A DNA stretch of 64,000 nucleotides from a virus (taxonomy: Duplodnaviria; Caudoviricetes). How positions within the stretch are numbered: position 1 is the first letter of the stretch; each line of letters opens with the position of its first letter. The notes under the pieces are model-generated. The model did no database searches. It saw nothing but the letters and a program-made list of their open reading frames with translations, and was not told the DNA's origin. Position numbers and translations under genes: made by a program. Of this stretch, positions 1 through 64,000 are shown piece by piece. Location of the stretch: positions 26,553 to 90,552 of the IMG/VR virus record IMGVR_UViG_2706795985_000001. One strand, written 5' to 3'.

Positions 1-2
1 GT

Positions 3-287
3 AATATCACATACATCGAAAACCGTGGTATTGATCCAACAGGCGCTCGCCACATCCCAGCTGGTGATGCTTACTTCTTCCCAGCAGATGTTGGTGATGG
101 CTTCAACTTTGTGCAGTACTTTGGACCAGCAGATCACTTTGACTACGTTAACACCCAAGGTCAAGAGCTCTACGCTTTTGAATACGGAGATAACCGTGGA
201 CAGATGATCGAAATCCAAACTGAATCCAACTTCCTGAACGTGCTTCGCCGTCCACAGTTGATCGTAAGAGGCACTGTTGGTGCCTAA
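3..287 (+). CDS. Major capsid protein, C-terminal part (gene starts before the window)
   Basis: Frame 3 is open from the window edge: NITYIENRG...YFGPADHFDYVNTQGQELY...IEIQTESNFLNVLRRPQLIV. This resembles a lambda gpE-type capsid C-terminus and is followed by a terminator and neck genes. Confidence 0.85.
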   Translation, partial: NITYIENRGIDPTGARHIPAGDAYFFPADVGDGFNFVQYFGPADHFDYVNTQGQELYAFEYGDNRGQMIEIQTESNFLNVLRRPQLIVRGTVGA

Positions 288-296
288 TTAGAATTA

Positions 297-322
297 GGGC
301 GAGCGGTTTTGCTCGCCCTTTT
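297..322 (+). terminator. Intrinsic terminator after capsid gene
   Basis: GGGCGAGC-ggtttt-GCTCGCCC stem followed by TTTT. Confidence 0.85.
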
Positions 323-343
323 CTTTGCTTAGGAGACTACAAA

Positions 344-826
344 ATGTCTTACTCTGGATCGCCAAGTACTAGTGCCACTGACCGAGTTCGTTTGAACGTA
401 GGTGATATCTGGCCTGATATGGAATGGCTTCACGATGAAGATTATCAGTATTTCATCGACAAGAACAACGGAAATGAGAATCGAGCTACTCTAGACGCAG
501 CCCGTGCCTTATTATTCGCACTCTCTCGTTTCACACGTGAGCGTACAGGAGACATTGAGGTTTATGGTGGAGACATCTTCTCCAACTACCTTAAAGCTCT
601 ACAACTGATCCTTAAAGACCCTAACATCGCAATCAGTTTGGCTATCCCCTACGCTGGAGGTATCAGCAGAGAGGATATGCATGAAAACAGAGTCAATTTT
701 GATAACAACAGTGTACTTGTTGCTACTGAACGTTCCTACCTGAAACTGGGATGTGGGAGTTGGCAGTATAACTACGATGCACTTAATTGTCAAACGGCAG
801 GTGGTGGTCATGGGCTTCAGTTTTAA
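344..826 (+). CDS. Head-tail adaptor / head completion protein
   Basis: AGGAG SD; 160 aa; directly after capsid; DRVRLNVGD start typical of myovirus adaptors. Confidence 0.7.
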   Translation: MSYSGSPSTSATDRVRLNVGDIWPDMEWLHDEDYQYFIDKNNGNENRATLDAARALLFALSRFTRERTGDIEVYGGDIFSNYLKALQLILKDPNIAISLAIPYAGGISREDMHENRVNFDNNSVLVATERSYLKLGCGSWQYNYDALNCQTAGGGHGLQF

Positions 827-1277
827 ATTTGAAAGCAAGATACCAGCCCTTGTAAAAAGGCTGGACAAATTAAATGGTATGGAAGTCGAAGTTGGTTTCT
901 TTGAAGAGGACAGATATGGTCCTGAGAATCACAATTTGCCTGTAGCCACAGTGGCTGCTTATAACGAGTTCGGTACTAGGTTCAACCCACAAAGACCCTT
1001 TATGTCTGATACATTCTCAGAGAATATGAACCAGTTGTTCATTGCGAGAGGTATGAGGTCAGTGTTCAATGATGTTCTGAAGGGAAGCTCAGCGAGCGTT
1101 AGATTGCTTAACAGCCTAGGCAGGTTAACTGGCGAGCTTATGCAAATTAGCATACAGCAATACGCCGCAGCAGGCGGTAACTCTTCTGCAACTATCAAGT
1201 TAAAAGGTGGCAGAGACACACCACTTATAGATACTGGCAAGATGATTGAGTCTGTCAGATTCCATGTCCACAGATAA
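810..1277 (+). CDS. Neck / tail-completion protein (HK97 gp10-like)
   Basis: Start moved to ATG 810; motifs VEVGFF, VAAYNEFG, PQRPFM, PLIDTGKM. Confidence 0.65.
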   Translation: MGFSFKFESKIPALVKRLDKLNGMEVEVGFFEEDRYGPENHNLPVATVAAYNEFGTRFNPQRPFMSDTFSENMNQLFIARGMRSVFNDVLKGSSASVRLLNSLGRLTGELMQISIQQYAAAGGNSSATIKLKGGRDTPLIDTGKMIESVRFHVHR

Positions 1278-1287
1278 GGAGTAATAT

Positions 1288-1656
1288 ATGCTAAATCCTC
1301 CGTTACTCCTGACTGGCAGAGTAAAACTACAAGTTATCAGACGAGAGTCAGAGACTATTGTTAGAGGCCGTCCAGTTGACGGTTTGGAAAGTGTTGTTGA
1401 GGTTGTGTGCAATGTACAGCCTATCCTTAAATCAACTGACACTTCGATGCTACCCGAAGCTGACCGTTCCAAAGCTGCAATTAAAGTATACACAAATGGT
1501 GCAGCACTAAGGCAGAGAAAGGAAGGAGTTGGGGGTTGGGCAGCAGATAGATTCTATTGGCAACAAGAGTTATATGAGGTATTAAAAGTAATAAACTACG
1601 ACATAGGAATTTTGTCGCACTACAAGGCGATTTGCTTTAGGGTGGAGTTGACATGA
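1288..1656 (+). CDS. Head-closure protein
   Basis: GGAG SD; size and position in neck module; CNVQP motif. Confidence 0.65.
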   Translation: MLNPPLLLTGRVKLQVIRRESETIVRGRPVDGLESVVEVVCNVQPILKSTDTSMLPEADRSKAAIKVYTNGAALRQRKEGVGGWAADRFYWQQELYEVLKVINYDIGILSHYKAICFRVELT

Positions 1657-2408
1657 TTAACATTGGAGATACTTTTGGGTATTTAACTGTAACTTCAAGC
1701 ATACCAAGAGAGTTGCAAAGATATACAAAATCTGGGGCAAAGAATGGTAAGAGAGTTTTCTACGAATGTGCTTGTAGGTGTGGCAAAGCCTTGGAAGTTG
1801 ATATCTGTAACCTTAGGCTTGGAGGTAGCTGTGGATGTTTGAGGACCGAGAATGCCCAAATCACCAAAAAGGCTAAGTATGATTTGTCTGGTATGTCCTT
1901 CGGAAGGCTGACAGTTTTAAAGAGGGTTGAGCCTAAATCTAAGATGTGGTTATGCAGGTGCTCTTGTAAAAACCACGTAGAAGTACAAGGTGCGAGATTG
2001 TCATCTGGCGATGTGTCAAGTTGTGGCTGCCTAGCAAGAGAGACTAGCAAGTATAACGGTGAAGCCACCGGGCGTAAATTTAGAGCTTTAGCTAATTTAC
2101 CTCTAGACCAAAAAATAACAACAGATAACGAAGAGCAGCGTAAGTTGTTCAAGCCACTTTCAAAAGAAGTCCTCTTACGTGATGATTTTACCTGTTCTTG
2201 GTGCTCTAAGATTGGCGGGAATTTGAATGTACACCATATCGAGCTGTGGTCTGTAAAACCTGATCGCAGGTTCGATAGGACAAATTTGGTGACATTGTGC
2301 AAACCTTGTCACCTGACTGTACACAAGAATAACTTCCATGGAGAGCCTGACCCAATAATGAGTATCCTCCTTGAAGGCTACGCCAAGTACATGGAGGAGT
2401 TAACCTGA
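1653..2408 (+). CDS. Free-standing HNH homing endonuclease
   Basis: Two repeated FGxLTV..CxCxCG..SCGC DNA-binding modules, then RDDFTCSWC..LNVHHI..NLVTLCKPCH; inserted between neck genes with ATGA/TGATG overlaps. Confidence 0.85.
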   Translation: MINIGDTFGYLTVTSSIPRELQRYTKSGAKNGKRVFYECACRCGKALEVDICNLRLGGSCGCLRTENAQITKKAKYDLSGMSFGRLTVLKRVEPKSKMWLCRCSCKNHVEVQGARLSSGDVSSCGCLARETSKYNGEATGRKFRALANLPLDQKITTDNEEQRKLFKPLSKEVLLRDDFTCSWCSKIGGNLNVHHIELWSVKPDRRFDRTNLVTLCKPCHLTVHKNNFHGEPDPIMSILLEGYAKYMEELT

Positions 2409-2977
2409 TGAATATCTATCAAGATCTAGAAGATTGCCTATACAACATCGTTGAAGCTCTCCATCCCGACTGGAAAATATTGTTTGCTTATACCAATGCT
2501 GCTGAACCAGTGAATCCTTATCTGGTTATAGACGTTAGGAAGCTAATTCCTATTGGCAGAGAGTACAGCTCAACCCCAACTTTTGGTGAAGATGGTTTTA
2601 GGTTAACTCAGACCACTATACAAGACCATGAAGCAACGGTCAGATTCGAGTTTATTGGAAAATATAATGACCAGACTTCTGTATCTGAGATGGCACAGTT
2701 GTTACAGATTGAATTGAGATCTGCCACTGGTTACGAGTTACAATCTATTAACAGGCTTTCCCTATACAACTTGTCTACACTTCGTAGACTTCCCCTACCA
2801 AGGGAAACTGACATGTACATGATCTACCAGTTGGATTGTGTATTTGCCTACGCTGCTGTCCTAAAGACAGAACAAGACTACACACTTGGTCTAGATATTA
2901 ATGGAGTGTATCACGATGCTAACCAGCCTCCTGATTATACAATTAAGACTCACCTTGAAATAACCCCTACTAACTAG
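2408..2977 (+). CDS. Tail terminator / tail completion protein
   Basis: 189 aa, immediately upstream of sheath. Confidence 0.6.
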   Translation: MNIYQDLEDCLYNIVEALHPDWKILFAYTNAAEPVNPYLVIDVRKLIPIGREYSSTPTFGEDGFRLTQTTIQDHEATVRFEFIGKYNDQTSVSEMAQLLQIELRSATGYELQSINRLSLYNLSTLRRLPLPRETDMYMIYQLDCVFAYAAVLKTEQDYTLGLDINGVYHDANQPPDYTIKTHLEITPTN

Positions 2978-2988
2978 GAGAATAACGT

Positions 2989-4547
2989 ATGACCGTTCTT
3001 ACGGATATCATCGAAATTAACATCAGTAGAGAAACTGCTGCTGTTGCTCAAACAAACTTCAACGTACCTCTGTTCATTTCTGCACACACAAAATTTGCAG
3101 AGAGAGCGCGTTCTTACACAAGCCTTCCAGCTGTTGCTAATGATTTTGATCCTACAGACTCGGCATACATTGCTGCACAGAAGTTATTCAGCCAAACATT
3201 GACTCCGTCTAGAATTGTTATCGGACGTAGACTAGTGCCAAGCTCTACTGTAAGCGTCAGCACTGCCGGGGCAGGGACTTACACTGTCACCATCAATGAC
3301 ATACCTTTTGCTTTTGTAGCTACTTCGTCGAACACTTCGATTCAAATCGCCACAGGACTTAAAGCTTCATATGACGTTACCCCTGTAGCAGGAGTCACTG
3401 TCACTGATAAGCTTGACGGAACGCTCACTGTAGCTTCTACAGTCGGGTATTCCCTAGAGGTTTCTACAAATCTTAACCAAGCAAACTCGCCTTCTACAGA
3501 GTCTTGGGTAACTTCTGTTAACTCTGTAACAACAGTTGATAACTCTTGGTACGTGCTGACAATTGAATCTCATGCTGAGGCTGACGTTCTTGCAGTGGCT
3601 GCTCAAGTGGAAGGTATGAAGAAAGTTTTCGGAACCTCTTCTCAGTCTACTGATGTTAAGACTACTTCTACAACAGATACATTCTCAAAGTTGAAAGCTT
3701 TGGGCTATCAACGCACTTTCGGTGTCTACTCTGCCACTGCAGATAGTGAATACCCAGAAGTAGCTTGGGTAGGATACCAGCTAAAAGAACAGCCCGGTTC
3801 TAACACATGGGCTTATAAGTCTCTTTCTGGTGTAACTGTAAGCTCACTGAGCCCAACAGAATCTACCAACGTGTTAAACAAATCTGCATCTACTTATGAA
3901 ACTGTTGGTGGTCTGAACAGTACAATTGGTGCTAAGATGTTTGGTGGTGAATGGATCGACGTTATTATCTTTGTTGACTGGCTGGAACAGCGTATGAAAG
4001 AACGTCTGTGGAACCGTATGGCCAACAGCAAGAAAATTCCTTACACAGCAGCAGGCGCTGCAATCATCGAAGCTGAGATCCGTGCTCAGTTGAATGATGG
4101 TATTCGTGTAGGTGGTTTGGCTAACAGCCCAGCTCCAACTGTGTCTGTACCAGATGTTCTTACCTTGTCCACAAACCTACGTGCTCAACGTGATTGAAGG
4201 TATCACCTTTTTCAAGCTAGACTAGCCGGTGCGATACATTTTGTGAAGATATCAGGAACCGTTAATTAAAAGTGGCGGCTTTGTGGTGTGAACTACATCG
4301 AATAACTTATCTAATTCGGGGGATATCCTAACGTAGAGTCGAGGACAATCCTGAGCGAAGCTCAGAGCATTCTGAGAACGTGCAACGACTATCCCGCAAG
4401 GGAGTAGGGCCAAGTGGCTCGAAATGGTAAGGGGCTTCCAATTTAAGGAAGTTCGTGATATAGTCTATTCTGCATGGAAACATGCAGCAGTTCATAAGAG
4501 AACGAGTGTTGTCTAACGAGCAACGTTGAATGTAAAGAACAGTATAA
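2989..4547 (+). CDS. Tail sheath protein (exon 1 2989-4262, exon 2 4538-4547; apparent compensating indels near 4192 and 4210)
   Basis: Sheath motifs (WIDVIIFVDWL, KIPYTAAG). The C-terminal QARLAGAIHFVKISGTV is in the same frame beyond TGA 4195. Splicing gives ...GTVTV* (1284 nt, 427 aa). Confidence 0.85.
4263..4537 (+). mobile_element. Group I intron (subgroup IA2), ORF-less, in tail sheath gene
   Basis: P1 exon CCGU/GCGG with U.G at the splice site; starts UAAUU; P3 CUUAUC/GGUAAG; R GCAACGACUA; P7.1 UCCC-GCAA-GGGA; P7.2 GGGCC-AAGU-GGCUC; S GAUAUAGUCU; P9 CUGCAUG-GAAA-CAUGCAG; terminal G4537. Confidence 0.9.
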
Positions 4548-4560
4548 TTACGGAGACAGT

Positions 4561-5277
4561 ATGATAAATTACCTGTACAAGATTACTAACAAAGTTAATG
4601 GCAAGACTTACATTGGTATAACCAGAGACCCAGACTCAAGGAGAAAGCAACACCTTGTGTGGAAGCGTCAGTCTTCAAACTCTATTCTAAAACTCGCTAT
4701 TGATAAGTATGGAAAAGATGCCTTTGAATTTGAGATTCTTGTTGCAGGTGATTTATCTTACATAAAAGATTTAGAGATTAAAGCTATTTTAGCCTATGAC
4801 TCTCTAGCTGGCATTGGACATGGCTACAATATCCACTCAGGTGGTGGTCATAATAATGGCGGCGAACAAATAAAGTATCGTTCCGACGATAAACCAGTCT
4901 GCGCCTTTGGTTTCTGGTTTCCCAACGCCCGCACTGCCATCAAGTCTATTGGCATTAACAAGAAGACTCTGTATGCCCGTAGGGCAGCGGGAACTCTACA
5001 CCTTGAAGCTAGACCACTTAAAGCTATCGAACGCCCAAAGCGAGGCTCTGAGGAAGACACAGCTAATAGGTCAGCCTCTATGAAAGGTAAAAACTCTGGA
5101 GAGCGTAATGGTATGTTCGGAAGAAAGAATCCTTCACGCCACAGAGCAGTTACAGTGGAAGGTGTGCAGTACGAGTCAATCTCTGATGCAGTCAATAACA
5201 CCGAATACACAAAATCTCAAATCGAAAAACGTCTAGCCAAAGGTGTAGACGGATTCTCATACACACAGAGGAATTAA
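4561..5277 (+). CDS. Free-standing GIY-YIG homing endonuclease
   Basis: YLYKITNKVNGKTYIGIT, conserved R (RRKQH) and E (DLEIKAI), GYNIHSGG; NUMOD-type C-terminus. Confidence 0.9.
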   Translation: MINYLYKITNKVNGKTYIGITRDPDSRRKQHLVWKRQSSNSILKLAIDKYGKDAFEFEILVAGDLSYIKDLEIKAILAYDSLAGIGHGYNIHSGGGHNNGGEQIKYRSDDKPVCAFGFWFPNARTAIKSIGINKKTLYARRAAGTLHLEARPLKAIERPKRGSEEDTANRSASMKGKNSGERNGMFGRKNPSRHRAVTVEGVQYESISDAVNNTEYTKSQIEKRLAKGVDGFSYTQRN

Positions 5278-5281
5278 AAAT

Positions 5282-5806
5282 ATGAGCACACAAAGGCTCG
5301 CAACTTTTGCGCCCAACGACGTGAGTGTCATTATCACGCAGTCGAGCACAGGCATTGCCCACATTATCAGTGGCTACTCTGAGGAGTCCATCGTAAATAT
5401 CGAATGGACAAGCCCTCGCTACGCACTTTACACTGGTGCTGACAACACAGGTACACGTGTCTACAACGCAAGTAACTCTGCTACGTTGACAGTAAGCCTA
5501 CAGCAAACATCTGCTTCTAACGATGTCCTGTCTCAGTTGTTTAACAACGACGGACGTAACTCTGATGGACTTTTCTCTGTACAAGTAAAAGACGCCAGCG
5601 GTCGTTCTATCTACTTCTCTGATGATGCTTATATCGGTGTTCGTCCTAATGCTGGTTTTGGTAACAGTATGATGACACGTGATTGGGTTATTCAGGCATT
5701 CAACCTTGATGGCTACGCAGGTGGTAACGCAATTGTAACCCCAGAAGATCAGGCTACTATCGAAACTCTCGGTGGAAATCTGGCTGCTAAGTGGCTACAA
5801 CAGTAA
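5282..5806 (+). CDS. Tail tube protein
   Basis: Follows sheath; ATFAPNDVSVII start; terminator downstream. Confidence 0.7.
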   Translation: MSTQRLATFAPNDVSVIITQSSTGIAHIISGYSEESIVNIEWTSPRYALYTGADNTGTRVYNASNSATLTVSLQQTSASNDVLSQLFNNDGRNSDGLFSVQVKDASGRSIYFSDDAYIGVRPNAGFGNSMMTRDWVIQAFNLDGYAGGNAIVTPEDQATIETLGGNLAAKWLQQ

Positions 5807-5817
5807 TACATTCGTTA

Positions 5818-5855
5818 GGGGCTTCCATTTAACTGTGGGAGCCCCTTTCTTTTTC
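5818..5855 (+). terminator. Intrinsic terminator
   Basis: GGGGCTTCC...GGGAGCCCC stem plus T-rich tail. Confidence 0.8.
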
Positions 5856-5871
5856 TCTGGGGGCATAAAAA

Positions 5872-6375
5872 ATGGCAGGACTACTAAACTACTCTCCAAA
5901 CGATGTGACAATTACCATTGCTGGTCTGTACTCTGTGACAGGCTTTGCTGAAGGAACCTTTGTACGCATCACTAAAGACACTCAACAAGTGACAACCACA
6001 CGTGCAATGGATGGTACAATGTCCCGTATTAAATCCCCTGACACTGGCTGGAAAGTGGAAATCACTTTGGCACAGTCGTCCAGCGGTAACGACATTCTCT
6101 CCACTCTCTGGAACGCAGACAAAGTTACAGGGATGGGCAAATTCCCACTGTTCATCAAAGATGGAAGTGGTAGCACAATGTTCATGGCAGCCACAGCTTG
6201 GATTGAAGAGATTCCTGAAATCACCTTCTCCAGCCAAATGGAAACTCGTACATGGAGATTCGCAGCAACAGATGTGATAGTCAACATCGGAGGGAACGAC
6301 AGCAATGACCTAACGTCCATTCTTGGGTTGAGTTCTTCTGTGCTACCTGCGTTGCAGACTTTCCAAATAATTTAA
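5872..6375 (+). CDS. Tail tube-like structural protein (paralogue)
   Basis: YSPNDVTITI start and overall similarity to the 5282 protein. Confidence 0.65.
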   Translation: MAGLLNYSPNDVTITIAGLYSVTGFAEGTFVRITKDTQQVTTTRAMDGTMSRIKSPDTGWKVEITLAQSSSGNDILSTLWNADKVTGMGKFPLFIKDGSGSTMFMAATAWIEEIPEITFSSQMETRTWRFAATDVIVNIGGNDSNDLTSILGLSSSVLPALQTFQII

Positions 6376-6384
6376 GGAGTATAT

Positions 6385-6918
6385 ATGTCTGGCAGTGTAT
6401 TGACTTATGACCCAAGCAGTGTTACCATTATTGTTTGCGGGTACGTAATACCCGGAGTTGTCAGCATCAACCTTCAGTGGAAATCTGAAGTGTTTACCCT
6501 ACAACGTGGGATCAGGGGTTCACACACCCGTGTGTATAACAATGATAGGCAAGCAACTCTTGTCCTTGAGCTGCTACCCACTTCTATCGCAAACGATGTA
6601 TTCACAAGCATTGTCCTACAAGACGCTGCTAACCACTCGGGTTTGTTGGAGGTCAGCTTGAAGGATACATCTGGTACATCCAGATTTACCACAACAAATG
6701 CTTACATACGTAGTTTCCCTGACCTCAGCTTCAACGCTGAAGGTATCACTACACGCAAGTGGGAAATCGAAGTACTATCGTTCGTGACTGGCTCTGGTAA
6801 TGTTGGAGGTAACGCCTCTAATGGTATCGACATCTCGGACATTCTCTCTGGAGCTTTATCTTCTGCCAAAGGGCTTGTGTCTGATAGTTTGAGTGCTGCT
6901 TCAGACTACTTTACTTAA
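6385..6918 (+). CDS. Tail tube-like structural protein (paralogue)
   Basis: TYDPSSVTIIV start; third member of the same repeated family. Confidence 0.6.
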   Translation: MSGSVLTYDPSSVTIIVCGYVIPGVVSINLQWKSEVFTLQRGIRGSHTRVYNNDRQATLVLELLPTSIANDVFTSIVLQDAANHSGLLEVSLKDTSGTSRFTTTNAYIRSFPDLSFNAEGITTRKWEIEVLSFVTGSGNVGGNASNGIDISDILSGALSSAKGLVSDSLSAASDYFT

Positions 6919-6926
6919 GGAGTCAT

Positions 6927-7277
6927 ATGAAGATTTGGTTTGTTTATAAAACCACTAACAATATCAGTGGTGGAGGAAGGTTTGAGTATCAAACTAAAGA
7001 AGAGTCCAGACAGAAAATGAGAAAGCCTAAAAGCCCTGAGCACAGGGCTGCTATTTCTGCGGGTAAGCTTGGAAAGAAGCTTTCGGATTCTCATAAGGCT
7101 GCCGTATCCGCTGGAAGATTAGGCTTAGTACATTCTGAAGAAACAAAGTTGAAAATGAGTAACACAAGATCAAATAATATCCATGAGACTGTGGAATGCC
7201 CACATTGTGGTAAAACTGGAGGTGCACCGGCAATCGGTCAGTGGCACTTTAATAATTGTAAACATAGGAGTGAATAA
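6927..7277 (+). pseudogene. Internally deleted GIY-YIG endonuclease retaining NUMOD3 repeats and a Cys/His knuckle
   Basis: FVYKTTNNISG joins directly to GG..; the YIG/R/E core is absent; H(S)EExK/R repeats; CPHCGK...WHFNNCK. Confidence 0.7.
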
Positions 7278-7280
7278 ATT

Positions 7281-7643
7281 ATGCCGATAAAACAGAAAGA
7301 AGTTACAATCAAAGATGAAACCTACCTGTTGACTCAACTTCCGGGTATGACTGGACTTAAGCTTGGTAAACAGCTTATCAAGACTCTAGGCCCATCCTTT
7401 GCAGTATTGCAGGGTGAAGGTGGAGGCATTAGTGCTGCCCTCAACATCCTATTTGAAAATCTAGATGACAATGCTGAAGCGTTGGTAATTGCCCTGGCTA
7501 GTTCAGCTTCCAAAGGAAGTATGGCTATCAACTTCAACTCTGAGTTTGCTGGTGAATACGACAAGCTATTCCTCTTAGTTAAAGAAATTGTGGAGTTTAA
7601 CTACGGATCGGTTTTTCAGATGCTAGGTTCAGACGTACTGTAA
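7281..7643 (+). CDS. Tail assembly chaperone
   Basis: 120 aa, two genes upstream of tape measure. Confidence 0.7.
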   Translation: MPIKQKEVTIKDETYLLTQLPGMTGLKLGKQLIKTLGPSFAVLQGEGGGISAALNILFENLDDNAEALVIALASSASKGSMAINFNSEFAGEYDKLFLLVKEIVEFNYGSVFQMLGSDVL

Positions 7644-7666
7644 ACCCAAACAGTGCTGAACCTCAG

Positions 7667-7888
7667 ATGGTCCATCCTAGGCTTAAGAAAGTTCAGGATG
7701 GGTATACTCAAGACTGGGAGATCTTTAGAATCGTAACAAGCGATATAAGGGGTTTGCCTACCTACCTTGAGTTGGACACTATCTGCAACGTAGAGGACAT
7801 TTACAATATACTGGAGATGCTTGACGCTAAATTCGAGATGGACGAAGTGGCAAGGCTCCAAGCTCAAGCGGCTCAGAATAATCGATAA
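7667..7888 (+). CDS. Tail assembly chaperone extension (probably made by -1 frameshift from the upstream ORF)
   Basis: -1 frame relative to 7281 ORF and open from 7601; no SD before ATG 7667; immediately before tape measure. Confidence 0.6.
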   Translation: MVHPRLKKVQDGYTQDWEIFRIVTSDIRGLPTYLELDTICNVEDIYNILEMLDAKFEMDEVARLQAQAAQNNR

Positions 7889-7898
7889 GGATTGAAAA

Positions 7899-10310
7899 AT
7901 GGCTTTGACCGAGGAAATTGCTCGCCTGACGGGTACGTTGAAGTTCAACGTTGAAGCCCGACCACTGGTAGCGTTTGAGAAGAGACTCAATGGTGTGCTT
8001 GGCATGCTTAGAGAGCTGTCAACGCTGGCCAACAAGAAGTTTACAGTGAAGGTTGCTCTTGATAGCATATCTCTGCGTTCCCAGATTGAGAAGGCGACAA
8101 GGACTAAGATCAGCCTTACAAATGTTGATATCTCTCAAGAAGCCCTGACTCGTCAGGGACATCGAATTCAAGAGTATCTTGACAAGACAACAATCAACCT
8201 GAGAAACGTTAAGTTTGATGTTGCACAGCTAGTAGAGCAGAAGCGCTTCATCAGAACCATGATTGGTCAGATGAGCTTAGTCTTACCTATAAAGATGAAC
8301 CTAACTGGCTTTGAAGCTAGGCTAAGAGCTGCAACAAGAAAAGCCTCTAGAGAGAATCCTGTTCATCTGAAGGTTGAAGTTGACACTAGACAGCTATTGA
8401 CCAAGCTGAGATGGGCTTTGAGAAAAGCCAGCCGTGCTGCCGGTAAACTAAAGATCAGAGTTGCAGACCCACAGGTAAGGTTGAAAGTTGATAAGCAACA
8501 CCTTATTGATGAGATCAAAGCAGCGCTCGCTTCCAGTGAGTTTAGAATTCGTATCAATGCACGTGATGAAGATCTGAGAAGAGACTCTAGAAGACGTGGC
8601 AGCAGAGACGGGGGAAGGGGTAGTGCAGAGCGTGGCCTTGGAGCACTTGGAGGTTTCGCCAGAGGAGCTATACCGGGCCTAGGAGCGATGTTTGCCTTCG
8701 ACCGCATGAACGAGATCAACCAGAGGGTTACGGCTGCTACAAACAGCTTAGAGGCTGTATCTAAGAATGATGCCAACTTCAAGTCTAACCAAGGCTTCCT
8801 TCAAAACATCACACATGAGATGGGTCTTAACTTCAGGGACGTTGCACCACAGTTCTCCAGCATTTTCCAAGCTGCTGGTAGTTCTATTGGTGTGAAGGGT
8901 ACTCAGGACATGTTCCGTGGTATCATGCAGTTTGGTACTGTCCATGGTCTTGACAAAGAGGCTATGAAAGGTTCCATGGTTGCACTCAGCCAAATGTTCG
9001 GTAAGGATAAGATTCAATCTGAAGAAGCCCGTCAACAGTTTGCTGAACGTATGCCTAATGGTATGGCTTTGCTAGCTCAAGCTGCTCAAAAGTCAGGGCT
9101 AACAAAGAACGGCACTGTTGCTGAGTTTGGCGACTTAATGCAAAAAGGTAAAGCTGACCCTAAGAAGATTCTTCCAGAACTTGGGAGATTGATGAAGGAA
9201 GCTTCTGAGCGTAACAATGCCTACGAGAAGTCTCTTCAGACTACACGTGTGGCTCAGGGTAGAATGAACACAGCGTTTGAAGACTCTGTGATTATATTCT
9301 CAAAAGGTGGTTTTGATAAAGGCATGGCAAGCTTTTTCAACAGCCTAACTGACAGCATGGAAAGAGCTAAGCCTCTAACTGAAGCTCTTGGTGGGGCTTT
9401 TGAGATGCTGGTTAGGCCAGTCAATGCTTTGATAAGAATCATTGGAGCTTTAGGTGAAAACTGGGGTAAGTTTGCAGACAGTTTAGGTGTTTCCAAGAAA
9501 GCTCTTGCAACGTTGGCCTCAGCAGTTGCCATTTTTATGTTGCCATTTGGTGGGTTCATTGCTGCAATTGGCATTGCTGCTCTAGCTCTGGATGACTTTC
9601 TGACCTACATGGCAGGCGGTAAAAGCGTGTTTGGAGATTGGGTCAAGAAAACTGAAGGTGCTCAAGAGAAGGTTGACAATGTAACGTTTGCTGTTGATGG
9701 ACTTAAAGCCGCTTGGAAAGACTTCAAAGAGTCCCTGAGCGGAGCAGGTGAGAACCCATTCAAAGATTGGAAGTTGGACGACCTACTTCTATCTGGACTT
9801 GAAGACATCAAAACACTTGTTGATGAAATCGCCTCCACATTGAGAATGTTCACCAAGCTTAAGAATGGCGATTTCAAAGGTGCGGCGGCAGAGTTTGGAA
9901 TGGGCGGCAGTAGTACCAACGTCGAGCCAGTTGAGAAGCCTGGTTGGTGGGTTGATCTTCCGGGTAAATTTCAGAACCTTCTTGCTGATCAATACCAAAA
10001 GACTTACCCGTCTCTACAACAAGCCGGACGTATACCACAGCCAGCAACAGCAGCAGACGCTTACAACAGTCGCACCCTTACTGCAAGCGAGATACCCGGA
10101 GTTGTGGCCAGCGCTATGGCTGAGCAAGCAGATAAGTCTGCTGTTGGCAAAGCTACGACAATTGAAGTTACTGTACCAATCACTGTACAAGGCATGATGG
10201 CAGCTGGAGATTTGACTACACTGGTTGCTGAGCCTATGAAACAGGCCGCTGAAGATGCTTTCAGACAAGCCCTAGGAACAGCCAGAGCACAGCAAGCAGA
10301 GAGACAATAA
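7899..10310 (+). CDS. Tape measure protein
   Basis: 803 aa, helical and Ala-rich; tape-measure core (ALSQMFGKDKIQSEEARQQFAERMP); hydrophobic segment ~540-570. Confidence 0.9.
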   Translation: MALTEEIARLTGTLKFNVEARPLVAFEKRLNGVLGMLRELSTLANKKFTVKVALDSISLRSQIEKATRTKISLTNVDISQEALTRQGHRIQEYLDKTTINLRNVKFDVAQLVEQKRFIRTMIGQMSLVLPIKMNLTGFEARLRAATRKASRENPVHLKVEVDTRQLLTKLRWALRKASRAAGKLKIRVADPQVRLKVDKQHLIDEIKAALASSEFRIRINARDEDLRRDSRRRGSRDGGRGSAERGLGALGGFARGAIPGLGAMFAFDRMNEINQRVTAATNSLEAVSKNDANFKSNQGFLQNITHEMGLNFRDVAPQFSSIFQAAGSSIGVKGTQDMFRGIMQFGTVHGLDKEAMKGSMVALSQMFGKDKIQSEEARQQFAERMPNGMALLAQAAQKSGLTKNGTVAEFGDLMQKGKADPKKILPELGRLMKEASERNNAYEKSLQTTRVAQGRMNTAFEDSVIIFSKGGFDKGMASFFNSLTDSMERAKPLTEALGGAFEMLVRPVNALIRIIGALGENWGKFADSLGVSKKALATLASAVAIFMLPFGGFIAAIGIAALALDDFLTYMAGGKSVFGDWVKKTEGAQEKVDNVTFAVDGLKAAWKDFKESLSGAGENPFKDWKLDDLLLSGLEDIKTLVDEIASTLRMFTKLKNGDFKGAAAEFGMGGSSTNVEPVEKPGWWVDLPGKFQNLLADQYQKTYPSLQQAGRIPQPATAADAYNSRTLTASEIPGVVASAMAEQADKSAVGKATTIEVTVPITVQGMMAAGDLTTLVAEPMKQAAEDAFRQALGTARAQQAERQ

Positions 10311-10417
10311 TGACACAAACTGGCCCAATAACTTGCAGTTACTTTGCCCGAGTTGTAACCTCTCTAAGGGTTCTCTAATGCCCTTGGATTGGGCTTGTAA
10401 AACTAAGGAGATTTAAA

Positions 10418-11182
10418 ATGTCCATTGTAATTAGAAGAAAAAACGGGGACGTGTTGTGGTTTGACGCAATCACTGAGTATGGCTTGACCTACCAGTCAAG
10501 CGTAACCAAACACCCTGTCGCCACAGGTGGTTACGTATCAGACCACACCACAAATGAAAACCTCATCATAAACATCAATGCTGTGCTCACTGACGCCGAC
10601 TTCAATATAAATCGACCTCAGAATCTAGGGAAACTCTCCACATTTGATTCGGGTAGCGTTAGTGTTGATGATAGAGGCTTATATAAACCTGTTAATAAGC
10701 AATACACCACAAACAGTGGCAGTATCACTCCTGTAAAAATTGAATCTATAGGCAGCATAAACAGATTGCTGCCTGAGGTTATCGCACAGTTTACAAAGGA
10801 CAGTATACCCGTAGCCACTGTCACTCCCCAGAGTAGGGCTAAAACAGCTAGAGCTGTTAAGCGTGAGTTGATCAGTATGAGAAACAACAGAGAGGAGTTT
10901 CAAGTATTAGAACTCCTTGATGATTTTGTTATTGAGAGCTACGGCCCTTGCATATTTACAAACTTATCCTTTAAAGAGGACTCTACAACTGGGGAAGGTG
11001 TTTACCCAAGTATGACTATAGAGGAAGTTACTTTCACTAATTTGGAAGAAATCAGTGTGAAAGTAAAGACTTCTAATAAAGGTAGAAAGTCTGGTGCTGC
11101 GAAAGATAAGCTGTTAGAAACACCACCTGACAACGCACCAAGAACTTACACTAAAATGTCTAGCAGCGCTGCTGCCTCATAA
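10418..11182 (+). CDS. Baseplate / tail tube initiator protein
   Basis: FDAIT..SSVTKHPVATGGYVSDH motif; position after tape measure. Confidence 0.65.
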   Translation: MSIVIRRKNGDVLWFDAITEYGLTYQSSVTKHPVATGGYVSDHTTNENLIININAVLTDADFNINRPQNLGKLSTFDSGSVSVDDRGLYKPVNKQYTTNSGSITPVKIESIGSINRLLPEVIAQFTKDSIPVATVTPQSRAKTARAVKRELISMRNNREEFQVLELLDDFVIESYGPCIFTNLSFKEDSTTGEGVYPSMTIEEVTFTNLEEISVKVKTSNKGRKSGAAKDKLLETPPDNAPRTYTKMSSSAAAS

Positions 11183-11191
11183 GGAGTTTTA

Positions 11192-11533
11192 ATGGCCAGT
11201 ACAGTATATGTTGAAATGCCATTGTACTCAGATCTTAAATACAGGTATGCCACTTCCTTACAAGGTATAAGCTGGCAGTTAACTTTCTATTGGAACTCTA
11301 GATGTTCTCAATGGCACATGGACCTGAGGCAAGAAGACCAGACACCTGTATTACTAGGATATGCCTTGGTCCCTCAGTATCCAATGTGTGTTGATTATAA
11401 CTTGGAAGATTACGGCCTCACTGGGTATTTTCTACTGCTTCCAATAAACTCCACAATAGGGAGTAAAATCACAGAAGAGTCAAGCATCATGCCTGAGTTC
11501 TTTAAACTTTATTACGTCTACAATACGGAGTGA
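11192..11533 (+). CDS. Baseplate protein
   Basis: WNSRCSQWHMDL motif; position in baseplate module. Confidence 0.55.
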   Translation: MASTVYVEMPLYSDLKYRYATSLQGISWQLTFYWNSRCSQWHMDLRQEDQTPVLLGYALVPQYPMCVDYNLEDYGLTGYFLLLPINSTIGSKITEESSIMPEFFKLYYVYNTE

Positions 11534-11538
11534 AAAAT

Positions 11539-12462
11539 ATGGCTCAGAAGGATAAAGTTTTTTCTTTGAGGGTAGGAGATTATAAGTCAGGCAACGGGCT
11601 GCTTATTGAAAACCCTCGCAGCGATGGCGCTGGAAATAAAGTAGGCAACCCTTGGCAGATCACATTCGATGTGTCTAAGAGTGCAGACAACAAACGTAAC
11701 AACGGTAATTCGGCAGCCATAGAGATATACAACCTATCCGACTCCCAGATTCAACTCCTAGAAAGTGACTACCTCGAAGTTGAATTCTCTGTTGGCTACA
11801 AGGAGTCAGGTGCACAGCTGCTTGTCCTTGGTAATGTCACAGAGCATTCCACAGTAAAAAGTGGTAATGATTACGTAACACAACTCAGGATCGGAGAGGG
11901 CTACACTGACCTGAATCACCAGCAACTAGCAAAATTGGTAAGCCCCGGAAAAACTGTTGGTGACGTGCTTGAAGAGATCAGATCTCAGATGCCCGGTGTG
12001 TCCCGTGGTGCTTACACAGGTACAAACCTCAATAACCCAATTGTGTTTGGTTGGCGTCTGAAAGGAAGCCCTAGAGAGATGCTTATGAAGCTTTGCGAAG
12101 CACACAACCTTGAGTACAATATCAACTCGGGCGTTTTGAATATCTCTGGGGAGAATGGATTACTGAGTAAAGACACAGTGCTCGCCCCAGTCATTAACTC
12201 AAAAACTGGTCTTATCGACTTGCCTTTTCACACATCTGAAACAGGACGTAAGCCTAAGAAAGGCACGAAAAGGAGAAGAGGTGTTCAGTTCAAGGCACTT
12301 CTTAACACTGACATTGTTCCCGGTAAAATTGTGAAGCTTGAGTCTAAGTGGATTACAGGATTTTACAGAGTAAATACAGCTAGGTTCTCTGGGGATCTAA
12401 GGGGTAACGATTGGTACGTAGAATGTTTCTGTTCTGAAATTGAAGCGGCGGACCTGATATGA
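11539..12462 (+). CDS. Baseplate hub protein
   Basis: ITFDVSKS..AAIEIYNLS motif; precedes spike; start moved to ATG 11539. Confidence 0.7.
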   Translation: MAQKDKVFSLRVGDYKSGNGLLIENPRSDGAGNKVGNPWQITFDVSKSADNKRNNGNSAAIEIYNLSDSQIQLLESDYLEVEFSVGYKESGAQLLVLGNVTEHSTVKSGNDYVTQLRIGEGYTDLNHQQLAKLVSPGKTVGDVLEEIRSQMPGVSRGAYTGTNLNNPIVFGWRLKGSPREMLMKLCEAHNLEYNINSGVLNISGENGLLSKDTVLAPVINSKTGLIDLPFHTSETGRKPKKGTKRRRGVQFKALLNTDIVPGKIVKLESKWITGFYRVNTARFSGDLRGNDWYVECFCSEIEAADLI

Positions 12463-13220
12463 TATTCGAAGATCTCATGGATGTTGTCAGGACACAATTT
12501 AAGATTGACATGTCAGAAATTCACACAGCTATACCTTGTAAAGTTGTGAATGTATACCAAGATAACCAGTCTCAGAAAGTGGATGTATTGCCTTCTGTTA
12601 ACAACCTTTTAAAGGATGGCAGTGGTGAGCCCGGTATGGAAATACTAGGTGTCCCTGTAATCTTTCCGGGCAGCCAATCTACTCTGATAAGCTTCCCAAT
12701 TAATGTTGGTGATACAGTGTTTTGTATCTTTTCTCAGAGATCCATGGATAACTTCAAAATAGGAAGTGGTGAGCCTACGACAGCTAATGATTACAGAAAG
12801 TTCTCTGACCAAGATGCTGTCGCCATTCCCGGACTTTTCCCTTTTGGAAAGAGTTTGAATAGACCGCAGATTCGTAAATACCCACATGACAGTAACAGAG
12901 ACTTATGCATAGCACATAATATTGCTTCAGGCACTGAGGTGAATATCATACTAAAACAAAATGGTGGCTTGATCATAAATACTGAGCAAGATGTCACTGT
13001 CAACTGTAAAACAGGTGTAATGAATGCGACTGAGTCCTACTCAATAAAAACACCGATACTTAACATTAACGCACAAACAACCAACTGGATTGGTAATATC
13101 ACTCATATGGGTAACTACACTATGACTGGTCAAGCTCGATTCAACGGCAGACTATTTGACACTCACATCCACTCAGGCGTTACAGCTGGCAATGGTACTT
13201 CTGGTCCTGTGGCTGGTTAA
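12459..13220 (+). CDS. Baseplate central spike (Gp138/gpV-like)
   Basis: HTAIPCKVV..VPVIFP..GDTVFCIFSQRSMD; C-terminal THIHSGV (HxH metal tip). Confidence 0.85.
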   Translation: MIFEDLMDVVRTQFKIDMSEIHTAIPCKVVNVYQDNQSQKVDVLPSVNNLLKDGSGEPGMEILGVPVIFPGSQSTLISFPINVGDTVFCIFSQRSMDNFKIGSGEPTTANDYRKFSDQDAVAIPGLFPFGKSLNRPQIRKYPHDSNRDLCIAHNIASGTEVNIILKQNGGLIINTEQDVTVNCKTGVMNATESYSIKTPILNINAQTTNWIGNITHMGNYTMTGQARFNGRLFDTHIHSGVTAGNGTSGPVAG

Positions 13221-13228
13221 GGAGATTT

Positions 13229-13594
13229 ATGGACTTACTTTTAGATGATAAAACTGGAGATTTGATTTTCAAAAATGGGACTTGTCCTGTTACTCAACTG
13301 CAAGCTGATGTAGTGGCCCAGCGTCTGCGTATTACACTTTACACCTTCTATGGTGAGTGGTTCTTGAATACTGATGTTGGTGTACCCTACATTCAACAAG
13401 TGTTTGCTAAGGTAACTAAAAAGAGTACCGTAGATTTGATATTTCAGGGTTTGATTTCTGCAGATCCGGGCGTCATAGAAATCCTCAAATTCAGCTCCAC
13501 AGTAAGTGCCAGTCGTGGTTACTCAATGACATTCACTGTGAGAGTTTCTGATAACACATCTTCATTACCTATAACTCTAACCATAGGAGGTTAA
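13229..13594 (+). CDS. Baseplate wedge protein (gp25/gpW-like)
   Basis: VAQRLRITL..GEWFLNTDVGVPY motif. Confidence 0.75.
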   Translation: MDLLLDDKTGDLIFKNGTCPVTQLQADVVAQRLRITLYTFYGEWFLNTDVGVPYIQQVFAKVTKKSTVDLIFQGLISADPGVIEILKFSSTVSASRGYSMTFTVRVSDNTSSLPITLTIGG

Positions 13595-13596
13595 CC

Positions 13597-15054
13597 ATGG
13601 CTGGATTATCCCGTCAAGGTCTAGAAATTAAAACGTTGGATGACGTTTTAACAGACTACAAAACAAATGCTGCATCCATCTTTTCTGATCTAGTACCTGC
13701 TGGTGATAAGGTTGATGTGACAGACAACTCTGCGCTAGGGAGGATGATCGGAGTGATAGCTCCAGCTGAAGCTGACCTCTGGGAAGCCATACAGCAGGTG
13801 TTTGATAGCTTTAATCCAACAACCGCCATAGGCATAGCCCTAGACAACGTAATAGCCTTGAGCGGCATCACAAGGCTCCCTGCTCAGTCTACAAGGGCTC
13901 AGGTCATCTTGGAGGGAGATCTTAACACTATTGTCAGCTCACCTCAAGGTAAAGCATACAGCTCCACCACTCAACGTGTCTTTAGTATTCTCAACCCAGT
14001 TACACTGAATCTGATGAAAGCCTCTGGCATTGGTGTCTACCCTTCTACAGTAGCAGCTAACACTGACTATAAGTTTAGCTACAGCACAGACAGTGTGAAT
14101 TTCATCACAGTGACTTATACTACGCCAGCTTCAGGTGTAACCGCAAATACCATAATGAATGGTCTTCAACAAAAAGTTCAAGATTCGCTCTCAAGCACCT
14201 TTACAACTTACCAGTCTAATGGTAGACTGTATATTAAGAGAACCGATCCTTTCCAGATAGCTGACTATTCTGTCAGTCTGAATCTTCAAGTTCAAAAAGT
14301 CCAAAAGCTGGGGATTGCTGTAGACGATGTCGCTGGTGTCTTTCCTCAAAAGGCTTTGGCCATCGACACGATATCCGTGCCCATCTCTGGCTGGGATTCT
14401 ATCTCAAACCCAGTCTCCGCCACCACAGGAAGGCTGACTGAAAAGGATGAAGAGTTGAGGGAGAGATTCAGAAATAGCAAGTTTGTGCAGTCTCAGAATA
14501 TCTTAGAAGGTATATTGGATGCCATACTAAACGTAGATGGAGTGACTGATGCAGTTGTGTATGAAAATGACACTGCTGTTGTTGATATAAACGGTCTGCC
14601 CGGACACAGCTTTTTACCTATTGTGCTTGGCGGGTTGCCTTCAGATGTTGCAGATGCCATTTGGCAGAATAAGCCTACTGGCATACCATCGATAGGAAAT
14701 ACAACAGTTCAGGTTGCTGACAGTCAGGGTATATTGCACAATATCTCCTATCAACAACCAGCAAAAATTCCTGTCTACATAAACATGTCTATTAGTGACC
14801 TTGGCTCTATGCCGGGAGATGCAGCTGCCCAGATTAAACAAAATCTAGCAAACTACTCCACCTCTAATCTCTTTATTAGTGATGATGTGATTTACTCTCG
14901 TCTATACACGCCAATCAACAGTGTGGGGGGTTTTGCTGTAAACTCTCTTACAATAGGCACCGCGCCTAATCCAACTGGGATGTCAAATATACCTATTGCT
15001 TTTAATCAGTATGCTTCCATCTCTCCAGAAAATGTCACAGTGACCTTAGTTTAA
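13597..15054 (+). CDS. Baseplate J-like wedge protein
   Basis: LDNVIALSGITR; EKDEELRERF; position in module. Confidence 0.85.
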   Translation: MAGLSRQGLEIKTLDDVLTDYKTNAASIFSDLVPAGDKVDVTDNSALGRMIGVIAPAEADLWEAIQQVFDSFNPTTAIGIALDNVIALSGITRLPAQSTRAQVILEGDLNTIVSSPQGKAYSSTTQRVFSILNPVTLNLMKASGIGVYPSTVAANTDYKFSYSTDSVNFITVTYTTPASGVTANTIMNGLQQKVQDSLSSTFTTYQSNGRLYIKRTDPFQIADYSVSLNLQVQKVQKLGIAVDDVAGVFPQKALAIDTISVPISGWDSISNPVSATTGRLTEKDEELRERFRNSKFVQSQNILEGILDAILNVDGVTDAVVYENDTAVVDINGLPGHSFLPIVLGGLPSDVADAIWQNKPTGIPSIGNTTVQVADSQGILHNISYQQPAKIPVYINMSISDLGSMPGDAAAQIKQNLANYSTSNLFISDDVIYSRLYTPINSVGGFAVNSLTIGTAPNPTGMSNIPIAFNQYASISPENVTVTLV

Positions 15055-15066
15055 CAGGAGACCTAA

Positions 15067-15801
15067 ATGTCTGAACTGAACCCTTTTGTAGAGAATGAGT
15101 TTCTGAATGTAGCACGTTCCCGTGTCACAGAGCAGTTTAAGAACAAACGTAATTACGATAAGTATCTTCAGTTGCTGCTATCCGGTAAGATAGACTTGCA
15201 GAAAGTGGTTAAAGACACTATGCAGCTAAGATCTCTGGATACAGCTACAGGTGCTCAGCTGGATACAATTGGGGAGATTGTTGGACGTCCCAGGGGTACG
15301 GTAACTTCTGATATATTCTATTACTTCGGTTTTGAGGGTAGTAAGAACGGTCTGCCATTCTCCTCTACTACGGACGCCACAGTAGGCGGACAATGGTATT
15401 CTATTGATGCACCTTTAGGAGTAAGCCGACCACCATCTGACGATGAATACAGAATCATCCTAAAATCCAAAATCATAAAAAACAGGACTCTGGCAACACC
15501 TGAGGATGTAATTACAGCTTACAAGTTTTTATTTGGTGCATCAAAAGTTACCATTGAAGAGCGTTCTCCAGCTGAAGTTCGAATAGGCATAGGAAAAATT
15601 CTAAACAACGTAGAACGTGGTTTGTTATTCGACTTAGGCGGTGCTGGCCAACTGCTCCCAAAACCAGCAGGCGTGCATTACACATACACGGAATTCCAAG
15701 CAGACAGAGTTTTTGCTACAGAGGGATTCCCCGGTGCAATGGGTACAGGTGATCTTAATGACACCTCCGTTGGCGGATTCCTCTCAAACCTAATAACATA
15801 A
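15067..15801 (+). CDS. Baseplate wedge protein (gpI-like)
   Basis: DTATGAQLDTIGEIVG; SDDEYR..LKSKIIKN; PKPAGV. Confidence 0.75.
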   Translation: MSELNPFVENEFLNVARSRVTEQFKNKRNYDKYLQLLLSGKIDLQKVVKDTMQLRSLDTATGAQLDTIGEIVGRPRGTVTSDIFYYFGFEGSKNGLPFSSTTDATVGGQWYSIDAPLGVSRPPSDDEYRIILKSKIIKNRTLATPEDVITAYKFLFGASKVTIEERSPAEVRIGIGKILNNVERGLLFDLGGAGQLLPKPAGVHYTYTEFQADRVFATEGFPGAMGTGDLNDTSVGGFLSNLIT

Positions 15802-15810
15802 GGAACAAAC

Positions 15811-17895
15811 ATGGACTTGATTAAATACGATATGACGAATATCTGGGCAGTGGCCGGGGACGTTGTTGCCCCTGAAGTCGCCAAAATTCGTCAAGGTTGG
15901 GGTGTAGAGGTTGTTCCTCGTCAATGGTGGAACTGGTTCGAAAATCGCCAAGACAACAACATTGCCTACATACTACAAAAAGGTATCCCTGAGTGGGATT
16001 CCACAACTGAGTACATCATTAATAAGAGCTATGTGCAGAGGAACGGTATCACTTACAAATGTACCCAAACTGGCACAAACTCTGACCCAGTTAGCTTGGT
16101 GGGTTGGGTTAAAGCTTTTGTGGAATCTACGCCTTACCTGGAAAAGGTTAAGAACACTCAGCTAGTAAATTCCAGCATTCCAGCGATTAACTCGTCTGGT
16201 GACGCATCTTACGCACTGTATGGAGAAGTGGGCCTACAATCTCTGGTTGCAAGTACACAGCTTCAGGGTAGAAATGCAATTCAAGCACAACAAGCCAGCT
16301 CTAATTTATCCGCCTTGTCTGGTGTAACTGCCTCTACAAACGGTCTGCCATACTTTACCAGCACTACTGCCATGGGGATTGCGACTCTTACATCGTTTGG
16401 TAGAAGTTTTATTTCTGCAAACGATAGTGCAAGTGCTAGGTCACTATTAGGTCTGGGCTCTTCTGCCACTTTGAATGTTGGGACTACAGCCAACACTGTT
16501 GTAGCGGGAGACGACCCTAGGATTACAGGTGCTATGCAGAGGGGCAACAACCTTGCAGATCTGCTCAACATAGGGTCAGCACGTGCTAATCTGGGCCTTG
16601 GTACTGCTGCAGTGCAGAATATAACAACAACGCCAACTGACACAACTGGCGGAAGACTACTAAAGGTTGGTGACTTTGGCATTGGTGCTATCTCTGGTAT
16701 CAGTGTTCCTGATGCTAACGCTATTTCTGCCACTGGTGTCTATGCTATACAAAACAACACAACCAACTTACCTTCAGGTGTTGGCGCTGGTGGCACAATT
16801 TTCAATCAAATCTGGGACTCCAACTCTTCTCAACAAATACTGGTGTTCGGTAGCAAGCTTTGGATTAGAACTAAAGCAACCTCTTGGGGGAATTGGCAAG
16901 AAGTTTATACAACTAGCAACAGCAACGCCCTAGCAAGTCAGGTTCAAGCTAGCCTGCAGCCAGCACTAGATCTAAAGGTTAACAGATCTGGAGATGCAAT
17001 GACTGGATCTTTGACATTGCCTAGCATGGAAATTGGTTCTGGCAGCCAACAAGGCTATATAGACTTCCACTCTTCCAACACCAATAATGATTACGATTCT
17101 AGAATTGTCTCTAGTCTTGGTAACTCTACCACTGGTCAGGGTGCCCTTAACTACATTGCAGCCGGGGGTCACTATTTTACGGGCTTGATTAACGGGACAG
17201 CAACTGTTGCACAAAGCCTGACAGGTAATATTGGTATAGGTCAGGTCAACTCACTGCAGGCTCAGCTGGACGGTAAGATGTCTGTCTCTGGTGGTGGGAA
17301 CCCAGCGTTTAGTTCTAGCAAATTTTCTGGTCCATGGTCTGGTACGGGCGGTGCTGCGGGAATACAAGGTCTTAACGTTGGTTGGAACTCAGGCGAAGCT
17401 AGTGGTTTCTCTGGAGAAGCTAACTTCGTGTGTAACCGTGGTAGCGGTACTGGTGGCTTTACTTTTAGATGTATTAATGCTAATAACACCTCCGGCGGCC
17501 CAGTAACAACCATTAGCTACGATGGCTCCATGTACGTACCGGGTAGGCTCACATCGGCAGGTGATGTTCACGTGGGCGGGAGTTTTATAGACACCAGTGG
17601 TGATATAAATGGATCAAGGTGGGGAGGTTATCTAAGTAACTACCTGTCCTCATTTTACTTGACCATTGGAAACTTAGCAAACAATATAGCTCAAATGGGC
17701 ACTGGTGGTATAGGAACTTACGCATTTTTGGTTAACACGTCAGGCTCCACTGTTGCAGCAGGTCAAAATCTATCTTCAGGCTTAAGCTATGCCTCTACCA
17801 CTAGTAATGGTGGCGCGTCTACCAATGGTGGTACTTGGAGAGCCATGGGCTTTGGTGTAAATAATGGTGCAACCCTCTGGCTTCGTGTAGCTTGA
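15811..17895 (+). CDS. Tail fibre protein
   Basis: 694 aa; N-terminal attachment (GIPEWDSTTEY); AR.LGLG shaft repeats; Gly/Ser-rich tip. Confidence 0.85.
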   Translation: MDLIKYDMTNIWAVAGDVVAPEVAKIRQGWGVEVVPRQWWNWFENRQDNNIAYILQKGIPEWDSTTEYIINKSYVQRNGITYKCTQTGTNSDPVSLVGWVKAFVESTPYLEKVKNTQLVNSSIPAINSSGDASYALYGEVGLQSLVASTQLQGRNAIQAQQASSNLSALSGVTASTNGLPYFTSTTAMGIATLTSFGRSFISANDSASARSLLGLGSSATLNVGTTANTVVAGDDPRITGAMQRGNNLADLLNIGSARANLGLGTAAVQNITTTPTDTTGGRLLKVGDFGIGAISGISVPDANAISATGVYAIQNNTTNLPSGVGAGGTIFNQIWDSNSSQQILVFGSKLWIRTKATSWGNWQEVYTTSNSNALASQVQASLQPALDLKVNRSGDAMTGSLTLPSMEIGSGSQQGYIDFHSSNTNNDYDSRIVSSLGNSTTGQGALNYIAAGGHYFTGLINGTATVAQSLTGNIGIGQVNSLQAQLDGKMSVSGGGNPAFSSSKFSGPWSGTGGAAGIQGLNVGWNSGEASGFSGEANFVCNRGSGTGGFTFRCINANNTSGGPVTTISYDGSMYVPGRLTSAGDVHVGGSFIDTSGDINGSRWGGYLSNYLSSFYLTIGNLANNIAQMGTGGIGTYAFLVNTSGSTVAAGQNLSSGLSYASTTSNGGASTNGGTWRAMGFGVNNGATLWLRVA

Positions 17896-17910
17896 TAATT
17901 GGAGAACATA

Positions 17911-18330
17911 ATGGCAAGAGCAAAGAAAACTATGGAAGCTGCTACTTCAGCTTCCAGTGAGGTTAAAAAATCGCAACCCTACCTTAAAACTTTTGACAAA
18001 GGTTTGACTGTAGTTTCAGTTGTTGAAGGCAGCTGTAAGTTTCTAAAAGATGGTAGCATCGATATGAGAATTAAAATGTCTCATATAGAAGAAGAGATAC
18101 CTTTCTGTGCACAGCCTACAGATGTACATGAACATGGGCGATGGCTATTTGAACAAGCATCAAGTGGAGCTTTTGGTAAAGTTCTGCCATATGAAAGAAG
18201 TTTGCCTACGGTTGTAGATCTTCAGGAAGAGCTTGATAAGATATGGCCAGATATAGTTCTGGGTCTCGCAACAGAGGAAGAACTGTCTTTAGCTAGATCC
18301 TTGAGAATTCAAATTAAGGCTATGTCCTAA
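17911..18330 (+). CDS. Tail fibre assembly chaperone
   Basis: GGAG SD before ATG 17911; PFCAQPTDVHEHGRWLF motif; follows fibre. Confidence 0.7.
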   Translation: MARAKKTMEAATSASSEVKKSQPYLKTFDKGLTVVSVVEGSCKFLKDGSIDMRIKMSHIEEEIPFCAQPTDVHEHGRWLFEQASSGAFGKVLPYERSLPTVVDLQEELDKIWPDIVLGLATEEELSLARSLRIQIKAMS

Positions 18331-18354
18331 TGACTAGAACAGAGGAAACAATAA

Positions 18355-19827
18355 ATGCCTAATATAACAAAACCTGCTGGCCTCAGCAATATATGGGCTA
18401 ATGGTGGGACAAAGATAGACCCCGGTGCTTCTAAAGTCAATATAGGTTGGGTAGTTCAACTTCCACCTTATGAGTACCAGAACTGGGTTGATAACAGACA
18501 GGATAGAGCCATTGCACACTTCAGTCAACATGGTATCCCTGAATGGGATGACGGGACTGAGTACCAAGGTCTACTAAGCTACACACAAGGTAGTAACGGG
18601 ATCATCTACAAGTGTATTCAAACCAACACAAACAAAGACCCATCCAACACGTTGAACGGCCAATACTGGGCTGTCGCTTTCGAAACCTACGGAAGTGTTG
18701 CTGCTGTTCAAGCACAACTTAACGCACACATCACCAACTACCAAACTCTGTCTGGAGTTGGAAACCCTGCTGCTGCCCGTGCTAACTTGTCTGTCTACTC
18801 CAAGTCAGAGTCTGATGCAAGGTTTGCAAGCCTGAATGGTAACCCTGCTCAAGTGTTTGCCGTTGGTGTCGCAACTCAACCTGAACATGCTGTACGCCTC
18901 GGACAAGTAGCTTCCCTGTTGACACAGGCTACAGAATCTAACTCTGGTGTTGTTCGTCTCGCTACAATTGGCGTAACTGAGCAGGGTACAGATGATAGCA
19001 CAGCACTCACCCCGCTGAAAGCTAGTACAGTCTATCTTAAAAAATCTGGAAACTTGGCAGGTTTACCCAATGTTGCGGCTGCAAGAAGCAACTTAGGACT
19101 TGGGTCTATGGCAACACAAAATGTAGGCTCTTTCCTGCAAGCTGGTAACAACCTAGCCGAGATTCTTAATGTGGGTGTTGCTAGAAATAACTTAGGTTTA
19201 AGTACCACTGCCACTCAGCCGGAGACCTACTTCCTAAGATCAGGTCTAAATCTAACTGATCTTACTAATGTGGGGCAGGCTAGAAACTCACTGGGTCTCA
19301 CACAGACAGCCACATGGCCTCTGGGCGACCTCATGCAGAAGGGTGAGAACCTTGCTGGTCTGACAAGCTTACCAACAGCTAGAGCTAATCTTGGTCTTGG
19401 ATCAGCTGCACTATCCAATTCGGGCGATTTTTTGCTAAAAGGTAATAACCTTGCTGATCTTACTAACAGCCAAGATGCGAGGAACAACCTAGGCTTAGGC
19501 AACCTGTCAGTTCTCAATGTATTTGGATTGGGCGGTGCAAACCTAGACTTTACCAAATCCCTTGGTGGCTCAGGTGATGGTTACTTTAGGATCAATGACA
19601 TAGTTGTGAACTACGGAAGATTCTCTGTAGGTGCACGTGGGGCTAGAGTTAATGTAACTTTCAGTCTAAGAACCTCTAGCACTCTTTTCGCAGGAGTTCT
19701 TCCTGATAATGCTGCAACTGATCAAATGGGCACATCCGCTGTAACAAATGTTGGTATGTCAATTGGCACCGGTGCAAGCGATGGTTTCAACAGAACTGGT
19801 TACTGGTTTCAAGTAGGCACTGCTTAA
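18355..19827 (+). CDS. Second tail fibre protein
   Basis: N-terminus paralogous to the 15811 fibre; five ~33-aa NL..L..AR.NLGL shaft repeats. Confidence 0.85.
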   Translation: MPNITKPAGLSNIWANGGTKIDPGASKVNIGWVVQLPPYEYQNWVDNRQDRAIAHFSQHGIPEWDDGTEYQGLLSYTQGSNGIIYKCIQTNTNKDPSNTLNGQYWAVAFETYGSVAAVQAQLNAHITNYQTLSGVGNPAAARANLSVYSKSESDARFASLNGNPAQVFAVGVATQPEHAVRLGQVASLLTQATESNSGVVRLATIGVTEQGTDDSTALTPLKASTVYLKKSGNLAGLPNVAAARSNLGLGSMATQNVGSFLQAGNNLAEILNVGVARNNLGLSTTATQPETYFLRSGLNLTDLTNVGQARNSLGLTQTATWPLGDLMQKGENLAGLTSLPTARANLGLGSAALSNSGDFLLKGNNLADLTNSQDARNNLGLGNLSVLNVFGLGGANLDFTKSLGGSGDGYFRINDIVVNYGRFSVGARGARVNVTFSLRTSSTLFAGVLPDNAATDQMGTSAVTNVGMSIGTGASDGFNRTGYWFQVGTA

Positions 19828-19836
19828 GGAGCTTAT

Positions 19837-20400
19837 ATGTTAAGTGAAAAATCTTTTGTGGAGGCAGCTGCTAGTCTTGGCTGCGAAGTGGCAGCTATCA
19901 AGGCAATTGCCTCTGTCGAGACTAAGGGCAGTGCATGGATCACCCCCGGAGTCCCCCAGATCCTCTATGAACGTCACATCATGGCTAGGCTACTCAAGGC
20001 TAAGGGTGTGCCCATTGCGGGCCTCCCAAGCGATCTGGTGAACACCACGCCGGGGGGTTATGGTAAATTCTCGGAGCAACATGGAAAGCTGGACAGAGCT
20101 GTGAAGATTGACAGGGAATGTGCTTTGCAGTCTTGTTCTTGGGGGATGTTCCAGCTGATGGGATTCAACTATAAGTTGTGTGGGTACGCCACAGTTCAAG
20201 CATTTGTAAATGCTATGTACAAAAGTGAAGACGAACAGTTAAATGCTTTTGTAGGTTTCATTAAGAGTAATCTACAACTTAATGATGCATTGAAATCTAA
20301 AGACTGGGCAACTGTTGCCAGACTTTACAATGGTGCTGATTATAAGATAAACAGCTACGACCAGAAGCTGGCAGTGGCTTACGAATCCAACAAGCGATAA
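19837..20400 (+). CDS. Endolysin (N-acetylmuramidase family)
   Basis: AIASVET, ILYERH, SWGMFQLMGFNY, ARLYNG..Y motifs; head of lysis cassette. Confidence 0.9.
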   Translation: MLSEKSFVEAAASLGCEVAAIKAIASVETKGSAWITPGVPQILYERHIMARLLKAKGVPIAGLPSDLVNTTPGGYGKFSEQHGKLDRAVKIDRECALQSCSWGMFQLMGFNYKLCGYATVQAFVNAMYKSEDEQLNAFVGFIKSNLQLNDALKSKDWATVARLYNGADYKINSYDQKLAVAYESNKR

Positions 20401-20410
20401 AAGAGGATTT

Positions 20411-20662
20411 ATGAAAAAGAAAACAAAGTCTAGAACTTCAATTATTTTAGGTTTCTTTGTTGTACTCTTTCTTGCCCTCGACCCTCTTATGATGCTTTGG
20501 CAGTCTGTGCTACCAGCCGGTAGTTATGCTGCCATTGCCACATTCCTAGCCGTTATACGAACTGGCCTAAACTACTACATGACAACAACATCAAGTATTG
20601 AGGAAGACCAACAAGAAGCTGAGGAAAAAGGAGAAGAGGTTAAGGAAGATACTATAGTCTAA
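20411..20662 (+). CDS. Putative holin
   Basis: Basic N-terminus, two hydrophobic segments, acidic tail; directly after endolysin. Confidence 0.65.
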   Translation: MKKKTKSRTSIILGFFVVLFLALDPLMMLWQSVLPAGSYAAIATFLAVIRTGLNYYMTTTSSIEEDQQEAEEKGEEVKEDTIV

Positions 20663-20677
20663 TTACTGGAGTACTAA

Positions 20678-21103
20678 ATGAATTACATTACAGGAATACT
20701 GTTGGCCATTGCCATACTTTGTGGGGGCCTTGCCCACTATGAACATAGGCAAGTAAAAGAGCTTACATTGGAAGTAAGTACTTATAAAAGTGCAGCAGAA
20801 CTCAACCTTAAGGCTAAAGAAGAAGCTGATGCTTCTTGTATAGTCACAGTTGACTCTCTAAACCACTACTACAAGGAGCAAGCTAAGATTGATGAGTCCC
20901 AGACAACCACTGGTACAGCTGTCAACTCACTACCCACACTGACTATCAAGGATAAAGCTAATGCAGCTCCTAAGAAGCCTCAGACCCCTTCTGAGACAAA
21001 TCGCTACAGTGATGATGATCGTCTCAGCCCTGACACTATGCGGTTGCTCGACGAAGCCTACTGTTACGGTGACAAAGACGGTTGTTCTACAACCACCAAG
21101 TGA
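20678..21103 (+). CDS. i-spanin 1 (Rz-like)
   Basis: N-terminal TM segment and coiled coil; overlapped at 3' end by a lipoprotein ORF. Confidence 0.75.
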   Translation: MNYITGILLAIAILCGGLAHYEHRQVKELTLEVSTYKSAAELNLKAKEEADASCIVTVDSLNHYYKEQAKIDESQTTTGTAVNSLPTLTIKDKANAAPKKPQTPSETNRYSDDDRLSPDTMRLLDEAYCYGDKDGCSTTTK

Positions 21104-21272
21104 ATACCTAACCCTTTGTAAGCCAGAGAAAGTTAAAGAAGACACTGTTCGTGCATTAGCACATGGTTATGTGGTCAACACGTACGAAGTGTGGAAGTGC
21201 AACTCCCGACTAGAATCTTTAAAACTATGGCTTGAGGAACAGGAGAAGATATATGGAGATTCTAAAAAGTAA
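20961..21272 (+). CDS. o-spanin 1 (Rz1-like lipoprotein)
   Basis: Signal peptide ending in lipobox LCG-C; Pro/Cys pattern; starts inside i-spanin 1. Confidence 0.75.
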   Translation: MQLLRSLRPLLRQIATVMMIVSALTLCGCSTKPTVTVTKTVVLQPPSEYLTLCKPEKVKEDTVRALAHGYVVNTYEVWKCNSRLESLKLWLEEQEKIYGDSKK

Positions 21273-21690
21273 GTCCTCTATTCTACTATTTACGATGGCA
21301 GTTATATACTTCGTAGCTGTAGGGTACTATGCAATAATGCTTCAATCTAGAATTAACCAAAGGGATGTGACAATTGCCATGTGGCAAGATAAAGCCCAAC
21401 ACTACGAAGTTGCCTATAATGATAGTGTCAGCTCTTGTGCATTGGCCACATCGAAGTTCTTACAGGAAGAGTCCTTGAAAAAGGAACTCAAAGTTAAAAA
21501 TTCTCAGATAAAAGTACAAGAGAGACTAAAAGATATTGTATACTCTGAGGTAAAACCAAATGATAAACCGATTAAAGTTGCTACTCCTATCGACACTGTT
21601 GATCCTAACATTATACGGATGCTCAACGCACCAGTCTGTGCAGAAGAGCCCTCCAAGTGTCCGGGTGATTCCAAAGGAACTAGTAAATAA
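21253..21690 (+). CDS. i-spanin 2 (Rz-like)
   Basis: AGGAG SD before ATG 21253; TM segment, coiled coil and C-terminal Cys pair; overlapped by a lipoprotein ORF. Confidence 0.65.
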   Translation: MEILKSKSSILLFTMAVIYFVAVGYYAIMLQSRINQRDVTIAMWQDKAQHYEVAYNDSVSSCALATSKFLQEESLKKELKVKNSQIKVQERLKDIVYSEVKPNDKPIKVATPIDTVDPNIIRMLNAPVCAEEPSKCPGDSKGTSK

Positions 21691-21850
21691 AGCCAACCTA
21701 ACACCAATTCAAAAGAATACTAGTAAGAGTATACAAGACGCCTATAAGCACAATACTAATGAGGCGTTGAAGTGTAACCAGAGTTTAGAAGATATTCAGA
21801 ACTGGTATAAAATGCAAGAGGGAGATGTTAAAGATGACCGGAGCAAATGA
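21560..21850 (+). CDS. o-spanin 2 (Rz1-like lipoprotein)
   Basis: Signal peptide LLLLSTLLILTLYG-C lipobox; starts inside i-spanin 2. Confidence 0.7.
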   Translation: MINRLKLLLLSTLLILTLYGCSTHQSVQKSPPSVRVIPKELVNKANLTPIQKNTSKSIQDAYKHNTNEALKCNQSLEDIQNWYKMQEGDVKDDRSK

Positions 21851-22133
21851 CATGATCAAGAGCGTTCTTAGCTATGTAGCAGGTGCTCTGCTAATGATCT
21901 GTATGGGCGTGGTAGGATACCAACAATCCCAAATTAGTAAACTAGATGATAGACTGTATACACTTCAAGCTACTACTGTCACGGAAGACAAGCTTAATAC
22001 GGCTGTAAACAGACTTAGTGCTGAAATGGATACAAAGATTATCAGCATTCGTAACGAACAGCAAATAACAAACAAATGGCTTGAGCGTGTAATGGACAAG
22101 TTGGAAGACAGAAGCAGCCCTACCAAGAGATGA
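21834..22133 (+). CDS. Membrane-anchored coiled-coil protein (lysis region)
   Basis: One N-terminal TM segment followed by heptad-rich helix. Confidence 0.55.
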   Translation: MTGANDMIKSVLSYVAGALLMICMGVVGYQQSQISKLDDRLYTLQATTVTEDKLNTAVNRLSAEMDTKIISIRNEQQITNKWLERVMDKLEDRSSPTKR

Positions 22134-22142
22134 GGTAGTCTT

Positions 22143-22466
22143 ATGACAAGAAGTACGGAATGGCCTTGGATGGCCGCAGTTGGAAGTCTTCTTGCCGCAC
22201 TCCTTTTTTGTATATGTCTACTGGCCTTCCCTACCTATAATAACAAAACAGGTCAACTTGAACTAGAAGTAGCCAAGCAAGATTATCAAAGACAGTTATC
22301 CGCAATTGATAGGAAGTACGAGACAAAGATCAACAATTTGCAAGAGCAGATCACCAGCCTACAGTTCATCTCTAACAAGAGGTATGACCTGCTGGATGAG
22401 GACGTGAAAAGGATTAAACGTGAGATTGATGACCTACAAGAAAGACTGAAAGCCCGTACTCGTTAG
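22143..22466 (+). CDS. Membrane-anchored coiled-coil protein (lysis region)
   Basis: One N-terminal TM segment followed by coiled coil. Confidence 0.55.
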   Translation: MTRSTEWPWMAAVGSLLAALLFCICLLAFPTYNNKTGQLELEVAKQDYQRQLSAIDRKYETKINNLQEQITSLQFISNKRYDLLDEDVKRIKREIDDLQERLKARTR

Positions 22467-22480
22467 AGTCGGGCTTTTTT
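22449..22480 (+). terminator. Terminator ending the late operon
   Basis: AAAGCCCG...CGGGCTTT plus T tract. Confidence 0.8.
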
Positions 22481-22614
22481 GTTGTCTACCGTTTAATAGC
22501 CCTATTAACTCCACCCAGTGGTGTTGTGGGTCTTTATGTATATACTGACCATATTATCTCCGTCATTAAATAGTTAATGCTAATGACCAGTATATATACC
22601 TTAAGTATAGAAAG

Positions 22615-23757
22615 TCAATCCTCTAAGATTAGATATCGGTTTGAGATTACCTTGAAAGAGAAATCCCTTGTCGTGCTTTTATAAACGTAACCCTCACGAA
22701 ACTTGCCGTTCAGTCCACTTGGGCCATCAGCCCTAATGAGTGCCGTTGCCACAGTTGGTGTGGGCAATGGCCCTGTATAGTTCACAGGTACATGTCTCAC
22801 CCCTTGATCAGTGCAGAACTTGATGCGTTCGGCAGGAAGCATGTAACGTTGTTCGTCAATCAAGAACACATCGTAGCAGAAGAATGTGTTCTCTTCCAAA
22901 CCCTCAAAGTTTTTCTGAATCGAAGGACCACACATCTCACCCTGAATAGCGAGGTTACGACCATCACGACGAATCGCTTCAATCAAACCAGCATCAGTAG
23001 CCATCTGTGTGAAGGCGTTGTCGTCCTTCTTGATTACACGTTCCCACTTCGCAGCGCGTAGACCACGATTCCGCACATGGTCAACGAAGCGAGAAAGAGT
23101 AGAAAGGAAACTACGCTTTTCGTCTTCCATCCGAAAGCCCACGTTACGGCTAGCCACACCAGCCACGCCGTCATGAACAAACGCAGTAAGAGAGCTTCCA
23201 TCAAGCTTGAAAGATTCCTCAAATTCTTCTCCATCGGCAACAGCCTTCAAGTATAGGTTAGTGATGTTTTGCACGCGAGTCTGGTCAGTCTTCGGGATGA
23301 ACTTCGGGAAGCCCAATGCAGAAGTGCCAGTCTTGACGCCCATGCCACCAGCGTTGTTCATGCTGGCTTCTTCAGCCTTCTCGTACTTGACAACGCCAAG
23401 AACTTTGGTCATATCGTCACCAACCTGACCATTGAAGCCGGTTTCAGTCAGTGGGATCATGTAACCCTGCGAGAGTTGCTTACGCAGTTTCATGGTCTTG
23501 ACACGTGCATGAATACGGCCATCAATGTTGTGGAGCAGTTTAGAACTCCAGTTGGCAGCATCAGCAAAGTAAGGGCGTTCTGTATCAAGAAGGGAGTCCA
23601 CTTCAAAGAATACAGCCTTTGTAGCCATAGGCTCATAAAGACCCTTCTGAACAACAACCTGCCAGCCGCCAACGATGGCCAGCTCGATCCTATCGGCTCC
23701 AGCAATCTCATGAAGGCTATCAATCAAAACAACTCTTGCCAATTTACGCTCACTCAT
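22615..23757 (-). CDS. RNA ligase (Rnl2 / DRB0094-like family)
   Basis: Nucleotidyltransferase motifs FKLDGSS (I), IQGEMCG (III), FFCYDV (IIIa), REGYV (IV), FKVIS (V); N-terminal ADRIELA domain. Confidence 0.9.
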   Translation of the reverse strand: MSERKLARVVLIDSLHEIAGADRIELAIVGGWQVVVQKGLYEPMATKAVFFEVDSLLDTERPYFADAANWSSKLLHNIDGRIHARVKTMKLRKQLSQGYMIPLTETGFNGQVGDDMTKVLGVVKYEKAEEASMNNAGGMGVKTGTSALGFPKFIPKTDQTRVQNITNLYLKAVADGEEFEESFKLDGSSLTAFVHDGVAGVASRNVGFRMEDEKRSFLSTLSRFVDHVRNRGLRAAKWERVIKKDDNAFTQMATDAGLIEAIRRDGRNLAIQGEMCGPSIQKNFEGLEENTFFCYDVFLIDEQRYMLPAERIKFCTDQGVRHVPVNYTGPLPTPTVATALIRADGPSGLNGKFREGYVYKSTTRDFSFKVISNRYLILED

Positions 23758-23773
23758 TTTTATCACTCCCTTC

Positions 23774-24079
23774 TCAGTTGTTGATTGTCACATTACCAGT
23801 AACGTTAAGTGTGATGTTTGCTGGCAGTTGCCGAGAGTCCATGACAAGTGAAGGCTGGCCATCTGCACAAATGTTCTGCATGCACCCCAGACCAGCTGGT
23901 GCCTGAGTCTCAGGGCTTGGAAACATCTCCTCAAGAAAGTTCTTAAGCTTGGTAACATCCTCATCGGTCAGTTCGATGCTTGTGCTGTTGTTTATAACTA
24001 CGTACAACGCATCGCCCTCAATTTCAAAAGATGCGAAGTCGTTATATTGGTCAGCAAGTTTCAAGATCTTTTGGCTCAT
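23774..24079 (-). CDS. Hypothetical protein
   Basis: GGAGG SD before ATG 24079; co-oriented with RNA ligase. Confidence 0.6.
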   Translation of the reverse strand: MSQKILKLADQYNDFASFEIEGDALYVVINNSTSIELTDEDVTKLKNFLEEMFPSPETQAPAGLGCMQNICADGQPSLVMDSRQLPANITLNVTGNVTINN

Positions 24080-24112
24080 TTTTGTTTCCTCCATTTGTGT
24101 TTGATCTCGCTC

Positions 24113-24173
24113 AGTCTACAGGATCAAGAAACCTTGTCAACAGGCTTGACAGAAATATTTTCCATGGTAGACT
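24113..24173. promoter_or_regulatory. Back-to-back divergent sigma70-type promoters
   Basis: Minus strand TTGACA(24140-35)-N16-TAGACT; plus strand TTGACA(24146-51)-N16-TAGACT; the -35 boxes are 5 bp apart. Confidence 0.8.
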
Positions 24174-24194
24174 TAACCACATCGCAGAGAGATA

Positions 24195-24443
24195 TGTCGA
24201 GCTAACGCTTCCCTCACCGTCCTGCGGGTGTACCGTCCTATGAAGAGTTTGCTGCTGGGACAGCTGAGGTTGAATGAGAGAACAGCGCAGTGATGACCCT
24301 TTATAGGGGAAGGCTCTCAATCTATAGCGTCCCATGACGCCGACTTGCGATCTGAGTTTTGGATAGCTTAGGAGATAGACCACAAGGCACGTCTTAGGCT
24401 GTTAACTCAGTATGGCGAGCCTTGGGATAGGTTTATCTCGACA
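24195..24443 (+). ncRNA. Candidate structured non-coding RNA / long leader
   Basis: No plus-strand ORF; closing stem UGUCGAGCUAA/UUAUCUCGACA; nested stems UGGGAC/GUCCCA, AGGUUGA/UCAAUCU, GAUAGACC/GGUUUAUC, CAAGGC/GCCUUG. Confidence 0.55.
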
Positions 24444-24472
24444 ATACGAAACTGGTTTTGGATAGGGGCAAT

Positions 24473-24613
24473 ATGAACGAAATTATCTACAGAGCTACAA
24501 ACATCGCCAACGGAAAGTCCTATATAGGAAAGACAGTGGCAGGTCTTGATAAGAGGCGAAGACAACATGAACGGAACTCCAAAAGAGCAGTCCAATGGGC
24601 GAAGGAGCAATGA
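24473..24613 (+). pseudogene. GIY-YIG endonuclease N-terminal remnant (46 aa)
   Basis: MNEIIYRATNIANGKSYIGKTVAGLDKRRRQHE then stop; catalytic Glu region missing. Confidence 0.75.
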
Positions 24614-25014
24614 TGATTGAGTGGGTTGACAATTGGGGTAAATACCGTGAAGAAAGAGACAGCCGAAATGAGTACAGAGATTGTGTTGTAGTTTCCTTCT
24701 GTGAGGTGTGGAGAGCGCCTTATGATGCTGCCCACAGGCATATACGTAAAATGTTCGGTCGTAAGAACCGACAAGGAACTAATACAGCCAATTGTAGGGA
24801 TGCTGTGGCAAGGTGTCCTAAAACAAAGATGGCTAAGGAGGAGTGGAGTAAAGGGGAGAGACCAACCATAGCTCAGTTTTGTAAAAATCATCCTGAGGGA
24901 CGTTATTGGGTATTTGTAAGTGGTCATGCACTTGCCGTTATTGATGGAATCGTGTACGATCATAAACACGGACCACGGCGTAGAGTTGCTTTTGCATTCA
25001 GGGTTTACGTATGA
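24610..25014 (+). CDS. Hypothetical protein with spaced Cys/His/Asp residues (possible thiol hydrolase)
   Basis: RDCVV...SGHALAVIDGIVYDH. Confidence 0.5.
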   Translation: MMIEWVDNWGKYREERDSRNEYRDCVVVSFCEVWRAPYDAAHRHIRKMFGRKNRQGTNTANCRDAVARCPKTKMAKEEWSKGERPTIAQFCKNHPEGRYWVFVSGHALAVIDGIVYDHKHGPRRRVAFAFRVYV

Positions 25015-25223
25015 AGTTTTTGTTGTGCTTAGTGTTGTTTTCTGTTACCATGTTCGGCTCAATGTTTGTGGTCAGAACAAACCACTTCGATGACCAGAAA
25101 ATGGCTTGCATTAGAGTTGATGGTAATGGTAAAGTTCTCTACAGCAAAATGGGGCTTCCTATTGGATATGAGTGTATGAGGCTACACCTTGTTTTAAAGT
25201 ATAGGAATGGAGGCTACAAATGA
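25011..25223 (+). CDS. Hypothetical membrane/secreted protein
   Basis: Hydrophobic N-terminus; ATGA coupling. Confidence 0.5.
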   Translation: MKFLLCLVLFSVTMFGSMFVVRTNHFDDQKMACIRVDGNGKVLYSKMGLPIGYECMRLHLVLKYRNGGYK

Positions 25224-25414
25224 ACAACGAACTGATGGCGGCATTCAAAGCTCTGCGTGTTAGCGAGCGCTCTGCGGTGTTGCAAGACTTAGGCTACAAC
25301 ATGCATCCAGCGGTTCATGAGACTGGCAATGAGTTTGCTGTACGTGTGCTACGTCAGATTTCATGTGACGGAGCTATCCGTGAACTTGAGAACTCCATGC
25401 GGAGGTTTCAATAG
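25220..25414 (+). CDS. Hypothetical protein
   Basis: GGAGG SD; coupled in operon. Confidence 0.55.
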   Translation: MNNELMAAFKALRVSERSAVLQDLGYNMHPAVHETGNEFAVRVLRQISCDGAIRELENSMRRFQ

Positions 25415-25772
25415 TGGAACATAAATTTGAGTGGAGTCCACCTGCATTGAACATTGACCCTTGGGCGCGTACAGACTTTCTGGTGGCTGAGCCAAAGGTT
25501 GTGGCATTTGACTACGACGAGACAATCAGCGACAGTGAGAGTACATGGCTTGCAGTTATGCTTTTGCTTGAGAAGCAGGGTTACCACTGTATCGTCTGTA
25601 CATGGAGGACTCCAACAACCTATCCAGAAGATTTACAATTTCTGGTTGACAGGGGTTTCAAGGTGTACTACACTTCTGGTCAAGCAAAACGAACATACAT
25701 GGAAAAGCAAGGTGTGAAGGTCGCCATCTGGATTGACACAACCCTTTCGCTATTCTGAACAACGCCAATTAG
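25414..25772 (+). CDS. HAD-family phosphatase (PNK 3'-phosphatase-like); 1-nt frameshift near 25738
   Basis: VVAFDYDETI (motif I), CTWR, K; restoring one G gives IWIDDNPFAILNNAN* (motif IV). Confidence 0.7.
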
Positions 25773-25780
25773 GAGGCCAT

Positions 25781-26131
25781 ATGTACGGTGCAATTCATCT
25801 GAGTCAATTGCTGGAACTGGGCGACCAGAATCTCACACGTGAGTTCTTTGGGTATCACGGCTGGCGTATCCTGCCGCTGGACGCTGCACCGGCTGACAAG
25901 TTTGTCGCTGAGATGGTGTTCAAACGTCTTGACGATGTGATGTTTCCCGGCCATACTGTGGCACACGGCTTGATCTACAACGACTCTCGCGGTATCTTCC
26001 GTGATGGTGAGCCTGTACGCACTTCGACTGTGAAGCAGATCGTTGAGATTGACGGCGATCTTTACATCGAAACACGCAACACCATGTACAAGGTGATCAA
26101 CCGAGACGATGTTGAGACACCAAACGTGTAA
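25781..26131 (+). CDS. Hypothetical protein
   Basis: AGGAGG SD before ATG 25781; IYNDSRGIFRDGEPVRTS..ETRNTMY. Confidence 0.6.
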   Translation: MYGAIHLSQLLELGDQNLTREFFGYHGWRILPLDAAPADKFVAEMVFKRLDDVMFPGHTVAHGLIYNDSRGIFRDGEPVRTSTVKQIVEIDGDLYIETRNTMYKVINRDDVETPNV

Positions 26132-26139
26132 AATAGTTG

Positions 26140-26168
26140 TTGACAGGTCGTAAGACCCCTGTTACACT
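26140..26168 (+). promoter_or_regulatory. sigma70-type promoter
   Basis: TTGACA-N17-TACACT. Confidence 0.8.
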
Positions 26169-26200
26169 TACCAAATCAAATATCAAAGGAGAGAAACAAA

Positions 26201-26818
26201 ATGGCACAGATTTCCATTACCCGCGCTTTGGCTGAAGTAAAATCCCTGAACGACCGTATCGAGAAAGCCACTCGACAAGCCGTATTCGTTACAGTGACTG
26301 TTGGTGGCAAGACTACCAATGGTCAAGACCTTCAGACGGCTACCAACCAGTTGAAGGCAAGCTTGCAATCGGTTCAAGACCTGATCGCTCGTCGTCAAGC
26401 AGTTAAGACTGCAATCATCCGTTCGAATGCTGTGGCTACTGTCACCATCAACGGCAAGACTCTGACCGTGGCTGAGGCCATCGAGCGTAAGGGTTCCATC
26501 GACAAAGAGCGTGCTCTGATGTCCGTCCTGCAAACTCAACTGGGTCAAGTACGATCTGTTGTGGAACGTAACAACGTTCAAATGCAAGGCCGTATCGACA
26601 CCATGCTTCAAGCTGCTGTTGGTAAGGAACGCAAGGCTACCGAGGAAGAGCTAGAGGCCATCAGCAAGCCCTACACTGCTTCGAACGTAACCGCTCCACT
26701 TGACCCTAACGGGCTGGAAGCTGTGATCCTGAAGATGGAAGCTGATATCAACGGTTTCTTGTTTGAGGTTGACTTCGCTCTGTCTGAGGCTAACGCCAAG
26801 ACCTTGATTGAAGCCTAA
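26201..26818 (+). CDS. Helical protein of unknown function, DIP1984/septicolysin-like architecture
   Basis: ISITRALAEVK..RI; IIRSNA..TVAEAIERK; EVDFALSEANAKTLIE; strongly biased codons. Family assignment is recalled, not searched. Confidence 0.6.
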   Translation: MAQISITRALAEVKSLNDRIEKATRQAVFVTVTVGGKTTNGQDLQTATNQLKASLQSVQDLIARRQAVKTAIIRSNAVATVTINGKTLTVAEAIERKGSIDKERALMSVLQTQLGQVRSVVERNNVQMQGRIDTMLQAAVGKERKATEEELEAISKPYTASNVTAPLDPNGLEAVILKMEADINGFLFEVDFALSEANAKTLIEA

Positions 26819-26844
26819 CAGCTTTCGGTCTAACGTAAAAGTTT

Positions 26845-27179
26845 TCTCATGCTGCGACGAATTGCCTAAATTCACGCAACCCATTCCTTGGGGGTATATC
26901 CGGGGAGCCTATTTTAGAATAGCCTAATGGCTAATCCAAAGACTAGTGAATATTCTCATTCGCATATGATCGCCTCCGTTTTGAGGAGGCTGTATTGACT
27001 ACGTTCAAAGATCAAATAGGAAAGCTGCAAAGCTAAAAGATGAAGGGCCTTCGAGCCATATAAACCTTTTAAAGATTTAACCAGTATCGATACAAAGCTT
27101 CTCCAAATCTTGGATACATGTTGAGACGTATCTGTGTGACGGACGCTGGCAATGCTACCGAGCTGTCGTGGGCATGAGA
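26845..27179 (+). ncRNA. Candidate large structured ncRNA with AAAG repeats
   Basis: Closing helix UCUCAUGCUGCGACG/UGUCGUGGGCAUGAGA, then AUUGCC/GGCAAU and AUUCAC/GUGAAU, at least five internal hairpins; no plus-strand ORF; terminator directly after. Confidence 0.7.
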
Positions 27180-27186
27180 CCCAATT

Positions 27187-27216
27187 AAAACCCTGCCCTA
27201 ACTGGCGGGGTTTTTT
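27187..27216 (+). terminator. Intrinsic terminator
   Basis: AAAACCCTGCC-ctaact-GGCGGGGTTTT TT. Confidence 0.85.
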
Positions 27217-27228
27217 CACATCTGGGGC

Positions 27229-27256
27229 TTGACAAAGGTAGAGACTGGTGTAGAAT
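27229..27256 (+). promoter_or_regulatory. sigma70-type promoter
   Basis: TTGACA-N16-TAGAAT. Confidence 0.7.
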
Positions 27257-27283
27257 TCGCTCATACAAACAGGAGAGACAAAA

Positions 27284-27628
27284 ATGAAATTCGAAGGCAA
27301 GCTTGAGATAGGTGGTTTGGCTATGATCATTGGTTGTACCAAACCTGAAAACAACTGGATCATCGGCAAGATCGTGAAGATTGAGATGTTCACATCTGTT
27401 GGAGATAACTTGACTTGGCTGTACCCATCGGCTGCGGCCACTGGCACAGTCATAGAAGATACGCCAGAGATTGCAATTTGTTCTGGCCTATCCACCAACA
27501 ATACTACAAATATGGGGCACCCAATTCTCAAGAATCACGTAAAAATCGGAAAGAAATATCTGATGCCTCTACCACCTCTGGAAGAGGAAGAGCTGGTAGA
27601 GGAACGTGAACTGGAGATGTTCCATTGA
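27284..27628 (+). CDS. Hypothetical protein
   Basis: AGGAG SD; acidic tail. Confidence 0.6.
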   Translation: MKFEGKLEIGGLAMIIGCTKPENNWIIGKIVKIEMFTSVGDNLTWLYPSAAATGTVIEDTPEIAICSGLSTNNTTNMGHPILKNHVKIGKKYLMPLPPLEEEELVEERELEMFH

Positions 27629-27846
27629 TCACAGAAGGTCATATCCTCAACATGGTGAATGAGCTTGAGAAGCGTGTACAGGCTCGGGATAACACATACT
27701 CTGTAAGAGTTCAAGCCCAGATGCACATCCAAGGTCCAATATACATAATCTCTATTGAAAATGCCACAAGCATAGACCAGTATGAGGTTGACTCCAGCAC
27801 TCATCAATGGATTCGAAGGTTAGAGGTTTATGAACAGCAAGATTAG
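27625..27846 (+). CDS. Hypothetical protein
   Basis: TTG start overlapping upstream stop. Confidence 0.45.
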   Translation: MITEGHILNMVNELEKRVQARDNTYSVRVQAQMHIQGPIYIISIENATSIDQYEVDSSTHQWIRRLEVYEQQD

Positions 27847-27955
27847 AAACCCCTTGGCTGGACCCAATAGACGTGTTAACCTCCCCAAGGTTGAACGTGA
27901 TCGTACAAAGTACCGTCGCAAACGTAAACACAAAAGGAGTGACAATAATGAGTAA
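27830..27955 (+). CDS. Small basic protein, ArfA-like (41 aa)
   Basis: GAGG SD; MNSKIRNPLAGPNRRVNLPKVERDRTKYRRKRKHKRSDNNE; not in ORF track. Confidence 0.55.
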   Translation: MNSKIRNPLAGPNRRVNLPKVERDRTKYRRKRKHKRSDNNE

Positions 27956-28289
27956 GTTGCAAGCACCAATCGCAAATGGCAACATCTTGATGGTGAACTT
28001 CCCGCACATGCCAATGCTGCACGACTTCATCATCCACGCACAAATCACACAATACAGCGTGACTCAGGCTGAGGAAGGTGTTATGCTCTCGATCCCTATC
28101 ACAGAGGCACTTGAGAATCACTCTACAGGTTTGGTTCACGGTGCAAGAGCGCGTGCAAAGGCCGCTGAGAAGCCTGACCCTAAACCCCCAACAGGAGGTG
28201 GAAGCCCAGATGGGACTCCTCCGGGCGGTGGAACACCGGGTACGCCCGTTATTGAGACTTACACATTCACGGAGGCAAAGGCAGCATGA
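27948..28289 (+). CDS. Hypothetical protein with Pro/Gly-rich linker
   Basis: AGGAG SD before ATG 27948; PDPKPPTGGGSPDGTPPGGGTPGTP. Confidence 0.6.
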   Translation: MSKLQAPIANGNILMVNFPHMPMLHDFIIHAQITQYSVTQAEEGVMLSIPITEALENHSTGLVHGARARAKAAEKPDPKPPTGGGSPDGTPPGGGTPGTPVIETYTFTEAKAA

Positions 28290-28453
28290 GTGTTTCATTG
28301 CTTGTTTTGATAAACCATACAGATAAGGTAACTTCTCAAGTGGTTAAGTTTTCATCTAGGACAGAAGCTGTACAAGCAAAGGTCGCAATAGAGGAAGATT
28401 TTCGTAAAAGTGTGTGGGCTGTTCGGATAACAATATTGGAGGGGACTGCTTGA
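28286..28453 (+). CDS. Hypothetical protein (55 aa)
   Basis: ATGA overlap upstream and TTGA overlap with primase start. Confidence 0.5.
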   Translation: MSVSLLVLINHTDKVTSQVVKFSSRTEAVQAKVAIEEDFRKSVWAVRITILEGTA

Positions 28454-31251
28454 CAAGTCTGGAGATAGCAAAGAAGTACGGGATAGACCTATATACCTAC
28501 GGTAAGGTTGCATGCCCTAAATGCGAGAGTAAGGGTATGGACAGGTCAGGTGATAATTTAATGGTCTACGGTACAGATGATGTAGGTCGTCACAGGGGCG
28601 CGCATTGTTGGGGTGGTTGTGGTGGTTTTACCATACCGTCTGAAGAGTATCTAGAAGAAAACGGTGTTACAGAAGAAAAGGAGTACAACGTAGTGGGTGC
28701 TGAGTTTAACGATGAGATTCACAAGAAGATGAAAGAGGTGACTACCACAGACTCTAAGGGTTATCGTGGTATTCGTAAAGACACTACAGCAGCTTTTGGT
28801 GTTCGACATGAAGTGAACACACAGACAGGCGAGATTGCTGTCCAATACTACCCTTGCACTATGGAAAGTGCAGACAATGATCATGGATTTATTCTCACTG
28901 GTTACAAAAAGCGTACACTGCCTAAGACTTTTGGCGGCGCACTTGGTGAGACTGGCAAGGAATGTCAGCTGTTTGGTCAGTTCAAGTTTATACGTGATCG
29001 AGGCAAATACTGCCTGATTGTTGGTGGTGAGATTGACCAACTGTCCGCCTACCAGATGCTCGCAGACTACCAGAAAGGTAAAGGCTATGAAGCTTTCCCT
29101 GTCGTATCACCAACCATCGGTGAGACTGGCTGTGAGAAACAGATTGTAGGCCAGTACGAGTGGTTTAACCGATTCGAGCGTATTATCGTCTGTATGGACA
29201 ACGACGCAGCGGGTAGAGAAGCTTCTGAGAAAGTTTGCAAGGCATTGCCTAAGGGTAAAGCTTTCATTATGGAAATGGGCTTGAAAGACCCTAACGAGTA
29301 TTTGAAGGCTAATAAGGAACGTGAGTTCATTTCAGCATTCTACAATGCAGCTCCCTACACTCCAAGTGGTATTGTTGGTAGTGGTAGTTTGATGAAGCTT
29401 ATGAAGGCAGCGGCAGTGACACCTAAGATACCACTCCCACCATTTATGCACAAAGTGCAGAAGATGATGGCTGGTGGTATTATGCTCAAGACTATTACAA
29501 ACTTAGGTAGTGCTTCTGGTTGTGTAGATAAGGACACTGAATATCTAACTCCCCAAGGTTGGAAAAAGTTTGATGAGTATGTTGTTGGTGACCTCGTTGC
29601 CCAGTACCATAAAGATGGCCAGATGACCTTTGTAGAGCCTTTGGAGTATGTTAAAAAGCCTTGCGGAGTCATGACTCATTTCAGCAACCGCTCCACTGAT
29701 CAAGTGCTGTCAGACGAGCATCGGTTTGTATACTACTCTCAGGCCAAGGGTGGTAAGGTTCATATCAAACCTTTTGCGGAAGTGAGAGAATTACATGAGA
29801 GAAATGTGACAGGGTTTCGTGGTCATATTGCCACTACGTTCGAGTATAGCGGGAAGGGTATTGATTTCAGCGAGGGCGAGCTTCGCCTGCAAGTTGCTGT
29901 AATGGCTGACGGCCGGATTGTCAAAGAGGGTAAGGACAACTATACTCAAATGCGCTTCAATAAAGAGCGTAAGTATCTTAGACTTATCGACATGGTTAAG
30001 AAGTTTAAATTGAGTTATGATGACAAGGGTCTTGGAGAAGATGGATACTACCAAGTTATTGTATGGCCAAAAACTCAGGACAAGGCTTATTCTGAGGAGT
30101 TTTACAACGCAACACAGGAACAGCTTCAAATTATCTGTGATGAAGTTATGCACTGGGATGGCTATCTTGAAAATCAGGTATATACTTCCTGCCGTAAAGG
30201 TGATGTAGACTTCCTCCAGTTCGCTTATGCGGCCTGCGACAAGCGGGCGGTGGTTGGTGAAGATAAACGTACTGGTAAGTACAAAGGAGGTTACTGCGGA
30301 GTTCTAAGTGTCAACAAGGCTAGCCATAGCCAGCGTGTCTCTATTCGCAGTGTGGGGGGCAGAGATAAGACTGAGATGAAGGAGTACAAAACCCTTGACG
30401 GCTTTAAATACTGCTTCATGGTTGAGACTGGTATGCTTGTTCTTCGCCGTAACGGTCGAATCTTCATCACTGGTAATACTGGTAAGTCAACAATCGTTGA
30501 CGAGTGCGTTTATCACTGGATTTATCACAGCCCACACAAACCGGGAGTCCTCTCACTTGAAAGTGACTGTGCCCAGTACGGAAACAAGATGTTGTCTCGT
30601 CGTCTGGGACTTAAGCTTGATTTGATTGAAGATGACCAGTATAAGATCGATCTTTTGAATAGTGCTGAGGTTGAAGAGGCAGCTCAGGATTTGTTCTTCC
30701 TGCCAGATGGCAGTCACCGCTGGCACTTGGTTGAGGAGCGTGACGGTTCTATTGAAGATATCAAAGAGAAGATCATGCAACTGATCGTTGCTTGTGAGTG
30801 TAAGGTGATTATCATTGACCCACTTCAAGATATCCTTGATGGTATGAGCAATGAAGAGCAAGCCGTGTTCATGAAGTGGCTAAAAGGCACAGTGAAGAGC
30901 CATGATGTGTCCTTCATTTTGATTAACCACGTTCGTAAGAGTGCAAATGGTGGCAAGCAAAACTCCGCAGGTGCTGATCTGTTCGAAGAAGACTTTGCTG
31001 GTAGTTCGGCAATATTTAAATCAGCAGCCTGTAATCTGCTGTTTACTCGTAATAAAGAAGCGGAAAATGAGGTAGAGCGTAACATAACAAAAATGAAAGT
31101 AACTAAGCTGCGTTGGACTGGCAACACAAGCCCAGATGCAGGACGCTACTACTATGATAATAAGACACACACTTTGTGGGACTTGGACGACTATCTTGAT
31201 AGAAATCCAACTGTAAAGGCTGAGTATCTGGCCAGTCAGCAGGAGGAGTAG
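28450..31251 (+). CDS. DNA primase-helicase (T7 gp4-like) containing an intein
   Basis: Zn finger CPKC..HCWGGC; TOPRIM (VGGEIDQL, CMDNDAAG); Walker A GSASG|TGKS; Walker B IIIDPLQ; TTG start after GGAGGGG. Confidence 0.92.
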   Translation: MTSLEIAKKYGIDLYTYGKVACPKCESKGMDRSGDNLMVYGTDDVGRHRGAHCWGGCGGFTIPSEEYLEENGVTEEKEYNVVGAEFNDEIHKKMKEVTTTDSKGYRGIRKDTTAAFGVRHEVNTQTGEIAVQYYPCTMESADNDHGFILTGYKKRTLPKTFGGALGETGKECQLFGQFKFIRDRGKYCLIVGGEIDQLSAYQMLADYQKGKGYEAFPVVSPTIGETGCEKQIVGQYEWFNRFERIIVCMDNDAAGREASEKVCKALPKGKAFIMEMGLKDPNEYLKANKEREFISAFYNAAPYTPSGIVGSGSLMKLMKAAAVTPKIPLPPFMHKVQKMMAGGIMLKTITNLGSASGCVDKDTEYLTPQGWKKFDEYVVGDLVAQYHKDGQMTFVEPLEYVKKPCGVMTHFSNRSTDQVLSDEHRFVYYSQAKGGKVHIKPFAEVRELHERNVTGFRGHIATTFEYSGKGIDFSEGELRLQVAVMADGRIVKEGKDNYTQMRFNKERKYLRLIDMVKKFKLSYDDKGLGEDGYYQVIVWPKTQDKAYSEEFYNATQEQLQIICDEVMHWDGYLENQVYTSCRKGDVDFLQFAYAACDKRAVVGEDKRTGKYKGGYCGVLSVNKASHSQRVSIRSVGGRDKTEMKEYKTLDGFKYCFMVETGMLVLRRNGRIFITGNTGKSTIVDECVYHWIYHSPHKPGVLSLESDCAQYGNKMLSRRLGLKLDLIEDDQYKIDLLNSAEVEEAAQDLFFLPDGSHRWHLVEERDGSIEDIKEKIMQLIVACECKVIIIDPLQDILDGMSNEEQAVFMKWLKGTVKSHDVSFILINHVRKSANGGKQNSAGADLFEEDFAGSSAIFKSAACNLLFTRNKEAENEVERNITKMKVTKLRWTGNTSPDAGRYYYDNKTHTLWDLDDYLDRNPTVKAEYLASQQEE
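29521..30477 (+). mobile_element. Intein (319 aa) in helicase Walker A motif
   Basis: Starts CVDKDTEYLTPQGW; block B SDEH; LAGLIDADG-like AVMADG and MHWDG; ends FITGN followed by Thr; removal restores GSASGTGKST. Confidence 0.9.
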
Positions 31252-31253
31252 CT

Positions 31254-31823
31254 TTGAGATTAGTGTTCGGTGTTGGTATAAATGATGCCGACTATGTAGT
31301 GCAACCCAATGTGGATGGCAAGCAGGTCGCTTGCCAGTATTACACAAGGTGGAAAGATATGCTGAGACGTTGCTATGATAAAGTTAGAATGGCAAAGTAT
31401 CCAACATATTCTGATTGTACAATTTGTGCTGAGTGGCTTGTCTTTTCTAATTTTAAGTCTTGGATGGAGCTACAAAATTGGAAGGGTAACCACTTGGACA
31501 AAGACCTGCTTGTTGCAGGCAATAAAATGTACAGTCCTGAAACTTGTGTGTTTGTGAGCCCACTTGTAAACACATTTCTTTTAGAGAGTGATTCCATACG
31601 TGGTGAGTACCCTATAGGAGTTACTTTCTCTAAGAAAGCCTCAAAATACTCGGCAGAGTGTAAGAACTTGGGAGGTAAACGTATTTGGATTGGGTACTAC
31701 TTTACACCTGAAGAAGCCTCATTTGCATACCGTGAAGTTAAATACAAGCTAGCTCTACAACTTGCAGCTATTCAGCCAGACCCCAGAGTTTCAAGGGCTT
31801 TGATTGAGAGGTATAAAATCTGA
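31254..31823 (+). CDS. Free-standing HNH-type homing endonuclease
   Basis: GVGINDADY..WKDMLRRCY..EWLVFSNF..LDKDLL..YSPETCVFV; AP2-like C-terminus. Confidence 0.75.
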   Translation: MRLVFGVGINDADYVVQPNVDGKQVACQYYTRWKDMLRRCYDKVRMAKYPTYSDCTICAEWLVFSNFKSWMELQNWKGNHLDKDLLVAGNKMYSPETCVFVSPLVNTFLLESDSIRGEYPIGVTFSKKASKYSAECKNLGGKRIWIGYYFTPEEASFAYREVKYKLALQLAAIQPDPRVSRALIERYKI

Positions 31824-31881
31824 TTGACTATTGGGGTCATGCTTAGGTATGATCCCTTCTGTCGTTTTAAAGGAGAGCAGG

Positions 31882-34800
31882 ATGAAGCAGATTACAAACT
31901 GGAAGCAGGCAAGCATTGCTGACTTCGAAGCAGACGGGCTTCTTGATACAGTTACAAAGATGCACGTAATGAGCTATCAGATTCGCGAGATGAACGGGGA
32001 TCTATCTAAGGTTTTTACCATTCGACGCGACCACAAGAACTACAAAGAACGTGTTGCTAAATTCTTCCAGTATCATATCGACAGGGGTATTCCCGTTGTT
32101 ATGCACAACGGTATCGGGTACGACGTTCGTATGGTTGAGGAGATTCTGGAGATTGACCTATCAGGTTTGATGGTTGTTGATACATTAGCTTTGTCATGGT
32201 ATCTATCGCCTGATCGACACCAGCATGGTCTGGATAGTTTCTTTGAGGACTACGGTATTGCCAAGCCTGCTATTGCACACTGGGAACAACAAGAGGGTGA
32301 AACCCTTGAAGAGTTTCTTGACACTATGGAACATCGTTGCTCTGAGGACGTTAAGATCAACACAGCTTTGTGGGAAGACCACATGGCACGTCTGGTAGAC
32401 ATGTACACAACTGCTCAGGGCTTGATTGACAATGGGCAAGAGATTAAGGACAAGCGTGGAGATGTTGAGAAGGTTATCAACGTTGGTGGTACTCGCATCT
32501 CGCCTGACGAGTGGATTCCCATTGACGATATGATTGGTCGTACTGTCGATTCAGCTATTGACTCCATTCTGACGTTCCTGATGTTCAAGATGGACTGTGC
32601 CTGCCTGCAAGAGAAGACTCGCTGGGAATTGGATGTTGAACATGTCCGAAATTCTCTTGAGAAGCTTGAAGAGATTGTACTGGCAGCACGCACCGGCTTA
32701 TCAGAAGTTATGCCAGTGGTGCCTAAATATGTCAAGAAGACAGAGCCAAAGATTGACCCATTCAAGAAAAATGGTGAGAGGACCGCACATTGGATCAAAT
32801 GGGATGAGACCATGCGGAAGTTGGAAGATGGTGAGAAAGACCCTGAGTCTGGTGCACCACTGGTCTACATCGACCCTGATGATTTACCTCTAGAGGGTAA
32901 GCAGGTTTACCGTGTATGGAATAAGAATGAAGAACCAAATCCCGGTAGTCCAGTTCAAGTAAAGGACTTCCTGTTCAGCAAGGGTTGGGTGCCACAGTCA
33001 TTTAAGTACGAGAAGGACGAAGTAGCTTTCAATGCGTGGATCGCCAGCAAGCCCCAAGGTAAGGCAAATCACCAGCAATGGGAACGTTGGAAAAACGCCA
33101 GACCAGAAGAACGTGCAATACCTCAAATCTCGGTTGGTGGTGATGACGGTAAAGAGCTGTGCCACTCTCTGATTGATCTGGCTGAAGAGGTCCCTGCGAT
33201 TAAGGTTTATGCTGACTACAAGGTGGCTGAAAACCGTCGTAACGTGCTTCTGGGGTTCTTCAGAGACATGGAAGATGGGAAGTGGTTGAAGGCTCGTATT
33301 GGTGGTTTCACTAACACCCTTAGAGTTAAACACCGTGAGCTGGTAAACCTTCCGGGCGTTGACAAGCCTTATGGCTATGATATCCGAGGTGGGTTAATTT
33401 CAGGATTCAAAAAGATTCTTGCTGGGTCGGACATGTCTTCTCTTGAAGATCGTGTGAAGCACCACTTCATGCTGCCGCATGACCCTGAGTATGTTAAGAC
33501 CATGCAAGCTGATGGTTTTGACCCTCACATTCTGATGGCACTCACGGCTGGGATGATTTCTCAAGCTGAGTTTGAAGCGTTCATGGCTGACCCGAAAGGT
33601 AGTCACCCGCCGCACGTTAAGAAAGGTCGTAAGGACGGCAAGACTTGTTTGCCAGTTGACAGTACAGAAGTCTTGACACGTCGAGGGTGGCTGCTTGGCA
33701 GCGAGGTGGGTATTGGAGACTATGTTATGTCTTTGGGCACTGAGACAAATACGCTTGAGTGGTGTAGAGTTACAGACACCCTGTTGTTTAAGGGCCAGAA
33801 GACGGTTGTTATGAAAAACAATAACTGGGAACTAGAGTCAACCCCAGATCACAAATGGGTTGTAGATAGGACCACAGGCAGAGGGTCTACACGAAGAGTC
33901 GTACGGGAGTGGGTGTCTACTGAAAAGCTGAATAAGGCTATGAATATTGTCACAACGGCAGCTTATGTTGGAGGCACTTCCGGCGTCACTGTTGCACAAG
34001 CTCGTGTTGTTGGTTGGATGCTGGCGGACGGCAGTCTGTCTGTCTCCCCGTTGACTTGTAAAACGTCTCAAGGTTTGTCCGGACACAAGCAAGCCGTACG
34101 GATGACAATCGCCCAGGCTAAGTTTTACGAGGAGGTAAAGGAAGATATCGAAGCTGTTGGTTTGGACTACTCAGAGTACAAGAATTCCTGCAATGTGCCT
34201 GTGTTCCAGTTTAAATCCAACAGTGCGCGTGACTTCCTAAAGGACGTAGGGCTGCCACTGGAGGGCAAGCATAAAATTGACTACAGCCTGTGGGTCTCTG
34301 GGCTTAGCAGGGAGGCTTTGTCTGGATTCTACGATGCGTTTTGGAGGGCTGACGGAAATACTGCTTCGCCCGATAAAACTTACAAAACAAGCATTGTCTA
34401 CCAAAATTCAGGTAATATTGCAGACGCTGTGCAGTTGGTAAGCATTCTTTTGGGTAAAAACACATTTAAGAAGTTTAATAAAAAAGGTTATGGAGTGGTA
34501 AGGTCACAAGACCGTAGTAGTGTGACAATGCAACGAGTAGAGAAGACAGAGGGAAGGGTTGTAGATGTTTTCTGCTTGACAACTGAGAACACTAGTTTCT
34601 TGATCCGACAGAATGGGTTTGTGACAATCACTGGCAACTGTAACTATGCTTCCGTGTACAATGCGGGTGCTGCTAAGATTGCACAGGCAGCAGGCCAGAG
34701 TCTAGCTACAGGTGAGAAGCTGCACAAGGCGTACTGGGAGCTAAACTGGTCTGTAAAAGCCATTGCTGAAGAGCAGGTGGTGTTTAAGGATAGTCGTGGT

Positions 34801-35136
34801 GACAAGTGGCTGATCAACCCTATCAACGGGTTCTGCTACAGCCTGCGTAAAGAGTCTGATCGATTCTCCACACTGGCACAGGGAACCGGTTCATATTTCT
34901 TTGACATGTGGGTTGATAACATTCTGAATGCAATGCAAGCTCAGTTTGGTCGTAAGACTTTGACAGGTAGCTTCCATGACGAATCCTGATCCGGCGCACG
35001 TGTTGGTCAGTGGCACCGGGCTGACTCACCTCAGATCATTACCGACGCTGTTGAGAAGGTGAACAAGGATTTCAACCTTCGCCGTAAGCTTGGGTGCCAA
35101 ACACAATTTGGCAGGTGTTACGCCGAAATCCATTGA
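31882..35136 (+). CDS. DNA polymerase, family A, with intein; interrupted as read by in-frame TGA at 34987
   Basis: ExoI DFEAD; motif A GSDMSSLE; motif B RKDGKT|CNYASVY; motif C FHDE; the C-terminus IITDAVEK..QFGRCYAEIH* is in the same frame past the TGA. Confidence 0.9.
33646..34638 (+). mobile_element. Intein (331 aa) in polymerase motif B
   Basis: Starts CLPVDSTEVLTRRGW; block B TPDH; LAGLIDADG-like WMLADG and FWRADG; ends TITGN followed by Cys. Confidence 0.9.
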
Positions 35137-35161
35137 TTGGGGGGGGGGGGGTGGGGGTGTT

Positions 35162-35279
35162 ATGCGTAAGGTCGTATGTTGGATTTTCGGACACCAGTTA
35201 AAAAGAAACAAAGATGGATTGGGGGTACACGTGCGTCTCTTGTGGTGCAGAGAAAATAATTAGTCCCATTGTGAGATAG
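35162..35279 (+). CDS. Small zinc-binding protein, frameshifted in a G run
   Basis: CWIFGH in one frame, YTCVSCG in the next after GGGGG at ~35221. Confidence 0.45.
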
Positions 35280-35282
35280 GGG

Positions 35283-35311
35283 TTGACAACGGACAAGGAT
35301 GTCTCTACAAT
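35283..35311 (+). promoter_or_regulatory. sigma70-type promoter
   Basis: TTGACA-N17-TACAAT. Confidence 0.8.
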
Positions 35312-35342
35312 TCACCTCATCAAACATAACGGAGGAAACACA

Positions 35343-35630
35343 ATGACTCAGCGTAACGAACCAACTGTTGGCAATGCCACTGCGGCTTTCGACTTCACTG
35401 GTATGTTCTCCAGCAAGAAGGGCAAAACCCCTGAGCAACAGATGAACGATGCTCTGGCTGGCTTCACTCAGGCTCAAGCCAATCTGGAAACTGCCCAAGC
35501 GGCAATCGCCAGTCAAAAGGCTGACCACGAAGCTGAAATCGAGAAGCGTCAAAAGCTTCTGGCAACCGCTGAAGAATCGCACTCCCGTCTGGAGCGAATC
35601 AAAGGCCGCTTTGTAGACCTGCTGGCGTGA
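35343..35630 (+). CDS. Coiled-coil hypothetical protein
   Basis: GGAGG SD before ATG 35343. Confidence 0.65.
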   Translation: MTQRNEPTVGNATAAFDFTGMFSSKKGKTPEQQMNDALAGFTQAQANLETAQAAIASQKADHEAEIEKRQKLLATAEESHSRLERIKGRFVDLLA

Positions 35631-35812
35631 ACCAGTACCGCGTCATCAAGAAAGACTTCTACCACATGTACGCTCTGGGAGAAATCATAGAGCGTTGCAG
35701 TTCTTCTGAAATCATGGGCACGTTTATCTACGTGAACAAGAAAGGCATTCAGCAACGCCTGATGGACGATCAGGTTGAACTAGTGGTTGACACGAACGAA
35801 GAAGCGTTGTAA
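35627..35812 (+). CDS. Hypothetical protein
   Basis: GTGA overlap with upstream gene. Confidence 0.5.
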   Translation: MNQYRVIKKDFYHMYALGEIIERCSSSEIMGTFIYVNKKGIQQRLMDDQVELVVDTNEEAL

Positions 35813-35815
35813 GAT
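35787..35815 (+). promoter_or_regulatory. sigma70-type promoter inside gene end
   Basis: TTGACA-N17-TAAGAT. Confidence 0.65.
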
Positions 35816-35857
35816 ACGCATTCAATACACGCATTGAATATACGAAGGAGGATTCAA

Positions 35858-36238
35858 ATGGCTACAGTTTCTAAAGGTGTTGTTGTCAAGGTTCGTACTG
35901 CCAAGAAATACGAGCACGCATTCAAACCGGGCACTCTCGCTACTTCTGAGGGTGAGGACTTCGGCCCTCATCACCGTGGCCTCTGGTCGCTCTTCCGTAA
36001 CGAAGAAGGCGAAACACAGTATCTGCTTCCTGAGCACTACGATCTGGTTGAAGCGGCTGATAAGGTTTCAGACGAAACCCTGCCAAACAAGGTTATCTAC
36101 GGCGTCCTGAACGCTGAAGATGAAATCTACGCATCCACTGCTGATCGTGATTTTGCACGTGAAATGAAGGCTGCACTCGGCGGTAAACGTAAAGGTATTC
36201 GCATCTTCCAATACGCCGCTGTTAAAGAAATCCGCTGA
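35858..36238 (+). CDS. Hypothetical protein
   Basis: AAGGAGG SD before ATG 35858; strongly biased codons. Confidence 0.65.
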   Translation: MATVSKGVVVKVRTAKKYEHAFKPGTLATSEGEDFGPHHRGLWSLFRNEEGETQYLLPEHYDLVEAADKVSDETLPNKVIYGVLNAEDEIYASTADRDFAREMKAALGGKRKGIRIFQYAAVKEIR

Positions 36239-36313
36239 TCTGATCAATCAGCGTTAACTGAGGTCAAGTGGCCTCACACTGCCCAATAATGGGTCTTAAG
36301 ATAGGAGATATAA

Positions 36314-37315
36314 ATGACAGGTTTTACATTTGTAACAACAACTACCACCCAAACCGCTGGTGGTCAAAAGCGCGAAGTTGACTGGGATGGCTTGAATGGC
36401 CACGTCATTGAAATGGCAAAGACCCAAGACAAAGCGCGTTCTATACCGGGCGTAATTTCGGGTATCATCGACCTCGGTGAGCAAAACCTTGACGACGCTG
36501 AACAAGTGTTCGTTGGTGATGCCGCTGCTGAAGCTGCCGCAATCGCTGAAAAGCCTGCGACCTACTTCAAAGATGGTTTCGATGACAAGGGTAAGCCTTG
36601 CCGTCTGAAATGCTGGCCTCAGAAACCAGTGCAACAAATGGCAGTTACCATTGACTTCCCGCAAGTGATGGTTGACAAGGGCAAGTATTTCGGTAACAGC
36701 AACCCGCTACCTCTGCGTCTGTTGCTGAACCGTGAGTTCACTCTGCCGGGTGACAAGACCAAAATCGTTGCATCGCCATACAACATTCGTGAAACCAAAC
36801 ACGATCTGGGTGGTGGTAAAACAACTTGGGCTTTCGCCAAGAACAACGGACTGCACAAACTGGCTGACGCCTGTGGCCTGCTTGACGCCAACGGTCTTTT
36901 CACTAAGAACCGCATCGGTGAATTGCTGGGTAAAGTTGCACAGTTCCAGTTCCAAGTGTTCATGAAGCCGGGTAAAACCGCTGGCACTTCATACTTCACT
37001 GAAGTAGTTAAGCTGGTTGGTATGGTTCCAGAAGGCGTTCCACTGCCTGAAGCTCCAGAAGGTACTCTGTACGGTGTGAACCTGTACGCTGCTAACGATG
37101 CAGAAGCTGTGAAGCAACTGCGTGTGTGCATCAAGAACCACATCATGAGAGCAAACAATTATGAAGGCTCTATCCTGAAAGGTGAGCTGGAAGCGTTGGA
37201 GGGTGGTAAGACCCAAGCTGCACCGCAAGAGGCTGCAAAGCCTGTGACTGGCATTGCTCCGAGTGCTCCAGTGGGTGGCGATGACAGTTTCGATGACTCG
37301 GACGCTCCTTTTTGA
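36314..37315 (+). CDS. Putative single-stranded DNA-binding protein
   Basis: 333 aa; acidic tail DDSFDDSDAPF typical of phage SSBs; replication module. Confidence 0.65.
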   Translation: MTGFTFVTTTTTQTAGGQKREVDWDGLNGHVIEMAKTQDKARSIPGVISGIIDLGEQNLDDAEQVFVGDAAAEAAAIAEKPATYFKDGFDDKGKPCRLKCWPQKPVQQMAVTIDFPQVMVDKGKYFGNSNPLPLRLLLNREFTLPGDKTKIVASPYNIRETKHDLGGGKTTWAFAKNNGLHKLADACGLLDANGLFTKNRIGELLGKVAQFQFQVFMKPGKTAGTSYFTEVVKLVGMVPEGVPLPEAPEGTLYGVNLYAANDAEAVKQLRVCIKNHIMRANNYEGSILKGELEALEGGKTQAAPQEAAKPVTGIAPSAPVGGDDSFDDSDAPF

Positions 37316-37713
37316 TCTGTAGGGAATGTGGGGCTGAAAAGCCCCATACAGACTTCTATGAATCAAATAAGTCAAGATGCAAGGATTGTGTAAAAGCATC
37401 CGTAAGGCTTAGAAGAAAGGAAAACCCGGCTGTACAAGAGTATGATAGAAAGAGGGGTAATCGACAGAACCTGACTGACCTCAGAAAATATCGTGAAGCC
37501 AATCCTAAGAAGTACAAAGCACAGACTTGGGTGAATAATGCAGTACGTGATGGTCGTCTGGTTAAGGCACACAACTCACAGTTGTGTAACAGCAACTTCG
37601 CAATTGAAGGCCACCATGATGATTATGATCAACCAAAGGTTGTACGTTGGTTGTGTAGCAGGTGCCACTCTCTGTGGCATACTGAACACGGAGAAGCATT
37701 AAATCCGTTCTAA
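37312..37713 (+). CDS. HNH-like endonuclease with N-terminal zinc finger
   Basis: CREC..CKDC; EGHHDDY..VRWLCSRCH. Confidence 0.65.
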   Translation: MICRECGAEKPHTDFYESNKSRCKDCVKASVRLRRKENPAVQEYDRKRGNRQNLTDLRKYREANPKKYKAQTWVNNAVRDGRLVKAHNSQLCNSNFAIEGHHDDYDQPKVVRWLCSRCHSLWHTEHGEALNPF

Positions 37714-37776
37714 GGGTTAACACTGAAGGGCACACCTATGAGTGTGCCCTCATCCCAACACACATAGGAGTGGATA

Positions 37777-37896
37777 ATGAACGTCTTTTGGCTGATCTTC
37801 TGGGCATGCGTTGTAGTTGATGTACTTGTCCCCGGCGTAAACCTCGCACTAGGTTGGTACATCCTTTGGGGTATTCTTGGTTTGGCAACTACTTAA
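37777..37896 (+). CDS. Small hydrophobic peptide (39 aa)
   Basis: AGGAG SD; two short hydrophobic segments. Confidence 0.5.
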   Translation: MNVFWLIFWACVVVDVLVPGVNLALGWYILWGILGLATT

Positions 37897-37908
37897 GGAG
37901 TATAGAAC

Positions 37909-38097
37909 ATGAGCGAAATTTATTCTTTTACACAGCAAGAGCTTGAAAAAGCTTATGATCTCTGGTTTGCTGATTATGAGGCAGACAAAGAATCCTTTAT
38001 AGACTATGATGATAAAGATTTTGATTCAGCCAACTATGGCAAGTATTCTGCTGATATGATAATTAAATACCTGAACAAAATTACGGAGGCACAATGA
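37909..38097 (+). CDS. Hypothetical acidic protein
   Basis: AAGGAG SD. Confidence 0.55.
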   Translation: MSEIYSFTQQELEKAYDLWFADYEADKESFIDYDDKDFDSANYGKYSADMIIKYLNKITEAQ

Positions 38098-38345
38098 CTC
38101 AAGACGAACTATTTCAACGCTATATCACACTAGAACTTAACTCTCTGGCAGCCAAGGAAGATGTAAAGGCTCTTACTGAGGAAGCCAAAGAAGCTGGCTT
38201 TGATAAAGTGGATATTGGGCTTATCAAAGCCTCTGCAAAAATTCATGTAGCAGATGCTTTTGAAGAAAAGAGTGAAGCAGCACGTGCTCTGGAAGCAAAG
38301 TATAAAGAGTTGACGGGATATGATCAAGATGAGCCTAAGTATTGA
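38094..38345 (+). CDS. Putative dsDNA-binding protein (GapR/DUF2312- or T4 DsbA-like)
   Basis: KEDVKALTEEAKEAGFD resembles the GapR DIKDVYAEAKGNGFD helix (recalled). Confidence 0.5.
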   Translation: MTQDELFQRYITLELNSLAAKEDVKALTEEAKEAGFDKVDIGLIKASAKIHVADAFEEKSEAARALEAKYKELTGYDQDEPKY

Positions 38346-38357
38346 TTGAAACAAATT

Positions 38358-38382
38358 GGGAGCTTAAAAGGCTCCCTTTTTT
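38358..38382 (+). terminator. Intrinsic terminator
   Basis: GGGAGC...GCTCCC plus T tract. Confidence 0.8.
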
Positions 38383-38400
38383 GCTATTTGGAGGAAATAA

Positions 38401-39060
38401 ATGTCAAGAAGTAAACCTAAACTGGTACAAGGTGTTGGAACTAATGACGCGGACTATGTAGTTCAACCTATGGTGAACGGGAAACAAGTTGTATGTCCTT
38501 TCTATAACAGATGGTACGCTATGATAAAGAGATGCTACTCTGAGAAAGAGCTAAAGAAACACCCAGAATATAGAGATAAGTATGTTTGCTCCGAGTGGCT
38601 ACTATTCTCAAACTTCAAAGCTTGGATGGAAACCCAAGATTGGAAGGGGAAACATCTTGACAAAGACCTACTTGTTCAGGGGAACAAGGTGTACAGCCCT
38701 GAAACGTGTGTATTTGTACCTGCTTGGTTGAACAGCCTTCTAACAGACTCTGAGGCTAAACGCGGGGATTTGCCTCTTGGGGTTAGTAGAAAGTCTCTAG
38801 ACAGTAAAATGGTAAACCCACATAGTGTTCCCTACCTATCACATGTTAATGGCTGTACTCCAAGGTATCGAGGGGCATTTAAGACGTCGAGTGAAGCCCA
38901 CAAAGCTTGGCAGGTTGGTAAAGCTGTTGCCATTGAAGCGGCTGTCACTAAAATCTTAGAAGAAGTTCCTAATAGCATTGACATTGTCAACTCATTAATG
39001 GCTAGGGTTGCCCTGCTGAAGTTTGAAGCTGATAACAATATACAGACACAGGAGTTGTAA
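38401..39060 (+). CDS. Free-standing HNH-type homing endonuclease (paralogue of 31254)
   Basis: KLVQGVGTNDADY..CY..EWLLFSNF..LDKDLL..YSPETCVFV. Confidence 0.75.
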   Translation: MSRSKPKLVQGVGTNDADYVVQPMVNGKQVVCPFYNRWYAMIKRCYSEKELKKHPEYRDKYVCSEWLLFSNFKAWMETQDWKGKHLDKDLLVQGNKVYSPETCVFVPAWLNSLLTDSEAKRGDLPLGVSRKSLDSKMVNPHSVPYLSHVNGCTPRYRGAFKTSSEAHKAWQVGKAVAIEAAVTKILEEVPNSIDIVNSLMARVALLKFEADNNIQTQEL

Positions 39061-40092
39061 ATGACAGACCTACTTATTTTTGATGCTGATAGCATTGCAT
39101 ACAAGGCTTCAAGCGCGAGTGAGACAAAGACAATCTGCACACAGCGCATCGAGAAGGGTGTAATTGAGCATTGGGATAACCGTACAGCGTTCCGTGCCTT
39201 CCTGAAGGACACGCCATACACTGAGGACATGTACACCATCACTGACGTTCAAGAGGCTCGCCACTCAAGTTATGGCAAGAGTTTGATTCGTGAGATGATC
39301 AAGGGATACCACAACCGAACTGGTGTATCCAAGGGTGAAATTTACATCTCAGGGGCAGACAATTTTAGGGATAGCCTTCCTTTACCTGCTGAGTACACCG
39401 TAACAATTGGCAAGTGGGCTGGTATAAGCACATTAGGTGGCAGATATAAGTCTAACAGAGACGGTAATATTCGCCCGTTGCAATTAAAAGAACTTAGACA
39501 CTATATGATCACAGACTTGGGCGCTGTGGTTGTGAACGGTATGGAGGTTGATGATAAATCTTCTATTCGTGCTTACGAGGGTTATAAGAACAAAACTCGT
39601 GTTATTCAAGTAACAAGTGATAAAGATGCTTTGCAGTGTACAGGTTGGCTATGGAACCCTGATAAGAGTAAGAAACCTGAGTTGATTACCGGGTTTGGTG
39701 AGCTTCATAAAGACGGTAAAACAATCAAAGGTACGGGACGCATGTTCTTGTATTACCAAGCTCTATACGGAGATAAAGTTGATGGCTACCATGCCTGTGA
39801 CTTGTGGAAGATGGAACAAGACCGACTTGGTAAAACTGCAACCTTTGGAGAAGTAACTGCCTACAACCTGCTTAAAGATTGTAAGAATGATAAAGAGGCA
39901 TGGACCGCACTTCACAGGCAATACCAAAATTGGTATCCAGGGCCAGTGATTTATGCAGCGTGGGATGGTATTATTCATACAAAAGATTCTGTTGATCTTA
40001 TGCAACTTTACTTCAACTGCGCGTTCATGCTCCGTTGGGAAGGAGACTCAGTTAATTGCAGGGAGGTTTTGAGCAAGTATGGAATTATCTAG
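39061..40092 (+). CDS. 5'-3' exonuclease (T7 gp6 / FEN-like)
   Basis: LIFDADS, NFR, EVDD, SDKD, GDKVDG motifs. Confidence 0.8.
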   Translation: MTDLLIFDADSIAYKASSASETKTICTQRIEKGVIEHWDNRTAFRAFLKDTPYTEDMYTITDVQEARHSSYGKSLIREMIKGYHNRTGVSKGEIYISGADNFRDSLPLPAEYTVTIGKWAGISTLGGRYKSNRDGNIRPLQLKELRHYMITDLGAVVVNGMEVDDKSSIRAYEGYKNKTRVIQVTSDKDALQCTGWLWNPDKSKKPELITGFGELHKDGKTIKGTGRMFLYYQALYGDKVDGYHACDLWKMEQDRLGKTATFGEVTAYNLLKDCKNDKEAWTALHRQYQNWYPGPVIYAAWDGIIHTKDSVDLMQLYFNCAFMLRWEGDSVNCREVLSKYGII

Positions 40093-40181
40093 AGTTTTGG
40101 AACTTTTAGACTTGTCAGGCGAGAAGCCTAATACAATCTCTACCAGACTTAAGAGGGGTTGGAGTGTCAGGGAGGGTACTT

Positions 40182-40727
40182 ATGGAAGAAACTAAGATAG
40201 TATGGGGTCCAAGCACTCCTTGGAAGAACTCTGTAGAGTTTTTTACATTCCTACGAGGTTCTTTAAGAAGGGTTTGGTCTAAACACCCGGCAAAACTAAA
40301 CCTTGTTAAGAAGGTAAGGAAACAGATACCCAACCCGGCCGGAAAAGGTAAGGCATTAGTATGGGGTTTTGAGTGTGCCGTTTGTCACAAAGACTTCACT
40401 ATAAAAGAGGGCCAAGTTGACCACATCGTGGCTGCGGGGAGCCTAACAAAAATCTCTGATATCCAAGGCTTTGTAGAAAGATTGTTGTATGTGAATGAAA
40501 ATGACTTGCGTCTGGTATGTAAGTTGTGTAATAGTACACTGGCTTACGCAGAGAGGACTGGACTATCACACGAAGATGCAGCAATTGAAAAGCAAGCAAT
40601 TATCATTTGCAAAAGAACGGCTAATGAGGTAAAATCTTGGATTACCAAAAGGGGTGGGGTTCCTGCGCGTCTGGCTAAGGAAAGGCGTGAGCAGGTTGTT
40701 AAATTATTGAAGGAGGTAGAACAATGA
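40182..40727 (+). CDS. HNH endonuclease (probably a core replication/packaging nuclease)
   Basis: CAVC..QVDHI..LVCKLCN; GGAGG SD. Confidence 0.7.
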   Translation: MEETKIVWGPSTPWKNSVEFFTFLRGSLRRVWSKHPAKLNLVKKVRKQIPNPAGKGKALVWGFECAVCHKDFTIKEGQVDHIVAAGSLTKISDIQGFVERLLYVNENDLRLVCKLCNSTLAYAERTGLSHEDAAIEKQAIIICKRTANEVKSWITKRGGVPARLAKERREQVVKLLKEVEQ

Positions 40728-41635
40728 GTGGGTGGAAAGAAGAAGCCAAGCAATACTGGCTGGACGGCGTGAGCCAACGTAAAATTTCAAAATTACTGGG
40801 AGTGCCACGTACTACAGTTGGAGACTACATCCGTAGAATGGGTTGTGTTCCATATGAATCAAGCCCTGCTGTTGGGCCAAAGATTCTGTTTATCGATATT
40901 GAAACCAAACCCATTCTTGCACAAGTGTGGCGACTATGGGACCAGAACGTAGGTCTCAATCAGATTGAGCAGGACTGGAGTATCCTTTCATTCTGTGCTA
41001 AGTGGAAAGGTTGTGAGGACGTTGTTTACATGGACCTAAAAGATCAGGATGACTTTGAGGATGATAGTACCCTACTTGACAGCCTGTGGCGTCTACTCAA
41101 CGAAGCTGATTTTGTGGTTGGTCAAAACTCCAAGCGCTTTGATGTTAAGAAGATCAACGCTCGGTTTATTTTAAATGGTATGCCGAAGCCATCCACATTC
41201 CGACAGATTGACACCATGGAGATTGCTAAGCGTCAGTTTGGCTTCACCAGTAATAAACTGGCGTATATGACGGACAAACTATGCACCGTGTATAAGAAGC
41301 TTGACCATCAGAAATTTTCAGGCCACAGCTTGTGGGCAGAGTGTCTAAAAGGCAATCCCGAGGCGTGGGCAGAGATGAAGGAGTACAATATTTATGACGT
41401 GCTCTCTCTGGAAGAGTTGTATGATATTCTTTCAAGTTGGGATGATAAACTCCCTAATTTTGATGTTTACGTTGATGGAGTCTTGGATATGTCTGAATGG
41501 CAAGTGGACGGATTTCACTACTCAAACCTTGGAAAGTATAAGAGGTATCGTAATACGCGCACAGGAGAGCAACGCAGATCCCGTGTGAACACCCTCTCTA
41601 AAGAAAAACGTGAAAGTTTGTTGAGAAATATCTAA
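40724..41635 (+). CDS. RNase H-like 3'-5' exonuclease with N-terminal HTH
   Basis: SQRKISKLLGVPRTTV HTH; FIDIET, NSKRFD, YNIYDV DEDD motifs. Confidence 0.75.
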   Translation: MSGWKEEAKQYWLDGVSQRKISKLLGVPRTTVGDYIRRMGCVPYESSPAVGPKILFIDIETKPILAQVWRLWDQNVGLNQIEQDWSILSFCAKWKGCEDVVYMDLKDQDDFEDDSTLLDSLWRLLNEADFVVGQNSKRFDVKKINARFILNGMPKPSTFRQIDTMEIAKRQFGFTSNKLAYMTDKLCTVYKKLDHQKFSGHSLWAECLKGNPEAWAEMKEYNIYDVLSLEELYDILSSWDDKLPNFDVYVDGVLDMSEWQVDGFHYSNLGKYKRYRNTRTGEQRRSRVNTLSKEKRESLLRNI

Positions 41636-41709
41636 TGGATGTAGATCATAGAGGATGGTTTCGGCTTGCCGTGCCCGGTGTCTCTGGACTTCCTAACTAA
41701 AAAATACGC

Positions 41710-41739
41710 TTGACATGACAAGAGCTGCCATTGTATGAT
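41710..41739 (+). promoter_or_regulatory. sigma70-type promoter
   Basis: TTGACA-N18-TATGAT. Confidence 0.6.
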
Positions 41740-41769
41740 GGCAGCTCATTTTCGTTAAGGAGGTTTAAA

Positions 41770-42078
41770 ATGTCAATTCATCGTAGAGTAAATGAGGCTT
41801 ACAGCTTTCAGCTACTAAATAGCTTCAAGGAAAACAATACCTTCCCCGACACCGCTCAAGGTATGGTAGATTATCTATTCCAGGATGAGAGTGACTACAA
41901 AGTCTACCATTTAAAGGAAGTTTACAATAAATCCACCCTTGTAAACAGGCTCAACCTTTTATGGGTATACCCAATTTGGCTTGTGGCGTCTCCATTTTTG
42001 TGGGTATTCACTGGCAGTGCCGGAGTTGATAATCACAGTAAGCTTGGAAAGTTTTTAGCAAAAATCACTAACGTGTAG
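41770..42078 (+). CDS. Hypothetical membrane protein
   Basis: AAGGAGG SD before ATG 41770; hydrophobic C-terminal segment. Confidence 0.6.
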   Translation: MSIHRRVNEAYSFQLLNSFKENNTFPDTAQGMVDYLFQDESDYKVYHLKEVYNKSTLVNRLNLLWVYPIWLVASPFLWVFTGSAGVDNHSKLGKFLAKITNV

Positions 42079-42090
42079 GAGTAGTGACTA

Positions 42091-42303
42091 ATGTCACAGA
42101 GTAAGAAACAATCCATGAAAGAAACGCTGTCCAACACGGGCATTGGTATGGTTGGCAGTTGGCTCATTACAATGGTGACTTTCCACCTTGTAAGTGATTT
42201 GACAATTGCCTCCACAATAGCTACAATTGGTTGTACAGTTTGGAGCATTGGTCGAGGATATTGTGTCCGTCGATATTTTAACAGCAGAGGAGAAACAAAA
42301 TGA
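42091..42303 (+). CDS. Small two-TM membrane protein
   Basis: MSQSKKQSMKETLSN..SIGRGYCVRRYFN. Confidence 0.6.
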   Translation: MSQSKKQSMKETLSNTGIGMVGSWLITMVTFHLVSDLTIASTIATIGCTVWSIGRGYCVRRYFNSRGETK

Positions 42304-42448
42304 GTGATAAACTATCCCTAGAGCAAGCAGAGTTGGCTTTTTCTATTCTTGCGTTGATGATAGAAAAATTTCCAGATAATCCTGAGCTGACAGTTGCTCC
42401 ACTTGAGATTGTCTACAATGCTACTAAGCAATCTGTAGAGGAAGCCGA

Positions 42449-42664
42449 ATGAGTACAGTTAATGCATTCGACTTGTTAGATCCAAACGAGCTTCACAGCT
42501 TCGTACAGAAGCTCTTGGATGAACATGGAGAGACACCAGAGCAGCTAATGGTGTTGCTTGTTAAGCTGACAACAGCCAAAGCAATCCTTGAGGATGCCCT
42601 TGAGCTTGACGAGCCTTTAATGGCCACACTGGAAAAGGAGGAAGATGATGTACAAGGTGTCTGA
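42449..42664 (+). CDS. Hypothetical protein
   Basis: Coupled ORF in operon. Confidence 0.5.
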   Translation: MSTVNAFDLLDPNELHSFVQKLLDEHGETPEQLMVLLVKLTTAKAILEDALELDEPLMATLEKEEDDVQGV

Positions 42665-43223
42665 CATTGAGGATACTTCGAATGGTAAAATTTACACAGT
42701 TACAGATAGTGGTGAGGGCTGTCTAGTATTGGTAAGCTGGGCAGACGGGGCGTACGGTGCGGGCAAGACAGGGTACCTCAGGAGTACGGTAGAGAGTCTT
42801 GTAAGAAGTGGGCGTTGGAAGGTAGTAGGGGATAAAACTTCGGACATCTCTATAACTAACTTTGGAACTAAAGCAGATATGGGAATGTACCGCCCAGATA
42901 TTGAAACTCGAAAGGTTGGTAAGGTGCCAGTGCACATGGCAATAGATGGATTCCCACTTGCGTTGTTTGAAGTCAGCAAGGTCATGGGGTGGGCGGCTGA
43001 CGTTAAGGGTTACAAGCTTCACGACTGGCGTAACCTCCCAGATGCAGGTACCGCCTTGTCGTCAGCGGGCTACCGCCACATGCTTGAAAATAGTTTGCAG
43101 AAATCTCAGGGACTCTCTGCCACAGAAAGAGTGGACCATGAAAGTGGCTTAATCCATCTTGCCCACCAAGCTTTTAATATTTTGGCTGAGATGGAGCTTG
43201 TCCTTGGTGGAAAGATTGCCTAA
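42645..43223 (+). CDS. dATP/dGTP diphosphohydrolase-like protein (DUF5664 type)
   Basis: K..GKVP..P.AL.EV.KVM..KGY..W..YRH..DHESGLIHLAH motifs. Confidence 0.7.
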   Translation: MMYKVSDIEDTSNGKIYTVTDSGEGCLVLVSWADGAYGAGKTGYLRSTVESLVRSGRWKVVGDKTSDISITNFGTKADMGMYRPDIETRKVGKVPVHMAIDGFPLALFEVSKVMGWAADVKGYKLHDWRNLPDAGTALSSAGYRHMLENSLQKSQGLSATERVDHESGLIHLAHQAFNILAEMELVLGGKIA

Positions 43224-43291
43224 ACTTGTCCAAGGCATTGGAGTTTGCCAGTGAGCAGTGGAAGCAATCTTAAAAAGATTTGTTCATGATG

Positions 43292-43321
43292 TTGACACAC
43301 GTGGTCAAATCTGGGTATAAT
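43292..43321 (+). promoter_or_regulatory. sigma70-type promoter upstream of thyX
   Basis: TTGACA-N18-TATAAT. Confidence 0.75.
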
Positions 43322-43346
43322 AACGGCCTACACAGGCAATCACCAC

Positions 43347-43375
43347 AAAGGAAACCCTTAAAAGGTTTCCTTTTT
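43347..43375 (+). terminator. Intrinsic terminator between promoter and thyX
   Basis: AAAGGAAACC-cttaaaa-GGTTTCCTTT TT. Confidence 0.75.
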
Positions 43376-43393
43376 ACATTCAAGGGGGTAGGT

Positions 43394-44311
43394 TTGACAA
43401 TTACAGCAAAAATTATCGCACACTCTGTTGCACCTAATGGCCAGCAGATCGTAACATTTGAACTACAATACCCACGTTTTATCTTGGCTGAGTTCAACAC
43501 TCACCGAATCTTTAGCCGTAACTCTGCATCAAGTCGTGCTATTCCCGTAAAGACTATCATCGACCAAGTTAGAAACAACCCAGCAATACCTATCCACTTT
43601 GGGGCTAATCAGTCGGGGATGCAAGCGTCTGTAGAGTTGACTGGCATCAAACGTCAACAAGCTGTTAATGTCTGGGAATTCGCTGCTGATCGTGCCGCTG
43701 AATCTGCTGAGATATTGGCTGATCAAGGTGTACACAAACAAGTTGCAAACCGTATCCTTGAACCATTCCAGACTATGAAGACTGTCATGACAGCTACTTG
43801 CATGGACAACTTCTTCTGGCTTCGTAACCATGAAGATGCACAACCAGAAATCAAAGAGCTTGCTCGTTTGATGTGGGGAGCTTTGCAGGCAAGTACACCT
43901 AATGAGTTGAAGCCGGGCGAGTGGCATACCCCATATTTCGGAAATGGGTACTGGAGAGACACTTACGCTGGGTTTGGCTTTGACGGTATGAGCCTTGAAG
44001 AAGCTCTGGCAATCTCCTCTAGCTGCTGTGCTCAAGTGAGCTACCGTAAGCTGGATGACACTCTTGAGAAGGCTCAGATGGTGTATAAGCGTCTTGTAGA
44101 GAGTGAGCCGGTACATGCTAGCCCATTCGAACACAGTGCCACACCCATGGAGCGACCTTTCAACGAGCATTGGCATAACCAAGCTGAGCCTTGGCAGGAC
44201 GGCATTACTCATGTAGACCGTAGTGGCAATTTTTGGAGCGGCAACCTGATAGGGTGGGTGCAATTCAGACAGACGATCCCTAATAATGTGTGCCATAAAT
44301 ATGAACCATGA
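43394..44311 (+). CDS. thyX: Flavin-dependent thymidylate synthase
   Basis: TTG start; FNTHRIFSRNSASSRA (ThyX motif); ANRILEPF; RNHEDAQPEI; HASPFEH. Confidence 0.9.
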   Translation: MTITAKIIAHSVAPNGQQIVTFELQYPRFILAEFNTHRIFSRNSASSRAIPVKTIIDQVRNNPAIPIHFGANQSGMQASVELTGIKRQQAVNVWEFAADRAAESAEILADQGVHKQVANRILEPFQTMKTVMTATCMDNFFWLRNHEDAQPEIKELARLMWGALQASTPNELKPGEWHTPYFGNGYWRDTYAGFGFDGMSLEEALAISSSCCAQVSYRKLDDTLEKAQMVYKRLVESEPVHASPFEHSATPMERPFNEHWHNQAEPWQDGITHVDRSGNFWSGNLIGWVQFRQTIPNNVCHKYEP

Positions 44312-44735
44312 TTATGTGGCGGGCCTGTTTGACGGAGAGGGTTGCTTTGTTATAACAATTTCAAAGAATACCGGCAAGGTACGTAGGCAGGAGTTTTATT
44401 ACAAGGCTGAGGCTGCTATTGAAATCCGTGAAGAGTTCTTAGTGGATTTATTGATCAGCCTTTATGGAGGCAACAAAACTAAGAAGCTTCCAAGGAAAGA
44501 GGGACACTCTACAACTTACAGGTGGAAGATTAACGGCGAGAACTTAAAAGCTTTCTGTCAGCATATGGATGGTAGGTTCCTGCTTAAAGCTGAACAGTCC
44601 AAAGTGATCCTTGAGTTCTTCAAAGTAGGTGAAGGTAAGACAACGACCGCACTAACTGATGATCAAATTGCAAAGCAATTACATCTCAGATGTGTTATTA
44701 TGAATTTGAACAAGAAAGGAGTTTCACATGGCTGA
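44301..44735 (+). CDS. Free-standing single-motif LAGLIDADG endonuclease
   Basis: YVAGLFDGEGCF; overlaps thyX end by 11 nt. Confidence 0.85.
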   Translation: MNHDYVAGLFDGEGCFVITISKNTGKVRRQEFYYKAEAAIEIREEFLVDLLISLYGGNKTKKLPRKEGHSTTYRWKINGENLKAFCQHMDGRFLLKAEQSKVILEFFKVGEGKTTTALTDDQIAKQLHLRCVIMNLNKKGVSHG

Positions 44736-45069
44736 TTACGCATTGAGTTTCCGTGACCTAATGTTGGTTGACGGTTTTAAAGAAGCTCACGACACCCAGA
44801 ACAAAAAAGTTTTTGAGGCCATCCTCCAAACTAATGGTTTTGACGTGGCTCTGGGTTATGAACTTGTAGCCTGTAATCATAGAACTATTAACAACATTGA
44901 ATATTACGGTATCAGAGTTGAAGGTTTTGAGCGAACTGATAGTGCTTGGCTTGCAACTGGATGTGCGTCACTTGAAGCTCAGATTGAAGCAACTAAAGAC
45001 AAAACTTTGAGGCATACATTACGTGCAATGAGTTACCAAGGGACCATCACGCCAACAGCTGAGGATTAA
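44728..45069 (+). CDS. Hypothetical protein
   Basis: AAGGAG SD; between endonuclease and nrdB. Confidence 0.6.
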   Translation: MADYALSFRDLMLVDGFKEAHDTQNKKVFEAILQTNGFDVALGYELVACNHRTINNIEYYGIRVEGFERTDSAWLATGCASLEAQIEATKDKTLRHTLRAMSYQGTITPTAED

Positions 45070-45071
45070 GA

Positions 45072-46538
45072 ATGTTTTCTGAAAACTACGAAGAGACGGT
45101 AGCGATGGGGCTTCCGTTCGATTTTGATGCAAAGACACGTATTATGACTGAGACAGACAGTTACGCCACAGTCTACCCACAATTCTTGGAGTTCGCAGAC
45201 CAACAATTCGACAAACAATTCTGGACAAACACAGAAATGAAAGTTGAACTAGATCGTATGCAACTTCTGTTCGACCTAACTCCTGCACAACTGCACGCTG
45301 TAAAGTTTGTCTTACAACTGTTCTTGAAGTATGAACTGATTGTAGGTGAAGAGTTCTGGAACGGGTTGTTTATTAAAGTATTTCCAACTCCTGAAGCTAA
45401 AGCTATGGCTGCTGCATTTGCTGCCTTTGAGTTGCAAGTTCACGCTCGCTTCTACAACCAACTTAACACACAGCTCGGTCTAGATAAAGACGAAGACTAT
45501 CGTGCTTATGCTGCTAACCCTGAGTTGGCTGCACGTGTTGAGTGGCTTGAGAGTGTGTTGTCCGGCGAAGATAAACTACTATCTGTTATCGTATTCTCTA
45601 TGACTGAAACAGCACTACTCTTTGCCAGCTTTGCAATCCTGAAGAGCTTCCAGAGTAACGGTTATAACAAGATTGCTGTAACTGTTCGTGGAACAAACCA
45701 ATCTGCCATTGATGAGGATTAAATGTGAGTCCTCTTAAAACTTTTTGAATTGCTGGAAACCCCTTAGAGCTTGACGAACTACAACGTGGATGGTAACATC
45801 GAACGTGAATGTTAAAAATCGTCAGGATTGGGCAATCAGCAGGTAAGCTAAGCTCGAAACTGACTCCAAATATAGGAGGACAGTATGAGAAAATTTCATC
45901 CGATATTCACTAGATATTCAACTGATATAGACGGGAATGTCTAAGGTGGAAATCTGTTTGGTTGGAAATGGGCTTGGAAACTTCAACGACTATCCCATCT
46001 GGGAGTAGGATCAAGTGATCCGAAGCGGAAAGACGTGAAAGCGTATGATATAGTCTCCCCTCATGTGAAAGCATGAGCAGCACGTGAAGGTGCGGCACAA
46101 GACTAACGACCTTGTGTGAAGATTTGGTTACATGGATTCGCTGCTGCTTGGGCAATCAACCAACACTATAAAGAGTTGGGTAAGCCTCTACGTGAAGACA
46201 CTGTTCGTGTTGAGCAGATTTACAAGGCGATTCAATACGCCTATGAACATGAATGTTTGATCATTGATCTTGCATTCCTTGAGGACACACTAAATGGTAT
46301 GACCAAGGAAGACTTTAAAAACTATATCAAAGTTAGGTTGAATGTATTTGCAGAACGTCTTGGACTGGACCTTCCATTCCCTGAAGCAGAGTCTCCAATC
46401 ACTAAGTGGTTTGATCTTGGAACTGACTCTTACAAAATGGTAGACTTCTTTACTCCGGGGTTAGGACTAGAATATGAATCAAGTTGGGATACTACTGGCT
46501 TCATTCGTGGGTATATTGAAACTGGAGAAATTGAATGA
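45072..46538 (+). CDS. nrdB: Ribonucleotide reductase beta subunit (exon 1 45072-45719, exon 2 46128-46538; 352 aa spliced)
   Basis: Ferritin-like ligands E..VH..FY and TE..F; splicing restores IDEDLH; aromatic/acidic tail DFF...YESSW. Confidence 0.9.
45720..46127 (+). mobile_element. Group I intron (IA2) in nrdB with degenerate endonuclease remnant in P6
   Basis: P1 GAGGAU/GUCCUC; P10 AUGUGA/UUACAU; P AAUUGCUGGAAA; Q AAUCAGCAGG; R UUCAACGACUA; P7.1, P7.2; S GAUAUAGUCU; terminal G46127. Confidence 0.95.
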
Positions 46539-48262
46539 ACTACTCTGCACTAAGAAAGCAACAAATTATCAATGGCGACTGCCCCCCATTCTACACTACT
46601 GGTGGTATTCAATTGTTCTACGACAAGTACTCTTACAACAACGAAACAGTGAAGAGTCGCTTCCGTGGTGTTGCACAAGCTATGGCGAAGCACGCTCCTG
46701 AAGTGTATCCTGAATGGTGGAACACTAACCCTTACTGGGCAGGAAAGACTTGGGAAGATGCATTCTTCCAGACGATGTGGGATGGTTTCATTAGTCCCTC
46801 TACGCCATTGCTGGCCAATGGTGGTATCCGTAAGCGAGGAACTACCGTAAGCTGTGCTGGTGGTAATGTTGGTAACAACCTGTTTGATCGTTATGACTTC
46901 CTGACAGAAGCTGCCATTCTAACGAAGCACAGCCACGGCACAAGTTACTGCCTTGATGACTGGCCTGCTGAAGGTGACAAGATTCGTGGCGGTCGCTCTC
47001 AGGGGCTTATGCCACTGGTTAGAGACATCATCAACGTTATGGAAGAAGTGGCTCAGGGCTCCCGTCGTGGTTCATGTGCATATAGCCTACGCCCTCAACA
47101 TGGTGATTTTGATAAGGTTGCTGACTTCCTGTACGAACGTACAGAGAGTAATAATGTTGGGTGGTTGATTGACGACGAATTTACAGATGCAATGAACTCT
47201 GAAGATCCTGAGGCCCTGCGTAAGTTTGCTAAGATGCTTGGTATTAAGATGCCGCGTGGCAAGGGGTACTTCTCATTCATTGATAAGATGAACCGCAAGT
47301 TGGCTAAAGCGTTTAAACGTGCTGGTCTACGTGCAAGAGCGAGCAATCTATGTCAAGAAACAAACTTGCCAGCGAATCATGAGTATACGTTTAGTTGTGT
47401 AATTCTAAACTATAACTTGGAGCTTTACCGTAGTTGGCCTGAACACTTGGTGTTTGTTGGTCAGGTAATGAGTGACTGTAATATCTCTGAATATCTTGAA
47501 TGCATGGAAGAGATGACAGAGTTTGATAAGAAGGCAATGCAGAAGATTTATAAGTTTACTAAAGAGTTCCGTGCTCTGGGTAGTGGTGTTCTGGGTTTCC
47601 ACACGCTCTTGCAAACTGAGATGTTGTCTGTCTCTAGCATGGAAGCTATGATGTTGAACACTAAAGCCTTTCGTGCTATCTTCAAGGATGCTACACTAGC
47701 TAACTCTTGGCTGGCAACTACACTGGGAGAGCCTGAGGGCTGTTTAGGGCTCGGTCAGCGTAATGCCACAATGTTGATGATGCCACCCACCAAATCGACC
47801 GCTGAATTGATGGCAGGAGCTTCTGAGGGTATTGGTTTGGATGTTGCCATGTGCTTCACCAAGCAATCCGCTGGTGGTGAGTTCTTCCGCATCAATAAAG
47901 TGTTGCTGGAGCTGATCAAGAAGAAGGGACTAGACTTTAACGAGTGTGTCAAGGACATGAACAAGAGCAAGGGATCAGTACAGTTCGTGGATTGGCTCAC
48001 TGAGGAAGAGAAGGCTGTATTCCGTACAGCGTTTGAGATTCCAATGGAAGACCACCTGAGGTTGTGCTCTCAGCGGCAGGCTTGGATTGACCAAGGGCAG
48101 AGCATCAACCTGTATTTTACGTCCAATGACTCGCCAGAGTACATCGGCAAGATTCACAGGATTGCGTTCAACGACCCCAACATCCTATCTCTGTATTACG
48201 TGTATTCAATGCGCGGGTCGGGGAATATTACTAGGGTAGAGTCTTGCGAGATGTGTATGTAG
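46535..48262 (+). CDS. nrdA: Ribonucleotide reductase alpha subunit
   Basis: SPSTPLLAN, VSC, SNLCQE, LGSGVLG, MPPTKST, DQGQSINL; C-terminal CEMC. Confidence 0.92.
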   Translation: MNYSALRKQQIINGDCPPFYTTGGIQLFYDKYSYNNETVKSRFRGVAQAMAKHAPEVYPEWWNTNPYWAGKTWEDAFFQTMWDGFISPSTPLLANGGIRKRGTTVSCAGGNVGNNLFDRYDFLTEAAILTKHSHGTSYCLDDWPAEGDKIRGGRSQGLMPLVRDIINVMEEVAQGSRRGSCAYSLRPQHGDFDKVADFLYERTESNNVGWLIDDEFTDAMNSEDPEALRKFAKMLGIKMPRGKGYFSFIDKMNRKLAKAFKRAGLRARASNLCQETNLPANHEYTFSCVILNYNLELYRSWPEHLVFVGQVMSDCNISEYLECMEEMTEFDKKAMQKIYKFTKEFRALGSGVLGFHTLLQTEMLSVSSMEAMMLNTKAFRAIFKDATLANSWLATTLGEPEGCLGLGQRNATMLMMPPTKSTAELMAGASEGIGLDVAMCFTKQSAGGEFFRINKVLLELIKKKGLDFNECVKDMNKSKGSVQFVDWLTEEEKAVFRTAFEIPMEDHLRLCSQRQAWIDQGQSINLYFTSNDSPEYIGKIHRIAFNDPNILSLYYVYSMRGSGNITRVESCEMCM

Positions 48263-48363
48263 TGGTTTACTAGACCCTAGACCGTACATAGATGGTAAAG
48301 TGGGCAGGGAGGCCACCTATATAGGTATAGGTCTTCAACTAAACATTAAACATAGGAGATTGT

Positions 48364-49167
48364 ATGCCTGTTAAAGCTATAGTAAAAAAGGACAATTTAG
48401 ATAAATTTTATACAAAAACTAATGTAGCCTTGGACTGCCTGAATCAGTTGTATGCTTACACTGATAGTTGTGACCTTTTTATAGAGCCAAGTGCCGGAGG
48501 GGGTGCGTTCTATAAACAACTGCCCACTGGGTCTATTGGCATTGATTTACAGCCAGAGTGCGACGGCGTAGTACAGTCAGACTGGCTAGATTATAAAGTA
48601 CCCAATAACTGCGTTGTGGTAGGCAACCCGCCCTTTGGGTCAAGAAATTCCCTAACAAATGCTTTTATCAGGAAGGCCCAAGAATCTGCAAAAATAGTTG
48701 CGTTTGTGTTACCATCTGTGTATAGAAAGGAGTCTATGCAGAAGGTTTTTGGCTCCTCTTGGGCCTTAGCTTCAGACCAAGATCTGCCAGAGAATTCATT
48801 CACTTTACAAGGGGAACCTTACCATGTGCCGTGCGTATTTCAAGTTTGGATCAAAGATTTCAAAGGTGTAAATCTTAGGGAAAGCCTGAAAGCTAGGCCA
48901 ACCACTAAAGATTTCACATTTTGCAGCAAAAAAGACGCTACTCATTTTATTTTTGGGGCTTCACCAAAAAAAGTTGTTGACAAAGGACAAGTGACTGAGC
49001 ATAATCGTGGCTACTGGATCAACACCAGCGAAGAGGTGGCTGAGCATCTGAGATGCCTGGACCTCACAGGCAAGGCTTTAAGCAGTGTCAGTGGTGGTGT
49101 TGCTTGGTACGGAAAAAATCAAATCATACAGAATTACTTGGATTGGAGAAAATCTAATGACACCTAA
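48364..49167 (+). CDS. DNA N6-adenine methyltransferase
   Basis: DKFYT, FIEPSAGGGAF (SAM binding), VGNPPFG (catalytic). Confidence 0.85.
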   Translation: MPVKAIVKKDNLDKFYTKTNVALDCLNQLYAYTDSCDLFIEPSAGGGAFYKQLPTGSIGIDLQPECDGVVQSDWLDYKVPNNCVVVGNPPFGSRNSLTNAFIRKAQESAKIVAFVLPSVYRKESMQKVFGSSWALASDQDLPENSFTLQGEPYHVPCVFQVWIKDFKGVNLRESLKARPTTKDFTFCSKKDATHFIFGASPKKVVDKGQVTEHNRGYWINTSEEVAEHLRCLDLTGKALSSVSGGVAWYGKNQIIQNYLDWRKSNDT

Positions 49168-49468
49168 TAACATCAGCCGACTTGCAGTTAAACGTGTAGC
49201 CTTGACCAAGGGCTGGGGCTACGAAGCTCGTAGAAATGTTGTGGTTATTAAAGGGGAAAAGTGGTCATTTAGCCAGTCAAACTTTGGCGTTGGTGACTGC
49301 CGTCAGTGTTACGAAGATACGGTTGGCTTCGTTACTGAGTCTGACGGTGTCCTCTACTGCAAGAGAATTGCTGATAAGTCCAGTATTGGAGTGGTGAGTC
49401 GGTTAACTCCCTCTGGATTGAAGGCTTACAGTATAAAAATAAAACTGTCCTCTATGAAAATTTTGTAA
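49157..49468 (+). CDS. Hypothetical protein
   Basis: GGAG SD before ATG 49157. Confidence 0.45.
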   Translation: MTPNNISRLAVKRVALTKGWGYEARRNVVVIKGEKWSFSQSNFGVGDCRQCYEDTVGFVTESDGVLYCKRIADKSSIGVVSRLTPSGLKAYSIKIKLSSMKIL

Positions 49469-49475
49469 TTAATTC

Positions 49476-49504
49476 TTGACAGCACCCTAAAGCCTATGTA
49501 GAAT
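49476..49504 (+). promoter_or_regulatory. sigma70-type promoter
   Basis: TTGACA-N17-TAGAAT. Confidence 0.8.
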
Positions 49505-49714
49505 TGCCCTCATTCCACCGCAACGGTCTGAGGGCATTTTTATGCAACACACATTTATAAGCCAGCTCAAAATAAAGCTTGAATCTGAAGCAGGAATCAC
49601 CTTTTCAAAGGTTGACACTCTCAGGTGGGTCAGCTATGATGGTGACATTGAAATCGTATTTGCTCGTACACTGGGACAATGTGTAGCCCAAACTGCAAAG
49701 GAGCTTGGAGAATA

Positions 49715-49912
49715 ATGTACACTCACAGAGACGACGCAATAGCTGATATGCGCTACGCCAAAGGTTTGGGAGAGACTGCATTGAAACAGCACTACTTGAT
49801 CTGGCGTGGGGCAACGTTACCACTAGGCTCAGAAGAAGCAGAGTATGCTTTGGCAGTCATGGAAATCTACGAGAAACTTGACACTGAAGACTGTTTGCTC
49901 AAGGGGGCATAA
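49715..49912 (+). CDS. Hypothetical protein
   Basis: GGAG SD; TAATG coupling. Confidence 0.5.
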   Translation: MYTHRDDAIADMRYAKGLGETALKQHYLIWRGATLPLGSEEAEYALAVMEIYEKLDTEDCLLKGA

Positions 49913-50241
49913 TGCGTTATGTAAGCAAGCAGTTTTTGTCTCCGTCTGCCTACGAAACTGGAAGCATTGTATGCACAGTTGAAACACCACGTATCAAGGA
50001 CATGGTAGACTGTGGCAGCGGGGCTAAGCCATCACTACACGCAAGTGTAGGCTTCAGGGCTTGCTATGGTGAGCCGGTGAGCTTAGAGTTCAACTGTGAG
50101 AGTCAGAGAGCTTTTGAGAAGCGGCAAGATAAGCTCAATCTGATGATTGACGAGCTTACAAAAATGCGTGACCAGATGACGGAGATGTGGTACAGTCATC
50201 TTCGTGATGTGGAATTCAAGAACAAACAATCTGAGGAGTGA
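49912..50241 (+). CDS. Hypothetical protein
   Basis: TAATG coupling; 109 aa. Confidence 0.6.
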   Translation: MRYVSKQFLSPSAYETGSIVCTVETPRIKDMVDCGSGAKPSLHASVGFRACYGEPVSLEFNCESQRAFEKRQDKLNLMIDELTKMRDQMTEMWYSHLRDVEFKNKQSEE

Positions 50242-50409
50242 CACAAGTGAAGCAGCAAGAAAAGAGTATGAGTTACGAAGAGTGTATCCAACTAGAGTGG
50301 GACACTAAGGTGAAAACCGAGGTGTTGTCCAACCTAACTCCTATGGAGTTACTGGCCATATCTCGCAACCCTCGCCCAAAGTATGACCGTTTTACAGGGG
50401 AGCGTGTAA

Positions 50410-50547
50410 ATGATTGAATGTCCTATTTGCGGAGCACTTAACTTTGAGTATGAAGACTTTTGTGCTGAGTGTGACTCTGATTTAGATGTTGAAAATTGGA
50501 GTGGAGATTATGAACTTCCAATGGAAGATTTGTCAGACTACTACTAA
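50410..50547 (+). CDS. Small zinc-ribbon protein (45 aa)
   Basis: CPICG...CAEC, acidic tail. Confidence 0.5.
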   Translation: MIECPICGALNFEYEDFCAECDSDLDVENWSGDYELPMEDLSDYY

Positions 50548-50558
50548 GGAGTTAATTA

Positions 50559-50783
50559 ATGGCAACAGTCTACGGTAAATCACAGTGCAGTGCATGCGAG
50601 CAAGCTAAAATGGTCCTTACACAGCGTGGTGTAGAATTCGAGTACAAGCAACTCGACAAGGACTACGATATGGAGTTTTTGATGGACAAACTGGATGAGC
50701 TTGGTATAGCAGCTTTCCGCACATTTCCCTTGATCGTAATTAACGGTGAAGGTTATACACTAGCATCTTTGCAGAAGATTTAA
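50559..50783 (+). CDS. Glutaredoxin (NrdH/GrxC-like)
   Basis: VYGKSQCSAC; RTFPLI. Confidence 0.85.
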   Translation: MATVYGKSQCSACEQAKMVLTQRGVEFEYKQLDKDYDMEFLMDKLDELGIAAFRTFPLIVINGEGYTLASLQKI

Positions 50784-50795
50784 AAGGAGAACAAA

Positions 50796-51209
50796 TTGAG
50801 TATTAGTAGAGCAGAAGTACAAGACGTAGCACAAATCATGGACTCACTAAAACAGCTTCAAGCCATTATCTACAATGGCAACGTACAAATGGGATGGTGG
50901 AAGAATATCACTACAGGCGAAGTACACCCTAAGGGTGATGTAACTCTGCAATTGTCAAAGCTTGCTCTGGTTCACTCTGAAGTGAGTGAAGCTGTAGAGG
51001 GTGTACGTAAGGGGTTGATGGATGACCACTTGAAAGAGCGTCCAATGGCTGAAGTGGAAGCCGCTGACGCAATGATCCGCTTGTGGGATCTGGCCGGTCA
51101 TGAGGGCTGGGACTTGGCAGGAGCTATCATCGAGAAGCTGTACTATAATAGCAGCAGGTTGGACCATAAGCTTGAGAGCCGTCTTGCAGATGGTGGTAAG
51201 AAAGCATGA
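50796..51209 (+). CDS. MazG-like nucleotide pyrophosphohydrolase
   Basis: LVHSEVSEAVEG..EVEAADAMIR. Confidence 0.8.
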   Translation: MSISRAEVQDVAQIMDSLKQLQAIIYNGNVQMGWWKNITTGEVHPKGDVTLQLSKLALVHSEVSEAVEGVRKGLMDDHLKERPMAEVEAADAMIRLWDLAGHEGWDLAGAIIEKLYYNSSRLDHKLESRLADGGKKA

Positions 51210-51260
51210 AGACAATTCTTTACGTCGCAAACCTGCCGATTATCTAAGGGGGTAACATTA

Positions 51261-51848
51261 ATGCAAAACAAACAAGCTCTAATCAAAGTTGCCGAGTGGC
51301 TGGAAGATGGTGCTCAGCATGTAAATATCGATAATGGTCATAAGATTGATAAGTTCGACATGGAATACGGTGTGACTAATAATGGTTGTGGCACTGCTTG
51401 CTGCATTGCCGGAGCAATCGTACAATTTGAAGGTTTGATTAGGCCTGTGCTGTCTGGTTCCGCAGTTTTCTTTGATGAGGTGGACGATGAAACTAATGAA
51501 GTTGTTGAGGGTGTCTGCACTCTTGCGACCAATCACCTAGGAATTGATAAAGATACTGCTGCTCAGCTTTTTGTTCCTTGGGAGTACTTTAACCACAACT
51601 CCTGCTCTGAGTTTTCTGACCCAGACCGAGCAGCTCAAGTAGTTCGGCACTACCTAGAAACTGGTGTGGTTGATTGGGATATGTTTCCTGCTTCTGAAGA
51701 GTCAAGTATTGTTAGTAAAGAACCTGCCACTGGTTGGTTGATGAGAAGCTTGCCGCACGTGTTGAACGACCTACAAAATGCCAAGAATGAGGTTGAGTTT
51801 CTTGATAAACGCTTCAAAGCGCTTGCATCCAAGCTGGGCATCGAGTAA
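51261..51848 (+). CDS. Hypothetical protein with CGTACCIAG motif
   Basis: FDM..GCGTACCIAG..LF motif pattern. Confidence 0.6.
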   Translation: MQNKQALIKVAEWLEDGAQHVNIDNGHKIDKFDMEYGVTNNGCGTACCIAGAIVQFEGLIRPVLSGSAVFFDEVDDETNEVVEGVCTLATNHLGIDKDTAAQLFVPWEYFNHNSCSEFSDPDRAAQVVRHYLETGVVDWDMFPASEESSIVSKEPATGWLMRSLPHVLNDLQNAKNEVEFLDKRFKALASKLGIE

Positions 51849-52007
51849 GTATCCCCAGCTATGAGTGAGCTGCTGACTTTGGCTAACGAATTCAATATTC
51901 CGGCGAATATCAAGGTGGGAAAATACACCAATGATTTCCGTCTGATTGATGCAGTCGATTGGGATTCCAGTTCGATGTACTGCTAATTAAAACAAAGGAG
52001 AAAAGAG

Positions 52008-52284
52008 ATGAATAAACATACTGTTACTGAAACTGGCCGCTGATCTTGGCTTTGGCCTCACACTGGTTCAAGAGCAACACGAAGGTGAATACCACTGGAA
52101 CAAACTACCTTACTCCTACCAAGGTCACGGCCTTGAGGGTTTGAGCGGTTGCAGTAGTATTCAAGACCTTGCTACACTGGCGGAATTGATGAAAAACCTG
52201 CCTGCTGAGGGTGCTCTCAGTATGGAAGAGGATGAACTTCTGCACAAAGCTGCTAAAAGAATTAGCCCGGCACCATGTCAATAG
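52008..52284 (+). CDS. Hypothetical protein, 1-nt frameshift near 52015
   Basis: AAGGAG SD plus ATG; removing one A from AATAAAC joins a 90-codon open frame. Confidence 0.5.
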
Positions 52285-52303
52285 GGCCGGGCTAATTCTT
52301 TTA
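52256..52303. terminator. Long inverted repeat, probable bidirectional terminator
   Basis: Perfect 15-bp arms AAAGAATTAGCCCGG / CCGGGCTAATTCTTT. Confidence 0.75.
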
Positions 52304-52334
52304 TGGTCGGACACAAACAAACGAGGATTCAAAG

Positions 52335-53075
52335 ATGGCTTTCAAAATTGGTGACATGGTTAAGCGTACTTCCGGTAGCTGGAGAGGCGTTAACGAAGGC
52401 TCCATCAACAAAGTGACCAGCGTCTGGTGCGGGGGTATCCAGCTTGAAGGCTACGCTGACATCACTTTCGATGGTGACAACTTCGCCCTGTACCGACGTC
52501 CGAGATGCTCTACACCACGTGTAGAGTTCGAACGCGGCCAAATCATCATCTACAAGTACCACGATGGCAACACCTACACTGGCAAGGTTCAAGACATCTC
52601 TGCCCACGCCTCGGGCACTATGCTGGGTGTGATCCGTGGTGGCGACGGCACTTATGACGCTGTGAACATCAGTGATGTGCTGAGCCTTGAGATTCCACTG
52701 CCTACCGCTCGCTTCAAGGTTGGTGATCGTGTACGCTTGGTAAACGATGATCCACAATACGGCAAAAGTGAGGTGCGTGTTGGTGACATCGGTCGTATCA
52801 CTGCTGTTGGTGGCCCTGATAGTGAATACGATCAAGACGATCTGGTGATTGAGTTCGACAAGGATGACGATTGGCTGGGTCATATCGACGACATTGAACA
52901 CGTTGATCCACAACCTGCACCACTGATCATCATGAACAAGCCAGCTGTTCCAGATATTTCTGTTGACGAGGCGGTCGATAAGTACCAAACTCTGCGTAAG
53001 AAAATCGCAGACCTTCAGATTGAACTGAAGACCTTTGAACAGGTGATGCTGCGTCACAACCTCAAACCAATCTAA
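52335..53075 (+). CDS. Hypothetical protein with repeated SH3/KOW-like modules and C-terminal coiled coil
   Basis: FKIGDMVK, FERGQII and FKVGDRVR repeats. Confidence 0.6.
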   Translation: MAFKIGDMVKRTSGSWRGVNEGSINKVTSVWCGGIQLEGYADITFDGDNFALYRRPRCSTPRVEFERGQIIIYKYHDGNTYTGKVQDISAHASGTMLGVIRGGDGTYDAVNISDVLSLEIPLPTARFKVGDRVRLVNDDPQYGKSEVRVGDIGRITAVGGPDSEYDQDDLVIEFDKDDDWLGHIDDIEHVDPQPAPLIIMNKPAVPDISVDEAVDKYQTLRKKIADLQIELKTFEQVMLRHNLKPI

Positions 53076-53086
53076 GGAGATTCACC

Positions 53087-53440
53087 ATGTTGCTTATCGG
53101 CAGCCGTGCCCTAATTCGGAACAACCCTGAGCTGGAATCCCAACGCAAATGTGTTGACTGGGACTTTATCTGCACACTGGATCAGTTCCGTCAGTGGCAC
53201 CGTCACCACAAAGGTCGTCTGCAATTCGCAGTGCCGACTCAAGGTGGCAAGTATTACCATGCACGTGACAAACAAGGCGTCAATTTTGAGTTCGAACTGG
53301 CTTGGCAGCATGCCCAAGTGAAGCGTATTCGTGCTGCAATTGAGCCTGAGTTCTGTAAAAAGCTTCCTCAGGCGATGGAGACACGGGCATTGTTCATTGA
53401 GGATGACATTGAGTTAGGTGTTGAGACAAATTACGCTTGA
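53087..53440 (+). pseudogene. Probable deletion fusion: nucleotidyltransferase N-terminus plus HNH-family C-terminus
   Basis: LLIGSRA..DWDF (GS/DxD) truncated at ELAW, then AWQ.. tail resembling the end of the 38401 endonuclease. Confidence 0.45.
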
Positions 53441-53466
53441 CACCCTTAACCAACGTGGGGCAGAAT
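53437..53466 (+). promoter_or_regulatory. sigma70-type promoter
   Basis: TTGACA-N18-CAGAAT. Confidence 0.55.
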
Positions 53467-53510
53467 ACACGCATCGACACGGAAAACCAACTTAATACGG
53501 AGGAATATTC

Positions 53511-53906
53511 ATGGCTGTAAAACGTCCTTTCAACATGACCGAAACTGAGTTCGACCTGTATGCTGCAAAGCATCTTGTATGGAAAGCAGAGAACGCCAAG
53601 AAGCGTGGCATTGAGTTCAGCCTGACTCACACTGGCATGAAGAACCTGTTGGGTGCCAAGCGTTGCTACTACACTGGCATCCCGCTCACTAAGAGCACTG
53701 GCAAAGAAGCTGAGCTACAGCTCAGCGATTTCACTATTGACCGTATCGACGGCTCTAAAGGGTACACATCTGGCAATGTTGTTGCCTGCTGCTATGGGGC
53801 CAACCAAATGAAGAGCCAGTTTGAAGGGTTGGGAATCAATGGTCTCAAGGCAGTTCGTAACGTCTTTGACAAAGCCATTAAGCGTATGCAAGGGGTTGAG
53901 AAATGA
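53511..53906 (+). CDS. HNH-like endonuclease
   Basis: AKKRGIEFSL..CYYTG..TIDRIDGSKGYTSGNVVACC. Confidence 0.7.
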   Translation: MAVKRPFNMTETEFDLYAAKHLVWKAENAKKRGIEFSLTHTGMKNLLGAKRCYYTGIPLTKSTGKEAELQLSDFTIDRIDGSKGYTSGNVVACCYGANQMKSQFEGLGINGLKAVRNVFDKAIKRMQGVEK

Positions 53907-54163
53907 ACATTGCAGAATTGATTGAGTGGTTGCAGACACTCCCACAAGATGCTAAAGTGCGGACACTAGAGCACCATAGCGGTAGTGGTTACTACGACCA
54001 AGGTGGTAACTGTCGGATGGTTGACTTTCATACTCAAGTTGAACATCAACAATGGAAAGACAAAGGCGATGAATCTCCAATAGAGTACATAGATGGAACT
54101 CACTTTGAGTTTACTAAAGATTCAAATGGCTCTACACTTCAAATAGGAATCAATAACAAATGA
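53903..54163 (+). CDS. Hypothetical protein
   Basis: ATGA coupling; ELIEWLQTLPQDAKV. Confidence 0.55.
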   Translation: MNIAELIEWLQTLPQDAKVRTLEHHSGSGYYDQGGNCRMVDFHTQVEHQQWKDKGDESPIEYIDGTHFEFTKDSNGSTLQIGINNK

Positions 54164-54375
54164 ATCAATGCCCCGGCTGTGATAAGCCAATGATTGATGG
54201 ACAAGTTTTCAATGGCCTGTTAAAGTGTCATTGGGATTGCACGGAATCTGCAAGAGAGTTTCTGGGTCAGGACAATGCTGATGCCATTATCCAGATGAGG
54301 ATTAATAAACGTTTGGCTATGGATGGAATCATTAGCAGCCATCCACTATTTGAAAGGCTTGGAGGTAAACTGTGA
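54160..54375 (+). CDS. Hypothetical Cys/His protein
   Basis: CPGC..CHWDC. Confidence 0.5.
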   Translation: MNQCPGCDKPMIDGQVFNGLLKCHWDCTESAREFLGQDNADAIIQMRINKRLAMDGIISSHPLFERLGGKL

Positions 54376-54605
54376 CAACTGCTGATCGTATCAAATATGT
54401 TGAGTCTTTTATTAGACTGATTGCAAGAGCTGAAAGTTACGAAGCGGCACACTCTAATGCCAATTTTACAAGGGGACTATTGGCGGCTTGGAATATTGAT
54501 GGTACAATTTCCACATTGCAGTGGAAACGTCTGTATGATGAGACAGAGGTGATCATGGAAGTAAAACGTAACATGCCTAAAGTAGTTGACGAGGAGTTGT
54601 TTTAA
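54372..54605 (+). CDS. Hypothetical protein
   Basis: GGAGG SD, GTG start. Confidence 0.55.
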   Translation: MTTADRIKYVESFIRLIARAESYEAAHSNANFTRGLLAAWNIDGTISTLQWKRLYDETEVIMEVKRNMPKVVDEELF

Positions 54606-54751
54606 TGCGTAAGATGAGTGCTGAGGAATTTGGTGGCAAGGGATATGAGTATGAGAAAGCCAAGCGTCAAGAACGTAAGGCTGATAGAAAAACTCGGGAA
54701 CGACGAAAGTCTGGTCGTTCTGTTTGGGAAGCAAAGCCTGCTGATGAGTGA
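54605..54751 (+). CDS. Small basic protein (48 aa), paralogue of 59138
   Basis: GAGGAG SD; MRKMSAEEFGGKGYEYEKAKRQERK... Confidence 0.6.
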   Translation: MRKMSAEEFGGKGYEYEKAKRQERKADRKTRERRKSGRSVWEAKPADE

Positions 54752-54833
54752 TTATGTTTAGTGCTAGTCTGGTGGGACTTATCCCTATAATTGTTATATT
54801 CTTAGTCGCAGGATACATCTGCTGGGAGTTGAA

Positions 54834-55028
54834 GTGATCAACTATGAACAGAAAGAAGACTACATCAAATTTAAATGGAAGCGGAAAGAGCTTGGCCGCA
54901 TCTACAATGAGGATAACTCATGGCACTACCGGCCAACTGGTTGTCAAGGTCAGATTAGAAGCGAAGAGTTTTCTACGCTGACAGCTCTCAAGCACCACCT
55001 TGAGTATGGTGAGACTTACAGTGTCTAA
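54834..55028 (+). CDS. Hypothetical protein
   Basis: GTGA coupling; followed by terminator. Confidence 0.5.
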   Translation: MINYEQKEDYIKFKWKRKELGRIYNEDNSWHYRPTGCQGQIRSEEFSTLTALKHHLEYGETYSV

Positions 55029-55033
55029 ACTTT

Positions 55034-55057
55034 GACCCGCTCTTTGCGGGTCTTTTT
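55034..55057 (+). terminator. Intrinsic terminator
   Basis: GACCCGC-tcttt-GCGGGTC TTTTT. Confidence 0.85.
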
Positions 55058-55072
55058 ATTTGGAGAAATTAA

Positions 55073-55634
55073 ATGTATGATAGTGGTTTTAGAAATTTTG
55101 ATATGACTAGGTTGTCTAAACATCCTTTCTACCCTATGTGGAACACTATGATTCAGAGGTGTACCAACCCAAGGTACAAAGATTTTAACAACTACGGTGC
55201 TATAGGTATTACTTGTTGCGAGGAATGGCTGCCTCCAAAAGAATCAGGATTCCTAAACTTCTTGAGAGATATGGTGGACCCATTCTTACTTTCAGGCGAA
55301 GATTACTTTGACCCTTACTTTAAGCATAGTAAAAGTTTAGACAGAAGATTTGGCCCGGCAGGGTATAATCCAGAAAACTGTCGTTGGGTTTCACATGAGG
55401 TGCAGACCCTGAATAGAAGGTTTGGTAGGCTTGGTAGGTTTGGTAGGCTTGGCAGAACCTACCCTCAAGGAGTGAAATGGACTAACAAAAAACGATAAGT
55501 TTGTTGCCTACTATGACACCCCAGAGGGAAGGACAGTTCAAATCGGTCCTCAAGGAGATCTGTTTGAGATGGTCTGTCGTCGAAAATCATGGGAGTTGCG
55601 TCGTTACAAGGAGCTTGGTGAGCTACCCCCCTGA
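55073..55634 (+). CDS. HNH/AP2-type homing endonuclease, frameshift in A run near 55490
   Basis: WNTMIQRC..YGAIGIT.C.EW..F.DM..SLDR..YNPENCRW; C-terminus DLFEMVCRRKSWE in shifted frame. Confidence 0.65.
55418..55453 (+). repeat. In-frame tandem repeat, 4 x 9 nt (AGGYTTGGT)
   Basis: Encodes RFGRLGRFGRLG. Confidence 0.85.
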
Positions 55635-56215
55635 AGATTGAGACAAGGTACTCGACAGGTTTTTACAGAAAGTGGTGTAGTTTCTCAGAGTAAGATACCC
55701 ATCGGGTTTTATATGGATTTACAGAAACGGAGGATTACCTTGGAACTGGAGAAACGGGCGAGTTTACCCAGAAATTGGTATACTGGTTTTAGGGCATACT
55801 TTCTGGGGACATGACGTACTACAACAATTCTCTATAGCACGTCAGTAACCATCCAAATAATAGAGATAATCATTCTCATACAGTGATAGTAGGAATTCTC
55901 ATCTGCAAATTAGTTTGAGAACTACTTTTATTACCAGAATAATGCCCACACTCCCCGTCTTAGACTCCAGTGTCCGGGCTTTCGCCTTTCGTTCCTGCTG
56001 GCTCGCATTTTACAGAGTTTTTCAAGCAATACAACCCCTTGACAAAAATATTTATTGGTGTTACTCGCGTGCGCTCCCGTCTCCTTATGATGTGGGCATG
56101 TGGGCACTCAAAATAATCTGAAAAATATTTGATTTAGGGGTTGACTGGTTTGCTCACTTTGATAATATGGCGACACACCGAACAGAAAGCCCCAGGCGGG
56201 CTGAGGATAAAGGCA

Positions 56216-57472
56216 ATGAAAACTCCAGCACAGGAAGCAGGCATCGAAGTGGGTTCAAAGGTCATCATGCGCACTGGTGATTGGGACGGTGTTCATGGAT
56301 TCAAACGTGGCTGCGCAGTCACATTGATAAGAGACGACAACACTGATCAACCACTTTTCCAAAATCATTCTATGTGTCAAAGCCTTTGGATTCCGTTGCG
56401 GGATGTTGAACTGTTGATTGGAGAATCTTGGGAAGTGCCTCAGTCACCCTCTCAAAAAATGGGCCTGATCGTTGGTGTCACTAAAGTTCGTCTAACAGGC
56501 ATAGACACCTCATACAGAGCGGGTAAAGTCTATGTATTGGAAGAAGACGATAACAGTGATTTCCCGTTCTTTCGTGAATTGGGTAATAAGCATTCGAGGG
56601 AATGCTTCTCTTTGAGCCGCCTTGAAATTGTGTCAGAAGTGCCACCTGAGATTGGTACAACAGTATTTCAAGCACCGCCTAACGTATTCCTCAATGGTCG
56701 CTCAGTTGGTGGAATGTCAGTGATTCAACAACAGGCATTGAGCTGTTTCACAACCATGCTTAGGCGTGCTCAGTTGGTAGCCGCTGGCAACGAGCCCGGT
56801 GATGAACTGTTCTATACAGGCTACGGGATTTGCGACAACATAGGTCGTTGCAAGCCTAATGATGCAGACACTGAGCAATTGTCAATGATCAAAGATAATT
56901 TGATCCGTCGAGTACCAAGCTATAGCGGTAACTACAATTACCCAGTTTCTTGCCCTGAGAATCCTAACAATGCGGATGCTGCCGATAATGCATGGTCCAA
57001 GCACCGTAATAAGTGGACAGGTGCATATGGAGCTAATCGCATCAAACAACTTGAAGAGTTGATCCATATCATTGAGCATGAATGGAAAGAAGAGTATGCA
57101 AAAGAGATGACCCCATCCCAGCGGATTGGCTTAATTGTTGGTGTAAGTGTTGTTAAGCGTACCAGCAGTGAAAAGCTTTACAGGTTTGTCCGTGATGATC
57201 GTTCGTCTGATCCATACTTCGAGTCTTTGACTGATGGTGGTCAGGTGTCTATCGACTTGCGAAGTATCACCCTCTTGGCAATGGAGCCTGTAGAGGGTGA
57301 TACCCGTTCGGTTGCTGACTTCTTGGCTGCCATCGAAGCTGAGCAGAAGGCCAAGACTGACATGGAGCGTCAAATTGCTGATCTTCAGCAAGCAGTGGCT
57401 AAGATCGGCTCAAACATTGCTGTGCTGGACTACAGTCTTCGGGTTAACCATCGTGTGCAGCGTCTGAGCTAA
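56216..57472 (+). CDS. Hypothetical early protein with three repeated domains
   Basis: Start ATG 56216; TPAQ/SPSQ/TPSQ..G..VG..DD..P.F repeats; C-terminal coiled coil. Confidence 0.7.
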   Translation: MKTPAQEAGIEVGSKVIMRTGDWDGVHGFKRGCAVTLIRDDNTDQPLFQNHSMCQSLWIPLRDVELLIGESWEVPQSPSQKMGLIVGVTKVRLTGIDTSYRAGKVYVLEEDDNSDFPFFRELGNKHSRECFSLSRLEIVSEVPPEIGTTVFQAPPNVFLNGRSVGGMSVIQQQALSCFTTMLRRAQLVAAGNEPGDELFYTGYGICDNIGRCKPNDADTEQLSMIKDNLIRRVPSYSGNYNYPVSCPENPNNADAADNAWSKHRNKWTGAYGANRIKQLEELIHIIEHEWKEEYAKEMTPSQRIGLIVGVSVVKRTSSEKLYRFVRDDRSSDPYFESLTDGGQVSIDLRSITLLAMEPVEGDTRSVADFLAAIEAEQKAKTDMERQIADLQQAVAKIGSNIAVLDYSLRVNHRVQRLS

Positions 57473-57487
57473 AAAAAAAAAAAAGTG

Positions 57488-57515
57488 TTGACAGTGTGGC
57501 CTGTTCGGGTAGAAT
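57488..57515 (+). promoter_or_regulatory. sigma70-type early promoter
   Basis: TTGACA-N16-TAGAAT. Confidence 0.7.
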
Positions 57516-57543
57516 GGGCCACATAAACATAGAGGGTTGCAAA

Positions 57544-57690
57544 ATGTTCTGGAAAGTATATCGCAAAGGCAGTGGTGCAATGGTTGACAAAATCTGGTTT
57601 ACTCCTCAAACTACTGCCGAAGAAGTGTACGAATGTCTTGAAGACGAGTACGATTTTTGCATCTTAATTACCCCTTATAGTGAGGATTAA
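57544..57690 (+). CDS. Hypothetical protein
   Basis: GAGG SD before ATG 57544. Confidence 0.5.
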   Translation: MFWKVYRKGSGAMVDKIWFTPQTTAEEVYECLEDEYDFCILITPYSED

Positions 57691-57694
57691 TAAA

Positions 57695-57925
57695 ATGAAT
57701 GAGATCAAAGTGATGAGAAGGCTTGCGATTGGCGTGAATGATTTTCTGGTTGCAGTTGGGTTAATTGCCGTGGTATTGTTTACTTTTGTAACAGTCACCA
57801 CCCTTGGGTTACTGGTAGGCTTGGTTTATGGTTTGGCAGCCTTCTTGCTTTGGGGTGTAGCATCAGGTTTCTGGTGTGTGCTTTCTGGTATACACAATGA
57901 ACTGAAGAAACTTAATGAAAAATAA
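57695..57925 (+). CDS. Two-TM membrane protein
   Basis: Long hydrophobic stretch; GAGG SD. Confidence 0.55.
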   Translation: MNEIKVMRRLAIGVNDFLVAVGLIAVVLFTFVTVTTLGLLVGLVYGLAAFLLWGVASGFWCVLSGIHNELKKLNEK

Positions 57926-57928
57926 AGC

Positions 57929-57957
57929 TTGACTGACTTGTCCTGTAAATCTATACT
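57929..57957 (+). promoter_or_regulatory. sigma70-type early promoter
   Basis: TTGACT-N17-TATACT. Confidence 0.75.
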
Positions 57958-57989
57958 CAACCCACACAAACGAACTGAGGGTTACAAAA

Positions 57990-58301
57990 ATGGCTACTGT
58001 AGATAACAATGTTGTTGCTACTGATGCAGTCTCGAAAGCAATCGCCCAGATGATCAAGGCAAATGGTGCCAAGTTTTTCGGAGTTACCTTTGTCAAGAAG
58101 AACGGCGAAGAGCGTACTTTGAACGGTCATATGCGCAAGGTAGAAGGCCACGGTGGGCACAACAATGCCAGCCACTACGAAAAGTATGTGACTATCGTTC
58201 TCAATGAAAAGGATGAGAATGGTAAAGAACAATGGAGGAACGTAAACCTTGAAACAATCGTATCACTCAAAATTGGAGGCCGATCTATCACTTTCAAGTA
58301 A
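57990..58301 (+). CDS. Hypothetical protein (SH3-like small beta protein)
   Basis: FFGVTFVKKNGEERTLNG..WRNVNLETI. Confidence 0.65.
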   Translation: MATVDNNVVATDAVSKAIAQMIKANGAKFFGVTFVKKNGEERTLNGHMRKVEGHGGHNNASHYEKYVTIVLNEKDENGKEQWRNVNLETIVSLKIGGRSITFK

Positions 58302-58335
58302 GAGCAGCTGGGCAAAACTAAGAATTGATTTTGCC

Positions 58336-58780
58336 CTTGAATACGGGTCATATGCCAACATGCTGACCCGTTGCTATAATAAAAATCATGAATACCGGGA
58401 TTGCTATGGTGGCAAGGGTATAACAGTTTGTAAAGATTGGTTGCCACGTGGTAAGGTGGGTTTTATACAGTTCTTATCTGATATGGAAAAGGCCAGAAGG
58501 CTGCACCCTAGAGCGAAAAGACTTGTCTAAAGACTACACACCTGATAACTGTAAGTGGGATACGCTTTCTAATCAGGCATTTAATAGGACGCTGTACACA
58601 AACAGCAAGTCTGGTATAACTGGTATTACATGGCATAGACGAAACGAATGTTGGACAATGCAAATCAATAAGAATGGAAATCGTTCTTATCTAGGAACTA
58701 CAAAAGATTTCTTTGAAGCCTGTTGCATTAGAAAGAAAGCTGAGTTAGACTTGTATCCTGACAAACTTAAGACATACTGA
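58336..58780 (+). pseudogene. HNH/AP2-type endonuclease, 5'-truncated and frameshifted near 58487
   Basis: NMLTRCY..YGGKGITVCKDW..F.SDM in one frame; RPEGCTLER..NCKW..FFEACCIRK in another. Confidence 0.65.
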
Positions 58781-58792
58781 GGAGCAAAGGTT

Positions 58793-58999
58793 ATGAAAAT
58801 TAAAATTTTTGGTGATGTTAAGCAAGGTTGTGACTACTTAACTTCTGGTGAAGTATATGATGTGCTGGAGGGTGATGAAAATGATAGCCATGTTTACGTA
58901 CTCGATAATGACGGTGATAAGATACTAGTAATTACTGAAAAGTCTGAGTATTATTGCTCCCATTTGGGTCCAAATGCAAAGGCTGTATTTGTTGATTGA
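58793..58999 (+). CDS. Hypothetical protein
   Basis: GAGGAG SD. Confidence 0.55.
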   Translation: MKIKIFGDVKQGCDYLTSGEVYDVLEGDENDSHVYVLDNDGDKILVITEKSEYYCSHLGPNAKAVFVD

Positions 59000-59137
59000 C
59001 CGCTAGTGAGTTTGTAATATACACTTGCTGACTCGTCAGATACGGCCCATAAGTAAAGGGTAGAGGCCACGCTTCAAGCCGCTGACGATGAGAGTGTATA
59101 TTGCAGGCAATCAAGCCTTATCAAAAAGGGAAACATC

Positions 59138-59278
59138 ATGCGTACTCTGAAAGCTGTAGAATTCGTCAAGCCATATGAATACGAAGCTGCCAAGAAGCAA
59201 GCACGTAAGCAAGAGATTGGCCGACGCTCCGGCCGTAGGGGAACGTCCGCTTGGGGTCTGTGGGCTGAGGCTGAATAA
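59138..59278 (+). CDS. Small basic protein (46 aa), paralogue of 54605
   Basis: AAGGG SD; MRTLKAVEFVKPYEYEAAKKQARK... Confidence 0.6.
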   Translation: MRTLKAVEFVKPYEYEAAKKQARKQEIGRRSGRRGTSAWGLWAEAE

Positions 59279-59304
59279 TCTTTCAAAGCGAGCAATCTAA
59301 ATGG

Positions 59305-59333
59305 TTGACTCGCTTGTCTCATGCCTGTACAAT
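59305..59333 (+). promoter_or_regulatory. sigma70-type early promoter
   Basis: TTGACT-N17-TACAAT. Confidence 0.75.
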
Positions 59334-59484
59334 CACCCTATCGAAACCAAACTGAGAGTATTGCCATGAAACAAGAATTTTCTAGCTGGGAATCTGCATT
59401 CAACTGTGCTGAGCTGTCGCACTGGTTTCAAATTCCTTGTAAGCTATATCGCACCGATGGTGTGTGGTTTGTGGAGTTTTAATC

Positions 59485-59868
59485 ATGGCTGGCATTCGAC
59501 GTTCACCAAATCCTGCACCAGCAAGGGCAAAGCCTAAAGCAGTGGTGCCCTTGCATAGACGCATCTTAGGTCGTGGGGCAACTGAAGTTGACACCATAGA
59601 CGACTTGAGGGTAGAGCTTGAGCGTGCCTACGAGCTTGATCAGATAGAGTACGACACCTACCTAGACTGTCATGAGGCTCTCGACGTTCGTGAAGCCAAG
59701 GCAAGGCTGGAGCTTGATAAGGCCACAGGTCGGTATGTCAAGCCTAATAAAGTGGTTGACATAAAGGTAAAGCGTGAAGTTGTCAAGCCTTGGAAGCCCT
59801 GGCAGACAAAACTTTTCATGGTGTTTTGTGTGTTAATTTTTATGAAATTTCTTGCGATGACGCCTTGA
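59485..59868 (+). CDS. Hypothetical protein with C-terminal TM segment
   Basis: GGAG SD before ATG 59485. Confidence 0.6.
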   Translation: MAGIRRSPNPAPARAKPKAVVPLHRRILGRGATEVDTIDDLRVELERAYELDQIEYDTYLDCHEALDVREAKARLELDKATGRYVKPNKVVDIKVKREVVKPWKPWQTKLFMVFCVLIFMKFLAMTP

Positions 59869-59892
59869 CACCCTCAACCAACCTGTCATAAT
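59865..59892 (+). promoter_or_regulatory. sigma70-type early promoter
   Basis: TTGACA-N16-CATAAT. Confidence 0.7.
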
Positions 59893-59941
59893 CACCCCAT
59901 CGAAAGGCAAAACGCCTCTCACCACTGAAGAGATAAAAATC

Positions 59942-60202
59942 ATGGCACAAGTTATCGTAACTAAGCATTTCGGCCCAACCAATACCAAAGGTAGCCGCAT
60001 TCAAGTTAAAAGCTGGCTCAAGACTTCTTATGTAAGTTGGGACTACTCGTTTACCTTAGAACAAAATCACGCCAAGGCAGTCGAGGAAGTGTTGCATGAA
60101 ATGAATAAAGAACGTTCATCTTTTGATTGTGCTGCTGCCTGGACTGTTGTAGGCAGTGGTAGCATGCCAGATGGCAGCGGGTATGGTTTTGTGGTTGAAT
60201 AA
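59942..60202 (+). CDS. Hypothetical early protein
   Basis: TKHFGPTNTKGSRI motif; hairpin terminator AGAGCCCTCC/GGAGGGCTTT at 60211-60240. Confidence 0.65.
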   Translation: MAQVIVTKHFGPTNTKGSRIQVKSWLKTSYVSWDYSFTLEQNHAKAVEEVLHEMNKERSSFDCAAAWTVVGSGSMPDGSGYGFVVE

Positions 60203-60260
60203 GACGCGCTAGAGCCCTCCTTATAGGAGGGCTTTCCTTTAACTTCATGAAAGCTAAAAC

Positions 60261-60596
60261 ATGAACTCAACTGTGTATGCTGCGCTCAACCGATGTTCGA
60301 CTACTGGGCTTGAGCATCAAATCAAAAGCATGGAATGTCCAGACGGCAAGCAAATCAAGCTATTTGTAGACCACAAAGGTTGGCATAGAATAGTGTTGTT
60401 TGACTGTGATGCGCCTGATAGCGGCATCTCTGGAGTTATAGTGCAGCCTGATGGTGAAGTTTACTATAAAGAGACCGCGCCACATTCTAGGGGTAATAAT
60501 TATACTAGAATGTTACAAGCTACGTTAACTGTTTGGAATGTTAAATGGCTTAAGTCTGAGCTATTGACAGAGGCAGGTGCCGCATGCTACAAATAA
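60261..60596 (+). CDS. Hypothetical protein
   Basis: 111-aa ORF in early cluster. Confidence 0.45.
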   Translation: MNSTVYAALNRCSTTGLEHQIKSMECPDGKQIKLFVDHKGWHRIVLFDCDAPDSGISGVIVQPDGEVYYKETAPHSRGNNYTRMLQATLTVWNVKWLKSELLTEAGAACYK

Positions 60597-60715
60597 TGTT
60601 TCAATTCTTAGATTGTTTGCTTGGCTTCCCTACTGGGTTTGATGTCATAGCCGACTCGCTTGAACAGTGGATGCAAGCAAGAGATTTTGTTAAAACCTTG
60701 AAAATAATATCTTGA
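60584..60715 (+). CDS. Small peptide (43 aa), paralogue of 62065
   Basis: GAGG SD; MLQIMFQFLDCLLGFPTGFDVIA... Confidence 0.55.
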   Translation: MLQIMFQFLDCLLGFPTGFDVIADSLEQWMQARDFVKTLKIIS

Positions 60716-60739
60716 CAGACAGATTCACTCTGTCATACT
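60712..60739 (+). promoter_or_regulatory. sigma70-type early promoter
   Basis: TTGACA-N16-CATACT with TGn extension. Confidence 0.65.
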
Positions 60740-60769
60740 GACTACATACCAAACATCTGGAGCACGCAA

Positions 60770-61192
60770 ATGGCCATCACAATCACCAGTCTGACCCATC
60801 CAACCATGATTGCTAAAATCCGCAAGGGTATGTATTATGCCCATAAAGGTCAAGGCCACATGATGAATGGCCATGGCACTCGGGTTTACATTGAAAACGC
60901 CAAAGGCCACAATGTGATGCGTCTTGACTGGGTTGGCGGTCGTCAGGGTTACATTGTGTACGGTCAAGAGTCTAGGGACATTACAGCAATTGTCAAGAGA
61001 GCATTGCATCGGGATGTGCAACGTGCTATGCACAACGTTACAAGCTTTGAGCGGTGCTTCGGCAAGCCTGCTGGTAGTCCCCGCCTGATTCGCATTGCCG
61101 CCCTAGCTGCCTTGTCTGCAGGTTTGACAGGTTGTCAATCGTCAGGTGTTGTTACTGCTGTATGCAGCCTTGTAGGAGGGTTGATTGTATGA
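60770..61192 (+). CDS. Hypothetical early protein
   Basis: GGAG SD; hydrophobic Cys-containing tail. Confidence 0.6.
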   Translation: MAITITSLTHPTMIAKIRKGMYYAHKGQGHMMNGHGTRVYIENAKGHNVMRLDWVGGRQGYIVYGQESRDITAIVKRALHRDVQRAMHNVTSFERCFGKPAGSPRLIRIAALAALSAGLTGCQSSGVVTAVCSLVGGLIV

Positions 61193-61268
61193 CGACTGGA
61201 CACTGTGTTTTAATGGCTCTTCAGGGTGTACTTGTTTTGGCAATTGTTCACTGATGATTGAGGGCTTA

Positions 61269-61436
61269 ATGTTGATACAAATCACTCTCATTCGTGAAAA
61301 GAAACGTGTCGAGGTGTCAAGGCAAAATAAAGTGTTTACCTCTGGACACGTTTACGATATGACGCACTTCAGACAGATTGAAAAGCGGTTCAAAGCTTGG
61401 GATAGCCTAGGCTGGCCTTATATAGTAAAGGAGTAA
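61269..61436 (+). CDS. Hypothetical protein
   Basis: GAGG SD before ATG 61269. Confidence 0.5.
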   Translation: MLIQITLIREKKRVEVSRQNKVFTSGHVYDMTHFRQIEKRFKAWDSLGWPYIVKE

Positions 61437-61439
61437 TAC

Positions 61440-61607
61440 ATGGAAAATAATCGGTATGAGAGCGTTTGGGATGCTCTAATAGAAAACAAAGAAGAGGCAG
61501 AAGAGATGCTCGAGGTTCTTGAAAAGAGTTCTGCCCAGTACCATGATGGCAATCATGTGTCAACGGAAGAATTGAAAGCCAATCTCAAAGCAAGATTTGG
61601 AGTGTAA
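61440..61607 (+). CDS. Small acidic protein (55 aa) resembling antitoxin segments
   Basis: AAGGAG SD; MENNRYESVWDALIENKEEAEEM...; not in ORF track. Confidence 0.55.
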   Translation: MENNRYESVWDALIENKEEAEEMLEVLEKSSAQYHDGNHVSTEELKANLKARFGV

Positions 61608-61622
61608 ACAAAAATTTAACAT

Positions 61623-61644
61623 AAAACCCGCCTAGTGCGGGTTT
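61623..61644 (+). terminator. Terminator hairpin (CTAGT loop), repeated at 62869-62891
   Basis: CCCGC-CTAGT-GCGGG at both sites. Confidence 0.75.
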
Positions 61645-61736
61645 ACTAATTTAGGTACGTTTGCCACCATGTCAGAAGCTACCGAAGCGGTCAGAAGGCA
61701 ACGTGAAAAACTTCACGAAGATTTTTCAAATCATGG

Positions 61737-61764
61737 TTGACACCGTTTGTCGTTCCTGTAGAAT
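61737..61764 (+). promoter_or_regulatory. sigma70-type early promoter
   Basis: TTGACA-N16-TAGAAT. Confidence 0.7.
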
Positions 61765-61813
61765 GACAGCCATAGGGAAGCAGACAGCAACCCAAACCAC
61801 ACAAAGGTGACTC

Positions 61814-62068
61814 ATGATCTTTGCAACTATCCTCACCATTTGCACCACTGTAAACGCTCCTTGCAGTGAGTACATCATCGATACGGCTACAAACGCCCCA
61901 GAGGCCGCTATCAACAAAGCGATCCAAGCCTCTGACATGCACATCGCATGGGCCAATGACGCCACCTTGCAAGCTCACCTCGCCAAGTTCAACATTGTCG
62001 AGCCTTTGGCCTTGATCCAGACTTACGAAGTCAGTAACGAAATTATCCCAGAGGATGAGTTGCCTTGA
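61814..62068 (+). CDS. Hypothetical protein
   Basis: AAGG SD; strongly biased codons. Confidence 0.6.
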   Translation: MIFATILTICTTVNAPCSEYIIDTATNAPEAAINKAIQASDMHIAWANDATLQAHLAKFNIVEPLALIQTYEVSNEIIPEDELP

Positions 62069-62145
62069 TCAACATTATGCTTCAAGTGGGCGACTCCTTG
62101 CTGGGGCTTCCCACTGGCTTTGATGTGATAGCTTCAATCCTGTAA
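62065..62145 (+). CDS. Small peptide (26 aa), paralogue of 60584
   Basis: TTGA overlap; MINIMLQVGDSLLGLPTGFDVIASIL. Confidence 0.5.
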   Translation: MINIMLQVGDSLLGLPTGFDVIASIL

Positions 62146-62267
62146 AATTGGTCACACAAAGCGGCTTGAAGGGTAACGCTTAAATGACCTTCATCGTGGT
62201 GCGACCGAACCCCTCTGGTATCAGAGACGCACAAACCTTAGCCTATCCATACAGGAGCCTACGCAAA

Positions 62268-62456
62268 ATGACTACTTCAATCGTAACTGCTAAAAATATC
62301 AAACCTAACGATACCATCCTTCTTGAGGACGGGGAATCTTACAAGGTTGCCCAAGTGATTCTCTGCCGTAACGATTCTGTTATAATCTCGCTCGATGGGC
62401 ATTCCCCGTGTGTATACTTCAAGGATGAAACAATCGCAGTGATTGCTTGTAAATAA
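62268..62456 (+). CDS. Hypothetical protein
   Basis: AGGAG SD before ATG 62268. Confidence 0.55.
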   Translation: MTTSIVTAKNIKPNDTILLEDGESYKVAQVILCRNDSVIISLDGHSPCVYFKDETIAVIACK

Positions 62457-62547
62457 CCCTTGCACGGGGAGTTGTCTCTTGTGTAGAATGCTTGTAACGA
62501 GACGACAACCCCACCATGGCTTCCCAATTTTTAGGCAGGATTGATCC

Positions 62548-62829
62548 ATGATTCAGGTCCGCATGAAACCCCAGTCGAATATCGAATCCTCAGGCTGGTT
62601 TTCGCGCCTCAAGCAGCTCGACAAGGGCTACACCTCGACCTCTCGGGCAGAGGCTTTCGGTACCATCGTCCACTTGGTGAAGGTAGGGAATGCTTGCCTC
62701 AAGCTCAAGCAAGGTAGTAGCCGATCCCTGCGATCGGAAGTCAACGAAGACAGTTCAGAAGTGAAAGCGATGCTTCAAGATCTCACGTCAGTAGGTGCCC
62801 TTTTCCCTATTACCGAGTCGAAGTCATGA
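62548..62829 (+). CDS. Hypothetical early protein
   Basis: AGG SD; promoter TTGCAC-N18-TAGAAT at 62460-62489; terminator downstream. Confidence 0.6.
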   Translation: MIQVRMKPQSNIESSGWFSRLKQLDKGYTSTSRAEAFGTIVHLVKVGNACLKLKQGSSRSLRSEVNEDSSEVKAMLQDLTSVGALFPITESKS

Positions 62830-63013
62830 CTGCCGGCATTCTCCGGTTCGCCTCCACGTCGCAAGAATAGCCCGCCTAGTGCGGGCTTTTTCATGTCTTC
62901 AATTACTACCCTATCCAACTATTAACCAAATTAATAGTACAGCTCGCACTATTAATACAATCGATTTGACATACTCGCCTTTGCACGATACAATACTCTA
63001 AGGGCTTTTCCCT

Positions 63014-63352
63014 CATAACGTAGTTATGGGAGTTACCCCTATACATACAAAGATAATAACAAAAAGCACAAAGAGAGTAAAGCCCATAACGGAGTTATGA
63101 GAGTTACCCTATGACCTACGGTCTACCTCATGCCGTAGGCATAGCTTTGCACCAATAGCAAGAACGGCAGTTCTGTTGTGTTTATGATTAATAATAAATA
63201 TAATAAAACCTCTCTAAAACGTTCTATAAACCTATCCTACGGATAGAGTGTTACCCTACCTTGTCCTGACGGACAAAGCGTCTCTAATCGGCCTGTAGGC
63301 CACGTGGTGCATAGCCTGGAGAGTGGTTGTCAAGCTCATAACGTCCGTTATG
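63014..63352. repeat. Three CATAAC-N3/4-GTTATG palindromes, two within a ~29-bp direct repeat
   Basis: Copies at 63014-28, 63085-99 and 63337-52; the first two are followed by (G/A)GAGTTACCC. Confidence 0.8.
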
Positions 63353-64000
63353 AATATAGCCCTTTTCGTCGCTAAACCCCTTCCTTGCGTGTGCCACAGG
63401 GTGTGGTGCTAAGCAAAACAATCTCACTTTCCCTAAAATGTCAAGCATTTTCTTCAAATATCTTTCTATGGCGAACGAAGTTCTCATAGTAACAACCCAT
63501 CACCCATAGTACCCACCTTGGCACGAATCTAGCCTAGCAAATAACATGCCAGAAATATCTCACAGGGTAGACCCCCCCCATAGGCCATGCCTATGCATGT
63601 ACATCACATCATAGTGTATGGCTATATACATATACTATCGATAACACACATACAAGTAGGCTACACCATCAACGATGTTGATAGTAGTATACACACTCAC
63701 ACATGATACACACACACATGAGTCACATTGTCAAGGGTCTTGCACAGTTAGGGCGAGGGCATCTCAATAGGAAACACTCTCAAGTGGTAGTCATTCTCAG
63801 GTGTGTCTCACTCTCACACGATACGTGTGTATGCATATCCTTTGAGTGTTGTCAATTGTCAACGATAAACGGCGACTACCATGTACTACCCTCAGAGTCA
63901 AGCCTATAGAGAGCCTATAGAGAGAGTCTATTTGAGAGGGTGTTTCGATAGATTATTTTCATTTTACGGGGGGCTGGCCCGAGGCGGCTGTGTTGTTGTT

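Follow-up and report, generated by a model that had tools for sequence, protein, structure and literature searches.

All on the + strand, the locus holds a tail sheath gene split near its 3' end by a group I intron, a free-standing GIY-YIG homing endonuclease gene and a tail tube-like gene, within the 64,000-nucleotide stretch of DNA that we analysed as a whole (the window). Exon 1 of the sheath gene (2989..4262, DUF3383/phrog_205 family) aligns colinearly with the sheath CDS (1284 nt) of relatives that have no intron, and its product matches Pfam PF11863 (5.8e-29), the phrog_205 tail sheath family (2.6e-110) and PDB 9zdk_S (428 aa; E 3.5e-156). The intron (4263..4537) is followed by a 10-nt exon 2 (4538..4547, A ACA GTA TAA), which completes a valine codon and adds threonine, valine and the stop. 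In the spacer (4548..4560) lie TTACGG, the remnant 3' arm of the stop-codon hairpin, and GGAG (4552-4555), the Shine-Dalgarno of the endonuclease gene. That gene (4561..5277, 238 aa) begins 13 nt downstream of the sheath stop; the tube-like gene (5282..5806, KPP10_Orf10) matches Pfam PF11681 and phrog_280. The anatomy described in an earlier note on this DNA, an ORF-less intron with an adjoining free-standing GIY-YIG gene and a substituted tract upstream, is present in all its parts.

The sheath gene and its intron

The earlier note placed an intron near the end of the sheath gene. The intron stands, but the sheath frame is not open up to it, being interrupted in the record by an in-frame TGA at 4195-4197. 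By sequence comparison with phage KIL2, GT is absent at 4189/4190 and an extra TT lies within the T-run at 4208-4212. These paired indels of -2 and +2 (4189..4212) put seven sheath codons out of frame and bring in the TGA 22 codons upstream of the intron, leaving an ORF of 402 aa. KIL2 is without the pair and reads CAACGTGTGATT...CACCTTTCAAG in region 4150-4250, and the broken frame occurs on a single contig, that of the window. The residues replaced, V/I-I/F-E-G-I-T/E-F, are conserved in three genera. The indel pair and its TGA probably reflect either an error in the record or a lesion private to this genome. Recoding past the TGA would need a +1 and then a -1 shift within 20 nt at non-slippery sites, and under simple read-through the conserved VIEGITF would still be replaced; we judged both unlikely. 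The broken ORF upstream of the intron also counts against the reading of the locus that we favour below.

A full group I core had been claimed for the intron, and Rfam bears this out: RF00028 matches 4254-4487 over its entire length (model positions 1-253) and scores 71.9 bits where the gathering threshold is 50 bits; it likewise matches in KIL2. The intron is 275 nt long and IA-like, and it ends in G4537. Between P7 and P3', a 31-nt insert after GACUA forms two hairpins, which fits the P7.1/P7.2 pair of subgroup IA. In the P1 helix (4259..4278), exon CCGU and intron UA pair with the guide UGGCGG, the wobble U4262-G4275 marking the 5' splice site. Covariation with the exon is seen in the first P1 pair, which is C-G in the sheath intron and A-U in the first intron of terL (terL-I1). 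Both-sided changes with pairing kept were counted at 20 of 65 pairs (in P1, P2, P8 and P9, including the exon-guide pair of P1), a count that covers three introns only (sheath, terL-I1 and the tube-gene intron of L016, a distant uncultivated relative) and so lends modest support. No + strand ORF of 40 aa or more was found within the 275 nt.

The splice of U4262 to A4538 that had been proposed agrees with the relatives, in that the intron ends, U4262|U4263 and G4537|A4538, are fixed by intron-less genomes, and the U4262 register was calibrated on the paralog terL-I1 against the intron-less 16Q. The joined exons would read GGA ACC GT|A ACA GTA TAA, with a predicted ligated RNA junction of ACCGU|AACAGU (ACCGU|AACAGUAUAA). 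The resulting sheath gene is 1284 nt long and ends in GTVTV*, and its length and C-terminus are identical to those of the uninterrupted sheath genes of four Otagovirus phages (16Q, PHB09, psageK4 and phiPsa374). The intron splits this gene 8 nt before its stop codon. Three other arrangements were rejected. A 5' splice site at U4263 combined with G4537 gives GTVNSIITETV*, unlike any homolog; U4263 combined with A4538 breaks the terminal-G rule, and the terL-I1 calibration favours U4262; and no second copy of the sheath end was found beyond the endonuclease gene, where a more distant 3' splice site would have to lie.

The unspliced message had been said to end in GTVN and a stop, and a TAA is indeed in frame at 4267-4269, in the loop of P1. 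The intron could thus be a relic that does not splice, with the sheath made from the unspliced mRNA as the KIL2 record annotates it. The KIL2 sheath CDS stops at this TAA inside P1, the difference is confined to the last residues (GTVN versus GTVTV), and the KIL proteomics, which confirmed ORFs, did not address the C-terminal peptide. We nevertheless think this very improbable. The core is complete, with its U-G wobble and terminal G, and two synonymous changes separate exon 2 from the intron-less A ACC GTT TAA yet leave its TV-stop intact, with TTACGG following in both. Moreover, all eight complete homologous sheath genes that we compared (Otagovirus, Pakpunavirus and Y1-MI) end in GTVTV; the L016 sheath ends in GYLSV. 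On these comparisons we conclude that the group I intron in the sheath gene is real and predict that it is self-splicing. It is unannotated in the KIL2 record, whose CDS ends inside it, and the paper describing the KIL phages makes no mention of introns, endonucleases or the sheath; therefore, the annotated sheath C-terminus of these biocontrol phages is probably off by a few residues.

The endonuclease family and its selfish neighbours

The GIY-YIG gene had been placed just outside the intron, and its ORF begins 23 nt after G4537. The protein matches Pfam PF01541 with 31.8 bits (cutoff 22.6) and the phrog_314 homing endonucleases at 4.5e-35. Residues invariant across four homologs include Y6, Y17, G19, R27, H31, E72 and N90, among which we presume the conserved catalytic Tyr, Tyr, Arg, His, Glu and Asn of I-TevI. 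The architecture is I-TevI-like, in that a GIY-YIG domain at the N-terminus, sharing its invariant residues with the endonuclease of the T4 td intron, is combined with a putative C-terminal NUMOD1/helix-turn-helix region. The match to the latter is weak in the window protein (NUMOD1 E 0.028; I-TevI_DNA-bd E 0.043) and near threshold in the PAK_P4 homolog (NUMOD1 2.7e-4; I-TevI_DNA-bd 7.8e-6, 26.1 bits versus a cutoff of 27). Unlike I-TevI, whose gene is intronic, the sheath-locus endonuclease is encoded outside the intron; the zinc-finger linker was not detected in it, and cutting away from the binding site is an assumption here. No sigma-70 promoter for the gene with 9 or more of 12 matches was found in 4480-4560, and the promoter annotated in KIL2, at window 4507-4536, is weak (TTGTCT-16-TGTAAA).

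Homologs with 52-56% identity occupy the same sheath/tube site without the intron. Intron-free copies are found in PAK_P4, PaZq-1 and JG004, with a truncated one in Y1-MI; L022 also has a truncated copy, and two KIL-like contigs have one of 102 aa. Members of the family lie to either side of DUF3383 sheath genes in uncultivated phages. Within Pakpunavirus, 15 of 124 records carry the endonuclease cassette, which replaces 15 nt of the stop-codon hairpin and has flanks 100% identical to those of the empty alleles. To be found at a given genomic site in some close relatives but not in others is the pattern of a mobile gene. Since the endonuclease sits at the sheath/tube junction without the intron in Pakpunavirus, Y1-MI and uncultivated phages, its distribution indicates that it homes on its own, with no need of the intron, and that it probably arrived first, the order being unrooted.

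The divergence of the endonuclease from PAK_P4 (53%) parallels that of sheath and tube (60%). This bears on the possibility, raised in PMC10448857, that the intron once homed with an ORF of its own, since lost, and that the free-standing GIY-YIG gene is a later replacement. The HNH ORF of the second terL intron (terL-I2) is a precedent in the same genome for an endonuclease inside an intron; we rejected terL-I2 as a second intron with an outside endonuclease because the terL gene of 16Q runs about 38 codons past the intron site, which places the ORF within the intron. An HNH ORF also follows the sheath intron of L016. On the other hand, our 275-nt intron holds no ORF remnant, no genome searched has an intron with an internal ORF at the sheath site, the GIY-YIG family appears old at the junction, given its parallel divergence with the flanking genes, and the intron has recently exchanged blocks with others in the genome. 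We consider such a turnover improbable.

The exchanged blocks are identical stretches of 75, 43 and 38 nt that the sheath intron has in common with two other introns of the same genome, and they point to a recent history of the intron. Altogether, the genome carries five group I introns (two in terL and one each in portal, sheath and nrdB), so that the premise of the earlier note, that introns in structural genes are rare, fails here. The roughly 12 kb from terL, which lies upstream of the window, to the tube gene hold four introns and at least three endonuclease genes. The structural modules of these phages are crowded with selfish elements that reshape gene ends, which is relevant to the annotation and comparison of their genomes.

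The stop-codon stem-loop and the substituted flanks

A conserved stem-loop surrounds the sheath stop codon, and both the intron site and the cassette lie inside it. The cassette boundaries, ACCGT^ in Pakpunavirus and TTACGG^ in the window, share one hairpin with the intron site, GT^AACCGT, and are separated from it by 6 and 16 bp. The insertion site had been called almost neutral; at the nucleotide level it is not.

Both flanks of the cassette carry substituted tracts. The odd codons remarked on upstream of the intron correspond to nine substitutions private to the KIL lineage in the last 51 nt of exon 1, versus eight in the preceding 459 nt, an enrichment that is only about twofold over the whole sheath gene. 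All nine (4213..4262: AGA, CTA, GCG, ATA, CAT, TTT, GTG, AAG and ATA) are synonymous, and among intron-less genomes the same codons show just two to four synonymous differences. A second patch covers tube codons 2-16 (5285-5329), where the window and KIL2 themselves disagree at about 16 positions within 50 nt, compared with 5 SNPs over the 2270 nt on its left. The two genomes match at 100% over the intron and the endonuclease gene and differ in both flanks.

It could be argued that intron and endonuclease are functionally unlinked neighbours, the intron having come alone, by reverse splicing or by recombination from a paralogous intron into GAACCGU, and their adjacency reflecting the density of selfish elements. 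The L016 tube gene carries an intron with about 69% identity to the sheath intron after this same exon heptamer, introns of this genome have exchanged blocks, the endonuclease homes without an intron elsewhere, and further free-standing endonuclease genes lie close by (window 1653-2408, and the 5' end of the KIL2 sheath gene). Against this, the intron lies so close to the endonuclease start that any homing by the endonuclease would co-convert it, collaborating or not. Its site falls within 6-16 bp of the cassette boundaries in one conserved hairpin, and the pair is identical between the window and KIL2 despite the differing flanks. We therefore rate independent arrival as rather unlikely, though less so than either of the alternatives considered above.

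Proposed mobility of the pair

The reading that we favour, with moderate confidence, is that a KIL-like (Flaumdravirus) Pseudomonas syringae myophage carries two selfish elements, one beside the other, where its sheath and tube genes meet, and that the intron is co-converted with the endonuclease. The endonuclease family would be a long-term resident beside DUF3383 sheath genes, cutting endonuclease-free alleles in or beside the stop-codon stem-loop with recombinational repair then copying its gene in. An intron whose family was already present in terL and portal would have entered the same stem-loop in the KIL lineage, 6-16 bp from the cassette boundary. The intron guide GGCGG would pair with exon CCGU, cleavage would follow U4262, and joining of the exons at G4537|A4538 would restore the ancestral GTVTV. 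The intron may now travel with the endonuclease in one co-conversion tract (collaborative or trans homing), and its presence probably contributes to splitting the endonuclease target. The sequences themselves show the intron with its junctions, the endonuclease family with its intron-free alleles, and the substituted flanks; that the RNA splices in vivo, where the enzyme would cut, which element came first and whether the intron confers immunity are inferred. "Collaborative homing" remains the best single label for what the pair would be doing, a label under which the endonuclease would have to cleave intron-less DNA at the point where the intron inserts.

Intron and endonuclease gene co-occur in the window and in KIL2, two readable genomes that are identical there, and exact-pattern scans of viral contigs and metagenomes found no further or intron-only alleles. 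Several points count against the favoured reading. Outside the KIL lineage the endonuclease always occurs without the intron, which makes any immunity role of the intron dispensable, and in so crowded a module the adjacency could be chance. In Pakpunavirus, the cassette by itself disrupts the target, which weighs on the same side.

The locus exists in three states across relatives: empty (Otagovirus and most Pakpunavirus), endonuclease only (PAK_P4-like phages, Y1-MI and several uncultivated phages) and endonuclease plus intron (the KIL lineage). More tentatively, and with doubts that outweigh our confidence, we suggest that these states record, step by step, how a collaborative-homing pair comes about, the endonuclease coming first and a resident intron then reverse-splicing at GAACCGU into the stop-codon stem-loop that the endonuclease targets. 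If true, this would answer how such pairs arise, a question raised in PMC10448857, and what the two elements target in common would be a structure at the nucleotide level instead of a conserved protein sequence. Descriptions of ORF-less phage introns beside a free-standing endonuclease are few, and for the sheath locus both empty and endonuclease-only alleles exist naturally in Pseudomonas phages that can be cultivated, making the origin and mechanics of collaborative homing directly testable.

The type of pair that we propose is already known as a selfish-DNA partnership, to which the sheath locus would add another example. Collaborative homing was reportedly the subject of studies by Zeng, Bonocora and Shub (2009) and by Bonocora and Shub (2009). 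Known cases, which PMC3984707 and PMC10448857 review, are the group I intron of cyanophage S-PM2 psbA with the free-standing F-CphI and the DNA polymerase intron of T3/T7-like phages, which likewise has a free-standing endonuclease next to it (precedents for collaborative or trans homing are given in these papers and in PMC2790892). As in both, the intron site and the endonuclease cassette of the sheath locus converge on one short conserved sequence. Unlike them, the host gene encodes a tail sheath and cleavage at the intron site is so far a prediction, the site is 8 nt from a stop codon in a conserved RNA/DNA hairpin instead of a block of catalytic-site codons, and endonuclease-only alleles are supplied by related genera. 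F-CphI, moreover, is Endo VII-like, whereas the sheath-locus endonuclease is GIY-YIG.

A second parallel is the T4 nrdB intron, which undergoes trans homing by the free-standing MobE (Wilson and Edgell 2009, PMC2790892). There, too, a free-standing endonuclease lies beside an intron-bearing gene, and an immobile intron is moved by co-conversion, as proposed for the sheath locus. MobE, however, is an HNH enzyme and the nrdB intron retains a defunct I-TevIII ORF, whereas the sheath intron is ORF-less and 23 nt from the endonuclease gene. Finally, the T4 Seg-type GIY-YIG endonucleases show intronless homing, and "HEG islands" bracket essential phage genes (PMC10448857). Like these, the sheath-locus gene is a free-standing GIY-YIG gene between conserved structural genes, patchy in close relatives and with substituted flanks; in contrast to Seg homing, it has an intron within co-conversion range. 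As in HEG islands, endonuclease genes lie on both sides of the sheath gene in KIL2 and L019.

Splice junctions of the sheath intron

The sheath gene does contain a group I intron, ORF-less and unannotated (4263-4537), beside a free-standing GIY-YIG homing endonuclease gene. The Rfam group I model matched over its full length at 4254-4487 with 71.9 bits (threshold 50), upholding the core that the earlier note had read by eye, and the fold recovers P1, P2, P3-P8 and P9, with a two-hairpin insert at the position of P7.1/P7.2 in subgroup IA introns. When the intron was aligned with two relatives, the first intron in terL, the terminase large-subunit gene, of the same genome (terL-I1) and one in the tube gene of the uncultivated phage L016, 20 of 65 pairs had changed on both sides with pairing kept. 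Among these 20 is the first P1 pair, which joins an exon base to a guide base and covaries, being C-G in the sheath intron and A-U in terL-I1. Across 3700-5400 the window, which spans bases 26553-90552 of a 90,552-bp virus record, shares 98.6% identity with Pseudomonas phage vB_PsyM_KIL2 (KIL2; Flaumdravirus, host P. syringae pv. porri), whose record gives terL and portal as joined pieces and reads the sheath gene unspliced; the paper describing the KIL phages makes no mention of introns.

Comparison with intron-less Otagovirus genes fixed the splice junctions. In 16Q, PHB09, psageK4 and phiPsa374 the uninterrupted sheath gene is 1284 nt long and ends GGA ACx GTA ACC GTT TAA, followed by TTACGG. 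Ligation of U4262 to A4538 gives GGA ACC GT/A ACA GTA TAA TTACGG (slash, junction), which restores a 1284-nt gene with the same GTVTV* end, whereas the unspliced RNA reads GTVN and then a UAA stop in the P1 loop. Both readings had been given from the window alone, and the four Otagovirus genes bear out the spliced one. Phage group I introns commonly have an in-frame stop shortly past the 5' splice site (PMC3984707). U4262 forms a wobble pair with G4275, the terminal G is G4537, and terL-I1, compared with intron-less 16Q, has the identical register (AACGU/intron...G/AUAUGAC). The 10-nt exon 2 differs from intron-less alleles at two positions, and that both changes are synonymous is a slight hint that the spliced product may be the one under selection.

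The earlier note was right about the intron and junction but missed a break in the sheath frame, a TGA at 4195-4197 at which the listed sheath ORF stops. Relative to KIL2, a GT is missing at 4189/4190 and a TT has been added in the T-run at 4208-4212, and this compensating -2/+2 indel pair puts seven codons out of frame (D*RYHLF in place of VIEGITF). The VIEGITF residues and the next 25 are conserved in three genera, and a solved sheath homolog has 428 residues. The 402-residue ORF is recorded from one contig only, the endonuclease protein from four, and the 15.8-kb alignment with KIL2 has few indels elsewhere. We consider the indel pair, and with it the TGA, to be probably an error in the record, and otherwise a private lesion. 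Rescue of the TGA through two frameshifts looks implausible. The intron reading stands regardless of the frame break; KIL2, with its open frame, has the identical intron.

The endonuclease and its alleles in related phages

The ORF at 4561-5277 has a GIY-YIG domain, matches PHROG homing-endonuclease families and, across four homologs, retains the residues that an active endonuclease would be expected to have. Matches to NUMOD1 and to an I-TevI-type DNA-binding region are weak here and stronger in the PAK_P4 homolog. The gene lies just outside the intron, as had been noted from the sequence. A GGAG precedes its start, which is 13 nt past the sheath stop. The promoter-bearing leader that its relatives have is missing here.

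What the sheath locus adds is a set of natural empty and endonuclease-only alleles among related phages. In PAK_P4, PaZq-1, JG004, MAG1 and others, where the sheath gene is uninterrupted, a full-length homolog (52-56% identity) separates it from the tube gene, and Rfam gave no hit in the two loci scanned, those of PAK_P4 and PaZq-1. The endonuclease is present in 15 of 124 Pakpunavirus records; in empty alleles, that of HenuyfyN19 among them, the flanking sequence matches PAK_P4 at 100% identity. The Pakpunavirus cassette takes the place of 15 nt (CTAAGGACGGTCCTT) right behind ...GTGACCGT. In phage Y1-MI (L010:1303-1857) the GIY-YIG gene is truncated and overlaps the stop codon of the sheath gene. 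At its 3' end the frame runs on into what is left of the old sheath end and hairpin (GNVTV*, then TCACGGTTACATCC), which shows that the cassette carried in a sheath 3' end of its own. Among uncultivated phages the family lies downstream of the DUF3383 sheath gene in L016, L020, L022 and L065, upstream in L018 and L021, and on both sides in L019.

Protein comparison of the window with PAK_P4, reported as divergence, gave 53% for the endonuclease and 60% for both sheath and tube. Because the endonuclease value is close to those of its neighbors, this fits long residence at the sheath/tube locus. In two KIL-like contigs the endonuclease is cut to 102 residues, as would be expected of endonuclease decay.

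A proposed shared target around the sheath stop codon

In the empty alleles of both genera a stable stem-loop is predicted whose loop contains the sheath stop codon (16Q, L002:2053-2074; PAK_P1, L014:726-743). The Otagovirus form is GUAACCGU-UUAAUU-ACGGUUAC and the Pakpunavirus form GACCGUC-UAAG-GACGGUC; the stems differ in sequence but keep their pairing. The intron insertion point (GU^AACCGU) is at the foot of the 5' arm, and it is the 3' arm whose place the endonuclease cassettes take, so the intron site is 6-16 bp from the cassette boundaries. As PAK_P4 and the empty alleles are otherwise identical, the predicted target of the PAK_P4 endonuclease must include the replaced bases. Collaborative homing is defined by the convergence of an intron that lacks an ORF and an endonuclease that is free-standing on a single conserved site (PMC3984707; PMC10448857), and we suggest from sequence that the KIL-type pair is of this collaborative, or trans-homing, kind.

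The flanks are substituted on both sides. The final 51 nt of exon 1, described earlier as unlike the rest of the gene, carry nine lineage-private substitutions against eight in the preceding 459 nt, all synonymous and several to rare codons, in a stretch that is quiet among intron-less genomes. The signal is local, since the patch reaches only about twice the gene-wide mean. Sheath, intron and endonuclease together (2270 nt) differ from KIL2 by only five SNPs, whereas about 16 differences fall in tube codons 2-16 (5285-5329), which form a hypervariable patch where the endonuclease cassette ends on the right. Either of two processes would fit such tracts: selection against cleavage, or co-conversion in which the donors were diverged.

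Origin of the intron and other mobile elements

The genome has five group I introns. Upstream of the window, terL is interrupted at L007:1463-1714 and at L007:2351-2573, the second intron containing an HNH ORF (L007 2600-3136), and the portal gene at L008:1296-1611. Within the window, besides the sheath intron, one of 54 bits (45710-46077) splits nrdB, the ribonucleotide reductase small-subunit gene (exons 45072-45722 and 46116-46538). A third exon of terL, about 38 codons long, appears to be missing from the KIL2 annotation. Exact blocks are common to the sheath intron and terL-I1 (4319-4393, 75 nt; 4469-4506, 38 nt) and to the sheath and portal introns (4383-4425, 43 nt), suggesting that intron copies have recombined with one another in this genome, and the L016 tube intron is preceded by the identical exon heptamer GAACCGU. 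The sheath intron looks young, and the five introns, exact blocks and common heptamer suggest, on an unrooted comparison, that a resident intron family may have colonized the site after the endonuclease.

Other endonuclease genes occur nearby. A free-standing HNH gene (phrog_374) at 1653-2408, among the head-tail genes, is absent in KIL2, where a different HNH gene (L001:80-830) is inserted in the sheath 5' end. At its start this KIL2 gene has the sheath's native ribosome site and the sheath's first nine codons; the sheath then restarts from a diverged copy with ATA as start codon, and its annotated CDS begins 82 codons further on. In the distant relative L016 (an IMG/VR contig, 20-4082) the order is sheath exon, group I intron, HNH ORF, sheath exon, same-family GIY-YIG gene, tube exon, a group I intron related to the sheath intron, and tube exon.

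Follow-up and report, generated by a model that had tools for sequence, protein, structure and literature searches.

The VIPR systems, each consisting of a Vipr protein and a vrRNA (bioRxiv 10.64898/2026.04.26.720920; bioRxiv 10.64898/2026.04.26.720927), are mostly phage-encoded pairs of one small protein and an adjacent non-coding RNA, in which a tandem short-repeat tract is joined to an invariant structured, pseudoknotted part and the protomers polymerise along the repeats. The Vipr proteins are RAMP homologues (RRM core, G-loop, thumb), and the vrRNAs, which are about 100 nt long and often present in arrays, are made of 9-16 YNNGG units with a period of 5 nt (GGY/NN) and hypervariable NN. 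Evenly spaced short units on single-stranded RNA are also read by TRAP on the trp leader ((G/U)AG every 5 nt) and by HutP on the hut leader of Bacillus (UAG with 4-nt spacers, period 7), both of which are oligomeric, beta-rich ring proteins acting on attenuators upstream of regulated genes. In the type III toxin-antitoxin systems (ToxIN, CptIN, TenpIN) of bacteria and phages, a repeat-bearing, pseudoknot-forming RNA with repeats of 34-45 nt comes first and is followed by an endoribonuclease toxin that cuts the repeats. Large and intricately folded RNAs of unknown or partly known function (ROOL, GOLLD, OLE, and YrlA with Ro60) are often found near tRNA genes in phages, whereas the DIP1984/DUF6847 proteins (PF20935), of about 150 aa, have had a solved structure (3KDQ) since 2009 but no known function. 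Here we describe a locus from a Pseudomonas phage (IMG/VR record IMGVR_UViG_2706795985_000001, positions 26,553 to 90,552; this whole stretch of 64,000 nucleotides is referred to as the window) in which a gene for a small helical protein is directly followed by a conserved, doubly knotted non-coding RNA of about 335 nt that bears a row of 7-nt A-rich units. The same gene-plus-RNA pair is present in phage T5, in hundreds of other large phages and in some bacterial chromosomes.

The gene, the RNA and its fold

The observation made in a preliminary description of this sequence, viz. that a promoter, a 205-aa gene, about 335 nt without an open reading frame and a terminator form a single unit, was confirmed by our analyses. 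The features of this unit are summarized in Table 1. The strongly biased codon usage noted earlier was also borne out, as the effective number of codons (ENC) of the gene is 41.1, which is the third lowest among 41 ORFs of 150 aa or more (median 50.6). On the plus strand, a 39-aa frame starting with TTG (26808-26927) begins inside the end of the gene, and after it no frame of 30 aa or more is found until 27284. A 191-aa frame on the minus strand (26956-27531) overlaps the region. Annotators of related phages have called different small ORFs, or none, at this position. A promoter inside the RNA is annotated in phage KIL2, but none was found in this window by a consensus scan.

Table 1. Features of the gene-RNA unit (positions in the window).
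Positions	Strand	Feature	Basis
26140-26168	+	sigma-70-type promoter, TTGACA-N17-TACACT with TG extension	10 of 12 matches; annotated as a promoter at the same place in phage KIL2
26186-26193	+	ribosome-binding site AAGGAGAG, with GGAG (26188-26191) 9 nt before the ATG	read from the sequence
26201-26818	+	gene for the 205-aa helical protein (phrog_1491; T5 ORF080/T5.085 family; DIP1984-like fold)	open reading frame, profile, homology and predicted-structure searches (see text)
26846-26859	+	P1, 5' strand of the closing helix	pairs with 27163-27178; 6 of 14 pairs changed on both sides; present with unrelated sequences (13-21 bp) in all lineages
26861-26866	+	P2, 5' strand (AUUGCC)	pairs with 27148-27153 (GGCAAU); 100% paired, 3 of 6 pairs changed on both sides
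26873-26877	+	P3, 5' strand (CACGC)	pairs with 27134-27138; 4 of 5 pairs changed on both sides
26879-26907	+	5' H-type pseudoknot: ACCC (26879-82) with GGGU (26892-95), interleaved with UUCCUUGG (26884-91) and CCGGGGAG (26900-07)	8-bp stem 100% paired, 5 pairs changed on both sides; 4-bp stem corresponds by eye to ACGC/GCGU in UAVern-type phages, but has no double change in the count; same knot topology by eye in T5, Kamaji, PVP-SE1, Rocket24 and Desertfox
26908-27002	+	variable hairpin region, insertion site of the family; hairpins AGCC/GGCU (26921-32) and GCCUCC/GGAGGC (26972-90)	least conserved part
27003-27108	+	A-rich tract of 7-8-nt units (NNYAAAG), interrupted by an optional hairpin (27046-57)	AAAG at 27007, 27021, 27029, 27036, 27071 and 27094; 7-nt phasing in relatives; mostly unpaired in the consensus fold; UUCAAAGAUCAA shared with T5
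27109-27113	+	Px, 5' strand (CUUGG), preceded by the conserved AAAUC	pairs with 27158-27162; 100% paired in the close relatives; at least 11 different complementary pairs of strands family-wide
27114-27157	+	3' domain enclosed by Px, with the 3' strands of P3 (27134-38) and P2 (27148-53); P2/P3 cross Px and form the second pseudoknot	covariation and inspection
27158-27162	+	Px, 3' strand (CCGAG), followed by the conserved CUG	pairing and family-wide signature
27163-27178	+	P1, 3' strand	consensus fold and covariation
27195-27216	+	intrinsic terminator	stem plus U-tract; annotated as a terminator in KIL2

To examine whether the non-coding part is a structured RNA, the corresponding regions of 16 related Pseudomonas phages were compared. 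The consensus fold obtained with RNAalifold contains 47 pairs, of which 20 are compensatory. A curated fold including both knots is 92.9% paired in these phages, and 23 of its pairs changed on both sides, in comparison to 8.9 +/- 1.8 in shuffles (0 of 500 reached the observed number) and 8 or fewer when the partners were slid. Further, invariant G-U pairs on the plus strand would be A-C on the other strand, and hence the folded strand is the transcript of the gene's strand.

This fold differs in part from that proposed in the preliminary description. The closing helix P1, placed earlier at 26845-59 with 27164-79, and AUUGCC/GGCAAU were both confirmed. However, two other proposed helices are not conserved. 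The GUGAAU arm of AUUCAC/GUGAAU lies in an insertion that is found only in the near-identical relatives of this phage, and the conserved partner of 26873-77 is 27134-38 (helix P3), whereas in place of UCCAA/UUGGA the strand 27109-13 forms, family-wide, the long-range helix Px. Both pseudoknots had been missed. The proposed hairpin CUAUU/AAUAG is specific for this window, while AGCC/GGCU, GCCUCC/GGAGGC and GGC-CUUCGA-GCC lie, by eye, where the relatives also have hairpins of other sequence, or none. Although the P2/P3 crossing is supported by covariation within the Pseudomonas group, RNAduplex z-scores for P2/P3 across lineages were weak (mean -1.1, with 5 of 20 below -1.64), and family-wide support for this knot therefore rests on inspection together with the covariation in that group.

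The AAAG units that had been noted earlier belong to a 7-nt-phased tract. The six sites within 120 nt are well above the mean rate of about 0.9 for the window, but as one other stretch of the window reaches seven, the enrichment in this sequence alone is not unique. The weight of this observation comes from the relatives, where the gaps between units are mostly multiples of 7. The tract is as conserved as the gene or more so (e.g., 95% versus 71% for the gene between Bcp1 and BCP8-2, and 89% versus 79% for the PVP-SE1 pair), and it is almost invariant among 23 T5-like phages. The conserved part of the unit differs between lineages (AAAG, UAAU, CAAC, UCAAG).

Distribution of the pair and nature of the protein

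The protein matches 739 phage records and 2155 clusters at 50% identity, nearly all of about 205 aa. Every homologue that was examined, in very different phages (UAVern, Bitten, ventosus, T5, Bcp1, PVP-SE1, SeKF_80, Rocket24, Desertfox, WRP3, 254 and Kamaji), has a gap of 340-490 nt behind it, and the earlier suggestion that homologues are followed by long A-rich gaps is correct. From P1 to P1 the RNA spans about 335 nt here and about 345 nt in T5. The Px signature directly follows the gene in 73 of 78 non-redundant phage loci, in comparison to 3.6 in shuffles, 5 of 78 on the reverse complement and 2 of 77 upstream of the gene. It also follows the gene in 21 of 21 bacterial loci. The pair was found in all 27 T5-like phage loci that were retrieved. 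The flanking genes differ between lineages, and in Exiguobacterium and Clostridium they are ordinary cell genes, indicating that the pair travels as a unit. In 16 of 29 lineage groups tRNA genes are present within about 1-3 kb, and in many lineages they follow directly. However, in the present phage the tRNA genes lie about 35 kb away, and hence the link to tRNA genes is not universal. ARAGORN found no tRNA or tmRNA in the window. The family also accepts large inserts such as a tRNA-like module.

Neither the gene nor the RNA is catalogued. A search of the region 26000-27400 against Rfam 15 (including tmRNA, 6S, RNase P, OLE, ROOL, GOLLD and RAGATH motifs) at E up to 10 gave only chance-level rows far below the gathering scores, the T5 locus gave none at E up to 1, and 18 further loci at E up to 0.01 gave only tRNAs, skipping-rope and a sub-threshold YrlA piece. 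The only protein-family match that was found is to the PHROG profile phrog_1491 (E 1.4e-73 over the full length). Although this profile is labelled 'tail fiber protein', nothing seen here supports the name, as the gene sits among early or replication genes and the predicted fold is a helical bundle. Pfam (E up to 1), NCBIfam, PADLOC and PDB sequence searches of the protein gave nothing significant, and no recognised RNA-binding domain was found. An HslU I-domain row at profile level (E 0.003) is coiled-coil noise. Literature searches on T5.085, the T5 transcriptome, its RNA-seq and non-coding RNAs, large phage RNAs, DUF6847/DIP1984/septicolysin, VIPR, conserved intergenic RNAs of T5-like phages and repeat ribonucleoproteins yielded no paper on this pair, and it is not mentioned in the text of the Fremin 2023 catalogue or in two genome-language-model preprints. 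The T5 anti-retron protein Rad is a different, 189-aa Toprim protein.

The AF2 model of the protein (pLDDT 94; a single-sequence prediction reached only 46) is an all-helical bundle with three short beta elements. The conserved patches of the protein include R64/R65/K69 and the MTVAEAIERK motif. The likeness to DIP1984 that had been suggested earlier was borne out as a likeness of fold, since 3KDQ is the top hit both by Foldseek (probability 1.0, E 9e-3) and by VIA-align (Z 11.2, 151 of 152 residues, with the next row at 7.6), the other top fold matches being coiled coils. A profile search against PDB gave E 0.13. As helical bundles readily give middling structural matches, this likeness should be treated with caution and carries no functional information. 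Additionally, the suggested 'septicolysin-type' membership fails at the sequence level, because Pfam and NCBIfam gave no hit and PF20935 does not find the family's gene in three genomes that carry it. The DUF6847/DIP1984 genes in Bacillota are also followed by their own conserved non-coding block.

Interpretation of the gene-RNA pair

The earlier interpretation of this locus as a dedicated ribonucleoprotein, in which an oligomeric protein binds the spaced repeats as TRAP or Hfq rings do, is only partly supported. What our analyses establish is the RNA, its fold, its strand and its strict linkage to the gene, whereas the oligomerisation of the protein, its binding to the repeats, the stoichiometry and the function are only inferred, and the ring picture is an analogy only. 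In the explanation that we favor, although with only modest confidence, one transcript carries both the mRNA of a highly expressed helical-bundle protein, as suggested by the near-consensus promoter, the strong ribosome-binding site and the low ENC, and, starting 27 nt after the stop codon, the non-coding RNA. The two ends of this RNA are clasped together by P1 stacked on Px, by P2/P3 that cross Px and by the 5' knot, and this clasp holds out a largely single-stranded tract of about 100 nt next to the variable hairpin region. Several copies of the protein would dock side by side on the heptad units, roughly one per unit, with the knotted core acting as a fixed cap or nucleation handle. It should be noted, however, that the protein is near-neutral to acidic (pI 7.9 here, 5.2-5.9 in the Bacillus-type and PVP-SE1 homologues) and that adjacency could reflect co-transcription for another reason, for example an RNA that stabilises or regulates the mRNA. 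As the tract is conserved and not hypervariable, such a particle would do one fixed job rather than programmable targeting. Because the pair often sits in tRNA gene arrays, our guess is that this job lies in tRNA, translation or RNA metabolism during host takeover, or in countering an RNA-directed host defence.

A broader possibility, which is not excluded but is slightly less likely than not, is that DIP1984-fold helical proteins are the protein halves of a previously unrecognised class of dedicated ribonucleoproteins. In the phrog_1491/T5.085 branch about ten protomers would assemble on the tract, making a particle that large virulent phages (T5 included) and some Firmicutes use for a fixed task linked to tRNA or translation, or to counter-defence, whereas the DUF6847 branch would have its own, different RNA partner.

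Of the alternative explanations, the one that survives best, although unlikely, is that the RNA is a cis-acting 3' UTR element of the protein's own mRNA, acting as a knotted block against 3' exonucleases or as an autoregulatory site, with no function as a free particle. In accordance with this, the RNA begins shortly after the stop codon, has no conserved promoter of its own, ends at the operon's terminator and always lies 3' of the same gene. However, a doubly knotted RNA of 260-490 nt, whose heptad tract is conserved more strongly than the coding sequence, is far more than mRNA protection needs, the tRNA genes that follow directly in many lineages suggest processing into separate RNAs, and the family accepts large inserts. 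Almost equally unlikely is that the RNA works mainly on its own as a decoy or sponge, whose A-rich units would soak up a host factor such as an RNase, an Hfq or S1-type binder, or an anticodon nuclease, with the protein being only a helper or linked for expression. Multi-site A-rich arrays are how CrcZ-type and CsrB-type sponges work, the pair is often embedded in tRNA arrays, and it is carried by large virulent phages. However, the pair also sits among ordinary genes in Exiguobacterium and Clostridium chromosomes, linkage to the protein is strict, and the differences between lineages in the conserved part of the unit are as expected if it co-evolves with its own protein rather than with one host factor.

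It is very unlikely that the pair is a VIPR-like RNA-guided complex, in which protomers would line the tract and display the variable bases of each unit to read a nucleic-acid target by a gapped code. Although the overall logic is the same, the non-fixed positions of the tract are not hypervariable, and a gapped-code search with six triplets, gaps of 0-5 and four orientations found nothing better than 4 mismatches in the phage's own genome, which is the chance level. A type III-like toxin-antitoxin pair, in which the repeat RNA would sequester many copies of a harmful protein, is more doubtful still. The pair is a stand-alone two-part module in varied contexts, in Clostridium next to a zeta-toxin-like/AAA gene and an HTH gene, and the RNA has many putative binding units per transcript, but no ToxN/Kid-type nuclease fold and no PADLOC hit of weight (E 0.011 to PbeC) were found, and the module's presence at all of the T5-like loci retrieved also argues against this reading. 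Lastly, a DNA-level element such as a replication origin or iterons, suggested by the A-rich short repeats about 1.2 kb upstream of the primase/helicase gene in this phage, is largely refuted by the strand-specific covariation, the near absence of the Px signature on the reverse complement, and neighbours in other lineages that are unrelated to replication.

Comparison with described protein-RNA systems

The RNA and its partner gene are conserved from Pseudomonas, Escherichia, Salmonella and Vibrio phages to Bacillus and Lactococcus phages and to Exiguobacterium and Clostridium chromosomes, and their presence in T5 brings the question within reach of a classic model system. If the pair forms a particle, it would add a new kind of protein-RNA machine to phage biology and would also provide a first functional handle on the DIP1984/DUF6847 fold. 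The genes of that family share with the present one the fold of 3KDQ and a conserved non-coding block behind the gene, but there is no sequence-level membership, and their downstream block has different conserved motifs and no evident heptad tract.

The design of a repeat tract plus a handle echoes that of CRISPR and VIPR RNAs. The P1/Px/P2/P3 core and the 5' knot correspond to the invariant, pseudoknotted part of the VIPR RNAs, but the protein is predicted to be a helical bundle and not a RAMP/RRM protein, the units have a period of 7 with AAAG-type fixed parts and no GGY, and there is one RNA of 260-490 nt closed by a long helix and two knots. In comparison to TRAP and HutP, with which the evenly spaced units are shared, the present protein is helical and its RNA is dedicated, closed and downstream of its own gene. 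In comparison to the type III toxin-antitoxin systems, which are likewise two-gene modules of a protein and a repeat-bearing, pseudoknot-forming RNA, the RNA here lies after the gene and its units are of 7 nt. With the large ornate RNAs the present RNA shares its size and intricate folding, and one family member (Desertfox) carries a YrlA-like tRNA mimic (44.5 bits, E 1e-6). However, no Rfam model of these families matches the loci searched at the thresholds used, and while ROOL and GOLLD are RNA-only cages, this RNA has an obligate neighbouring protein gene.

Genomic setting and folded structure of the non-coding RNA

The sequence analyzed is 98.8% identical to the Pseudomonas syringae myophage vB_PsyM_KIL2 (Flaumdravirus), and at 72-89% identity the gene together with its non-coding part is shared with about 40 Otagovirus and Flaumdravirus phages. 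The record from which the window derives is a 90.5-kb virus genome that contains a single copy of the gene. The arrangement reported in the preliminary description, in which one promoter, a 205-aa gene, a long stretch devoid of plus-strand reading frames and a terminator follow each other, was confirmed by our analysis. Both the promoter and the terminator were detected by a consensus scan, and both are annotated at the same places in KIL2. The 205-aa gene is preceded by a GGAG ribosome-binding site and its ENC of 41.1 is the third lowest among 41 long ORFs, for which the median was 50.6. After its stop codon, the + strand contains a 39-aa TTG frame that starts inside the end of the gene, but no other frame of 30 aa or more up to the next gene, which has its own promoter. 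A 191-aa minus-strand frame overlaps this region. The annotators of related phages have called different small frames there, or none. The positions of these features, and of others that are discussed below, are summarized in the table.

To examine whether the non-coding part represents a structured RNA, an alignment of 16 distinct relatives was constructed, including three phages whose protein is only about 55% identical. The RNAalifold consensus based upon this alignment contained 47 pairs, of which 20 were compensatory. A curated structure was then written and its pairs were counted in the same group. This structure was 92.9% paired and 23 of its pairs had changed on both sides, in contrast to 8.9 +/- 1.8 in column shuffles (0 of 500 shuffles reached the observed number), and when the partners were slid by 1-3 columns at most 8 such pairs remained. 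Additionally, several invariant G-U pairs exist only on the + strand. The folded molecule is therefore the transcript of the gene's strand and not a DNA feature.

In this structure, the closing helix (P1) and the AUUGCC/GGCAAU helix (P2), both of which had been proposed in the preliminary description, were confirmed. However, the AUUCAC/GUGAAU helix proposed there makes use of a segment that only the near-identical relatives of this phage possess, and the conserved partner of the same 5' region lies elsewhere (P3), with 4 of its 5 pairs changed on both sides. Similarly, the proposed local hairpin UCCAA/UUGGA is replaced by a long-range helix, Px, which encloses a 3' domain of about 45 nt that holds the 3' strands of P2 and P3. 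P2 and P3 therefore cross Px and form a global pseudoknot. Near the 5' end, an H-type knot is formed by ACCC/GGGU interleaved with an 8-bp stem. Although the 8-bp stem covaries in the count, the 4-bp stem is supported only by eye, where it corresponds to ACGC/GCGU in the UAVern group of phages. A variable hairpin region and an A-rich tract lie between the two knots. In one relative, phiPsa267, the RNA is interrupted after about 95 nt by an inverted copy of its own 3' part, the terminator and the last 26 codons of the gene, and a complete 3' half follows further on, which represents an inverted partial duplication of the module.

Positions of the features described in the text, in the window or in the retrieved locus named
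Sequence	Feature	Position	Remarks
Window	Promoter	26140-26168	TTGACA-17-TACACT
Window	205-aa ORF	26201-26818
Window	39-aa TTG frame	26808-26927	+ strand
Window	P1	26846-59 with 27163-78	closing helix
Window	P2	26861-66 with 27148-53	AUUGCC/GGCAAU
Window	P3	26873-77 with 27134-38
Window	5' knot, 4-bp stem		ACCC/GGGU
Window	5' knot, 8-bp stem	26884-91 with 26900-07
Window	Variable hairpin region	26908-27002
Window	A-rich tract	27003-27108
Window	Px	27109-13 with 27158-62	CUUGG with CCGAG
Window	Terminator	27195-27216
Window	Promoter of the next gene	27229-27256
Window	Next gene	from 27284
Window	Primase/helicase reading frame	28414-31251 (+)	945 aa; the KIL2 counterpart is annotated as a joined two-piece CDS; the middle part looks like an inserted element, an intein or similar
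Window	AAAG-rich stretch	48851-48970 (+)	7 AAAG sites in 120 nt, the only stretch of the window with more than the RNA tract; presumably coding
phiPsa267 (MT670417.1)	Inverted partial duplication	about 1750-2300 of the locus	tblastn minus-strand hit 2183-2106
Erwinia phage Desertfox	tRNA-like module in the variable region	2244-2307
Metagenomic phage locus L061	Skipping-rope RNA (RF02924)	845-932	protein gene starts at 1201
Metagenomic phage locus L062	Skipping-rope RNA (RF02924)	842-929	protein gene starts at 1201
Bacillus phage Bcp1	Twelve or more tRNA genes	1-1454	run directly up to the start of the protein gene

The protein family and the RNA that accompanies it

The 205-aa protein matches the profile phrog_1491 (E 1e-73), which is labelled 'tail fiber protein', but no match was found in searches of Pfam, NCBIfam or the PDB sequences. 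By tblastn, the protein was found in 739 phage records, which include T5 and its relatives (where it is ORF080, called T5.085 in the annotation of PVP-SE1), Vequintavirinae, Bacillus Herelleviridae, Lactococcus 949-like phages, Vibrio phages and Erwinia jumbo phages. An exhaustive HMMER search identified 2155 clusters at 50% identity, nearly all of about 205 aa. In every annotated example that we inspected, the gene is followed by 340-490 nt without a credible gene, and the gap in T5 shares UUCAAAGAUCAA with the window, along with the same layout.

A simple signature was defined for the family, consisting of RAHYC plus 5 nt, followed after 30-75 nt by the 5-nt complement plus GSWG. This signature is present after the gene in 73 of 78 non-redundant phage loci, whereas shuffles gave 3.6, the reverse complement gave 5 and the regions upstream of the gene gave 2 of 77. 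At least eleven different complementary strand pairs are found at this position, among them CUUGG/CCGAG, CUCAG/CUGAG, CCUAG/CUAGG, CCUGG/CCAGG, CCAAG/CUUGG and CCACU/AGUGG. Directly after Px, a P1 of 13-21 bp with unrelated sequences closes the RNA in every lineage. Although a helix between the bases just after the 5' strand of P1 and the end of the 3' domain (P2) can also be drawn in each lineage, it was only weakly supported by its shuffle statistics.

The gene was also found in 21 loci in bacterial assemblies (Exiguobacterium, Clostridium, Zhenhengia, Herbinix and others), all of which have the RNA signature. In an Exiguobacterium chromosome (Exiguobacterium sp. RIT594) and a Clostridium chromosome (Clostridium mediterraneense), the neighbours are ordinary cell genes, viz. 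a dehydrogenase, an aldose epimerase, LacI and QueH. In Clostridium, the pair lies next to a zeta-toxin-like/AAA gene and an HTH gene, with no phage genes in the 6.6 kb retrieved. The pair therefore travels as a self-contained unit. In 16 of 29 lineage groups, tRNA genes lie within about 1-3 kb, and often the tRNA array begins right after the RNA, whereas in Bcp1 the tRNA genes precede the protein gene. However, the five tRNA genes of the phage studied here are about 35 kb away, hence this link is frequent but not universal. In the jumbo phage Desertfox, the variable region holds a tRNA mimic that scores 44.5 bits (E 1e-6, below gathering) against the Y RNA-like YrlA model. Another orphan phage RNA, skipping-rope (61-63 bits, above gathering), lies about 270 nt upstream of the start of the protein gene in two metagenomic phages.

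With a 65-sequence alignment, AlphaFold2 predicted a long helical bundle (helices 6-26, 44-78, 90-140, 148-162 and 172-200) with three short beta elements, at a pLDDT of 94. The best match of this model among solved structures is 3KDQ, a Corynebacterium diphtheriae protein of unknown function, with a Foldseek probability of 1.0 (E 9e-3) and a VIA-align Z of 11.2 over 151 of 152 residues, the next row being at 7.6. However, a profile search against PDB gave only E 0.13, and the PF20935 model does not recognise the family. The likeness to DIP1984 that was suggested in the preliminary description is thus supported as a fold likeness only. The protein is not basic (pI 5.2-7.9). Genes of the DIP1984/DUF6847 family (PF20935) were present in 15 of 301 sampled Bacillota genomes and, in the 250 nt after each gene examined, they are also followed by a non-coding stretch of about 200 nt with strongly conserved blocks (ACUACC..GYGCUG, GUGAGGGUGGG, the latter extending as GUGAGGGUGGG.A.GGGGA). 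In several of these, a T-arm-like GGUUCRAnnCC hairpin is present, and no Rfam match falls on this stretch, which may represent a second RNA partner family.

Repeat tract and interpretation of the module

In the lineages where AAAG is the fixed part of the repeat unit, distances between AAAG sites are mostly multiples of 7. The fixed part differs by lineage, being AAAG in proteobacterial phages, UCAAG in SeKF_80, UAAU in clostridia and CAAC in Exiguobacterium. The tract is not hypervariable, as it is almost invariant among 23 distinct T5-like sequences, and in pairwise comparisons it is as conserved as the gene or more so (for example, 95% against 71%, and 89% against 79%).

The interpretation in the preliminary description, that the protein gene and the structured RNA form a candidate protein-RNA system, is partly supported by these results, whereas its proposal that the protein oligomerises and binds the spaced repeats is not shown by them. 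Our analysis establishes a conserved, strand-specific, doubly knotted RNA that is inseparable from one protein family over great evolutionary distance. In contrast, the expression of this RNA, its binding by the protein, the oligomerisation of the protein, and the view that multiple copies of it dock on the heptad tract to form a dedicated particle with a fixed, non-programmable job, are inferences, and we consider this view only somewhat more likely than not. Of the alternatives, a cis-acting UTR element and, almost equally, an RNA decoy for a host factor are possible but unlikely. A VIPR-like guide is less likely still, a type III-like toxin-antitoxin pair is very unlikely, and a DNA element can be practically dismissed. 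No Rfam family, the orphan motifs RAGATH-19 and RAGATH-27 included, matched the RNA in the window, in the T5 locus or in 18 other loci that were scanned, and our literature searches identified no paper on this pair, which on present evidence appears to be undescribed.

For comparison with the VIPR systems (bioRxiv 10.64898/2026.04.26.720920), a gapped-code search was carried out for a target in the phage's own genome, and it gave only chance-level hits. The strong conservation of its tract, which is not hypervariable, separates this RNA from both VIPR vrRNAs and CRISPR guides.
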